Assembly (NCBI GenBank): GCA_026770705.1
Contig: JANJGN010000021.1
Span: forward strand, 67,208,001 to 67,272,000
Direction of reading: 5' to 3'
DNA from: Isurus oxyrinchus
Taxonomy: Eukaryota
DNA length: 64,000 nt
This document shows positions 1 through 64,000 of this stretch, one piece after another. The notes beneath the pieces are model-generated. The model did no database searches. It saw only the letters and a program-made list of their open reading frames with translations, and had not been told where the DNA came from. Each line of letters opens with the position of its first letter. Positions within the stretch are counted from its first letter, which is position 1. The position numbers were made by a program, and so were the translations under genes.

Positions 1-100
1 CTTTTCTTCTCCGCCGATGCTGCCAGACCTGCTGAGTTTTTCCAGGTAATTCTGTTTTTGTTTTGGATTTCCAGCATCCGCAGTTTTTTTTGTTTTTATT
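1..100 (+). mobile_element. 3' part of Penelope-like pLTR (family A), truncated by window edge
   Basis: Near-identical to the ccgatgctgccagacctgctgagtttttccaggtaattctg...gatttccagcatccgcag segment that flanks the PLE ORF at 10.5-12.7 kb and recurs about 10 times in the window. Confidence 0.8.
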
Positions 101-3100
101 ATTGTATGGACATTGTCTGTCAGTAAGTGCAGGAACAGTATCTATCAGTGAGTCCGGAGACAGTGCCTGTCAGTGAATGTGGATGCATGTCTGTGAACGA
201 ATGCGGTGGTGGTGTCTGCAAGTAATTGTGTGGTTAGTGACTGTCAGTGAGTGTGGGGATCATGTCGGTCAGTTAGTAGAGTGTCAGAGTCTGTGAGTGA
301 ATGCAGGGAAAGTGTCTTCCAGTGAGTGCGGTGTCATTCTTTGTCAGTGAGTTTGGGCACAGAGTCTATCAGTGAGTGTGGAGATAGTGTCTCTCAGTGA
401 GTGTTGTGTCAGTGTCTGCCAGTTAGGTTGGGGTCCAAGTCTGCCAGAGAGTGCAGGTTCAGTGTCTGTCAGTGAGCGCAGGTTCAGTGTCAGTGCGTGC
501 GAGAATAGTGTCTGCCAGTGAATGCGGGGACAGAGAAGGTCAGTGAGTGCGGGGATAGTGTCTGTCATTGAGTGCGTGGCTAGTGCCTGTCAGTGAGTGC
601 GGGGATAATGTCTGTCATTGAGTGCGTGGCTAGTGCCTGTCAGTGAGTGCGGGGATTGTGCCTGTCAGTGAATGCGGGGACATTGTCTGCCAGTAAGTGC
701 GGGGGAAGTGTCTGTCAGTGAGTGCAAGGAAATTGCATGTCAGTGAGGAAGGTGTCGGTAAGTGAGTAGGGGGTCAGAGTCTGTCAGTGAGCGCAGGGAT
801 AGTGTTTGTCATTGACTTCACGTACAGTGTCTGTCAATGAATTTGTGGGTGGTGTCTTTCAGTGAGTGCAGGAATAGTGTCTCTCAGTGAGAGCGAGTAT
901 CTTGACTGTCAGTGAATGCGGGAGCAATATCTTCCAGTGACTGTGGGGAAACTGCCTGTTCATGAGTATGGTGACAGTGCCTTTCAGTGAGAGTGGGGAC
1001 AGTTCCCGTCATTTAATGCAGGGACATTACCTGTCATTGTGTGCGGTGACAGTGTCTGTCAGTGAATGCAGGGAGAGAATCTCTCAGTTAGCAGAAAAAC
1101 AGTGCCTATAATTGATTATGGGGACAGTGACTGTCAGTCAATGTGGGACGTTGCATGTCAGCGAGTGTGGGGATGGTGCCTGTTCGTCACTACATGGACG
1201 GTGTCTATCATTTGGTGTGGGGGCAGTTTCTGTCAGCGAGTGCCGTGACAGTGCCTGTCAGCGAGGGTGGGGACAGTGCCTCTCAGTGAGTGCGAGGTCA
1301 GCATCTCTCAGTGACTGTGGGGTGTGGATATATTAGTGAGCAGAGGAACAGGGCCTGTCACTGAGTGTTGGGATAGTGCCTGCGAGTGAGTTCGAGGACT
1401 GTGTTTCTCTGTTAGTGTGAGGAAAATGCCTGGTAGTGAGTGCGGGAACATTATCTGTCAGAGTGTGCGGTGACAGTGTCTGTCAGTGAGTGCAGTGATG
1501 GTGTCCTTCAGTCAGTGTGAGGACAGTGCCAGTAAGTGAGAGCGGGGACAGTGTCTCTAAGTGTGTTCAGGGACAGTGTCTGTCAGTGAGTGCAAGGAAT
1601 GCGGCGGAAGGGAGCCTGTAATTGAGTCTGGGGACAGTGCCTGCAGTCAGTGTTCAGACAGTGCATGTCAGTGAGTGCGGGGACAGCGTTTGTCCATGAG
1701 TGCAGGGACAGTATCTGTCAGTGAGGGTGACGACAGTGCCTGGCCACTGAGTTCAGGGATGCTGACTGTCAGTTAGTAGGGGCTCAGAATCTGCCTGCAA
1801 GTGCAGGGACAGTGTCTGTCATTGTATGTGGTGACAGTGTCTGTCAGTGAATGCTGGGAGAGAATCTCTCAGTTAGCGGAAAAACAGTGCCTATAATTGA
1901 TTGTGGGGACAGTGACTGTCAGTCAGTGTGGGACATTGCATGTCAGCGAGTGTGGGGATGGTGCCTTTCCGTCACTGCATGGACGGTATCTATCATTTGG
2001 TGCAGGGGCAGTTTCTGTCAGCGAGTGCCGTGACAGTGCCTGTCAGCGAGGGTGGGGACAGTGCCTCTCAGTGAGTGCAAGGTCAGCACCTCTCAGTGAC
2101 TGTGGGGAGAGAATATATTAGTAAGCGGAGGAACAGGGCCTGTCACTGAGTGTTGGGATAGTGCCTGCGAGTGAGTTCGAGGACTGTGTTTCTCTGTTAG
2201 TGTGAGGAAAATGCCTGGTAGTGAGTGCGGGAACAGTATCTGTCAGTGTGTGTGGTGACAGTGTCTGTCAGTGAGAGCGGGACAGTGTCTGTCAGTGAGC
2301 GCATTGATGGTGTCCTTCAGTCAGTGTGAGGACAGTGCCAGTAAGTGAGAGCGGGGACAGTGTCTCTAAGTGTGTTCAGGACAGTGTCTGTCAGTAAGTG
2401 CAAGGAATGTGGCGGAAGGGAGCCTGTAATTGAGTCTGGGGACAGTGCCTGTCAGTCAGTGTTCAGACAGTGCATGTCAGTGAGTGCGGGGACAGCGTTT
2501 GTCCGTGAGTGCAGGGACAGTATCTGTCAGTGAGGGTGAGGACAGTGCTTGCCACTGAGTTCAGGGACACTGACTGTCAGTTAGTAGGGGCTCAGAATCT
2601 GTCTGCAAGTGCAGGGACAGTGTCTGTCATTGACTTCATGTAGTGCCTGTCAATGAATTTGGCAACGGTGTCTGTCAGTGAGTTCAGGAACAGTGACACT
2701 CACTGAGTGCGAGTATATTGTCTGTCTGTGACTACGGGGGCAATATCTTCCAGTGAGTTTGGGGAAAGTACATGTCTGTGAGTGTCGGGACATTGCCTGA
2801 CAGTGAGTGTGTGGAGAGGGCCTGTCATTTAGTTGCAGGAACAGTATCTGTCTGCGGCAGTGGCAGTTCTGTCAGTGAAAGTGGGAACATTGTCTCGCAT
2901 TGATTATGGGTAGAGGATATCTCCGTGTGTGGAGAAATAGTGCCTTTAATTGATTGTGGAGACAGTGCCTGTCAGACCGTGTGGGGACAGTGCATGTCAA
3001 TGAGTGCGTTGAAAGTGTCTTTCAGTGAGTGTAGAGACCGTGCCTGTCAGTGACTGCAGGTATAGTATGTGTAAGTTAGTGTGGGGGTAGTGCATGTCAG

Positions 3101-6100
3101 CGAGTGCTGGGATTGGTCCTGTCAGTGAGTGTGAGGACAGTGCCTGTCACTGAGTGCGAGGGCAGCATCTCTCACTGACTGTGGGGAGAGGATCTATCAG
3201 TGAGTGGGGGAACAGTGCCTGTCATTGAGTTTTGGGACAATGCCTGCTAGTGAGTGCGGGGACATTGCCTGTCAGTGAGGGCAGAAAAAGTATCTGTCAG
3301 TGAGTGCGAAGACTGCGTCTGTCAGTGAATGCGGGAACAGGGTCTCTCAGTGACTGCGGGGAGAGGATCTCTCAGTGAGCGGAGGAACGGTGCCTTTAAT
3401 TGAGTCTGCAGAGAGTGCCTGACAGGCAGTTTGGCATCAGTGCATGTCAGTGAGTGCGCGGACAGTGTCTGTCAGTGCATTGAGGGACGTTTCTCAGTGA
3501 GTGCGGCGACTGTGACTGACAGTAAGTGCCGGGGAGATTTCTGTCAATGAGCGCATTAACAGTGTCTGTCACTGAGTGCGAGGACAGCGCCTGTCAGTAA
3601 TTGCAGGGACAGTTTCCGTCAGTGAGTGTGGGGTCATTTCTCTCAGTGAATATGGTGATGGTGTCTACAAGTAAGTGTGTGGTTATTGACTTTCAGTGAG
3701 TGCGGTGTCAGTGTCTGTCAGTAATTGCATGGACAGTGTTTGTTAGTGAGTGTGGGGACGATCTCTGTCAGTGAGTAGGGGGGCACAGTCTGTGGGTGAG
3801 TTCAGGGACAATGTCTGTCAGTGATTATGGGGTCAGGGTTTGTCAGTGAGTGTGGGGTCATTGTCTGCTAGTTAGTGTGGTATCAGAGTCTGCCAGCGAA
3901 TGCGGGATCAGTGTTTGCAGTGAGTGCGGGGTTAATGCCTGTCAGTGAGTGTGGGGACAGTGTCTGTCATTGAGTGCAGGAATATTGTCCGACAGCGAGT
4001 GTGGAGATAGCGTCCATCTATGAGTGCGTGGATAGTGCATGTCAGTGAGATCGGGGATATTGTCTGTCAGTGCCTGCGGGGATACTGTCTGTCAGTGACT
4101 GCGGGGAAAGTGTCTGTCAGTGAGTGCAGGGATAGTGTCTGTCTGTGAGTGCAAAGACAGTTCCTGTCAGTGAGTGCAGGGATGCTGACTGTCAGTGAGT
4201 AGCAGGTCAGAGTCTGTCCACGATCACAGAGACAGAGTCTGTCTTTGACTTCACATATAGTGTCTGTCAATGAATTTGGGGACGGTATCTGACAGTGAGT
4301 GCAGGAACAGTGTCTCTCAGTGAGGTGCGAGTATTTTGTCCATCAGTGACTGCGGGAGCAATATCTTCCAGTGAGTGTGGGGAAAGTACATGTCCGAGAG
4401 AGTCGAGACACTGCCTGTCAGTGAGTTTGTTGACAGTGCCTGCCAGTGAGCGCGTGGGCAGTGCTTGTCATTTAGTGCAGGGACAGTATCTGTCAGTGTG
4501 TGCAGTGAAAGTGTCTGTCAGTGAATGCGGGGAAAGTGTGTCTCAGTGACTGCGAGGAGAGAATCTCCAAGTTAGCGGAAGAAAATTGTCTGTAATTGAA
4601 TGTGGGGACAGTGACTGTCAGTGACTGGGTGCAGTGTCGGTTAGTGAGACTGGGGACAGCGTCTGTCAGTGAGCACAGGAATGTTGTCTGTCAGTCACTG
4701 CGGGGACAATGCCTCTGAGTAATCGCGGGGACAGTGTCTGTGAGTGTGCAGGGACAGTGTCTGACTGTAAGTGCGAGGACAGTGCCTGTTTGTGAGTGTG
4801 TGGACAGTGCCAGTCAGTGAGTGCGGGCACATTGCTTTTCAGTGAGTGTAGGGACAGTGTCTGTCAGTGAGTACAGGGAAAGAGCCTGTTCGTTAGTTCG
4901 AGTACAATGCCTGTCGGTGAGTGCGGGGGCGGTGTCAGTCAGTGAGTAGGGATGTCAGTGCCTGTCAGTGAGTGCAGGGACAGTATCTGTCAGTGAGTGC
5001 GGGGACTGTGTCTGTCAGTGACTACGGGAGAGAATCCCTCACCATGCAGCAGAACAGTGCCTGTAATTGAGTGTGGGGACAGTTCTTTTCAGTCAGTGTC
5101 CGGACAGTGCAAGTCAGTGAGTGCGGGGACAGCGTCTGTCAGTGAGTGCGAGGACAGTGACTGTCAATGAGAGCAGGGATGCTGCCTGTCATTTATTAGG
5201 GGGTCAGAATCTGCACACGAGCGCAGGGACAGTGTCTGTCATCGAATTCATGTACAGTGCCTGTCAATGAATTTGCGGACAGTGTCTGTCAGTGAGTTCA
5301 AGAACAGTGTCTCTCAGTGAGTGCGAGTATATTGTCTGCCTGTGACAGCATGAGCCATATCTTTCAGTGAGTGTGGGGAAAGTACATGTCCGTGAGTGTC
5401 GGGACAGTGGCTGTCAGTGAGTATGTGGAAAGTGCCTGTCACTGAGTGCGTGTGCAATACCTGTCATTTAGTGCAGGGACAGTATCTGTCAGTGTGGGAG
5501 TGACAGTTTCTGTCAATGAATACGGGAACGGTGTCTCGCGTTGACTGCGGGTAGAGGATTTCTCAGTGCGCGGAGAAATAGTGCCTGTAATTTAATGTGG
5601 AGACCATGCCTGTCAGACAGTTTTGGGACAGTGCATGTCAGTGACTGCACTGACACTGTCTTTCAGTGAGTGTAGGGACCGTGCCTGTCAGTGACAGCAG
5701 GGACAGTATGTGTCACTTAGTGTGGGGGTAGTGTATGTCAGCGAGTGCCGGGATTGCTCCTGTCAGTGAGTGTGGAGACAGTGCCTGTCACTGAGTGCGA
5801 GGGCAGGATCTCTTATGACTGGGGATAGAGGATCTACCATTGAGTGGGGGAACTAGTGCCTGTCATTGAGTGTGGAGTCAATGGCTGCTAGTGTGTGCGG
5901 GGACAGTGCATGTCAGTGAGTGTGGGTGCCTATCTGTCAGTGAATGCGGTGATGGTGCCTGCAAGTAATTGTGTGGTTAGTGATTGTCAGTGAGTGTGGG
6001 GTCAGTGTCTGCCAGTAAGTGCGGGGACATTGTCAGTGAGTGTGGAGTTCATGTCAATCAGTTAGCAGAGTGTCAGAGTCTTTGGGTGAATGCAGGGAAA

Positions 6101-9100
6101 GTGTCTTCCATTGAGTGCTGTGTCATTGTCTGTCAGTGAATTTGGGCACAGTGTCTGTCAGTGAGTGTGTAGAAAGTGTCTATCAGTGAGTGTGGTGTCA
6201 GTGCTTGCCAGTTAGGTTGGGGTCTGAGTCTGCCAGCGAATGGGGGTTCAGTGTCTGTCAGTGAGCGCTGTTTCATTGACTGTCAGTGTGTGCAGGAATA
6301 GTGTCTGCCAGTGAATGCTGTGATAGAGACTGTCAGTGAGTCCGGGGATAGTGTCTGTCAGTGGGTGCGGGGATTGTGCCTCTCAGTGAGTGTGGGGACG
6401 GTGTCGGTAAGTGAGTAGGGGGTCGGAGTCTGTCAGTGAGCGCAGGGACAGTGTTTGTCATTGACTTCATGTACAATGTCTGTCAATGAATTTGTGGGTG
6501 GTGTCTTTCAATGAGTGCAGGAATAGTGTCTCTCAGTGAGTGCGAGTATCTTGACTGTCAGTGAATGCGGGAGCAATGCCTTCCAGTGACTGTGGGGAAA
6601 CTGTCTGTTCATGAGTATGGTGACAGTGCCTGTCAGTGAGAGTGGGGACAGCTCCTGACAATGTGTGCTGGAGCCTTGTCTGTCATTTAATGCAGGGACA
6701 GTACCTGTCATTGTGTGTGGTGACAGTGTCTGTCAGTGAATGCAGGGAGAGAATCTCTCAGTTAGCGGAAGAACAGTACCTATAATTGACTTTGGGGACA
6801 GTGACTGTCAGTGAGTGCGAGGTTAGCATCTCTCAGTCACTGCGGGGAGAGGATATATTAGTGAACGGAGGAACAGAGCCTGTCACTGAGTGTTGGGATA
6901 GTGCCTGCTAGTGAGTCTGAGGATAGTGTCTGTCTATTAGTGTGGGGATAGTGCTTGTCAGTTAGTGCAGTGACAGTATCTGTCAGTGTGTGTGGTGACA
7001 GTGTCTGTTAGTGAAGGCGGGACAGTGTCTGTCAGTGAGTGCTGGGATGGTGTCTTTCAGTCAGAGTGAGGACAGTGCCAATAAGTGAGATCGGGGAAAG
7101 TGTCAGACAGTGTGTTCAGGGACAGTGTCTGTCAGTGAGGGCGAGGACTGTGGCTGTCAGACAGTGTGTGGTAATTGTGTGTAAATGAGTGCGGGGGCAG
7201 GGCCTGACAGTGAGTTTTTGGAAAGTGCAAGGCAGTGAGTGCGTGGACAGTGTCTATCAGTGAGTGCAGGAACATTGCTTTTCAGTGAGTGACATTGTCT
7301 GTTACTAAGTTTGGGGCCATTTCTCTCAGTGAATGTGGTGATGGTGTCTGCAAGTAAGTGTGTGCTTAGTGACTTTCAGTAAGTGCGGGGACAGTGCCTG
7401 TCCGTGTGTGTGGGGACGATGTCTGTCAGTGAGTAAGGTGTCAGAGTCTGTTGGTGCAGTGAGCGCAGGGGCAGCATCTGTCAGTGAGTGGCGAGATTGC
7501 TCCTGTCAGTGAGTTAGGGGACAGTCTCTGCTAGGGAGTGCAGGGACAGTGCCTTTCCGTGAGTGTGGGGACAGTGAATATCTGTGTGTTCTGGGACAGT
7601 GTCTGTCAGTGGGCGTGGGGACAGTATCTGTCAGTGAGTGTGGGGATCATGTTGGTCAGTTAGTAGAGTGTCAGAGTCTGTGAATGCAGGGGAAGTGTCT
7701 TCCAGTGAGTGCGGTGTCATTGTCTGTCAGTCAGTTTGGGTACAGTGTCTGTCAGTGACTGTGGAGATGGTGTCTATCAGTGAGTGTGGTGTCAGTGTCT
7801 GCCAGTTAGCTTAGGGTCCGAGTCTGGCAGACAGTGCGGGTTCAGTGTCTGTCAGTGAGTGAGGGTTCAGTATCTGTCAGTGCGTGCGGGAATAGTGTCT
7901 GCCAGCGAATGCGGGATAGAGACTGTCAGTGAGGGCGGAGATAGTGTCTATCATTGAGTGCGTGGCTTGTGTCTGTCAGTGAGTGCGGGGATTGTGCCTG
8001 CCAGTGAGTGCTGGGACATTGTCTGTCAGTGAATGCGGGGACATTGCCTGTCAGTGACTACGGAAGAGAATCTCTCACTGTGTGATGGAACAGAGCCTGT
8101 AATTGAGTGCGGGGACAGTGTCTGTCAGTGAGTGCAGGGACACTATTTGTTAGTGAATGCGAGCACAGTGCCTGACAGTGAGTTCAGGGACGCTGTCTTT
8201 CAGTTAGTAGGGGGTGAGAATCTATCCGCGAGCACCAGGACAAAGTCTGTCATCGACTTCATGTACAGTGCCTGTCAATGAATTTGGGGACGGTGTCCGT
8301 CAGTGAGTTCAGTAACAGTGACACTCAGTGACTGCGAGTATATTGTCTGGCTGTGACTGCGGGAGCAATATCTTCCAGTGAGTGTGGAGAAAGTACATGT
8401 CTGTGAGTGTCGGGACATTGCCTGACAGTGAGTGTGTGGACAGGGCCTGTTCAGGGAGTGCGTGGGCAGTGCCTGTCATTTAGTTGCAGGAACAGTATAT
8501 GTCAGTGTGATAGTGACAGTGTCTGTCAGTGAAAGCGGGAACAGAGTCTCGCATTGATTGTGGGTAGAGGATATCTCAGTGCGTGGAGGAACAGTGCCTG
8601 TAATTGATTGTGGAGACAGTGCCTGTCAGTGAGTGCAGGGACCGTGCCTGTCAGTGACTGCAGCGACAGTATGTGTCAGTGAGTGCGGGGGTAGTGTATG
8701 TCAGCGAGTGCTGGGATTGGTCCTGTCAGTGAGTGTGAGGACAGTGCCTGTTACTGAGTGCGAGGGCAGCATCTCTCACTGACTGTGGGGAGAGGATATA
8801 TCAGTGAGCGGAGGAACAGTGCATTTAATTGAGTGTTGGTAGAGTGCCTGTCAGGCAGTTTGGGGTCAGTGCACGTCAGTGAGTGCGGGGACAGTGTCTG
8901 TCAGTGCATTGAAGGAGTTTTCTCAGCGAATGTGGCAACTGTGACTGACAATAAGTGCCGGGGAGGTTTCTGTCAATGAGTGCATTAACAGTGCCTGTCA
9001 CTGAGTGCGAGGACAGCGCCTGTCAGTGATTACAGGGACAGTTTCCGTCAGTAAGTGAGGGGGCATTTCTCTTAGTGAATGTGGTGATGGTGTCTGCAAT

Positions 9101-10510
9101 TAAGTGTGTGGTTAGTGACTTTCGGTGAGTGTGGGGTCAGTGTCTGTCAGTAAGTGCATGGACAGTGTCTGTCAGTGAGTGAGGTGATGATGTCTTTCAG
9201 TAAGTAGTGGGGCAGAGTCTGTGGGTGAGTTCAGGGACAGTGTCTGTTAGTGAGTACGGGGTCATTGTCTGTCAGTGAGTGTGGGGTTAGTGTCTGCTAG
9301 TTATTGTGGGGTCAGAGTCTGCCAGCGAATGCAGGGTCAGTGTCTGCAGTGAGTGCAGGGACAGTGTCTGTCAGTGAGTGCGGAGATAGTTCTGTCATTG
9401 AGTGCAGGAATATTGTCCGACAGCGAGTGTGGAGATAGTGTCCGTCTGTGAGCGCGGGGATAGTGCATGTCAGTGAGATCAGGGATATTGTCTGTCAGTG
9501 CATGCGGGAATACTGTCTGTCAGTGACTGCAGGGAAAGTGACTGTCAATGAGTGTGGGTTTAGTGCCTGTCAGTATGTGCAGGAATGCTGTCTGTCAGTG
9601 TGTATGGGGTCAGAGTCTGTCCGCGATGGCAGGGACAGAGTCTATCTTTGACTTCACATACAGTGTCTGTCAATGAATTTGGGGACGGTATCTAACAGTG
9701 AGTGCAGGAACAGTGTCTCTCAGGGTGTGTGAGTACTTTGTCAATGACTGCGGGAGCAATATCTTCCAGTGAGTGTGGGGAAAGTACATGTCCATTAGAG
9801 TCGAGACATTGCCTGTCAGTGGCTTTATTGACAGTGCCTGCCAGTGAGTGCGTGGGCAGTGCCTGTCATTTAGTGCAGGGACAGTATCTGTCAGTGTGTG
9901 CAGTGAAAGTGTCTGTCAGTGAATGCGGGGAAAGTGTGTCTCAGTGACTGCGAGGAGAAAATCTCCAAGTTAGCGGAAGAACATTGCTTGTAAGTGAATA
10001 AGGGGACAGTGACTGTCAGTGACTGTGGGTGCAGTGTCGGTTAGTGAGACTGGGGACAGCGTCTATCAGTGAGCGCAGGAAAGTTTTCTGTCAGTCACTG
10101 CGGGGACAGTGCTTATGAGTAGTTGCAGGGACATGTGTCCATGAGTGTGCAGGGACAGTGTCTGACAGTAAGTGCGAGGACAGTGCCTGTCTGTGAGCGT
10201 GTGGACAGTGCCTGTAAATGAGGACTGGGGCAGGGCCTGTCAATGAGTGTTTGGAAAGTGCCTGTCAGTGAGTGTGGCGACATGGCTTTTCAGTGAGTGT
10301 GGGGTCAGTATCTGTCAGTGAGTACAGGGAAAATGCCTTTTAGTTAGTTCGAGTACAGTGCCTGTCAATGAGTGCGGGGGCTGTGTCGGTCAGTGAGTAG
10401 GGGGGTCAGTGCCTGTCAGTGAATGCAGGGACAGTATCATTCAGTGAATGCGGCGACTGTGTCTGTCAGTGACTACGAGAGAGGATCCCTCACCATGCAG
10501 CAGAACTGTG

Positions 10511-12668
10511 ATAAAAACAAAAAACTGCAGATGCTGGAAATCCAAAACAAAAACAGAATTACCTGGAAAACTTAGCAGGTCTGGCAGCATCAGCAGAGAA
10601 GAAAAGAGTTGATGTTTGTAGTCCTCATGATCCTTCAACAGAACTAGGTGAATCCGAGGTTGGGCGACTATCAGGTTGGAAGCTATGGGAGGAAGATCCC
10701 CAGAGGAGTGACAGTCCTGGAAACAATGGCTTGATGTTCAGTGGTGGGGTCATGGTCCAGGGGGAGGTAGGAGGAAGTGTCTGCGAGTTGACACTCAGCC
10801 TCCGCGAGGTAGAGGTCAGTGCACCAGACAACAACAGCACCACCCTTGTCAGCGGGTTTGATGACGATGTCAGGGTTGGACCTGAGAGAATGGAGTGCAG
10901 TAAGTTCAGAGAGAGAGAGATTAGAATGGGTGAGAGGAGCAGAGAAATTGAGACGACTAATGTCGCGCCGACAGTTCTCAATGAAAAGATCAAGAGAAGG
11001 TAAGAATCCAGAGGAAGGGGTCCAGGTGGAGGGAGAATATTGAAGGTGGGTAAAAGGATCTGTTGAACGGGGAGAGGACTCCTGCCCAAAGAAGTGAGCC
11101 CGGAGACAAAGACGTCAGAAGAAGCGTTCAACATCGTGCCAAGCCCGAAATTCATTGAGGTGAGTGCGTAAGGGTATGAAACTAAGTCCTTTTCTGAGCA
11201 CTGAACGTTCAGCATTGGAGAGGGGGTACAGTGAATACAAGGCTGGGGCTGGAATTGGGTGGGGACGGAGGGACAGGCAGGGGTGGAGGGTCCTAGATGG
11301 GTGTTGGTATCAATGAGTTGTTGAAGCTTGCGTTCCTTAGCACTTGAGAGAAAGAGAAAAAGTTTCTTGTTGAGGCGTCGGATGAGACGAAGAATAAAAT
11401 GAAACTGGGGGCACGCGCAGCTTTGAAAAAGGGTACGGTGGTGCTGCTGGAGGGAGAGGTCGAGTGTGTTCATATGGCGGCGCATGGCACTAAGTGTGGA
11501 TCTCAGAATGTGATGGGAACAGAAGTCTGAGAAACGTTTTATGTCCCGGAGATACCTGTAATCCTGGGTTGATTCGAAACATGAGGGGTGGAATTTCAGT
11601 TGAAATCCACGTGGGGTAAGTCGGAGACAGAGACAGTCACTGAGAAAGGATATATGACTGTGAAAGGGGGTTTTAGTAAACACCTTGTCAAACACCAGGA
11701 GAGAAATGGAAAGCAATGATGGTGAGCAAGGCAAAAGAGAGATACGGAAATCCTGTCACAGAGACAAACAGAACTTCTTCAAGGTAGACATTTCTTGAAG
11801 AGCAGTGACAGTCAATTAAACACAGAGATAAAAACAAAAAACTGCAGATGCTGGAAATCCAAAAAAAAAACAGAATTACCTGGAAAAACTCAGCAGGTCT
11901 GGCAGCATCGGCGGAGAAGAAAAGAGTTGACGTTTTGCGTCTTCATGACCCTCCAACAGAACTAGGTGAATCCAAGGAAGGGGTGAAATATAAGTTGGTT
12001 TAAGATGTGTGTGTGTGTTGGGGGGTGGTTGGGTGGGGGGAGAGAAGTGGACGGGGTTGGTGTAGTTGTAGGGACAAGCAAGCAGTGATAGAAGCAGATC
12101 ATCAAAAGATGTCACAGACAGCAGAACAAAAGAACACATAGGTGTCAAGACCTCCCTCCTCCATCCCCACCCCCTTTCTGTTTCTTCCCCCTTCCTTTTG
12201 TTGTTTCCAATAAATTATATAGATTTTTCTTTTCCACCTATTTCCATTATTTTTAAATATTTTTAAATCTTTTATGCTCCCCCCACCCCCACTAGAGCTA
12301 TACCTTGAGTGCCCTACCATCCATTCTTAATTAGCACATTTGTTTAGATAATATCACCAACTTTAACACCTATGTGTTCTTTTGTTCTGTTGTCTGTGAT
12401 ATCTTTTGATGATCTGCTTCTATTACTGCTTGTTTGTCCCTACAACCACACCAACCCCCTCCACTTCTCTCCCCCCACCCAAACCACCTCCCCCCCCATC
12501 CCCACACACACACACATACCTTAAACCAGCTTAAATTTCAACCCTTTCTTGGATTCACTCAAGTTCTGTCAAAGGGTCATGAGGACTCAAAACGTCAACT
12601 CTTTTCTTCTCCGCCGATGCTGCCAGACCTGCTGAGTTTTTCCAGGTAATTCTGTTTCTGTTTTTTGA
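10511..12668 (-). mobile_element. Penelope-like retroelement (family A): pLTR + 5' part of ORF + partial pLTR on minus strand, with an inverted pLTR (12150-12668, + strand)
   Basis: Minus-strand pLTR copies at 10511-10660 and 11829-12150, inverted copy at 12150-12668; PLE N-terminal protein motifs in between; tandem plus inverted pLTRs are typical of PLEs. Confidence 0.88.
10660..11791 (-). pseudogene. Disrupted 5' portion of Penelope-like ORF (N-terminal region up to start of RT)
   Basis: ATG at 11791 (MSTLKKFCLSL*QDFRISLLPCSPS..., stop probably from CGA>TGA); HISFLSDCLCLRLTPRGFQLKF motif; after a frameshift near 11230 another frame reads ..KGLSFIP..SNPDIVIKPADKGGAVVVW (~10820-10880), the PLE pre-RT ADKG motif; truncated before the catalytic RT motifs. 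Confidence 0.85.
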
Positions 12669-13394
12669 ATGCTTGATCAGTGTCTGTTGTGACAACGGGG
12701 ACAGTGTGTGTTTTGAGTGCAGGCAGTGTCTGTCAGTGAATGAGTGGACAGTGCCTGGAATAGTTATTGTGTGTCTGCTAGTCAGTGTGCCATCAGTGTA
12801 TGTGGTGAATGCTGGTACAGTGTCTGTCAGTGAGTGTGGGGGCATGCATGTGAGTGAATGCGGTGATGGTGTCTGTCAATGCGTGCAGGAACAGTGTCTG
12901 TCAGCGAGTGTGTGGACCCTGTCTGTCAGTGATTTGGGGGGCCATGTCAGTCAGTGAGTGGAAGGCCGTGTCTGTCAGTGAGTGGGGGGGTGGGGGGGGG
13001 TACCATGTCTGTCAGTGAGTGTGGAGACACTGTCTCTCAGTGACTGTGGGGAGAGGATCTATTAGTGAGTGTGGGGACAGTGCCTATCAGTGAATGCACT
13101 GACAATACCTGCCAGTGAGTGCGGTGACAGTGCCTGTTAGTGAGTGTGCGGACAGTGCCTATCAGTGAGTGCAGGAACAGCGCCTGTCAGTCAATACCGG
13201 GACAGTGCCTGCCAGTGAGTGTGAGGAGAGTTCCTGTCAGTAATGTGAGGAAAGTGTCTGACTGAATGCGGGTTCAGTGTTGGTCAGTTGCTCCAGCGGG
13301 AGATTCTGTCAGTGAGTGGGATGACGGTGTCTCTCAGTGAGTGTGAGGACGATGTCTATCAGTGTGTGAGTAATCTTAATTTAAAAAAAAAGGG

Positions 13395-13654
13395 GGAAGC
13401 CACTTTGGGTGGTGATGAGGTGATTTTTTTTTCAAGTCAAGCCGCTGTGAATCTTTGGAATTCTCTACCCGGAGTGCAGTGAAATCCCCTTCATTGAGAA
13501 TATTCAAAGCAGAGATTGACAATGACATAAAGGGACATTGGGTTTGTGCAGTAAAAACACATCTAAGTGGATGATCAGCCAAGATCATATTCAATAGTGG
13601 AGCAGTTTCGAGGGGTTGAAAAGCCTCATCCTGCTCCTGTGTTCCTATGGTCCT
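13395..13654 (+). mobile_element. CR1/HER1-type LINE 3' end fragment
   Basis: FFSSQAAVNLWNSLP C-terminal ORF2 motif followed by a 3' UTR ending cctgctcctgtgttcctatg. Confidence 0.75.
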
Positions 13655-13659
13655 TTCGA

Positions 13660-14772
13660 GAGACCAGTTAACCTAACTTCATTTATTGGCAAAAAGCTGC
13701 AATCTATTATTAAGGAAGTTTTAACAGTTGACTTAGAAAAAAAATTGTATGATTCAAACAATTCAGCATGGGTTTAATGAAGGGAAATCCTGTTTAACAA
13801 GTTTACTGGTGATTTTGAGGATATAACTCATAAGGTAGATAAAATGATTCAATAGATGTGGTATAATTGGATTCCCAAAAGCCTTTTGATAAGCTGCTGC
13901 ATAAACGCTTAAAAAGCAAGATGAGTGTGCAGGGAGTCAGGGGTAACACCTTCGCACGGATAGAGGATATTTTAACAGGCATGCTGCAGAGAATATGCAT
14001 AAATGGTACATTTAAAACTGGCAGGTAGTGATAGTGGATTTCAACAGTGGTCAGCCCTTGGGCACCAGCTTGCAACCTATATGACTGATTTGAATGGATA
14101 TGGAAAGATAAATATATTTATGTTTGCTGATGATGTAAAGGTTGGTGGAAGGTATGCAGTCGGGTGGACACAAAGATGCTTCAAAAATATATAGGCAGGT
14201 TATGTGATTGGACAGCAAGAAGGCGGATAGAATATAATGTAGGGAAGTGTGAAGGTTTTCATTTTGGTGAAAATAATAGTAATGCAGAATACATATCATT
14301 ATTAACTTGTGATAAACTGGTAAGTGTTGATGTTCAAAGAGACTTTGGTGTACTCAAACAAGGAATGCAGGAAGTGAGCACACAGGTACAGCAAGCAATT
14401 AGGGCTTTGAATGGCATGTTGGCCTGCGTTGCAATGAGATTGGAGTAAAGGAATTAAGATGTATTTCTATAACAAGTCATTTGAAGTGCTTTGGTAATGC
14501 CACATCTGGAGTATGGTGTACAGTTTTGGTCTCTAAATGTAAGAAATAATCTCTTTGTATTGGAGGTGGTATAGCTAAAGTTCACACAGTTGTTCCTGGG
14601 ATAAAGTGCTTGGCCCATGAATAGAGGCTGAGTGAATTGGGTCCACTTTCTCTGGGGTTTAGTAGAATGAGAGGCGATTTGATTGAAAATTACAGGGTTC
14701 TGAAGGGATTGATGCTGAGCTATAGTTTTCACTGGTTAGGGAATCTATTATGTGGGGGCACAATCTCAGGAT
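13660..14772 (+). mobile_element. Degraded CR1 LINE RT region
   Basis: QHGF-like, DSQKPFDK and MFADDVKVGG motifs, ..NVGKCEGFHFG.., PHLEYGVQFW, with many stops and frameshifts. Confidence 0.85.
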
Positions 14773-15996
14773 ACCTCACTTTCTGATCACTGTTGTTTCC
14801 TTGAGAGTGTCCACTTGAATTTTAGGGAATGGTTCCAGTGTTGCGGGAATTCAGCTGCAAGGAAAGGTCAACACGTGGAGGATTCTAGCAAGAGATGCCC
14901 AGATAGGGTGAGCTAGAGCCTTTTATCACACAGAGAGTGTCAATGTTTTTGACATCTCTGTTTTTGACTGACGAAATCAGGGTGGATGAAATATGTCAAA
15001 CTGTCATTTTTTGGCTCTTTAGGTAAATGAACTGACATGCTGAGTGACCTGGGGAAATGTGAATGATTGGGTTGATTTACTGAGAACCAGAAGAAGCTGA
15101 AAAGACCAAATTGACTCATGTCACTCAAAGGTTCCATGAATAATATATCATTTTCAAAGAGGAAAACATACCATTGACTAAAACACCACGATGCCCACTG
15201 TAACATTTTAAGTTCCCAATGATTCCAGGCTTTAACAAGAGGTCAGCTACAGGCAGAGCAGGGACTCCACCTCTGAGCTGCACACCTGGCTTATGGTAAG
15301 AGCAATCCATGGACACTACTTCCTGCTTCAGTGACAAGCAGTTTTGGGGACTTTCCATGTTTTTGCCTTCAGAATCTTCGCTTGCTGAAGCAGTTACTAT
15401 ATGAATGATCAACCGGTAAGTCACAATCTGCTGGGGCAAAAGCAGCAAACCAGTCAGAGAAAGATTCCAGCCATATTAGCTGTCATGTCCTTGTCAAAAC
15501 TCCTTTGAATCAGCATTTTTTCTCTCTCTCCATAAACCATTTGTTTCTCACCAGAATTATTTGGATTAATCTCATATTTTTAGATTCCGCAGTATCTGTT
15601 CATGTAATTTGATTTTGCTGATCAGATCAACCTTTTACTTCTTTTCTATTGGCATTCCCAATTCAGCCATAAGAAACCTGTGCAACATTCCAATAATTAT
15701 AATGCTACGCGTAGGCCTTTCAGTATAATCTGTTCTGTCTCATACCTATGTATGTACAGAAAGGAATTGAATCCAATGTTACATTTACCATTCATAGAAT
15801 AATTTCTGTGAAGTGGACTGCTGAGCCTTATAAATACAGTGCAATTGTTACTGGTCATGGAAATAAATACAATCTGAAATTCATTTTTGAAAAAAGAAAA
15901 TCAGAAATACCGATTTTTAAAAAATTTTCTGCACACTTGATCTAATTTATTACATTGCATACACACCCTGGGAGCAGACATGGCTCAGTAAATCAA

Positions 15997-16030
15997 TTTG
16001 TTCAGTAGATTGTAACTAATATCCATGCTC
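15997..16030 (+). promoter_or_regulatory. Conserved upstream element of GPCR pseudogene (paralogous to 31387-31420)
   Basis: tttgttcagtagattgtaactaatatccatgctc is 33/34 identical to the copy upstream of the intact gene; it ends ~130 bp before the ATG, with TATA-like atttataag at ~16071. Confidence 0.45.
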
Positions 16031-16160
16031 AGATTCCGAAGATGACGGTCCATGTGCAGACCCTTCTCTTATTTATAAGTATTCCTCCACACAAGTCTCT
16101 GCATTTGTCTACTCAGAGTTCTGTGATTGGGAAAAGAAATATTGGTGTTTCATAGAAGAA

Positions 16161-17822
16161 ATGGTGTACCCTGTAGTTTTCCTGATCGAGCTAATTTACT
16201 ACCCTCCTCTTGCATCTATCAATTTTTGTTGTAAAGCAATGAAACAAGTGCATATGAGTGGAATATCAGTTTGGACAATTGTTATTATTTGTTCAACATT
16301 TCAGAGTTACAGTTATGTTTAAAGTGACTGCTTTCTATTCTTAAAGTGATTCCTGCATTGTAATATTATTGTTTTCACAATTTTCAGTGCAAGCAATCGT
16401 CAAGCAAGAATCATCTATTGTGTTTGCCAGATAACCCCCTCCCCAGATGTGACACAGATATCAGACCAATAAGAAATCAATAGCTTTGTAATGTCTGGAG
16501 ATTATTAAGTCATTATCAGCATAACATAATATTTCTTTTTTCATGCTACTTGCTCTTTCAATTCTGCTTCATTGCAGATACTCTCTTGTTTACTTGAGAT
16601 TGTTTTCAGCTTCTGCTGTGTTTGTAGTTGCTTTACGTTGAATGAAAAACTCACCTTTATTGGTATGTGAAACGCTTGGTCCAGCTGTTTGATTTTTCAA
16701 TTTGGGCTGGCGCAGATAGTAAGGAGAAACTTTAACCCATTGTTTCCCAGCTAGGAATCTTGATTCAACAGTCACTGATAAGGAACATTCGATTTATTTC
16801 CAGTAACTGGATACATCACTTGCTGAAAGATTCAGCTGACATTCCGCTGCAGATTAGTACATTGAAGAAGGAAAAAGGTATGGATTTTGACGTTAGGCAA
16901 TCATTTAAAAGCAGCAACATTGAAACTTCAGGCTGTTATACAACTATCCTTATGCACACTGTCCGCCAACTCAAAAGCTAACCACATGTGTTGCACACTA
17001 TGAGAGTGAACTCTCTGTGTATTGTACAGCCTGCAGCCTAACAGGGCGAGAGTACGCACACTTGTGGAACGAATCCTAATTCGACTATCTGAAATTGCAT
17101 TTCCCAGGTTCTACAGACGATAAGCCAAGAGGAATACAGGCAATCACTTCCTGTTGTACAGTACGAAATCCAACAGCATGAGAGTTTTCGCCGCAAATAC
17201 AATATCCCAGCAGGGCGGGAGTGCACTCCCAATGTTTCACATAAAATTCCTACTTGCAGAAACAGGTGCTATCTGAGCATTTTAACCTGTCTGACGGCAA
17301 CAACTTTATTTGGATTTGGACAGATCCTGCCACTACACATCCTACGTTTAATGTAAATTTCTGGGACCATCAATGAACAGAACATGAAACTAACGGTGAC
17401 TTCACGACAGAATTAGGAAATTCACATTTCCATAACTTAATAATGGGCTTTCATTTCAAAATTAAATAAATAACTTGGATAAAGTAACATTTCTTTTTTC
17501 CTTTCTTTATTCATAGTTTACCTGTGGCGATTGTAATCTTGGCCCGAGGAAATTGCGGTCTGTCCTAATCCACGACATGCTACATTCTCTCAATGACCTT
17601 TTCAGGTCTGACGGTGGTTTTCAAACATGTGGCATTACAAAGGATTAATAGCTTGTATTTTCCAAGTAATTTCCTTCCTGTGTGCAAGGCAAACTTTGTT
17701 GCATACCTTGTCTGGCTTACTTTAGGGATGAGTTGGAAATTGGTTTGAAATACATACTTACCCTGAATGGAGAATTATGCCAGGAACGGGAAACTAACTC
17801 TGACTTAGCGCAGGGCTTACAG
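16161..17822 (+). pseudogene. GPR139-like GPCR pseudogene (exon 1 16161-16230; exon 2 remnant 17517-~17822)
   Basis: Exon 1 MVYPVVFLIELIYYPPLASINFC then GT at 16231. Exon 2 follows ..ttcatag and aligns to 33030ff but has a 1-nt deletion, a TAA at 17566-17568 (AAA in the intact copy), small deletions and loss of ~600 bp (TM3-TM7). It resumes at FRDELEIGLKYILTLNGELCQ. Confidence 0.9.
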
Positions 17823-19027
17823 TTTTCCCGTTTTTTCATGTTCCTTCAAGATTTGTGGACTATTGATGGAAAAATAGAAGATTGATTACCTTTAACGAAA
17901 TGTTGGGTTATTCTTCATAAATTAGATAATATTAATTATATTATTTTATGTTGGCAAATGAAATGTAAAGCATATATATTAGTCCCATTTACCTCTAGTT
18001 AAATACTGTGTTGCCTGCAATAATCCTTTAGAGCCCAATATGCAACTCCATGTTATTGCAGCGATCTACCTTCCTCTCCAGAGCCTGCTTTCCCAGACTG
18101 ATCCATGATATTTGTGACATTAGTTTGTCACTCGTACCCATGTTGAGCTTCAGAAGCAGAAATTCTCTCATACAATGACACGATGCTTCAGTAACACCAA
18201 GGTCCATAATTCAAATCACAGTACACTTCCTTTTGAATTTTTTGTCATTGAATTTGTATCGGGGAACTTGGCTGATCCACGCTTACTGGTTGACATCATT
18301 TCACAGCACCAACATACTTCAGCTCTGTCAAATCCGTGCTGCATACATCCTTTCATTTCCTGGGTCAAGTGACCCTGCATGATTGCTGCTAGATAGGAAT
18401 GAAGAACAGGAGTGGGCCTTTCGAGACTACTCTGCCATTCAATAATATCATGGATGATATGGCTGTGGCCTCAGCTTCTCTTTCCCGCCTGCCACTATTA
18501 GACTTTGACTCACTTGTTTTCAGGGATCAATCTACCTGCGCCTTAAAAATATTCAACGTCCTTACCCCCTCCTTTTGAATAGAGTTCCAAATCTCACTAC
18601 CCTTTAAGAGAAAAAAATCTCATCATCTCCGTCTGGAAAGGCAAACCCCGAATTTTTAAACTGTATCCCTTTAAATCTATACTTTCCCGCAAAGCGAAAC
18701 AACCTTTTCCACTGAAGCCTGCCATGTCCCTTCGGGATCGTATAGGTTTCAATGAGATCACCACTCATTATTTTAACCTCCAGTGGATAATTCCCAAATT
18801 ATCCAACATTTCCTTAGGAAGTAACGCCTTGCTCCAACAACCCAGGTACCAGAAGAGTCAGGTTCTGTGTGCTGCTTCTAACGCAAGTGTATTCTTTCTT
18901 AAATTAAGAGAATGAAACTGTTAACATTACTGCATATCTAGTCTCAGAAGCGCGCATAAAAAGACACCCCCCCCCCCCTTTTATTTTCAGTTCCATTTGC
19001 ATCAAATTACATCATTACATCCGCCTT

Positions 19028-19487
19028 TGTAAGAGCTAAACAGGCGTTTCCATGTATTTAGTAAAGCCAAAGGTCAGCGGAATTCTCCAGGCGAACCTTG
19101 TAGAGCACGACAGCCGATATCAGCAGATCTCTCCTGAAAGATCTTGGGGATCATAAAGGATTAACTGAGCAGAGGGAGAAGCGGGATGGAGGGTGGGGCG
19201 CGGGGTATGGTGGAGGGGGCTGAGGATAAACAGAGCAGGGCAAAGACAAACAGTGCCAGGGGTTGGAGACATCTGCTTTTCATGGGAATATGTATTGACA
19301 AGATTAGAATTTGAATAAAGCATTGTGAACGCGACTAGTTGTTTATAAAAAAATGTGGTTTTCCTGTAATCGGTACAGCTCTGTTTTAGCCTGTGTAAGG
19401 CAGAATCTCCCTGTGTCCGCTTGAATTAAACGATAGTTCACCTGTATCTGAGTGTTCTGTGGACGTCTCTTGGAAGGTGCCACAACA
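19028..19487 (+). mobile_element. Solo LTR (460 bp) with 4-bp TSD CCTT
   Basis: Starts TGTAAG, ends CAACA; cctt at 19024-19027 and 19488-19491; AATAAA at ~19314; interrupts CR1 sequence. Confidence 0.75.
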
Positions 19488-19747
19488 CCTTCATAATCAC
19501 TCCATACTAACTTGTGTTCCACAGAACACAACAGACAGCCCCTCCATGCTTAAGAGTTCTGTAATCTCTCTCTATTCCTCTTTCTATTCCTCTTGACAAA
19601 GTGGTAAATTTGGAATTTTCTCATATAATACTCAATCTGCCAAATATTTGCCCACTTATTTAACCTTTCTGAATTCCTTAATTCACAAATCATTTTCAAG
19701 AATACCTTTGAATCAGCAGGATATTTAGCATGCATGTATTATTTCCC

Positions 19748-19987
19748 AAAAACAAAAACAGAATTGCCTGGAAAAACTCAGCAGGTCTGGCAGCATCAGT
19801 GGAGAAGAAAAGAGTTGACGTTTAGATTGATCCTTAGATTCACTCAGTTCTGTTGAAGGGTCATGAGGACTCGAAACGTCAACTCTTTTCTTCTCCACCG
19901 ATGATGCCAGACCTGTTGAGTTTTTCCAGGTAATTCTGTTTTTGTTTTGGATTTCCAGCATCCGCAGTTTTTTGTTTTTATCTCTTT
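19748..19987 (+). mobile_element. Foldback PLE-derived mini-element (family A pLTR with inverted 5' arm), 14-bp TSD
   Basis: atgtattatttccc at 19734-19747 and 19988-20001; left arm 19748-19823 is the reverse complement of ~19874-19949. Confidence 0.88.
19846..19884 (+). ncRNA. Minimal type I hammerhead-ribozyme-like motif (variant core) in PLE pLTR
   Basis: agtt|CTGTTGA-A|GGGTC-atgag-GACTC|GAA|ACGT|C|aact: stem I agtt/aact, 5-bp stem II, palindromic ACGU stem III, GUC cleavage triplet (predicted cut after 19880); core position 6 is U instead of A. Confidence 0.6.
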
Positions 19988-20159
19988 ATGTATTATTTCC
20001 CGTTCTCCAAATTATTGATATGAATTGCAAACAACTGAGGCACCAACACTAATCTCTGTGGCACTCCAGTCGTCACATCTTGCCAATAGGAAGATGGCCC
20101 ATGTTTGCGTTTTCTGTATTTTTTTCCTATTAGCTTAACTATCCTCTGTATATCACGGG

Positions 20160-20700
20160 ATCAGAGTACTTTTACAGTGTAGAAGGGGGCCCTTCAGTCC
20201 ACCGTATGCACAGGCTCTCTGAACTTTTTAAATTAATGTCAATCCCATGCCTTTTCCCCGTAACCGTGCACATTGTTTCTATTTAGATAATCAACCAATG
20301 CCCTCTTGGATGTCTCAATTGAACCTGTCTCCACCACACTTAAAGGCAGAGCATTCCAGGTCCGAAATATTCGCTGTGTGAAAACGTTTTTTCTCCCCTC
20401 ACTTTTGGTTCTTTTGGAAAACACTTTAAAACTGTGCCCTGTGGTTCTCAATCTGTTTACGAGCAGGAACAGTTTGTTCTTATCTACTCTGTCCAGTCTC
20501 CTCATAATATTGAAAACTTCTATCAAGCCTCTTCTTTGCCTTCACTTCTCCAAGGAAAACAGCTGCAGCTTCTCCAATCTTTCTTCATAACTGAAGTGTC
20601 TCATCCCTAGATTCAATTTCATAAAACTCGTTTGCACTCTTCCAAACAGTTCACATCCTTTCTAGTGTGGCGCCCGGAACTGTACGCATATATAGGTGTA
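20160..20700 (-). mobile_element. CR1 LINE 3' end fragment
   Basis: ORF 20239-20526: IEVFNIMRRLDRVD...TTGHSFK...RKNVFTQRIFRTWNALP, the CR1 ORF2 C-terminus. Confidence 0.85.
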
Positions 20701-20804
20701 TGAAACTACCTACGCTACAAGCTCTTATTTTCCGTTGTAACCACTCATGTGGCATCTTTTCCAATGCTTTCTTGAGGAACTCAGTAAAGGAACTTAATCT
20801 GATT

Positions 20805-20922
20805 GACTCGAAATGTCAACTCTTTTCTTCTCCGCCGATGCTGCCAGACCTGCTGAGTTTTTCCAGGTAATTCTGTCTTTATTTTGGATTTCCAGCATCC
20901 GCAGTTTTTTGTTTTTATCTCT
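20805..20922 (+). mobile_element. 5'-truncated family A pLTR fragment
   Basis: gactcgaaatgtcaactcttttcttctccgccgatgctgcc...ttttatctct; lacks the 5' half of the hammerhead core. Confidence 0.8.
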
Positions 20923-21534
20923 AACTTGATTGTTGCGTCTTTTTGTTTAGAACCCCCATGCAAATCTTTTGTTATATCAGTCACGTTCTCGACACCATCA
21001 TTGAGAAATCTCATTTTCTCCAGCACCCATTTGTTTATTTCTGGTCCGTTCGTTCCACCGTGGGGGGCAGAGACATCATATTGTTCCTCCCTTAAGCTTC
21101 CCTGGACAGCTTTGAGTCGTTTCTCTTCTTAAACCTTCATTATGACCAGTTTTAATCTACAAAAGCATTTATCCCCGGTTTTGGCTCAGTGGGGGTGTTC
21201 TTCCAGGTCAAGAGGCTATATAAAATAAATATTTTGATGTTAGTTATCTTCTTTTTGCATAATTTGCATTAAACATGACAATGCAAGAATAATCCATCCA
21301 AATAAGCAACTTAATGTCAGCACTCAGCCCAGAATAAAACAAACACTCAGCAGTAAATAAATCACTTGATTACAGCAAATTGCTACGTCAACTGGTGGTG
21401 CTCCTATTTGACACCGTTATTTGAAGGTCAAAAAATGTTTTATCATTAATGAAAATGCAAATGAATTTCTGGATTTAAATGTAGCGAGAGTCAGAATTTC
21501 ACAAATACATGGTGTTGTAAATTGATTGCTGGAT

Positions 21535-21835
21535 TCCATTCATTCATGGGATGTGGGCTTCGTTGGCTGGGCCAGCTTTTCATTTCCCATCCCTAGTTGC
21601 CCTTGAGAAGGAGGTGGTAAGCTGCCTTCTTGAACTGCTGCAGCCCATGTAGTGTAGTTAAACCCACAGTGCTGTTAGGGAGGGAGTTTCTTTTTTGAGA
21701 CTTTGTAGTTTGTTAGGTATTTAAGATTTAAGATATGGACGTGCCAGATGGGTTTCATAGTCATCATCAGACTTTTAACTTTCATTGAATTTAAATTCCA
21801 CCATCTGCCGTGGCGGGATTCAAACACTGGTCCAT
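21535..21835 (-). mobile_element. Non-LTR retroelement 3' end (same family as 62330-63010)
   Basis: Reverse complement of ..ccatcttctcaagggcaactaggga..tcccatgaat at 62938-63010. Confidence 0.7.
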
Positions 21836-21899
21836 CAACAAATGGAATGCCTGACCTTTGTTACCATATCTAAATATTTAATATCCTGTAGACATGTAT

Positions 21900-23830
21900 C
21901 GGATCACACTCAATCTTCCAGGCCCAAGAAGAACAATCCCACCATCTCTAGTGTAACCATATAGCTACATTCCGTATTCATGCAACCATTCTGTAAAACC
22001 TTGTCCCCAACATCTAAAGGACTTTCACATCTTTCCCAAAGTGTGGTGGTCAAAACTTGGACGCAGTACTCCAGTTGAGGCCTATCCGGAGCTACAAGAC
22101 TTCCCAGCTTTTGTGCACAATACACCATTTACTAAAGTCAAGTTCCCAACTGCTTCTCTATTCTTTCAACATGTGCTCTCATCTGCTGTCACCAATGTAC
22201 ATGAAATTCCGGTTACATCTGTACCTGTACCCTTCTTCAAACTGCGAATTAAATAAATGTATTTCTTCTCCATGTTCTGTCTGCCATAACGATGCACATA
22301 AAATGTTGCTGCATTATATTCCATAAACCCCCAATCCTGCTCATTAGGTTTGCCTGTACCCTGCTGCAGTCCACTGCTGTCACCCTCACTTGATGCAAAT
22401 AATTCACGTTTGATATCAGCAACATATTTTGAAGCTTCACTGTGTATTCCATTATCCAATTCATAGTACTGCCCCTCGGGGAACATCACTGTTTAAAATA
22501 TTTCAGCGTTTGAGCAATTTTTTTTACCATAACACAGAGTTTTCCTGAGGCAATAATTTACCAATTACACTTTGGCCCTCCCAGCATCCCAGCCTCAATC
22601 TTTTTAAGCACCCTTTTGTTGTGATACTCAATGAAACTCTTTTTTTCATGCAGATGGTAACACCTACCACATATCTCTCATTAACCTTCTCATTAACTTG
22701 TTCAAAATAAATCAATCATATTAGCATATTTGATTTACTATTCACGAATATGTGTTGTTTTCTCTTTATTTAACTCAAGATCCTCTAAGTAGCAGTGAAT
22801 ATACTCACCTGTTATTTTTTTCTAAACAATACGTGCCACAGATATTAAACTAATTTGCATATAATTGCTAGGACTGTCCTAACATCATTTTGAATATAGT
22901 TGCCACTCCACAACCCACTAGGACATTCCACAAATTGAAAAAATTATGGTAAGCCCTTCCACTGTCTCTTCCATCGCTTCCTTCATCAACTTGGTGATCC
23001 AAATCATCAGGACATATCCACTCTAAGCACAGCCAGCTTTCCTATTACATCCAGCCAATGAAATCTCTCGCCATCGATTGCTTCTAAGATCACCATGTAT
23101 ACTATTAATTTGTAAGCACACTTGTCCTGATTGCATACAGTTACAAAGTAATGATCGAGAATTCTAGCCTTGCGCTTCACTTCTAATCAAATATCTCCTA
23201 ATTTTCCCTAATCGGCTTCACCCTCCCTCTCATAATTTACTTTACTTCATAATTTACTTGCTAAAATATGATTTGGGAGTTACCTTTCATGTTAACTTCT
23301 ATTTTCTTCCCACATTCTCTTTGTGCCAGCTAGCTGTTATTCTTCAATTCTCCTGTCAACCTTTTGGCTTTGGCTTGATTCTTTCTTAAAGTTTTTAAGT
23401 GGCTTGCTTGACAACATCTATTTTAGCGTAATCATATTCTATACCCTCATCATCATCCAAGGAGACATGTCTTTACTTCCCTGTCTTTAAGCCTTGTTGA
23501 AATGCACCAATCCATATCTTGAAACATCTCCTCCTTAAAAAAAACAGACCCATTACCCTGACTTAGCTTTTAGTCTCAAACATTGGTTCCGTTTTGTCAT
23601 GGCCAGATGCATTCTCTACTCACTATTTTTACTACCCCGCAATTAAGAAGCACTTATACCTCGTCCTTCTGCATTACTTATCAAAATATTTTGATGCAAT
23701 GATCTCCCCTACACAAACTGTTTCCCACACAAACTTTGTCTGCTTGGCCCACCTTCATCCCCATCATCAGATTCAGCAAGTTGTCCATTCTAGCTGGACC
23801 TGGAACATATTTCTCAAACACTTTTAACTG
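21900..23830 (-). mobile_element. Old, heavily degraded CR1 ORF2
   Basis: RPQLEYCVQ (ORF 21910-22128), SKYVAD-like and LLPQ/SVL remnants; boundaries approximate. Confidence 0.6.
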
Positions 23831-24259
23831 AATGCATTTAATAAATCCATAAATTTCTTCATTGCTTCTTCCTTGTGGCCTCCTGCCTGTCAGCTTGCCT
23901 GTGAAACTGGGGTATTAAAAGAATGATCGCAGGCCATGTGCTGTGTTGCACTGTTGTGACTGTAGATTGAGGTCAGTGTTTCAGGGCAACACATCTATCG
24001 TAAGCGTCAGCGGCTTGAGAGGCTTTGGCTCAGAATCATAGAGCTGGAGGCCGAACTGCATCGGGGAGGGGAAGTTAACTGGAAACTTTGTGACACGGAG
24101 GTGTGTTGGCCCTAATAGTAAATTATGCCATAATGTCTTCTGTGATAATATGGCCTCAGAAGCTCATGAATTGGAATCATAATGTGCAGAAAATAGAAAT
24201 AGTAAGTGTCAGAAAATGCTGGTGAATGTTGTTTAGAGGCCACTTAAGATTAGTTATAC

Positions 24260-24835
24260 TGCTGAAGAAAAGAGACATGTCAATGTTCTGTGTCTTACAG
24301 TCTTCAAGAGATTCTCAAGAATGCAAAATGCAAAGGGAACAATTAGTTGTAATTCATGAGATGAGAGCGCTGATTTGTTTGAATCCAATTGGTAGAGGCA
24401 TTGTCATGGAGAGTGCATCATTTAACTGATGACTGATAGTTAGCTTCCATGCTTTATTTAGAATGTAAAACAGTCAGGTTGAATTTCTTTGGTGATGGCA
24501 TTGCCATGGGGAGTGAACCAGAGCATGGCTGCCACTTATTTTGGCCAGATGAAACGGGTGCAATGTTTGTAAACATTCTTTCTGCCTGCAAAGAACAGGG
24601 CTCTGTACAATAACATGTGCAGCTTCTAGCATGCTTCAGTGAGCCACGTGGCAACCCCGACGTGCATCTTAAATTGTTGTCAATTATAATTCTTAGAACC
24701 CTGAGGATTGCTTAGCAAATGCTTTCCAATCGCAGAATTACAACTGTTGATTTAAGTCTTGCAAGAACGGGCTGGTTGGATCCAGTCAGCGCTCTGCCTG
24801 CTGCGAATAGCCGAAAGGATTTGCTATTTGATAAG
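24260..24835 (-). mobile_element. Penelope-like relic (family C): GIY-YIG C-terminus plus degenerate pLTR
   Basis: Minus-strand translation NSAIGKHLLSNP.., ..MLEAAH..QSPVLCRQ (endonuclease C-terminal motifs), followed by a degenerate terminal repeat at ~24260-24430. Confidence 0.55.
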
Positions 24836-25700
24836 CATTTAGTAAGAAAATAGAAATGAAGGAAATTAGTATTACTAAAACAATGGTGTTAGAGAGATTA
24901 ATGGGACTAAAAGCCACGAAATCCTAAGGTCCCTATAATCAATGTACTAAAGGAGATTGCGATGAAAATAATGGATGTGTTGTTGTTATCTTCCAAGTTC
25001 TGTAGATTGTTGTACAGTCCCTGCAGATTGGAGGGTGGCAAATGTAACCCCACTATAAAAATGAGGAGGGAGGGAAAAATAAGGAAAAACTGATCATTTA
25101 GCCTAACATCAGTGGTCGGGAAAATGCTAGAGTCTATTAAAAAGAATATGATAACAGGATATTTTGAAAATATCAACAGGATTGGATAAAGCCAACCTGT
25201 ATTTATGAAAGTGAAATAATGTTTCACAAACCTACTGGAGATTTTTGAGAGCAAAACAAGCTGAATAGATAATGTAGAACCAGTGGGTGCTGTATATTTC
25301 AATATTCAGATAGCTTTTAATAAAGTTCCATGGAAGAGCTTAATGTGTAAAATTAAATCACAAAGGATTGGAGATGACATTTGGCATGGAATTGAAAATC
25401 GGTTGGCAGACAAGCGACAGAGAGTCGGGTGAAGTGGATATTTTTCGGAGTGGCAGGCAGTGGCAAGTGGTATATCAAATAGATCAGTGCTCAGGCTCCA
25501 TCTATTCACAATATACATCAATGATTTAAATGGGGGAACCAAATGTAATATTTCCAATTTTCTGACGACACAAAACTTGGTGGGAATGTGAGCGATGAGG
25601 AGATTGTAAAGAGGCTTCAAGGCGATTTAGACAGGTTGACTGAGTGGTGAAATCTATAGCAGATACAATATAACATGGATAAGTGTCAAGTTATCCACTT
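24836..25700 (+). mobile_element. CR1 LINE RT fragment
   Basis: WRVANVTP.., SLTSVVGKMLE, AFNKVP, TIYINDL, DDTKLGG motifs with frameshifts. Confidence 0.85.
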
Positions 25701-25719
25701 CTGCTATCATATCGTAATT

Positions 25720-27300
25720 ACATTTTTTATTTGCACTCACAATTCATCTGTTTTGTTATGAAGGCCACACGTCTTCAGGCACAATGTTTTTTGTTTTGTA
25801 ACCTCCTGCCTTACATGCTGATGTACATTCAGCTTTGCATTCCCCATCTCTTCCTTTCAAGGTATGTTCATTATTTCCCATATTAACATCTTTATCTCTT
25901 GCCTTGTCTCTACTCTTTGATACAGAACATCTTCCGAAATTGTATCACATTCCCCTACTGTTTAGTTCAAACCCTCTTTACTCCCCTACTTATGCGGCTT
26001 GCTAGAATACCTGTCCCAGCACAGTTCAGATACAGACCATCACAGCGGTACACATGCCACTTTCCCCTTTACAGTCGCCAGTGCCCAACAAACCTGTAAC
26101 CAATTCTCTCACACCAGCCTTTGAACCACGAATTAATTTCACTATTCTTATTTGTCCCATCTCACTTTGCATGCGGCACAGATAACAATCCAATGACTAT
26201 TACCATTGAGGTTTTGCTTCTTAATTGTGTGCCTAGTGCCTCATACTGACTTGCAGAACCTATTTCCAAGTTCTGCCTATGTCGTTGACACGTGCATGAA
26301 CCCCGATGACTGATGTCTCCGCTTCCCACTCCATGATCCTCTCCGTTACGGAGCTGATGTCCTAACCACTGGGCAGTCAACACAACCTCCTGCATTTTTG
26401 TTCTTTGTTGCAGAGAACAGGGTGAACCCCCCTCAATATGCTGCCCTTTACCACCAAGAAGTTCCTTCCACCTCCCACCCCCCACCCCGCCCCCACTTTA
26501 ATAGCCTCATGTACCAGGGTCTGATGTTCAGTCAGCTCATCCATGCTGCAGTCCCCCCTCTTATCCAAAGAAGTTGAAGAACCTGAAACCTGTTTGATAA
26601 ATGCAAAGGCTGGAGCTCCTGCACTCCTCCCTCTGGGAACCATTACCTGCCGCAATCGCTGTCACGCTTTCCTGCCGCTGATGCCTGATAAATCAGAAGA
26701 CCCCATCATAAGACATGTGATGGCTTCTTGGTATGGTACAACAGCTGACTTCCCTCCAGCCTGAAGTGTCACTTTGTCTGTAGTTGGCCTGCAGCTCAAT
26801 GCCTCTTAGTCGAAGCTCCTCAAGCCACAAACACTTATTGAAGATGTATTTGACCTAGATCATAGTTACATCCAGGAGCTAAGACATGCAGCAGACATTG
26901 ACAGACCCCTGTTCTGCAATCCTCACTGTGTCTTTATTAACTACATAAATGTTCTTATTAAATTAATCATTTTCACTATTTTATATATATTATTAACCTT
27001 ATCGCCAAATTGCATTATTTGTGACCCTCTGCAATAGAAGACTTTGTCCAATTAGCACATTCTCACCAAACAGATAGCTTCTACTCTTGGAGTACAGCAA
27101 AAACCAATTGCTATGGCATGAAAAAGTTAGAAAAGGCAAAGGCAAAGGAACACCTTCCTCCCCTCGTCACCTAGCTCCCTTAATAACTCAAACTCTAGCA
27201 CTCTGTTCAAAATCGCACTTTGTGCTGAGTTGCACTGTAATATTTGTTAAAACATCCTTCTGAAACTAAGCAGTTAGCTGACCCTAGTTCCAGCAAAACT
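25720..27300 (-). mobile_element. CR1 5' region / ORF1 (zinc-finger and esterase-like) relic
   Basis: Minus-strand VKGSILRG.., VIVIG.. and Cys-pair remnants resembling vertebrate CR1 ORF1; boundaries approximate. Confidence 0.5.
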
Positions 27301-27752
27301 ATTTTCAGCTGCTTGCCTTAATTAGCTAACTTCAACTGCTCATCAATACGGCCATGAAACGCTGGGGAATTTGGAATATAGGCAGTAAATGCTGGTTAAA
27401 ATAAAATAAAAACAAAAGTAGACATGTTCAAGGGGATTCCCGCTCTTTTACTCACCCAAATTGTCAGCAATCAATGTTAGATCACACTGAAGTGTATATT
27501 ATATAACCATCTTCAACCATGGGGCTAGCTGACCAAACCTTGAGAATTACTGGTTTCCGCTGCTGGCTTTAATTAAGTAACCTCAGCTGCTCTTCAGTCG
27601 AGCCCTGAAACTCTACTTGTGGCTGAGAAATGCAGGATCTAGGCAGTAAATTTAACTTACATGCTAAATATAAACAGACTACGATTTTTACAATGTTTAA
27701 CACTTCCAAATTCACCCTGACTGCCAGCAGTAAGTGCTGGATCCCATAGCAA

Positions 27753-29950
27753 TGTAGAAACATAGAGACTAGGAGTAGGAGTAGGGCATTCGGCCCTTCT
27801 AGCCTGCTTCCCCCTTCATTATGATCATGTCTGATGATCCAACTCAATAGCCTGCTCCCGCTTTCTCCGTATACCCTTTGATCCCTTTCGCACCAAGAGC
27901 TATATCTAACTCCTTCTTGAAAACATGCAATGTTTTGGTCTCAACTACTTTCTGTGGTAACGAATTCCACAGGCTCACCACTCTATGGGTGAAGAAGTCT
28001 CTCCTCATCTCAGTCCTAAATGGACTACACCATATCCTCAGACTGTGTCCCCTGGGTCTGAACTCCCCCACCATCGGAAACATCCTTTCTTCATCTACAC
28101 TGTCTAGTCCTTTTAGAATTTCATAGGTTTATATGAGATCCCCTGTCATTCTTCTGAACTCCAGCGAATATAATCCTAACAGACTCAATCTCTCCTCATA
28201 TGTCAGTCTCGCCATCCCAGGAATCAGTATGGTAAATCTTCGCTGCACTCCATTCATAGTAACTACATCCTTCCTCAGAGAAGGAGACTAAAACTGCAAA
28301 TAATCCGCCAGGTGTGGTCGGACCAAGGCCCTGTACAATTGCAGCAATATATCCCTGTTTCTGTACTAGAATTCTCTGGCTTTGAAGGCAGAATACATTT
28401 GCCTTTTTTACCACCTGCTGCACCTGAATGCTTACCTTCAGTGACTGGTGTACAATGATTCCCAGGTCTTGTTGCACATTCCCCCCTCTCAATTTATAGC
28501 CATTCAGATAATAATCTGCCTTCCAGTTTTTGCTACCAAAATGGATAACCTCACATGTATCCACATTATGCTGCATCTCTCATGCATTTGCCCACTCACT
28601 CAGCTTGCCCAAATCACACTGAGACATCTCTGCATTCTCCTCATAGCTCACCCTCCCATCCAGCTTTGGGTCATCTGCAAATTTGAAGATATTACATTTA
28701 ATGGCCTCATCTAAATCATTAATATATATTATGAATAACTGGGGTCCCAGCACCAATCCCTGCGGTACCCCACTAGTCACTGCCTGCCATTTGGAAAAAT
28801 ATCCGTTTATTCCGACTCTTTATTTCCTATCTGCCAACCACACTTCTATCCATCTCAATACACTGCCCCCAATTCCGTGCATTTTAAGTTTACACGCCAA
28901 TCTCTTCTATGGGACTTCGTTGAAAATCTTTGAAAGTCCAAATAAACCATATCCACTGGCTCTCCTTCATCAACTCTACTAGTTACATCCTTGAAAAATT
29001 ACAGTAGGTTTGTCAAGCATGATTCCTCTTTCATAAATTCATGCTGACTCTGTCTGATTCTGCTACTGTTTTCCACGTGCTCAGCTATTAAATCTTTTAT
29101 AAAGGACACTAGAACTTTCCCCACTGCTGAGGACAGTCTAACTGGTCTATAATTCTCTGTTTTATCTCTGCCTTATATTTTAGATAGTGGTGTTACATTA
29201 GTTACCCTTCAATCTGTAGGAACTTTTCCAGAGTCAATAGAATCTTGGAGGATGACCACCAATGCTTCCATTATGTCCAGGGGCAGTTCTTTAAGCACTC
29301 TGGGATGTAGATTCACAGGCCCCGGGGATTAATCGGCCTTCAATCCCATCAATTTCCTCAATACCATTTCGCTACTAACACTGATTTCTTTCATTTGCTC
29401 TGTCTACTAAACCCTGAGTTCCCCAAAATTTCAGGTATGTTATTAATGTCCTCCTTTGTGAAGACAGAAATAAAGTGTGTATTTGGTTGGTCAGCCATTT
29501 CCTTGTTCCCCATATAATTCCCCTGTTAATGACTGTAGGGACCTACATATGTCTTCGCCAATCTTTTTTCTTAATATCCCTATATAAACCTTTACAAGTC
29601 AGTTTTTATGCACCCTGAAAGATTACTCTTGTACTCTACCTTCCCCTTCTTAATCAATCCCTTTGTCCTCCTTTGCAGAATTCTAAACTGCTCCCAATGT
29701 TCTTGTCTGTTGTTTTTTTCTTGCTAATTTGTATGCCTCTTCTTTATACTCAATAATATCCCTAATTCCCTTGTAAACCATGGTTTAGCCACCTTTCCTG
29801 TTTTGCGTTTGCGTCAGACAGGAATAAACAATTGTTGTAATTCACCCATGCGCTCTTTGACTGTTTCTCATTGCCTATCCATCGTCATCCCTTTAAGTAA
29901 CATTTCCCAATCCATCATAGCCAACTCGCGCCTCATGCCATTATAGTTTC
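27753..29950 (-). mobile_element. CR1/HER1-type LINE, 3' 2.2 kb
   Basis: TSGVPQGLVLGPQLFIIYINDLD..FKFADD (28580-28780), CEVIHFG..QDLG, RGHSLR..RRDFFTHRVVSLWNSLP, 3' UTR at 27753. Confidence 0.92.
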
Positions 29951-30044
29951 ATGGAAATGTCTGTTATATCTCCATTTCAAATTAAGGAGTTAGCTGACCG
30001 TGTTTAGAGGAAACAAGATTTCAACTTCTTTCCTAAATTAGACA

Positions 30045-30450
30045 CCATTCTTCCTCACTTCCCATCTTCAATTCCTACTTCCATGTATCCTTCCCCCTTA
30101 CTTCCATCTTACCTCCATTCCTTCCTTCTTTCCTTATTTCCTTTATGCCTCCCTTACTTCCTCCCTCCCTTCTCCCTGTCTCCTCACTCCCTCCCTTCCT
30201 TCACCGCTTCCTCCCACACTTTCTTAATTCTTCACTCGCACCGTCCCTCCATTCCTCCCTTACTTCTTCCCTTCCCCCTCCCTTTGTCCCTTCCTCCTTT
30301 CTATCCTCTGACACTTTTTTCTTCCTTCCTTTCCTTCATTCCTTCATCCCTTTTTTCTTCTTCCCTTCATCCCTCCATCCCTCCTTCCATTCCTTCCTTC
30401 CTTACTTCTGCCTTTCGTTCTTTCTCTATTCTTACTACCTATCTTACTTT
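30045..30450. repeat. Polypyrimidine (CCTT/CCCT) low-complexity tract
   Basis: Almost purely C/T on the + strand; followed by C-runs at 30490-30530. Confidence 0.9.
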
Positions 30451-31386
30451 TTCTGAGGTGGGTGTACGCTACTGAATGGATCCTCCCTACCCACCGCCCC
30501 CCCCTCCTCTCCACCCCCCCCCCCCCCACCTCCCAGAGTTCCGGCATAGACTATGAAGGCCTTAAGCCCTCTTTCTCTGCTTATACCATTCAATGGTTCA
30601 AAGAGTCCTCAAATCCACTATAGCCTTTTTCTCCACATTTAGATTTTATTGTTCAAATGGTTCCTGGGCTTTATCAGAAGTTGCATACAGGAAACTGAGG
30701 CATTCCATCATTGAGCTACAGGCACGCTCATGGCAATAGCACTGAACAGGCAATTTTCCTTTCTGTATGACTAGCAGGCTCTTGGGCCATTGGATGAATT
30801 GTTTCTTATGTAAATTACCGCCCGGCATGGCATCATTTTGCAGGTAGAAGTATGGAAACAGAGAAAGCTTTTTGCTCTGTGATTAGTTAACAAAACAATT
30901 CTGAGACATTAGGTTTCTATCTTTTTCCACAGGCCACCTGAGTGTCTTCAGAAAATTCTGCATGTATCTCAGCATATCAGCATCTGCGTGTAGATTGTGA
31001 TCCTTGAAACTTATTTGTCATTATTTTTACTCCTAATTCGTCTCTGCAGCAGCTCATTATCTGATACTCCACTCTAAGGCCTTTCGGACATTACCTGTAA
31101 TGTCTCATTACTGTGTGTGTACAGAATATGCTTGAATCAAATCGTGCACTCACCAGTAATACAACGGCTAATGTGAAATGAATTGATTACCATATAAACA
31201 CAGCTCTCTTGTTACCAACACTGATCGTCTACATTCACTTGACTGATAGTGGGAATATAATTGAAATTTCATTGTCGAAAATAGTATTTTAAAAACATCT
31301 TCAATTGTTTTTCTTTCAGATATCCTCTGTAGAGTGTATTATGTTAAAACACAAATCCTTGGAGCAAACGTGTCTCATTAAATCAG

Positions 31387-31420
31387 TTTGTTCAGTAGAA
31401 TGTAACTAATATCCATGCTC
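31387..31420 (+). promoter_or_regulatory. Candidate proximal cis-element of GPR139-like gene
   Basis: tttgttcagtagaatgtaactaatatccatgctc is conserved 33/34 with the paralogue while the flanks diverge; ends ~130 bp upstream of the ATG; AT-rich tattaata at ~31462. Confidence 0.5.
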
Positions 31421-31552
31421 CGATACCCAAGGTGACTGCCCACGTGGGCGTTCTTCCCTTCTATTAATATGGGTTCCTCTGCTTAAGGATCTAAATTTGA
31501 ATTCGGACTGTTCTGTGACTAGCCGAACAGATATTGATATTTCAGATAAGAA

Positions 31553-31622
31553 ATGGAATATCCTGTAATTTACCAGGTAGAGAGAATTTACTACCCTGTT
31601 CTTGCAGCCATCAGTATTCCTG
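31553..31622 (+). CDS. GPR139-like class A GPCR, coding exon 1
   Basis: ATG GAA TAT..: MEYPVIYQVERIYYPVLAAISIP + G, then donor GTAAGA at 31623; the phase-1 junction gives ..SIP-V-NLVAI.. in frame with exon 2 (start of TM1). Confidence 0.88.
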
Positions 31623-33029
31623 GTAAGACAATGAAACGCACCTGTAAGTGTGGAGTATGGATTTGTGACATTTGCTGTCCTTTGTTCATGATTTGATGGC
31701 AGCAGTTAAGTTTTAACTGATTATAGTGTACGTGTTGTGATTTCGGCATTGAAATAGAAATTCTTACGCAGTTTTAAATGCAAACAAGTGTTGAAAGTAC
31801 AATCGGCTACATTGTTTTGCAGAGAAATTCCTCCCTAGATGTGCGACTTATATCAGATCAGGAATACATTATGTACATTACAATGTCTTGAATTTGTTAC
31901 GTGGTTACCCACGTATCGTGGAGATTTTAATAATGCTTCTTTTTTGCCTTTTTTGTAATTTAAATGTTGTCTCACGCGGAACCCTCTTTTGTTTGCTTGG
32001 GCTCGATTCCTGACCCGGCTGTACTTGTGGCTGCTTTGAATAGAGTGGAAAACTCGGCTTATGTAAGTTCGACATATGATGCACATGCCCGATTTTTTGC
32101 TTTGCACAGGCAACAATCAGCCCTGTGATGGTAAGAAGTATCCTTAACCCAGCTCTGACAAACTAATCATCCTGATGTAACTATCAATGTTCTGGAAAGC
32201 TCGAATGGATTGCACCAGCTCGATAACTTGCACAATATTTCAGGTGAAATTCAGCTGCAGATTTGTGATTTAATCGAAAATGAGCAGTGGCAGATTTTGT
32301 CATGAGTCAATCATGCTAAATGAGCAATATTGATACTTCAGCCTGGAGTACAAGTATCCTTATGCATACCGTTCCCGAAATCGAAATCTATCTGCATGTG
32401 TTGTGAGAGAATAAGCTCTGCTTATTGTACAGACAAAACTCATGTTGTATAGAGAATAACTTAACAGAGAGAGAGTTGTTTAGACAAAAAGCCAACAGGA
32501 CGACAATGCGCACTTCATGTTGAACAGCGTGCACACAGCAGAATGACAGTGTGCAGTGCACATTGTAGAAACCAGCAGAGCGGGAGTGCATACTGAATGG
32601 TGCAAAGAAAATAACGAAAGAGCGCGAGAGTGCACATACCATGCAGCCAATAGTACAACAGAGCAAAAATATGCGCCCCATGTTGCATGTACCATAATCC
32701 ACAGGCCACAATGATTCCAGGCATTTGTGTTTGTAGACACTACCTCAGGATAAATATACATCTGCTTGTTTTGGACACGTGATTTCTGAAGAAATATGGC
32801 TTTCCAGCTTAGCCTTTTGGCAACAAGTTTATTTGCATTCTGCTGCATCCTATATCTACACTTCCTACATTTTACACCGATTATCCTAACAAGAAATAGA
32901 CAGACTCTTAAATTAACAGTTATTTTTAATGTTGGGACTAAAAAAACTATATTTTCATACATATTGAACGATTTTGGAGCATTAAAAATGTTTCATGGAA
33001 GTGATTTCTTTTCTTTTTTCAACATACAG

Positions 33030-33964
33030 TCAACTTGGTGGCGATTATGATCCTGTCCAGGGGAAATTGTGGTCTCTCCAAATGCACCACTCGCTACCTG
33101 GTCGCAATGACATTTTCAGACCTGACAGTGATTGTCATTCATGTGATATTACAGAGGATTAATCGCATGTATTTCCCAATGAATTTCCTGTTTATGACAT
33201 CTGTGTGCAAGGTGAACCTGGCTGCATACATTGTATCTGTAGACTGTTCCGTCTGGTTTACTGTTGCCTTCACGTTCGATCGTTTTGTAACAATTTGCTT
33301 CCAGAGAATGAAATCCAAATATTGCACTGAGCAAACAGCGACATTGGTTATTGTCACTGTGGTTGTGGTGAGCTGCCTAAGGTCTATCCCCTTTCACTAT
33401 ATGTTTAAACCTGCATTCATAATTGACGATGTGCCATGGCATTGCGTTGCGACAGATGATTATCTTGTTTCCCCCTGGTGGAAGGCATTCGAGTGGATTG
33501 ACAGTATCATGACCCCTTTGTTACCAATCCTTTTAATTTTGCTATTCAATGCTCTGACGATCAGGCATATTATCATTGCAAATAGAGTCCGCAATGGGCT
33601 TCGGGGAAACAATGTGAATCACAATGATCCAGAGATGAAGAACCGGAGAAAATCTATGATTCTGCTTTTCGCTATTTCAGCCAATTTCTTATTATTGTGG
33701 GTGACATATGTTGTGCATTCTGTAAACTGGCCAGTGGTAAACTTCTTTTACATAAACTTATATTACAATGAGCCTACGTTCATTATGCAGCAAGTTGGCT
33801 TCATGCTGCTATTTCTAAGTTCCTGCACAAACACTTGTATCTATGCAGTGACACAGAAGAAATTCAGGGATGAGCTGAAAAATAGAGTGAAGTTCGTTCT
33901 CACACTGAATGGAAAATTTTGTCAAACATGTTCAATTAACACCGCCTTGGAGCAGGGCTTTTAG
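33030..33964 (+). CDS. GPR139-like (probable G-protein coupled receptor 139 family) 7TM rhodopsin-class receptor, coding exon 2; spliced product 334 aa
   Basis: Polypyrimidine tract plus acag acceptor at 33029; uninterrupted ORF with 7 hydrophobic segments; NLVAI (TM1), LVAMTFSDL (TM2), SVWFTVAFTFDRF (TM3), TM3/ECL2 cysteines, TPLLP (TM5), SSCTNTCIY..KKFR (TM7/H8). Probably a paralogue rather than the true GPR139 orthologue. Confidence 0.93.
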
Positions 33965-34819
33965 GTTTAACACTATTTTATATCCTTGAAAGTTTTGTTG
34001 CAGGTGAATCGACAGCAGGTGATTAATTATGTTAAGATGCATTTTGGATTGTACTCCATCTGGTGCAAAATGTTCCTGAAATATTTTTAAGGGGGCAAAT
34101 TAAAGGTAATATTTAAAGAAGGGAATTAAATGAATCTAGTCTTAATAATCGGAAAGTCTCCTTTACATACAGATGCCCACAGCCATCCACTTCAGCCCAC
34201 AATGCAATTGTACTCACTTCTCGAGAATGTCATTCCGCTCCCGAGCTTTTTTTTCTTCCCAGTTGGACCCTTAATCTTTGTGATCAACTTTTCTCATTCG
34301 AACAGACGATGAGCTTCAAAAACTGAAATTCTCTTACACAAAGACAGTATATTTCAGTCACATAAGAGTCCCATCAACAACACAGGAAACTTTCTTCTGA
34401 AACACTCGTCCAGGCTCTTCGCAACTCGAGATTTGACTGAGCCACGCTCCCCCAGCGACCTCCCATTGTATAACATTCATGTGCTACAGCTCTGCTGTTT
34501 CTCTGCTGCTGACATCCTATCAGTTCCAAGGCGCAGGGATCTTTCATGCTTGTTAATTTCAAAATTCATTAAGACACCAAGTGTAACAGTTACATATCAT
34601 TTTGTTTAGAGCCCTTGTGTAATTCTCTTGTCACAACAGTCATGCTTTGAAATTCCCCATTCAGAACTATTCTTCGCTCCAAGGCCAATTTGTTCATCTT
34701 CCATCTCCATTTCCCTTAGTGCCTGCAACTACTTTTTTCAGGGGCCCTTTTGCTTCTCTGCAAGTTCAGGCTTTTCCCATATCTTCAATAATTAGCACTC
34801 TTAACTCACACCTAGATGT

Positions 34820-35010
34820 ACTCCTGAATGTGGCTTCACGATTTCCTGTGGGAATATTTTTCCAGTTGAACCAGCAATACAAATGATAGCTGGTGTTATT
34901 CATTTTTTCCTATTTGCAAATTGTGCATGTAAAAAAAAATGAACGCAGGGATGATCACTGTAAGTAATCACCTTATTATATGCGCTGGGCAAGCTCTTTA
35001 TCCATAATGG
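34820..35010 (+). mobile_element. Possible degenerate DeuSINE (SacSINE1/AmnSINE1-like) fragment
   Basis: Weak resemblance to the Deu domain as I recall it (..aaccagcaatacaaatgatagctggtgttattca..tgtgcatgtaaaa..). Confidence 0.35.
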
Positions 35011-35399
35011 ATAAATTAACACTCAGGATGAAACACGACTTGAAAATATCAATCTGCCTTGTCATATGGCATTGCTACAATTAGACACCGTTCCTTGGAA
35101 GTGAGTAATGCAAGTACAATTAATCTTCCCCATTTTAAAACGTGTTATTTTGACAGACAGAAGCTCACACGGACATAGTTATAGATTAATTACTCAGAAG
35201 AAGCAGGCCATTTGGCCCTTACGTGCCACTGCCTGATCACCGTGAAGCAATCCAGTAATTCCCATTATCCCGCTCTAACCCTTTAGCCCAAACGTTTATT
35301 CTCTCAATTAACTATCGCGTCTCCTTTTGAAATCATTGATTATCTATACTTAGACGAGCTTTGCCGTTGCCGAGGCTCATCCCTCTGCTAAAAAAAGGC

Positions 35400-37300
35400 T
35401 TCTTGGTCATCTCTCTCTCTCTCTTTCTCCTCTCTCTTTCACTCGTCCTCTCTCGTATCTCTCACTTGTTCTTTATTCGTCTATATAAACTCACATAATT
35501 CTGCACACTATCAGATCGCCCCTCCATTATTTTCGCTCCAAGGAGAACAATCCGAGCTTCAGTTGTCCGTCATATTTCTCTGATTTCTTTATTCTGCATT
35601 TCTTTCTGCATTTCTTACTTTCAATTTTTTCATTGCCTTCGTGCTTCATAAATTGCTTCTCAACTTATTTTTTTCATTATTTTGTTTCTTTTCCTTCCTT
35701 CATGATTTGCGTCTTTCATTCTTTCATTTTTCCTTCTTTTCCTATTACTTTCTTTGATTCATTCTTTATTTCTTTCCTCTCTTTTCCGAAGTTATTATTT
35801 TTTTAAATTTCAGACTACTTTCCTTCCTTCATTGTTTTCTCTCTTTCTTTCTTTTTTCTCTTTCTTTCTCTCTTTCTTTCTCCCTGTCTCTCTTTTTCTT
35901 TTTATTTACCTTTTTCTTTCTCTCTTTATTTTCTTTTTATATCTTTCCCTCTTTCTTTTTCTCTTCCTTCCTTTATTCCTTTCAATATTTTATTCATTCC
36001 CTCTTTCGTTCTCATTAGTTTTTTCTTCATTCCTTTTTTATTTCTTCCGCCCACTTTGTTGCCCACGGCTTAACATGCCTATATCTCTTTGAAGCCTCGG
36101 TGTGTTTTTATTACAGCTCAAATTCCCTCTGAACTGCGTCTTCAGCCTGTAAATCTGTAAACACCTAGCTCAATCTCTTCGCCAATAGTTAAGTACAGAT
36201 GTTCAGCACCTATGGCCCCATCACTAATCTAAGCGGTATTCCAGTAGTTACATTCTGCAGAATTGATAATACCCTCTTTAGTCTCGCGCTCTCTTTTCTC
36301 TGATTTAACCACTCCTCTCCTTAGACTCCCGATCATCTCCTCAGCCAGTCCTCACCTTTCGAAAATTTATCCGAAAGCCTGAACGAATTATGAGCCACTG
36401 AAATCCTTTCGCACAAAATGAGCCTCTCTTTCCACTGCCGAAATAGTTACCACATCCGACATCCCAGGCCCTTCAAACATCGTTGCAGGCCTGGACTGCC
36501 CGTGTCCCCACCCCTCCATGTCGTTCTCTTTTCCCCCCAGCCTTTTACGTTATCACTCGCTGTCCCCGTCCTTGTCTCTCTCTCACTATGCAGTCCTCCC
36601 TCTAATTGCGTCGTTTTATTCTGTCGCGTTCAGTTTGTGCCTCTTTCATGGATCTTTTCCACTTCTCCTGTTCATCAGTGATTTGTATTCAATTTTCAAT
36701 CCTTACCTAATTTTGTTTCCCCCCTTTTGCCTTGCTCATCTTGATGCTTGCTTCCTATGTTCCTGTTCCTCTAACGAACTGTTTTCTGTTCCTTCAATGC
36801 CGCCTCTGTTTGTCTCTCTCTTTCTTCCTGTCTTTGTCCCCCTCCCACCTGTCCCTATCCCTATGCCCAAGGCTGTTGGTCTCTCGGCTTTACTCGCTCT
36901 CGTTCATTACGTCCATAAGTCTGCATATTTTCATATGTTTCAGTTTCTTCTAAAATACACCACCATCAGCAACACCCCCCCCCCCCCCCCCCCCACACAC
37001 ACACACCCCTCATGTTTTTCACACGAATTTGCCTCGTTGTTTCTGCCGAGGTCGTTATCGCTGCCTCTGCCCCAATCTCCTTTTCCTGGTGTCTCTCCGT
37101 TCCCTATCTTCTAATTACATTTTTATCTCTCTCTTGCTGTGTGCTTCCTATTCCCCCAAGATTTCTCCGCCCGTCCGTTCATCCATTCATCCATCCCTGC
37201 GTCCTTCCGTTCGTCGGTCCGTTCACTTTCATCCGCCCGTCTGTCTAATTATCTCTTGTTAATTATCATTCTCTCTATCTATCTTTCCCTCTCACTATCC
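35400..37300. repeat. Extended pyrimidine-rich low-complexity region (TTTC/CT repeats, C-run and CA tract near 36975-37010)
   Basis: Composition visible directly; produces spurious Phe/Leu/Ser ORFs. Confidence 0.8.
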
Positions 37301-37525
37301 ACTGGGCAGGTACAGCACGGGTCAGATACAGAGTAAAGCCTGCTTTCCAGTCCAGCATGAAAATATCTTGTGGCATGTACAGTAGCTATTCGATGCAAAT
37401 TATTACACAATGTCCAGTCTGCGCATAATATGGTTCCAGTGCACATACAGTGTGAGATACAGAGCGAATCTCCATCTATGCTGGGAATAGCATGGGTTAA
37501 ATACATAATAAAGCTCAATCTGCAC
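37300..37525 (+). repeat. Degenerate copies of ~68-bp shark tandem repeat
   Basis: gggcaggtacagcacgggtcagatacagagtaaagc; gatacagagcgaatctcc; gcatgggttaaatacataataaagctc. Confidence 0.55.
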
Positions 37526-38162
37526 TTGCGCGTCATTTGCAGTTCGAAAAATGCTGCGTTTGCTGCCAACACCGGGCATCCGCAGTCAGGCCTGTTGTTC
37601 TCTTACACCAGAGCGAGCCACCGAGTTTGCAGCGGTCAGGACCAACAATGGCGCAGCGCAAACTAGCACAGTTGTGTTTTCTCCCCCTGATCCCATTATG
37701 ATAAATAAATTAAGTTTTGATCATTCAAAATTTGTTTCTGCCTGAAGCTTTGTGAAATAATTGGGGTTTATAAAAATTAACAGGACACTTAATCAATGTT
37801 AAACAATGTGTCAAATTAATCAATGGAAATACTTGCATATATATATATATATATATCTATATATCTTAAATTTTCTTAAATCTAAGCACGTTTTAATGAT
37901 TTAAAATTGGCAAAACTTGCTACTGCCCTGTGTTTTTTTTTACTTGCAAGCTTGTAAATACTGCATATCCTTGCAATCATTGATATAATATAAATTCGTC
38001 ATATGATTTACATATCGAGAATAGTTAGATTTTATGATTAGAATATTTTAAGTAATTCTAAGCTTGGTCGGGGTCGCACAGCACGAACTGTCAATGGGCT
38101 GCAACATCAAACATTTGCCAAAACAGGAATTTAAAATATATATGTGGTCGTAAATCGTAACT

Positions 38163-41100
38163 GAATCACACAATCACAGAATCACAGTACAGAAGAGTCC
38201 CTTTGGCCCATCGAGTCTGCACTGACTTTTGAGAAACACCTGACCTACTTACCTAGTCCCATTTACCAGCACTTGATCCATAGCCATGAATGTTATGACA
38301 TCCCAAGTGCTCATCCAGGTACATTTTAAAGGATATGAGGTAAACCGCCTCCACCAACCTCCCAGGCAGTGCATTCCAGACCGTCAACACTCTCTGGTTA
38401 AACCTCCTGTCCCTCACCTTGAACTTATGTCTCCTCTTGATTGACCCATCAACTAAGGGGAACAGCTGCTCCCTATCCACTCTGTCCATGCCCTTCATAA
38501 TCTTGAACACATCGATCAGGTCACCCCTCAGTCTTCTCTGCTCCAACTAAAAGAATCCAAGTCTATCCAACCTCTCTTCATAACTTAAATGTTTCATACC
38601 AGGCAACATCCTGGTGAATCTCCTCTGCAAACTCTGCAGTGCAATCGCATCCTTCCTATAATGTGGTGACCAGAACTGCACACAGTAGTCCAGCTGTGGC
38701 CTCACCAAGGTTCTATACATCTCCCATATGATCTCCCTAAATTGTAATCCTTGCCTCGATTGATAAAGGCAAGTGTCCCATATGCCTTTTTCGCCATCCC
38801 ACTAACATGCCCCTCGGCCTTCAGAGATCTATGGACACACACACCAAATTCCCTTTGTTCCTCAGAACTTCCTAGTGCCATGCCATTCACTGAATACTTC
38901 CTTGTCAAATCACTCCTTCCAAAGTGTATAACCTCACACTTTTCAAGGTTAAATTTCATCTGCCATTTATCTGCCCATTTGACCATCCCGCCTATATCTT
39001 CCTGTACCACAAGACACTCAACTTCACTGTTAACCACCTGGCCAATAATTGTGTCTTCTGCAAAGTTACTTATCCAACACCCCACATATCATCTATGCTG
39101 TTTATAGAAATGACAAACAATAGGGGACCGAGCACAGATCTCTGTGCTACGCCACTGGACACTGGCTTTCAGTCACTAAAGCATCCTCTGTCATCACATT
39201 CTGCCTCCTACAACTAAGCCAATTTTGAATGCACCTTATTAGATTACCCTGTAGCCCATGCTTTTTTGCCTACCATATAATTCTCCCATGTGGGACCTTG
39301 TCAAATGCTTTGCTGAAATCCATATAAACTACATCAACTGCACTGCCCTCATCTACACACCTGGTCACCTCCTCAAAACATTCAATCAAATTTAATAGGC
39401 ATGACCTCCTTCTAACAAAAGCATGCTGACTACCCCGATCAATTTTGCCTCTCCAAGTGGAGTTGGATAGTCTCCTTCAGAAATTTCTCCAGTAGATTCC
39501 CTACCACTGACGTGAGACTCACTGGCCTGCAGTTCCCTTGGCTTATCTCTACAACTCTTCTTAAATAGCGGAACCACATTAGCTGTTCTCCAGTCCTCTG
39601 GCACCTCTCCTGTGGCCAGAGCAGAATTAGAGATTCGGGTCAGAGCCCCTGCGATCTCGTTCCTTGCCTCCCTCAGCAGTCTGGGACACAAATCACCCGG
39701 ACCTGGAGATTTGTCCACTTTTAAACCTAACAACACCTCAAATTCCTTGTCACTCCCTACATCATTTTGCTCAGGAGCCTCGCACTCTCTCTCTCTGAGT
39801 TCAACACCTTCATGGGTGAAGAAGGACGTGAAGTATTCATTCAACACTCTAGTGAGGCCCTTTGGCTCCACCCATACATTGCTCCCTTGGTCCCTCATAG
39901 GCCCTACTCTTTCGTTGGTTATCCTTTTGCCATTGATATACTTCTAAACTATCTTGGGATTTTACCAACTTTACCAGCCAGAGCTTTCTCATTTGCCCTC
40001 TTTGCTCTCCTAATTGCTTTCTTAAGCTCCACCCTGCATTGTCTGTACTCCCTTAATGCCTCAGCAGATTTGCTTCCATTGTACATTCTAAAAGCCTCTC
40101 TTTACCTTCTCATCGTAACCTGAATATGTCTGGTCATTCATGGTTCTTTGGGCTTGTTACTGCTTCCTATCACCGTACAGGGAACATGTTGAGCCTCTAC
40201 TCTCCTCATTTCATTTGTGAATACCCCCCACTGTTCCTCTGTAGATTTCCCCAAAAGCAACTGTTCCTAGTCTACCTTGGCCAAATCCTACCTTTTTTTA
40301 CTAAAATGCAATCTCCCCCAAACCAAAACATTTCATTGCAGCTTGTCGATTTCTTTGTCCATAACAAACTTAAATGGTGCCATGTTGTGGTCGCTATTGC
40401 TAAAATGCTCGCCCACCACCACCTCATCCACCTGTCTGGCTTCATTCCCTAGAATTGGGTCCAGCATAGCACGATGCCTTGTTAAACCTTCTACATATTG
40501 AACCTAAAAAGTTCCCCTGTACATGTTTCAAAACATCCACTCCGTCCTTAACACTATGTCTATAACAATTAATATTGCAAAAGTTGAAATCACCAAACAT
40601 AATTACCCTATTGTTATTGTTTTTACAAGCCACCACAAATTGTGCACATATTTGCTCCTCAATTTCCCACTGACTTTTCAGGGGTCTATAATAAACACCT
40701 AATAACGTGGTTGTTCTTTTTTTTATTAACTAAGCTATACCTACACAACTTCCTTCGACGCTCCCTCCAAGATATCATCTCTCCATCTTGCAGTACCTGA
40801 CTCCTTAACTAAAAATGCAACGCCTCCTCCTCTTTTACCCCCTCCCCTGTCTCGCCTAAAGATTCTATATCCCGGAATGCTGAGCTCCAATCCTGCCCGT
40901 CCCTCAACCATGTCTCAGTGTTGGCTATTATTTTACAATTACAAACCTCACTCTTCTCCATCCATTTTACCTGCAATACTCCTGGCATTAAAGTAGAGGC
41001 CATCCAGCCGTGCCTTACTCCCTTGATGCTTATTGCAGCTTTACTCCCTCTGACTTGATTGTTTTACTGTATTATGATGTGTCACTATTCTGCTAATAAT

Positions 41101-41243
41101 CTGTGTCCCCTCCCCCTGCCGAATTTGTTTAAACTCTTCTCAACAGCAGTAGCAAAGCCACCCGCAAGATGTTAGTACCGCTCTGGTTCAGATGTAGACA
41201 GTTCAGCTTGAACAGGTCCCATCTTCCCCAAAAACGGCCCCAA
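38163..41243 (-). mobile_element. CR1 LINE, near-complete decayed ORF2 (APE endonuclease + RT) with (ATTCTGTG)-type tail
   Basis: ETWL and GDFNF endonuclease motifs (40442-41003), KSPGP..WRTANVVPLFKK, SNFAEDT, RRLRGDLIDVFKIM..WNALP; tail gaatcacacaatcacagaatcacag at 38163-38187. Confidence 0.93.
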
Positions 41244-41489
41244 CTGCATATATAATTACAGAATTAAATGCGAAAGTTGGTTTCAGATGTTAAAAAAAGG
41301 CAGCATCGCTACGGACCACAAACTGCCCTAGTCTATATATGCCGGCAGTTTGTGATCAGTAATGGTGCCACCTTGAGATATAACTCAGGTAATCTTTTGT
41401 ATTAACTGGTGCAATTCACACAATCACCAGAACTTAATTCCTTAATGTATAATTGATTAGAGGAAGGACCAACATGATCAGAGTAAAAC

Positions 41490-41710
41490 AAGAACAGAAA
41501 TACCTGGAAAAACTCAGCAGGTCTGGCAGCATCGGCGGAGAAGAACAAAGTTGACGTTTCGAGTCCTCATGACCGTAGTTCTGTTGAAGTGTCATGAGGA
41601 CTCGAAACGTCAGCTTTGTTCTTCCCCGCCGATGCTGCCAGACGTGCTGAGTTTTTCCAGGTAATTCTGATTTTGCTTTTGATTTCCAGCATCAGAAGTT
41701 TTTTGTTTTT
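41490..41710 (+). mobile_element. Foldback PLE-derived mini-element (family A) with 16-bp TSD and hammerhead-like motif at 41577-41615
   Basis: atgatcagagtaaaac at 41474-41489 and 41711-41726; arms ~41495-41573 and ~41591-41669 are inverted. Confidence 0.9.
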
Positions 41711-43230
41711 ATGATCAGAGTAAAACTTGAGAAAAATTCATTAATAGCATTAAAGACACAAACTTAAGAAGCAAATGTAGTAGGGACTTTTTTTCAATTT
41801 GGTAGTAAATAGGAATTAAGCGTAAACATCAGATATAATTTGTTCTTCACTGATATTGTTTCCCCATGTACAGGGTAGTTATGTTATAAAGGATGCTGTT
41901 ACAAGCTCAAAGATAATATGAATTTCTCGGAATCAAATTAATCTGTTTGAATTTTAAATTTTTGCATGTCAATCTCTATTCATATGCTGTCTGCATCTTC
42001 CAAAACATTAAATACAATTATATTCACTACCAGCGAGGTCAATATCTCACAAAACTGCTTAAGATTAGATTACCGACAATTATCTCGTTATCCAATTGCA
42101 AATTACTTTGGGACAACAATATGGTTGCGGCTGCAGACAACAAATATAATAATGGGATACACATAATGTCAAAGTGCAGCGTATAATAACTTCGTTTTAC
42201 GTGATGACTTAATTCACTCGGAGTTTACTGTCCTGTCAGCAAGGCGCATGCAAAATGACGTTATTGCTTTCCGCTCATTGGCGCCACAATGTGCGCGCAC
42301 AGACCTGTGGTGGCTGCAGCAACATTGCGTTGTCAATAGTTAGTGTTACAAAAAACAGAAGATGCAGATGTGACCTCTTGCCCAAGCGCCCATCAAACAG
42401 TCTGTTGCCTGATGGAAAGTATATTTGCTTCCAACCTGACTGAAAACACCGCTTTCAGTGAGATAGCTTGAAACATTTTAGGTTAAAATGTTAACACTCT
42501 GGGACGCCAGGGCTATTTCAGTCTCCTGTTCTCAACGTGCTCTGCTTAACTTTCAGATGTCCCTGAAAGAGTTCTACAATTACCAGTTGCACAGATTCCC
42601 AGAACATCGCTCAGACTAATTCCCCAGGAATACGTTATTTTCTGGGAAACCCAGGTCCTAAAAAGAAAAAACTTAGTATTTATTAATGCAGTATATGTTG
42701 TTTCTCAGCACATCCTATTATGCAGACAGCAGTAATATAGGTTAAGGTGTTCCTGAGCCTAAACAGTCACACAGAAGCTGTTTCCGTGGAATGACGGTTT
42801 AATTCAGTGAGAGCATGGAGAACCCGGACTGTTGAGAGTTCCTCACTGGATCTTTCATTCTTTCGGTCTGCAGCATCAGACCTCATCGAGGCAGGATACT
42901 ACCTTAGGCTCCTAGTCTGTTTCACACATGGATGATGGCTGTCACAGCCATCATCACGACATATTCCTCCAAGGCAATCACAGATTTCTAAAAATCCAAA
43001 ATGAACAGGGAATTGAGTGATGGTCCTGTGCATAGAGGGAGTGGCCCAATCATAAAATTTAATAGTGAGTCAGTTGGTATGAATGGTTCTGACACTGCAC
43101 TACAGAGGAACCCTCTTTTGTTTTAAATAAATCCCGCCTTCTCCCCCATCCCTACTGAAGGGTGGTTTCCCCAGCGCAGACACTATGGCACATGTTCTCT
43201 GAGACCAGAGGCACAGGAAAGAAAGGTCAA

Positions 43231-43530
43231 ACATTTATATTGAACACTTTCCCTCACCGCAAGCGCAGAACGAGTTTAAAAGACCATGAACTGCCTGTGA
43301 ATTGTCGATATTTTTTGAAAGGAAACTAATCAGACAATAACCTCATAGCAAAGTCCCACAATTTGTCAATGGTATTTCACAGATTTTTGGCAATTCCTTG
43401 TCGTGTTAGTTAAGGAAGTGACGTCATTTCAATGCACCGGAAGAACGCCCATGAACAGGTAGACGCATCTCCGACATTGTACCACTATCTCACTGCTGTT
43501 TAGTAGGTAATGGATCCAACATCAAACCCA
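43231..43530 (-). mobile_element. Degenerate DeuSINE (SacSINE1/AmnSINE1-like)
   Basis: Ordered matches to the reverse consensus as I recall it: catttatattgaacactttcc, gcaaagtcccacaa, gcatctccgacattgtaccactatctcactgctg. Confidence 0.55.
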
Positions 43531-44764
43531 AAGCTTGCTCATTCAATTCCCAGGTAGATTGACATACAATTAACTACAGCAGATAATTTATATTAACTTA
43601 ATTCCTTTTCCCAGATCCCCATATTTCAACAGCTGCAGTATTAAGGAATTAATTAAACTTGTTTGAAATCCATTTATTCCAATGCTTCCCTATTGTGTTA
43701 AGAAAATTTGACTCATAGCTGGGGGTGGCAGTTACAAACCTCCATGTGGTTTCGCTCCCTGTTCACAGTGCCTGACCTTGAGACTGGGCAGTGTGTGCAG
43801 GGAAAAAGCGACTGAACGAGCGCCTGACCATGTTCCCTCAAATAGTCCTCATTCTCATACTTTGCTATAGGTAGCAGTGATCGGCAGCAGCAACGGCGAG
43901 TTTTTCATCAGAATGACTGTAGCCATTTACAGTCATCCGACGAGGGCAATTTCGTGGCTGAGATCCGTCAACTCATCCGGTAATTTTAGCGTTCATTGCT
44001 GGAGTGTTTGGATCAACGCACAACACACACCATCCCTTCTACCTTCTCAGGTTGAAACTAAACTATCAGAGGATTTACATGTAGAGTTGTTTTACATTAA
44101 ATTATTGAAACACTCATACAATAAACTTAATTCAACCAGCATGATTCAACGAGAATGATACAGTTTCAAAACAAAAATGAACACTGGCTCCTGAAACATC
44201 CAATAAACTTACAGAGATGTATCTTGTGCAGTGATTGTCTGAGTTATCGCCAGGAAATTAGATACCAAAAGCAGTGCTTTCATCATCTTTCAAGGAGTTC
44301 TTCGGAATGAAGATCTGCCGGCTGGAGTACGAGTGTTTTGAATTCGGACTCGGGAAGCTTGCTACATTTTCACACACACCAATGGGACATGCCTGGATAT
44401 TAATGAGTTATATTCACGTGTTTGCTTTTGTGCGAGGGTGGATTTGTTGCCGGCCTATCGCGGTTGGCATTTCTCCAAATTCCAGATCACAGTGTATGTG
44501 TTTGGGCATCAGCCCAGGTTATCATGCTTGGACTCAACTGACTGGATTTACCAGGTACACAACCAGAATGTTTAACACATTCACTACTCACCGTAACGTC
44601 ATGGGAACGATCACTAGACACTTCTGACTGCAAATAGTTACAAACGCTTCTGCCTTGTTCATTGCACCTATGAGCTGGGCTCCCTCATTATTGAAGATGG
44701 AAATGCAGAGATCATGCAGAATAAAACTGTTTCCATCATGTATCAAATTGATCCAAGTCATGTG

Positions 44765-45710
44765 TAATACCGGTTAGATAGAAGATTATTTTCCTTTTCT
44801 GATGCACCCCTGAACTTTCCCAGAAAAAAAATAGATGCTGAATACAGCCCCCTTTAAAATTGTCACCCAATACTTCCATGCCAAGCGCAGCTCTCCATTC
44901 GAGTAAACGCCCTCTACACAGTGCCCTGATTTACTCCCAAGACAGTTATCACACAGGTTTGACTCAGATTAAAGCTGCTTCGACGCTGTCCGTAAAAAAA
45001 TACTCTAGATATCTGCACCACAGATACACACAGAACAAAGTTCTCACGATACTGTTCCATCAAACACTCCAAAGGTAGGTATAACACCTTATAGATACAT
45101 ATTAATGATCCCATAAATTGCGGGATAATAATAAAAAAAACTCCCAGCTTAGTTGGACAGCACAACTCTCTCTGCAATATCCCAGTAAACGCCACAGAAG
45201 ACGTTCTAGACATACTGTCTACAAGAAAAAAATCCTCTTCAAGTTCCATAGAACTCTTGCAATACATACAAATTTGAGGGCATAAACAGTATAACACCCA
45301 AACTGACGCATGAAACACGCTAGGGTAGATACAGCACACACTAACATAAAATGAATCTGTGTCTGCCCTGTGCCAGTAGCCATTTGATTTATAGGTGCTA
45401 CTCGGGTTGGTATCACGTAAAGCTCCTTGTTGAATGTCCCATCAAACACTTCGAAATCATGTACAATTCAGGACGAAGCAGAATCAAGTACAACTGCTCT
45501 TTAACATCAAAGTATCCCAGGGCATATCGATAGCAAATCTCGCTACAATGTCCCAGGGCAGTTTGAGTACTGATTATGTCCAAAGAAATTGTATTGTTTG
45601 ACTGTCCCATCAAACATTTCCAGGGACGTTTCAATATGTTCTATTCATCAAGTATAGATTGATGCCATTGTTTACTGTCCTACAAAACCCTTACAGGGCA
45701 GTTATACCAT
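44765..45710 (+). repeat. Highly diverged array of the ~68-bp shark tandem repeat (agtaaagctccctctacactgtcccatcaaacactcccagggcaggtacagcacgggttagatacag-like)
   Basis: Recurring agtaaacgccctctacacagtgccc, actgttccatcaaacactccaaaggtagg, taaagctccttgttgaatgtcccatcaaacact, actgtcccatcaaacatttccaggg, cccagggca. Confidence 0.7.
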
Positions 45711-46146
45711 AGTCAGATATGAAGGAAATCTCAATGTCCACTGGCGAGTAAAATAAATACTGCTTAGGTACAGCAAGAAATGAAAGTAGAAAACTCTGCA
45801 ACAAAGTGCCAACATGGTAGGCAGAATCTGCGCAGAGACCACGGAGTGGGGCAGAGATAAGAATCTAAGCTACTTGTGTTTTTAAGGTGTCAAAGATGTA
45901 AGGTAGGGCCAGGATGGCCTTGGATCCTGCATCTCTGCGGTGCTGGCTCAGTAAAACGCTTCAACGATTAAATTCAGAAGGTTTAAAGGACAGATATGTC
46001 AGCTGTTTAGGTGTTCTTGCTTTATCAATGAAAAAGTTGAGAACACGCTGCGGAAGCCAATTGTTTGTCGATCCTTGTGAATGTTCCTGTGCGGCAGACT
46101 CCCAGAATGATACAGATCAGAAGTCGAAAAATCCAATACAAGGATC

Positions 46147-46186
46147 GGGGGGGGGGGGGGGGGGGGGTGGGGCGGGGTGCGGGTGG
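46147..46186 (+). repeat. Poly-G run with G-quadruplex potential
   Basis: About 21 G followed by tggggcggggtgcgggtgg. Confidence 0.7.
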
Positions 46187-47311
46187 TGAACGCTTGAATT
46201 GACTGATACTGAAAGGAAAGTACAAACTAGTTTTGCAACAACACCTTGATATTTTTCAATATAAGCAAAAAATTGTTTTCTTGAAGTCGGAGTCACAAGA
46301 GCCCTTATGAGCTTGCAGGGGGTATTAGGAGTAAAATATAGCCGTTCACAACTCAAACAGTTAGTTCAACATAAAGAAACTGGTGGGAAAGGTAGAAAGG
46401 CAAAGTGCTGTTGCTTCTGCGGTCCGTCAAGCCATGCATTCCCCGCGTCCCTCTGAGATCACACCAAATCCGTTCTCGGAAGAATCTCGAGATGCCTGTG
46501 AGGTGCGAACACACACACTGCTGTTCTCTCTCAAGCCAGTGTACACATTTATGTCAGAGCGTTAGCAAGTTAAAAGCTAGCATCCCCTTGGGGTAAAGAA
46601 GTGGTGTAGATGCATCAGATTTGGTCGCTGAGAGTTGTAAAATAGGGCTTTAGAAAAGTGAATGGAAAGTTAAGCTGTGACAGGTGTCCTTTATATCTGT
46701 GTATTCATATAATTTGTCAGGTACTTAGCGCACATTTAACTATTTTCATTAATGTTAAAAGCATAAGCATAAACTCTGTTTAGGTATTAATGTGCAGGCA
46801 CGTCTTAATGCAAACCGTATGCATGTGAATGTTCATTTAATCAAAGTTAAATCATGGAGAAGGGGTTACGCCAATATATTTGGTTTAGATGGAGTGTTAC
46901 CCTTTTAATGTCTAGTCTGGGTCCTTGAGATATCTGGCAGAAATCCCACGGGGAATTATTAAAATGGTTTTATTCAACTAGGGAAATGTGGCGGTGAAAG
47001 ATGAAAATGAGTGTGTAAAGGTTGACGAAACGCTGAAGTTAAAATTAGAGTTCTTACGAGTGGCCACCGTGAAACTTTTAGTTATAAGGTCGAGGTTCAT
47101 CACTTCTGGAGAAAACACGCATATACACATATCCTTGCAGTTTTCAATATTCTTCTGTGTATTGAGAATTGATTGTGGTTAATTGTTGTACGAAGAAAGG
47201 AAAACGTGGAGATGAACCTAAGACAGGCTACAAAAAAGGGCTTTGGAGCAAGTAAAGTTTAAACTAAGATGAAGATTTTTCACTTTAAGAGTTGAATTTC
47301 TTGAGGGTTAT

Positions 47312-48347
47312 TGTGTGAACGCGTGTATGTGTGTGTGCATGTCTGATCGTGTGTGTGAGTATGTGTGTGTTTGTGTGTATGTGTCAGTGTATGTGTTTGT
47401 GTGTGTCTGTAGCTCGGTTTCATTTGACTGAGAAATCATTTTTAAAGGAAAATAAGTCATATAACTCAACCCAGTTGCATGTCCACGCCTTCGAGTTCTG
47501 CAGAGAAGTTAACCCTTTCAGCTGCTATTTTTTAAATTTGCAGTCTTTTCTTTCTAAACATGACTTTATTATCATTATTTTAATGATCGGACCAGGTGTT
47601 AAGGTACATGTTATTAACTTATTAGACTCCTCAACAGAGTCACAATGGATTAAAAATATAGATGGCAACACATTTTAGGCTACACATGGTGGACAACGGA
47701 TCTGAAAGAAACACATAACACACGCACACACACTACACACACACACACACACACAGTACACATAGACGCACTAGTCACACACACTAGGCACACACACGCA
47801 TGCGCGCTACACAAGCACACACACTACACACAAACACAGACCACGCACACTACACACACACGTACAATCGTGCGCGCACACGCACACACACAGACACCCA
47901 CCCACAGACACACACAGATGGGTACACACACACGCGAACACACACACACACAGATACCCTCTCTCTCTCACACACACACAAACACACACATACACAAACA
48001 CACACACACACACGCACACAAAGGCACAGACCATCTCACCCAAACACACAAGACACACACACGCACACATACCCACACACAGGCCGACAGACCGACTGAC
48101 ACACACATACACACACACAAACACGCCTGTGGATTTAAAATCCCACAACCCACACAGAAAGACGCACAGGGCCACACACAGATACACACACGCTCATACA
48201 CACATACAAACACACCCACACCGACACACACATAATCCCGCTCACCCACACGCCCACAGCCACACAAACAGGCAGACGCACAACCCCGCCCCCTCGCAAA
48301 CACATGCACACAAATGCACTCGCACACGCACGCGCAAAAGCACACAC
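47312..48347. repeat. Imperfect (TG)n tract (47312-47407) and long imperfect (CA)n tract (47711-48347)
   Basis: Direct inspection; produces His/Thr and Cys/Val artefact ORFs. Confidence 0.9.
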
Positions 48348-48409
48348 TGTTGTTTTAATTTCCATAGGTATTGAAAAAAAGAAAGAAATGAAATGAAACA
48401 TGTGAGTAC

Positions 48410-49565
48410 AGGAACATAAGAACATACACACATAGTAATTGGAAGCCCAAGTGGGCCATTCGGCACAGATAGCCAGCTCAGCCATTCAAAAAGGCAATGG
48501 CTGACCTGATTGCGGCATCAGCTCCAATTTCCTTTCTGCCCCCTATATCATTTGGTTGTTTGTCAATCAAGAATCTATACAGCTCAGACTTAAAACATTC
48601 AATGACCCTGCCTCCACCACTCTCTGGGGAAGAGAGTTCGACGTAATCTTGACACTCCGGGAGAGAGAAAAAAACCCTCACCTCTTTCTTAATGGTGATT
48701 AATTTTAAACTGTGTTCCCTAGTCCAAGTCTCATTCTGAAGGCGAAACTTCCTTTCACACCCACCCTGCCAAATCACGTCAGGATCTTGGATGTTTCAAC
48801 AATAGCGCCTCTCATTCTTCTAAACTCTAATGAATAAAATCCAACTTTTCCAACATTTCCGCATGGGAAACCCGACTCCTCCTCCCAGGGATCAGTCGAG
48901 TCAACCTTCTCTAAACTGCTTCTAATGAAATTATATCCATTCTTAAATTGCAAGATCAAAATTGTAAACAGTATTCCAGTTGTGGTCCCATCAATGCCCT
49001 AGATAACTGTCGCAAAACTCCTCATTTATTATATTCTGTTTCCCTTACAATAAACGACAGAATTGTATTTGTCTTCCCAACGAATTGTTGTAGCTGCATA
49101 CGAACTTCTTTTTGATTCATGTACCAGGACTCCTAGATCCCTCTGTACCTCAGAGTTCTGCTATCTCTCCCCATTGAAATTACATGACGTTGTCTTTTAG
49201 TTTAGATTCTTCCCACCAAAGTGCACAGTTTCACATTCTTCCAAATAATGTTCTGTCTACCAAACTTTTGCCCATTCACTATTTATATCCCTTTGAAGTC
49301 TCCTTATGTCCTCGTCACAATTTACCTTCCTAAACATATTTGTTTCATCAGCAAAATTAACAACAATACATTCGCTCCCGCCAGCCTACTCATTAATACG
49401 GCTTTTGCCTACTGATGTTGCAACACATTCCTTTGACACTCCACTCGTTACATTTTGCAGAGCAAAGCATGAGCCATTTGTGCCTACTCTTTGTTTACTG
49501 TTACCTGTGGAAATCACTATCAATGCCAATATGTTAGCCCTACACGATCAACTCACTTTTTGATC
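48410..49565 (-). mobile_element. CR1 LINE 3' fragment
   Basis: Reverse 3' tail gaacataagaacata, ..TREHSLKL.., LEFRRMRGAIVETSKIL, FADET remnants. Confidence 0.8.
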
Positions 49566-50574
49566 AATGGGTTGCCTGTAATCTCCATATAAGGGACGGC
49601 ATTTGAAGCAAACTCCTCGTCCTTTGCTTCAGGCAATGTGCACAATTAGTCAAGACCTATGAAATTAACCCTTATAGCATTATTAACTAACTTTCCATTT
49701 CCAGCATAATTGGCTAAGGTGGGGTAACAGGTCTTTTAGGAATAAAAATGGATCATGGGAACAGCCTTGTTGAGTACACCGAGTGAAGGAGGATTGATTT
49801 GATCTCCGGGGAGGAGAGAATTCCTGTCAGTGTAGAGCTAGTGGTTCCTGTTATATTTTCCTGTTATAGTTAGCCACTTCGCTCAGATGATTCCTATTAT
49901 TTAATCTTGCTCCATTTTGCCCTCACTCAGTCTGCTCTGCTGCATTTTCGCGGAATTGTTTTCAACTCTCCAGTATGTGACTAAATTGTAATAATTATTT
50001 GGGCCATGTACTCTGTCTTGTCCGTTATTCATAATAGTTTACTCACATGGTATTTTCTTTTTTAATTCAGTGTCGGATTCTGTTCACTTCACAACTTTTC
50101 ATTTTCCTCCCTGCAGTGACTGCAGCACAACGGGTAACGGCTGCTCCACACTTACCACTTTAATTTGTTTTTCATTTATTTTTCCTATCTTTTCCTCATG
50201 TTCTCCTCCTACATGCTAATGTAGAACCATATTTTCCCCTATTGACAACATGCAGCCGTGTCGAAGTTGATATGTAAACGCTGGCCTATGATATTTGTTT
50301 CAAATGCTCGTATTTGCTTATCACATAAATCATGTCAAATACAACCTTAGTGTTCAGGGGCCACAGTCCTAAAGCAAGTGTTATTATGGAGCTTGATATC
50401 AAGGATATTGTATTTGTAAATAAATGTTAGATGATGAATCTGAATGGTTTCGTTGTTGTCTATCAAGTACCGTCTGCATTGAGGCAACAGGCCAGGTGTG
50501 ATTCAAAGTCTGATGATGGAGAAGGGAAAAAAAGATAGTTCGGAACACTCTACTCACATAAAATAAACTCCCCA

Positions 50575-51430
50575 ACCCCCCTGGAATTAGTCTGGTAAAA
50601 CTTGATTTCACCCTCTCTATAGCAAGTACATCATTCCTTAGATAAGGACACCAACATTGAGCACAGTGCTCGAGATGTGATCTCACTAATGCTTCATACA
50701 ACTGTCATGAGACATCTTTAGTCCTGTACACAAATCCCCTTGCAGTGAAGTTCAGCATACAAATTGCAGTCCTAATTGCTTGCTGCCTGCATGCTAACCT
50801 TTAGTGACTTATGAACAGAAACACCCTTTGTATGTCAACACTTCCCAATCTCTCGCAATGTAAGAAATACTCAACCTTTCTTTTTTTCCTACCTAAGCGG
50901 ACAACTTCACACTTATTCACATTATACTCCATATGCCATTTTCTTGTCTGCTCACTTCGCATATCCAAATCCAATTAAAACCTCCTTGCTTCCTCATCAC
51001 AACTTACTTTCCCAGCTAGTGTTGTGCCAGCAGCATATTTGCAAATGTTGCATTTGATCCCCACATCCAATCAAGATAAGGAGATGTGGCCTCAACACTG
51101 CTCCTTGAGGCACCCCAGAATGTAATGCATTCTATCCTGAAAATGGCCCCTTTTTAAATGCTCCCTGTTAGTTTTCTGTTAACCTATTCATAATCCATGC
51201 CAATATGTGAACACCTACAGCGTCCTCACACCCTCATCACACCACCACTACCCATACAGTCCAAGTTTATTCAGTGACCTCCTTTGTGGGACCTTATCAA
51301 GTGCCTTCTGAAAACAGAAATGCACATTGCCCACTGGTTCTCAATCAGTGATAAAGGCGCTATCTTCAAAAAACTCCAACCATCATTCCCCTGTCTTATG
51401 TCCATGTTGACTTTGCCCCATTTCAATGTC
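50575..51430 (-). mobile_element. CR1 LINE RT fragment
   Basis: YEALVRSHLEHCAQCWCPYLRNDVLAIERV (ORF 50399-50701); DKVP and GVPQG-like remnants. Confidence 0.75.
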
Positions 51431-51644
51431 CATGTCAACCACTCGAAATAATTGAATATTCTTTTTGCTGGGGACCTCATCTGAGAACCGTTTAGCTGAA
51501 ACCATCGCCATGAAAAAATCCCTACTCATCATTCTATTATGTCCATCTCCAAGGTATTGTACAAGTGATTTCTGTAAGATGGTGGGTTTTTGCTTTTGAC
51601 TTTGTGTCTTATAATATATTTCCTAGTTTGCGATGCTCTTCAAG

Positions 51645-52654
51645 TGTCAAGAAAACAATGAATTGTCAATTTTTTCTTCTGGTATTAACCCTGGCATATT
51701 TTCTTATGTACCAGAAGCCAGACAGTAATTGGATTAAGAGCAAGGGTCTAAAGTCACAGTAACAACGTCTTTTATATATTAATGAACCAAAAGGAACTTC
51801 AATCAGAGCTTTACATAAAGGAATAACAGGAACACATTTGAATTGAGTTCAGTTCTATTGAAGGGTCATGAGGACTCAAAACGTCAGCTCTTTTCTTCTC
51901 CACCGATGCTGCCAGAACTGCTGAGTTTTTCCAGGTAATTTTGTTTTTGTTTTGAATTGCGTTATTTTAGTTCAAAGGGGATATAGGCAGGTTGTAAAAA
52001 GGTGTAAGGCAATAAGGTAAAGTTAGGGTAAGTTAATGTTTACAAGTCTAAGAGCGAAAGTAAAGAACGATTTAATCAACTCCGGGAAGAAAGCATTCTG
52101 ACAAGACTGGTTAAGTTAATAGAGAGATCAAATGCATGTAAGGAAATATTGAGTCCCATATGAGAATGTAGCTGCTTAGACATCCCAGATGATAGCAGCA
52201 CAGCTCGTCAGAACTCCCAGAAGGCAGATTGAACAAGGTCAGACTGAACGAAGCAGTTGCTGTCAGCCTTAGAGGACACTCCAAGGAAAAACTCTGTGTG
52301 GTAATTTTGTGGGACTTCCATAAAGTCTAAAATCTATAAGGATAGTTGCTCAACAGAAAATGGAAAGGTTAGCTCTTAGGGTAGTTAAGATTCATGGAAC
52401 TGTTTCAACATACTGTTTACTGTGTGTAACCATCCTGTGTATTTAAGTGTAATTGCCTTTTATTTGTGATTGTTTATTTATTTAATAATCATTTACTTTA
52501 CTATAAAATCATCACAACTACTCGAAGGCGTCATTTTCTGATTTTTAGAACTGCTCCTCACAAGATACAACTTGCAAAAAGTGCTTTCCTAGCTGTTTCA
52601 TTTTCTCTCTGGGATTTGAGCAGCTCAGCATTTACCTTCTACCATGCCATAACA
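51645..52654 (+). mobile_element. Possible solo LTR (contains a family A PLE insert)
   Basis: TGTCAAG...CATAACA ends, flanks caag/cagg (one mismatch), AT-rich polyA-like region near 52480; boundaries uncertain. Confidence 0.35.
51850..51950 (+). mobile_element. Family A PLE mini-insert with 13-bp TSD (1 mismatch)
   Basis: tttgaattgagtt 51837-51849 / tttgaattgcgtt 51951-51963; begins at the hammerhead-like motif. Confidence 0.8.
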
Positions 52655-53464
52655 CAGGGATAACTTCTATTCTTTCGTCCCCTGTGTTATCAGTCTTAAA
52701 ATATACCTTGAAAATGGCATTATTCGCGAAATATAAAATATCTGTTCGAACCAGTATGATATGCTCCTAGTCATTGCATTATGCAGGCAATGCTTATGCA
52801 GGACTCAATCATTTTTACAAAAGATGATTTCTCTCTCTAAATATAAAACCATTGAGCAGGAAGGCACCCTCATCACACCACCACTACCCATACACTCCAA
52901 GTTTATTCAGTGACCTCCTTTGTGGGACCTTATCAAGTGCCTTCTGAAAACAGAAATGCACATCACCCATTGGTTCTCAATCAATGAGACAACGCTGTTC
53001 TCCCCTGCTCTTCATCCAACTCCTCCCGCATTCCTGCTTTAAAGTACCATGGTTGTGATTTTGGCTGCTCCTTTTGACAGTCATCAAACTGATCTTCAGA
53101 GAAGGGAATAACCTTGTCCTTATCATGGATGATCACTTCTTTTGAGGTTTACAGCATTCAGCCCAGCTACCCAATCATATCAGGCTTCAAATTAAAATTT
53201 GTTTATCTGGATGGCTTAGTCCTGCAACATAAATCGTGACTTTCCAAATATAATTGATATTTCTTTAACATGTCACTTACTGTTTGCAGATAAATGAATT
53301 TCGTGCTTCGAGTCACTGGTGAAGATACATCAAAGTTAGTCCAACAATAGATTTTCCATCATGTTGTTTACTCATTTAGAGAAAACATATTTAAGTGATG
53401 TATTGTGAACAGTGGATGGCTTTGGCATCCTCTAGTTGGCCCATTGAATAATTACACAATTATC

Positions 53465-55790
53465 AGAATCATAGAACCACAGAGTCACAGAATCACAGTG
53501 CAGAAGAGGCCATTCGGCCCATCAAACCTTCACCTGAGAAACACCTGACCTACCTACCTAGTCCCATTTACCAGTACTTGGCCCATAGCCTTGAATGTTA
53601 TGACGTGCCAAGTGCTCATCCAGGTACTTTGTAAAGGACATGAGGCAACCCACTTCAACCACCCTCCCTGGCAGTGCATTCCAGGTCGTCGCCACCCCCT
53701 GGGTAAAAAAAAATTCCTCACATCCCCCCTAAACCTCCTGCCCCTCATCTTACAGTCATGCCCCCTTGCGACTGACCCTTAAAATATGCGGAACAGCTGC
53801 TCCCTATCCACCCTCTCCATTCCCCTCATAATCTTGTACACCTCGATCAAGTCACCCCTCAGTCTTTTCTGCTTCAAGTAAAACCACTCAAGTCCATCCA
53901 ACCTCTCTTCATAACTTAAATGTTTCATCCCAGACAACATTCTGGTGAATCTCCTCTGCACCCCCTCCAGAGCAATCACATCTTTCCTCTAATGTGGCGA
54001 CCAGAACTGCACACAGTACTCCAGCTGTGGCCTCACCAAGGTTCTATGCAAATCCAACATGACCTCCCTACCTTTGGAAACTATGCCTCGATTGATAAAG
54101 GCAAGTGTCCCATATGTCTTTGTCACCACCCCACTAAGGTGACCTTCCACCTTCAGAGGTCTATGGACACATACAGCAAGGTCCCTTTGTTCCTCAGAAC
54201 TTCCTAGTGCCATGCCGTTCATTGAATTCTTCCATGTCAAATTACTCCTTCCAAAGTGTATCACCCCTCACTTTTCAGGGTTAAGTTCCATCTGCCATTT
54301 TTCTGCCCACTTGGCCATACCATCTATATCTTCCTGTAGCTCAAGACAGTCAACCTCACTGTTAAACACCCGGCCAATCTTTGTGTCATCCGCAAACTTA
54401 CTAATCCTAACCCCCACATTGTCATCCAAGTTATTTATATAAATGACAAACAATAGGGGACCAAGCACAGATCTCTGTGATAGCCACTGGACACTGGCTT
54501 CCAGTCACTAAAGCATCCTTCAGTCATCAAACCTCTGCCTCCTACAACTAACACAATTTTGAATGCACCTTATCAAATTACCCTGTGTCTCATGTGCATT
54601 TGCCTTCTTTATAAGTCTCCCATGTGGGACCTTGTCAAAGGTTTTGCTGACATCCACATAAACTACATCAACTGCACTGCACACATCAACACATCTGGTC
54701 ACCTCCACAAAAAATTCAATCAAATTTGATATGACCTCCCTCTGTCAAACCCATGCTGACTATCCCTGATCAAACCTTGCCTCTCCAAGTGGAGATAGAT
54801 ACTTTCCTTCAGAAATTTCCACAATACATTCCCGAGCACTGACGTGAGACTCACAGGCTTATAGTTCCCTAGCCTATCTCTACAACCATTCAAAAATAGC
54901 AGAACCACATTTCGCTGTACATCAGTCCTCTGGTATCTCCCCCGTAGTCAGAGAGGAATTGAAAATTCCAGTCAGAGCCCCTGCAATCTCCTCCCTTGCC
55001 TCCCTCAGCAGTCTGGGACAGAAATAATCCGGACTTGGAGATTTGTCCACTTTTAAGCCTACCAACACCTCCAATGCCTTGTCACTCCCAATGTCAATTT
55101 GCTTACGAATCTTGCAGTCTCTCTCCCCGAGTTCAATAACTTAATCCTCATTCTCTTGGGTGAAGACGCAAGTGAAGTATTCATTCAGCACTCTAGTGAT
55201 ATCCTCTGGCTCCATCCATAAATTGCTCCCTTGGTACATTTTGGGCCCTACTCTTTCCCTGGTTATTCTATTCCCATTGATAAACTTATAGAATATCTTG
55301 GGATTTTCCCTACTTTTACCAGCCAGAGCTTTCTCATATCCCCTCTTTGCTTTCCTAATTGCTTTCTTAAGCCCCACCCTGGACTGTCTGAATTCCACTA
55401 ATGATTTGCTGATTTGCTGATTTGCTTCTCTTGTTCCTTCTAAAAGCCTTTCTTTTCCTTCCCGTCATAAACTGAATATCTCTCGTCATCCATGGTTCTC
55501 TGGGCTTGTCAGTCCTTCCTATCACCCTGGAAGAAACATGTTGAGCTTCTACCCTCCCCATTTTCTTTTTGAACAGCCTTCACTTTAGTTCTGTGGATTT
55601 CCCCACAAGTAACTCTTCCCAGTCTATTTTGGCCAGATCCTGCCGTTTTTTTACTAAAATCCACTGTCCCCCAATTCAAAACATTTTTTTTTTGCAACTT
55701 GTCGATTTCTTTGGCCATAACAAACCTAAACTGTACCATGTTTTGCTCACTATTGCTAAAATGCTCGCCCACCAACACCTCAGCCACCTG
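53465..55790 (-). mobile_element. CR1 LINE (same subfamily as 38163-41243), decayed ORF2
   Basis: LGPLLFVIYINNLDDNVGVRISKFADDTKIG, RPQLEYCVQFWSPH, QHGF, FDKVPHGRL; tail agaatcatagaaccacagagtcacagaatcacag. Confidence 0.93.
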
Positions 55791-55879
55791 TCACTAAAAT
55801 CAGCAGATATTACATTAATCCCAGATTTTTTTCGGATACTTTGGGGAAAATTACAAAAACATTGTTCTCTTCACTGATG

Positions 55880-56385
55880 TGAAATGGACGTCTCTGGCAA
55901 GAATACCATTCTTTGGTGGCCCCTAATTACCTTTGTATTGATGTTGTTGAGCCTTTTCCTCGAACATATCCAATATATGTGTTGTTGGTACAACCAATGT
56001 GTTATTCATTAGGGGGTTCTGAAATTTAAAGCAAATGACAAAGAGGAGTCAATCAAATATTTTCAATTTAATATCATCTATTACATCATGGGTGAATTAC
56101 TGATGGCGCTGTTCACATGCATGCACTCCCTTTGTCAATCTGCGTGGTGGGGTTCATAGCAATGGAATGTACATTCTCAGGAGACTTGGTGATCTTCTGC
56201 AGTACATGCTGTACTTGGCACACACTGCTGCCTCTGCGGGAGGCGGGAGGAAGTACTTAAGGTAGTGGAGCGGCTGCATTCTAAGCTGGCCGAGATTTCC
56301 TGGATAGTGTTGAGCTTTTTGAGAGCTGTTGGAGCTGAGGCGAGTGTAGAAAATTCTGTCACATTCCTAGTTGAGCCTTGCAAAG
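55880..56385 (-). mobile_element. Non-LTR retroelement 3' fragment (family of 62330-63010)
   Basis: TRNVTEFSTLASAPTALKKLNTIQEISASL resembles the RT C-terminal motif 'RSVMEY..AAPTTLKKLDTIQ'. Confidence 0.55.
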
Positions 56386-56399
56386 GTTGGGGAGTGCCC

Positions 56400-57320
56400 A
56401 TTTGCCTCCTCCAACCTCACCCTCCAAAGGCCCAATTACTCCTTTCAGGTGATGCAGTGATTCACTAGCACCCACTTCAAATTAGTCAACTGCATCTGCT
56501 GCTCCCAATGTGGTCTCTTCTACATCGGAGAGTCCAAATGCAATCTGGGTGGCCGCTTTTAGGAACACGTCCAGTCTGGCTGCAAGCATGACCCAAAGCT
56601 TCCAGTCACTTGCCATTTCAACACGTCATCTTACTCTCATGCCCACATGCCCGTCCTTGGCCAGCTGCAATGTTCCACTAAAGCCCAATGCAAACTGGAA
56701 GAACAGCACCTCATCTTCCGTTTAGACACCTTCCAGCCTCCAGGACTTAACATTGAGTTCAGCAACTTCAGACCATGAACTGTGTTCTCCAAACTCACCA
56801 TCCTTTTTAACTGCCTTTTGTTCCACATTCATTTTTATTTTTTATCCACTTACTTAATTTTTACTCATTTATCCGTGGTATTCTCCCCTTTTTTATCCCA
56901 TTTTCTATCCTTCTTCCCCACCACGGTCCCTTCCCCCCACCCCATCCTCCACAGGGCAATCTGCTGCTTCTTCCATGTTGTTCTTTCATACAATGCTATC
57001 TTGTTCTGCTCTAATCACTTTCTGATTTCTTACCTTAATGCCACTTTTCACACCTTGTGTAGCACTAACCACGACCATCACCAGTCCCTTTGCACTTCAG
57101 TTCATGACATTTCTTGTCAATCTTTCCTTTGCCCACCAATCTCTGGCCTTCTATCCAGTTCCACCTGCCCCACCCTCTTAAACAATATGCATATATTCAC
57201 ATTTCCATTCCCCTTCAGCTCTGAAGAGAGGTGATATAGACTCGAAACTTTAACTCTGTTTCTCTCTCCACAGATGCTGCTAGACCTGATGGGTTTTTCC
57301 AGCACTTTCTGTTTTTTTTC
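56400..57320 (+). mobile_element. Penelope-like element (family B): GIY-YIG endonuclease remnant plus 3' pLTR
   Basis: ..SFQV.Q*FTST..LVNCICCSQCGLFYIGESKCNLGGRF.EH.. and KLEEQHLIFRLDTFQPPGLNIEF; pLTR ends gatgctgctagacctgatgggtttttccagcactttctg. Confidence 0.88.
57217..57255 (+). ncRNA. Degenerate minimal hammerhead motif with canonical CUGAAGA core (family B pLTR)
   Basis: agct-CTGAAGA-gaggtgatatagactc-GAAAC-ttt-aact; stems partly mutated. Confidence 0.45.
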
Positions 57321-57829
57321 TGGGGAGCGTTCCATCTGGCTTCTCTGCCCAAGCCTGAACATTGTCCAGATTTTCTTTCTTTCCATCAACAACTATTTCA
57401 TAGGCTGAGGAGTTATGAATGTAACTGAACACTGCAATCAACAGTAAATGCCCCACTTTCCGACTTTGTGATAAAATGAAAAATGTTGATGAAGGTGTTT
57501 TCCCTGGAATCTGACCTGAGAAACCCTTACATTGCTGCCCCTAGCTGAGACAATTGACTCCAACAAACTGAACCAATTTCATTTCTTCTAATTATTAGTG
57601 GAGTCAGTGGAGTGATTTCTCTCTGATCACATAGGTTTAAACTTTATTGGAGATCTTTGAAGGCACTGACGGTAAAACTTTACCTTGATGTCAAAGGCTG
57701 TCTCTCTCATCCCAGCCCTGGAATGTGGCACGAAAGCTGTAATGATGTCCAGAGCCAATTACTTTTGGAATGCATTAAATTTAACATCGTTGTGCCGGTT
57801 ATTCCTGGATAAATGCCATTTGTCCGACT

Positions 57830-59060
57830 TATTGGTCCGTTGAGGTGAACATGACAATAACAACCATCATGAGTGTTTGGTGGGTTCCCGACGGATGCGT
57901 TCGGGACTGCTAAGACCAATCTTCACGAGAAACATTCTGCTACAAATGGGAAAGTTTAATGCAGATTTGGACGAGTTGCTGGCTCAGGATTTTCACTCCT
58001 TGTGTATTTCTTTTTTCTCTGTCTCTAGTGTGAGCTTGCCTTCTAAGGAGGCAGTGTGGAATTTTACATTGTTTGCGCCAGGCGAACAATCCTGCACGAA
58101 CATCTCCCAGGCCTCAAAACTTATCAGTGAATCATTCAGTGTGTCCTTGTAGCATTTTACTTGACCGTCATGTGAGGCATAGACCAGATTTAAGTTTTCC
58201 ATCAAAGATTCACTTTGGTAAGTGAGTTTTCTGGAAACACGACCTGTCAAAATCAGGTGGTGTCCATGTTAATATGGTGTGAATTTTTCACATGGAATCT
58301 CATCTGAGCGAAAGAGTGTTTGGAATTTTGCCCTGCAATCTGAAATCAGAAACTTCCCAAGGCAACTGATCTTGAAATGGCTGAGCTTCTTGGCATTCAG
58401 TTAATACACATCCCAAAAGGGTGCATGCAGCAGAGTGGGCAGGAGAATTGCTCTATACATTCTGCGCTTCTTCTTTCCCAAACCCATTTCGAAGTCTGTC
58501 TAGGCTTGCTTTGTTTGGACTGTGAACTATTGCGAAGAATTTCTCAGGGCAGCTGGACTTCTCCATTGCCTCTAAAGGCCCATTACTTCTAACTATGCCC
58601 AAGGCATTGGTCAGAACAAGAAACTTGGTTCAGAGATCCATGTTCTTTGTTGACATTTGTTTTGTCATTTCCTATCTGAAACAGCATATCCGCAGTTCCT
58701 CGCCTTTACCCCCCTGAAACTCTGCTGAATAGCAGGCAGCAAATCCTGGTGAAGTTGTTGCAGAAAGCGTTTTGGAGGATAATGCAAAATACTTTGCCGG
58801 CAATGGAGAGGTGAGATGCATCTAGGCATCTCATTTATCGATAGTTTGTCGAGTTCCTCTCCACTTGTACCTATGGGCAATGGGGGATTCTTTGTATTGT
58901 TGCGGGATGGTCTCTTGTTTCCACACGCTGTGAAAGAGTTCAGTGCACTCCTTGACCCAGCATTGCCTGCCAGTCTTTGCTGGAATATTGTCAATTCCCG
59001 GAGATTTGCTGCTATGAAGCAGATTGAGGCTGCTCTCTTCCCCTGTTCAGATTAATCTGT
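57830..59060 (-). mobile_element. RTE-clade LINE relic (RT N-terminal part + C-terminus, internally deleted)
   Basis: Minus-strand RCIS..AGKV, LTNALGIVRSNG..MEKSSCPEKFFAIV, GQVKCYKDTLNDSL..WE..QD, and terminal PICSRMF..IGLSS zinc-finger remnant. Confidence 0.75.
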
Positions 59061-60894
59061 ATGCTGGATCTTATGTGGCAGCACTTGCGTCATTTATGTT
59101 TTGTTCTATATATTTAATAAACTCGTACAAGAAATAGGTTTCATGCTTCAGCTGCTGAGTTGTTACAGGAACACTTACATTTATTCTGTGACACAGAATA
59201 TGTTCAAAGAGTAGTTTAAAAATGTGCTGCAATCTCCCTAAGCTTTCATTGTAACAATATTTAAATGATGAGAGAACCTGAAGAAAATCAAGCACTTGAT
59301 CAGTTTTCTTTCATTTTCTCATCGACTTGTTTCTCCCCTGGGTCAGTAATATCAGTTAACATGGAAGCACTGAAATGTTGTTTAAATAATTTACAAACAC
59401 AAGAGATCGAAGAAGAAAAGGAAAACAATCCCCCTAATTAACAACTGTACAGGGACAAAACGTTCATATTATTCCGCTCTCTGAAACAATGTGCACATCG
59501 TAAATCACCAGAAGAAATACATTGTGAACTGGAAAAGAACATTCACAATGACTCCAGAAAAAAACAAAACCCTGACAGAGGCCTTGGGTTAATATTAACT
59601 CACTCACTGAGGCACTCTGTCCTTACCAATACAGTGACAAAATCTGAGGTAAACATAGGAAATAATACTTCTACAGACTCTTGGTTCACGTGCAAAATTA
59701 AATTCTAAACATTAACCCAAGCCCAAGGTAAATGTTCAATAATTCACAGAACGCCCTGCACACATTAAAACAGTGCCAGCACCATCCTTTCCACAAAGAC
59801 AATCGTGCTCACATTACCATTAAATATTAACAAATTTTCAGAGACTGTTGATCCATTGAAGCACACTATCAGTAGCTTCGTCTACGAAAATTTCAAACTC
59901 TTTGGCTCATTCTCTCTCTCTTTCTCTCTCTCTCTCCACTCCCCGCTCTCTGTCTACTTCTCTCTTTTGTTACCTTTGTTTTTTATTATCTTTCTAAGCC
60001 CCACTGGCAAACATTTTGATCGTGTATTTAGATCCCTGTTTCTAATTAATAATTGATCTTCAATTTTAAATTTTACCCAACCCATTTCAGCTTCTCTTTA
60101 AAGCACCTTCAAAAGAAAACTTTTATAACCACTTTGGTTTTTGATTCTTATTCTTATTTCTCAACATCTTTGTGAATCTCGTTTTTCAAAGACCTTTACT
60201 GAACCGATTTTAAACGCTGGTAAACCAACATGGGTGAGGAAAACCTAAAACGCTGGATTTCGCATCACCTGCGGCAGGTCACCTCTTTACACCTGGAAGA
60301 TCATACTCAATAATGAATTCCCAATCTAACAGCAAGGGAAAAAATAAAACGCACAGAGATAGTGGTAGCGATTAGACAGATTGATAATAGCCATAGGCAC
60401 ATGGTTGTACTGAGCGCCATGCACTAATCACGGAGTAAGATGTCATCTCACAGTGGTCCACAGCAGAGTAGCATAATCAAAGCTCCATTACTTGCCTATG
60501 CGCGATGATTTTTCATCACCCGTTATTGAACACACCTCATCAACCCCACTAATATGGCCTCATAGTATATAGCACTGCAAACAACAGGAAGGTCAATCCC
60601 CGGCTTCTGCACACAGAACGGTTCTCAACTGGTGTGTTACCGAATCAGGATTAGAGAGCACAAAAATCCCATGGCCCAACTGTTCAGTCTCCTGAGTGAG
60701 CTGTCTCACCGTTTGAGGTACGGAATTCCTCATTCCAAGCACAGGAAGATTCCAGCTGCTATTACATTGTATGGTAAGCAGCTCAGAGCCTGCTAACAGT
60801 CTCAATCAGTGGCCTTGGCTCAGGAAAATGTTCCCAAGTGTTATAGCAACAGACAGAAATTGCAGTTTAGGTCACAATCAAACAAGAAGTTACG

Positions 60895-61038
60895 TGAGTT
60901 CTGTGGAAGGGTCATGGGACTCAAAATGTTAACTCTTTTCTTCTCCACCGATGCTGCCAGACCTGCTCAGTTTTTCCATGTAATTCTGTTTTTGTTCTGG
61001 ATTTCCAGCATCCGCAGTTTTTTGTTTTTATTTTTATT
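60895..61038 (+). mobile_element. Family A PLE mini-insert with 11-bp TSD
   Basis: aagaagttacg at 60884-60894 and 61039-61049; starts at the hammerhead-like motif. Confidence 0.85.
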
Positions 61039-62329
61039 AAGAAGTTACGATGGGTCATTACTGGGATGAACTGTTACCCTCAGCTTGAATTTAAAGAGTG
61101 ACACCATTCTGCAATATCAGTGGTTCACACTGACCCCGAGCTTGAATGTGGATCAAGAGTTGGGTCTGCATCTCACAGAGCAGCACAGGCTTCAAGGTCA
61201 ATTGTTAACGGAAAATCACTTTTTCCTTCTCACCAATCAGCCGTTAACCTGAGCGTGTATGTCAATATAGAGAAGCTTCAGCAGTTTCAATGAGCGACAC
61301 TGACAATGAGTTTGGATGTCAAGGAAAAGGCCAATCTCCAGCCTCAGTGTCGCACACAGACCCTGAGCTCGAGGAATGGATGTCTGCAGTTTCTCGGGCT
61401 AGCAGATATTCGGAGCTTTGATGCAAAAATAGAGATACTTTTGCTGTTGCACAAAGGCACATTGACCACGAGCTAGGTATGAAATATAGATGAATAAGTG
61501 GGCATTGCCAACACCCCATCATTCCCAATAAAAAGCACAACGGCTAAAGGCGAACAGGTCACTCATGTCTGGTAATGTGCTTCTCATTGTTTCCTTATCT
61601 CTCTTTTACATTTAAAGACATAATGTTAAATTCGTGATGTGGCGCACCCTCTGATAAATGTCCCAACAGTTATACAATAAAATTGCCGCCGTGTACAAAG
61701 GTAAAAACTGCATTAAAAAGGAGGGCTCAAAAGACGCGTTATTAAATGGGTTAGGATGGAAGTTTATAAAACATTAGATAATTTAAAATGATGATGAAAA
61801 TGTGTTTTATTTGCTGCATAAACATCGCTTGCAGAGATTTTAAAAGTGATGTAAAAAACAATTAAGTAAAGGTCGTTGGAAATGAGATTTATAAAGCTTT
61901 TCAGAAATCAAAAGTGAAAAATAAAATCAAACTACTTCTAAAAGTGTCCCTGTGAAGGTCTTTAAATAGAGAAGCTGCAATAGGCTGTGCGAAATTTAAA
62001 ATTGAGGGTTAAATAGTGATTAAAGCAGTGAACTAATAATAGTTTTAACAAGCTTTTCAGAGTAATTGAGAAAGACAGGAAGCAATCTATAAGGAAATGA
62101 GCGACAGAGAGAGAGAAAGAGAGAGAGACAGAGAGTGAGATCTACATATAATGAGGGGGATGAAATTGGGCAGGGAAATAGAGAGAGAAAAGAGAATTAG
62201 ACAGAGAGAGGCAAACAATGGGATAAAGAATGAGGATAGAGAGAAATTGAAACGAAGAAAATGCATGGGCAGAAAGTAAAATACAGCAACAAAGGAACAT
62301 AATGAAATAAAGATAGAATTAACACACAT

Positions 62330-63010
62330 ATTTCCGACAATGGCCATCTCCAATTTAGAGAGGTTCTAACCATCTCTCCTTTACATCCAATGGCATTACC
62401 ATCGCCTAATTCTCCTCTATCAACATCATGGGAATTAGCATTGACAAGAAACTGAACTGGACTAGCCTTATACATACTGTGGCAACAAGGGACAAGGCTG
62501 AAACACTGCAGCGACTTTCCAAAGTATGTCCACCATTTATGTTTCAAAAGTCAGCAGTGTGCTCCGTCTACAAGATCCACTGCTCAGCAAGGCTCCTTAG
62601 GCCCCACCTTCTACAACCACAATCACTAAGATTTGGAAGGACAAAGGCACCAGACAAGTTCTGTCGAAGGGTCATGAGGACTCGAAACATCAACTCTTTT
62701 CTTCTCCGCCGATGCTGCCAGACCTGCTGAGTTTTTCCAGGTAATTCTGTTTTTGTTTAGGCACTTGGGAGTACCATCACCTAGACATTCCCCTCCAAGC
62801 CACTCAACATCTTGACTCGGAAATATGTGGCCGCTCCTCCACTATCTCTGGGCAAAATTCCTGGATCTCCCTTCCTAACAGCACTGTGGGTTCATCTACG
62901 CCACAGGGGCTGTAACAGTTCAAAGATGCAGATTGCCACCATCTTCTCAAGGGCAACTAGGGATAGGCAGTGAATTCTGTCTCAGCCAGCGAACCCCATA
63001 TCCCATGAAT
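62330..63010 (+). mobile_element. Non-LTR retroelement 3' end (CR1-group, clade not assigned), interrupted by a PLE insert
   Basis: INIMGISIDKKLNWTSLI..VATR RT C-terminal remnant; 3' UTR ttcccctccaagccactcaacatcttgactcggaaatat.. Confidence 0.65.
62656..62758 (+). mobile_element. Family A PLE mini-insert retaining the probable ancestral core CTGTCGA
   Basis: agttctgtcgaagggtcatgaggactcgaaacatcaactc...; possible short TSD aggcac. Confidence 0.8.
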
Positions 63011-63139
63011 GCTTATATGTATAAAAGATACCGAGCAAGAGAGAGAATGTGTGGCAGTGAGAAAGAGAGAAAGATCAGGCAGTGAAGAGCGAGCCGTACT
63101 CTGCATGTTACACGTTCTGTACTCAGAATCGTAGACTCA

Positions 63140-64000
63140 TCAAATAGTTGGAGGACAGAAGGAGACAATTTGGCCGTTTGTATCCACACCAGGTGTTTGA
63201 AAGTAACTCACCTTATCACACAACCCCTCCTTTTTGGCATAGCCCTACATTTCATTTCTCTTCAAATAATTAACCAATTGTATTTTGAAAGCCTTGAGCC
63301 AATTTTTGTCCACCACATTCTCATGCAGTGCATTTCAGATTCCAATCACTCGTTTTGTGAGGAAAATCCTCAACTCGCCATAACTTCTTTTTCACACACA
63401 TTCAATCGTCATTCGCTATACCTTTATACTTAAGCAAATGGAAATAATGTCCCCCTTCTACTCTGACAAGTCCCCACATGATTTTGAACGCCACCATTAA
63501 CTCTCCTCTTACTTTACTGCTATAAGTAGAACAGCCCAGACCCTCTAATATATTATTGTACTTTTATTACTCCATCCATCGAATCATTCTTGATAATCTT
63601 TTTTGCATGCTCTCTTTAGCCTTCCTATCCATCCTAACATGTGGTTACCCGAATTTTACACAATACTCAAGTTGAGGTCAAAGAGGGTTATTTTTTCACA
63701 AAGATCTTTCTCATAGCTCCCTTACTTTTGTACTCGCTTTCTCTGCATATAATGCCCTCAGGATGCTGTATGCTTTATTCAATGTGTTTTCAATCTGCCC
63801 TGCCACCTTTAATTATTTTTGCACAACTACCCTCAGGTTGCCGATTTTGTGCAATCATAATTGCATTATAATTGTTTAAAAATGTATTTTGCCTTTCCTC
63901 TTGATTCCAAGAAAAATGAACCCTTCATAGTTATTTGCATTAAATCCAAGTTGCCACTTTGTCTGCCCATTCCACCATTGTATGTCGTTTGGACCTTATT
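63140..64000 (-). mobile_element. Degraded CR1 3' fragment
   Basis: Reverse PQLEYCV-like motif (~63660-63680), WNAL-like motif (~63325) and 3' UTR remnants. Confidence 0.65.

Follow-up and report, generated by a model that had tools for sequence, protein, structure and literature searches.

Is a hammerhead ribozyme with a fixed change at a near-universal core base still a ribozyme? The question is raised by one short motif in a 64,000-nucleotide stretch of Isurus oxyrinchus DNA (the window), which has the layout of the minimal type I hammerheads of Penelope-like elements (PLEs) except for a U at core position 6. At stake is either a family of 10^5 copies that spreads with a dead ribozyme or a position 6 that is freer than textbook mutagenesis says. 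What hammerheads do in EN+ Penelope elements is unclear according to PMC8557442, and direct testing that we can cite is limited to one in vitro system (PMC11167929). The shark genome offers a natural experiment in a single species, with A6 ancestors, an ordered ladder of U6 subfamilies with intact open reading frames (ORFs), C6 and U4G+U6 side branches, and thousands of copies. Given below are the order of the subfamilies, the side branches with C6 and with U4G, and counts of insertion junctions.

The motif is built from stem I (AGUU/AACU), the core CUGUUGA followed by one extra A, stem II (GGGUC/GACUC), GAAA, a palindromic ACGU as stem III, and a GUC site, with the predicted cut between 19880 and 19881. 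It forms the forward arm of a two-arm insertion at 19749-19985 that is flanked by a 14-bp target-site duplication (TSD). The coordinates of the insertion and of the other copies in the window are collected in the table.

Features of the insertion and related copies in the window (strand as +, -, or. for the palindromic insertion)
Feature	Positions	Strand	Remarks
Damaged U6 motif copy and tail	10514..10645	-	
Same PLE family: damaged U6 motif (11925-11963), leader, N-terminal part of the ORF (broken) with the DKG motif	10653..11963	-	92% identity to unit positions 1-1345
pLTR; its U6 motif (12562-12600) is damaged in G8 and G12	12149..12664	+	
Target-site duplication, 14 bp, left copy	19734..19747	+	Read from sequence
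Second arm, inverted, 5'-truncated (unit positions 26-103)	19749..19826	-	
pLTR remnant 5' of motif, diagnostic of subfamily S06	19831..19845	+	
Minimal type I hammerhead, U at core position 6 (base 19853)	19846..19884	+	Matches PLE minimal hammerhead consensus (PMC4209133 Fig S3) except at position 6
Conserved tail/5' leader 3' of predicted cut, within insertion	19885..19985	+	92% identity to L081 unit positions 1-142
Target-site duplication, 14 bp, right copy	19988..20001	+	Read from sequence
Palindromic two-arm insertion, U6 motif at 41577-41615	41484..41712	.	
Short U6 copy, G5 and G12 damaged	51851..51956	+	
Older sister-subfamily copy, canonical CUGAAGA core	57217..57323	+	In-window control; absent from the list of the original prediction
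Short damaged U6 copy	60897..61031	+	
Short young copy, core CUGUCGA	62657..62761	+	

The original prediction identified the motif as the minimal hammerhead of a Penelope pseudo-LTR (pLTR), and this holds. As in the PLE hammerheads of Cervera and de la Pena (2014, PMC4209133), it lies in the pLTR and has a short stem I, an extra base after A9 (between 9 and 10.1), the pair G10.1-C11.1, a palindromic stem III (ACGU) fit for dimer formation, and an NUH site. It differs from them by the U at position 6; the sole core variant described in the consulted part of that paper is U3-A8. The invariant core CUGANGA is absent from the young motif and present only in older sister subfamilies: a looser canonical-core pattern gave 7,610 matches, of which the first 100 were almost all from such subfamilies. 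Judged by these sequences, the motif is a descendant of the PLE minimal hammerhead that has left the defining core behind. Descriptor searches that require CUGANGA thus miss the largest hammerhead family seen in the I. oxyrinchus genome.

That the motif is a look-alike hairpin or a piece of promoter sequence, and no hammerhead, is scarcely credible. An Rfam scan of the window gave no hammerhead family match at an E value of 5 or below, the 39-mer folds no better than its own shuffles (z, -0.55), and the stem covariation sought at the outset did not appear: none of nine pairs showed a two-sided change among 20 distinct sequences, which had one-sided changes only and come from a close lineage (mean column identity, 91%). 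These results would suit a look-alike. Against it stand the direct sister subfamilies, in which the canonical core is complete and sits in the same frame, together with the published consensus, and it is on these rather than on folding energy that the identity is based. In addition, stems I and II are paired in 93.9% of cells across the same 20 sequences, compared with 46% or less in slid controls, and exact matching over the genome returned 93,495 copies of the U6 motif and none of a reversed control pattern. A minimal hammerhead descriptor matched nothing in shuffled DNA (5 x 264 kb). The descriptor found no unrelated hammerhead family in 1.14 Mb of examined DNA, in a scan insensitive enough that no intact old A6 copy was recovered either.

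Folding predictions say little because A6 versions misfold in them as well. A U6-A13 alternative hairpin was discarded, its probability being 0.0 in all 15 folds; the competing pairing predicted instead is UGUU/AACG. In the subfamily with the oldest canonical core (S00; e.g., L116:1497-1535 and window 57217-57255), stem I contains a C-A mismatch that later subfamilies repaired to U-A, and even the A6 ancestors were therefore probably weak ribozymes.

The host element is represented at locus L081 by 3.35-kb tandem units, in which an intact 918-aa ORF lies between two U6 motifs. The 918-aa protein matches RVT_1 (E value of 7e-8, above the cutoff) and GIY-YIG (E value of 9e-4; 20 bits, just below the cutoff of 22.6). 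This protein (P0001) has a C-X4-C-X2-C motif near residue 790, which fits the CX2-5CxxC linker between the reverse transcriptase (RT) and endonuclease domains, a feature of Neptune and Nematis (PMC8557442). The element is an endonuclease-bearing PLE with a linker of the Neptune/Nematis type. Like the elements of that type described by Craig et al. (2021, PMC8557442), it has a single ORF with DKG, RT, linker, and C-terminal GIY-YIG, and both tandem and inverted pLTRs. Its noncanonical core sets it apart, as canonical hammerheads are given in the consulted part of that source as universal outside Naiad/Chlamys. The hallmarks of PLE insertion are present, namely tandem units forming pseudo-LTRs, inverted 5'-truncated arms, the tail, and the TSD. 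A TATA-like box lies approximately 30 nt 5' of stem I in the subfamily majorities.

Within the window, eight copies had been described as retaining the core with U6 throughout. T is indeed found at position 6 in all eight, but the core is otherwise intact in the copy at 19846 only; the remaining seven are damaged in G5, G8, G12, stem II, or stem III. The canonical copy at 57217-57323 is accompanied by the 3' end of its ORF at 56395-56771.

Position 6 was then counted over the 4.98-Gb genome with exact patterns that differ solely at this position and cover U, C, and A. U was found in 93,495 matches, C in 2,419, and A in 163. U thus prevails over A genome-wide and flanks the intact 918-aa ORF, in line with the earlier proposal that the substitution was carried by the active master element. 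No A at a frequency of at least 5% was seen at position 6 in aligned contigs from four sequencing runs under three organism labels, and the sole variant in the 5' half of the core in these contigs was C7>T. On the old background, a pattern with a pyrimidine at position 6 gave 6,723 matches, mostly CUGUUGA.

The order of events was read from a ladder of subfamilies built on 191 copies with full upstream sequence, from which 30 loci chosen as A6 revertants were omitted. Divergence from the subfamily majority falls from 9.6% for CUGAAGA to 8.1 and 7.3% for CUGAUGA, 6.6 and 5.9% for CUGUUGA on the old stem, 5.9 and 4.1% for CUGUUGA with loop AUGAG and GUC, and 2.8 and 1.9% for CUGUCGA. The A6 range of 7.3 to 9.6% covers three groups with at least nine copies each; a fourth A6 group of three copies is at 4.2%. 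The value for S06 (2.0%) is biased by best-hit sampling, and that for S04 (12%) belongs to a mixed bin. Among the sampled subfamilies, all that are younger than those with A6 have a non-A base at position 6. As read from this ladder, the order is CUGAUGA, then CUGUUGA by a single A-to-U step on the old background, then CUGUCGA, with C7 coming later. A tree of 51 ORF 3' ends fits one origin of U6 with weak support (84/78); in it, one copy with A6 (L126) falls within the old U6 copies, and the U6 row L145 is long-branched.

Since U6 arose as CUGUUGA on the old background, the core at 19846 is not a product of CpG decay from CTGTCGA, as had been supposed. Among the first 100 of 581 matches to its subfamily, S06, 86 read TTG, which gives CUGUUGA as the master state, followed by TCG and CTG (5 each), TGG (3), and TTA (1); neither TCA nor A6 occurred.

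Side branches show what else the family has propagated. The 163 A6 revertants are at the level of the transversion background (approximately 190 for U4A) and lie on mixed backgrounds, which is why no A6 revertant branch is seen. C6, with 15 times as many matches as A6, forms a branch with a haplotype common to 5 of 19 loci. A non-U base at position 4 was found in 1,187 matches, the first 100 of which comprised 64 U4G, 16 U4A, and 20 U4C, and extrapolation from these 100 gives approximately 760 copies with both U4G and U6 genome-wide. Of 22 U4G loci examined, 10 have full upstream sequence and 6 of these share one haplotype. G4 is present in both arms of six of seven informative paired insertions, L382 being discordant. 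The common haplotype and the two-arm G4 therefore indicate that a master with two core mutations made copies. The G4 branch stayed small, at <1% of the family, and other lineages are younger. Three palindromic G4 insertions (L383, L392, and L393) have an identical central junction, and the palindrome itself may have been remobilized as a unit.

The 5' junctions of insertions bear on the state of the template. In a survey of 197 tail-anchored copies, to which each palindrome contributed both of its arms and in which the tail served to assign truncated copies, 26 of 83 young U6, 16 of 71 A6, and 1 of 43 old U6 copies began at the front of stem I, between offsets -8 and 0. Starts within 2 nt of the cut site numbered 2 of 83, 3 of 71, and 0 of 43, respectively. 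Because starts fall at the front of stem I and rarely at the cut site, we infer that the templates were mostly uncut; transcription presumably starts at stem I. This pattern is shared by A6 copies, so that cleavage is not the normal route, and it says nothing of U6 abolishing cleavage. Genome-wide, 407 apparent cut-site junctions were counted beside 92,682 exact tails; two control sites gave 231 and 277. Of 30 cut-site junctions that were inspected, many were fold-back microhomology joins or deletions. A6 cut-site junctions numbered 313 genome-wide, a count without a denominator, and many of 30 inspected were substitutions or deletions. The 5' junctions thus give no clear peak as a cleavage footprint, only a weak excess that does not separate A6 from U6. 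An extra G next to the 5' junction, apparently cap-derived and seen in 18 of 23 cases at offset -4, proved to be an artifact of comparison against pooled subfamilies.

Has the motif been under selection since A6U? The majorities of old and young U6 subfamilies differ at 9 of 89 fourfold sites (10%) and 39 of 312 UTR sites (12%). Given this divergence, the probability that the 14-base core remains unchanged is about 0.2, which is not significant alone. A stronger signal comes from the later changes of the master. All five to six are compatible with a hammerhead (position 7, A-U to G.U in stem II, two to three in loop II, and U17C), and with a compatible fraction of 0.26 to 0.33, the probability of 5 of 5 is 0.001 to 0.004, where tolerated sites were defined by the analyst from hammerhead rules. 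The confinement of master changes to such sites suggests continuing constraint. Two of them, G.U at 10.2 and C17, are present also in an A6 subfamily, and the TATA-like block and the tail are conserved as well as the motif in the subfamily majorities. Strong purifying selection had also been considered from the 62 to 66% BLAST identity of old and young pLTRs. It was dropped, as that value is driven by indels and the majorities differ by the 10 to 12% given above only.

On balance, we lean toward a U6 hammerhead that is strongly attenuated or silent, with cleavage dispensable for copying. The original prediction had left the choice between a tolerated variant and a dead ribozyme open; the lack of an A6 reversion branch, the spread of C6 and U4G+U6, and the mostly uncut templates tilt it toward attenuation and dispensability. 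U6 is fixed in intact, tandem, full-length elements that expanded, and double-mutant copies were made. As a mechanism, a PLE master lineage would have fixed A6U and then expanded. Its RNA would begin near the first nucleotide of stem I, which would make the motif the first 39 nt of the transcript, and the RT would start approximately 70 to 110 nt 3' of the predicted cut and copy through the uncut motif. The motif would likely be kept mainly as a structured 5' leader for protein binding or as a start region, possibly with residual protein-assisted cleavage.

In Anolis, hammerhead mutants of a PLE leave in vitro insertion unimpaired, and cleavage by the hammerhead requires the protein of the element (Frangieh et al. 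2024, PMC11167929); by analogy with the latter, rescue of U6 by a protein in vivo is conceivable. That element, Poseidon PAc, resembles the shark element in its internal RT initiation 3' of the hammerhead, its uncut RNA template, and its tail signature. It differs in that its core is canonical, its mutants are engineered and were assayed in vitro, and its ORF starts inside the hammerhead, while in I. oxyrinchus a natural mutant has become fixed and the start of the ORF is approximately 170 nt downstream. Naiads proliferate without a canonical hammerhead (PMC8557442). The nearest natural parallel is the phage Bcep176 A6C hammerhead, a position 6 pyrimidine with low activity in Mg2+ that works in Mn2+ (PMC3088659, PMC7151607). 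It is a single phage locus with C as described there, whereas U (and C) is fixed here in approximately 10^5 copies of a retroelement whose A6 ancestor can be traced. A rate for A6U itself was not found in the literature examined, nor was a natural A6U hammerhead reported in literature searches whose coverage excluded the main survey of PLE hammerhead variants.

Possible, although we regard it with some doubt, is a hammerhead that was tuned down and is still selected. U6 would then slow cleavage and spare the RT template, and a low level of protein-assisted or Mn2+-favored cleavage would remain necessary, such as for trimming read-through RNA or restraining expression. The main lineage fixed no disruptive change, its five to six changes all being at tolerated sites, the changes at 10.2 and 17 recur in an A6 subfamily, the G4 branch never took over, and natural A6C retains low activity and works with Mn2+. 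All of this would be expected of a motif whose cleavage still counts. Yet the old and young masters are so similar that an intact 14-base core has a fair likelihood by chance, two-sided covariation is absent, the neighboring TATA-like block and tail are equally conserved, and a double-mutant branch spread. Full compensation, in which position 6 is effectively free and cleavage normal, either because of the minimal dimeric arrangement with its additional A behind A9 and its lack of loop-loop contacts or because a PLE protein is bound, appears quite improbable. It would account for U and C at position 6 in spreading branches, but pairwise mutagenesis (PMC9901934) found low activity in CUGA-turn mutants and, in the consulted part of that study, no rescue by second mutations except a C3-G8 swap. 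The PLE representatives consulted in PMC4209133 Fig S3 are all A6, albeit under a descriptor that demanded A6; U6 adds the competing UGUU/AACG pairing, and in prediction the dimer fold then lies 10.3 rather than 7.3 kcal/mol away; and no cleavage footprint was seen. It is unlikely, in our judgment, that the lineage is decommissioning its ribozyme. Such a lineage would have replaced its canonical ancestors after A6U, tolerated C6 and U4G, gained an upstream AUG in loop II, and assembled step by step, upstream, a copy of the 3' half of the ribozyme with a predicted blocking pairing to the 5' half, the loss of cleavage being selected as protection of the RT template and the motif surviving as a noncatalytic 5' leader.

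Several minor features were recorded along the way. An AUG appeared in loop II of the young U6 lineage (window 19863-19865 and all young copies); it opens an 18-codon upstream ORF, which an uncut leader would keep. The approximately 20 nt 5' of stem I changed fast, in steps that brought them close to a copy of the 3' half of the ribozyme itself (L081:6030-6062; S06-S10), and for several young subfamilies pairing of this segment with stem I and the 5' half of the core is predicted. Either templated conversion or selection for a blocking hairpin may explain the copy.

A splice-donor-like site lies in the tail at window 19921-19930, and old subfamilies have an acceptor-like pyrimidine tract whose end coincides with the opening two bases of stem I, a layout shared with D. 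virilis Penelope. No spliced (donor-to-acceptor) join was present among the loci examined, and TSDs abut the 5' end in several short, noninverted copies; a splice-acceptor origin of the 5' junction cluster was therefore rejected, while an intron within the pLTR is still conceivable. Two metagenome-labeled sequencing runs contain approximately 0.3 of the element's sampled words, which does not amount to evidence of habitat or transfer. Finally, the window holds a degenerate 25-bp tandem array of approximately 416 copies with 61% matches (109-10472 and 12670-13368), bounded on both sides by PLE copies.
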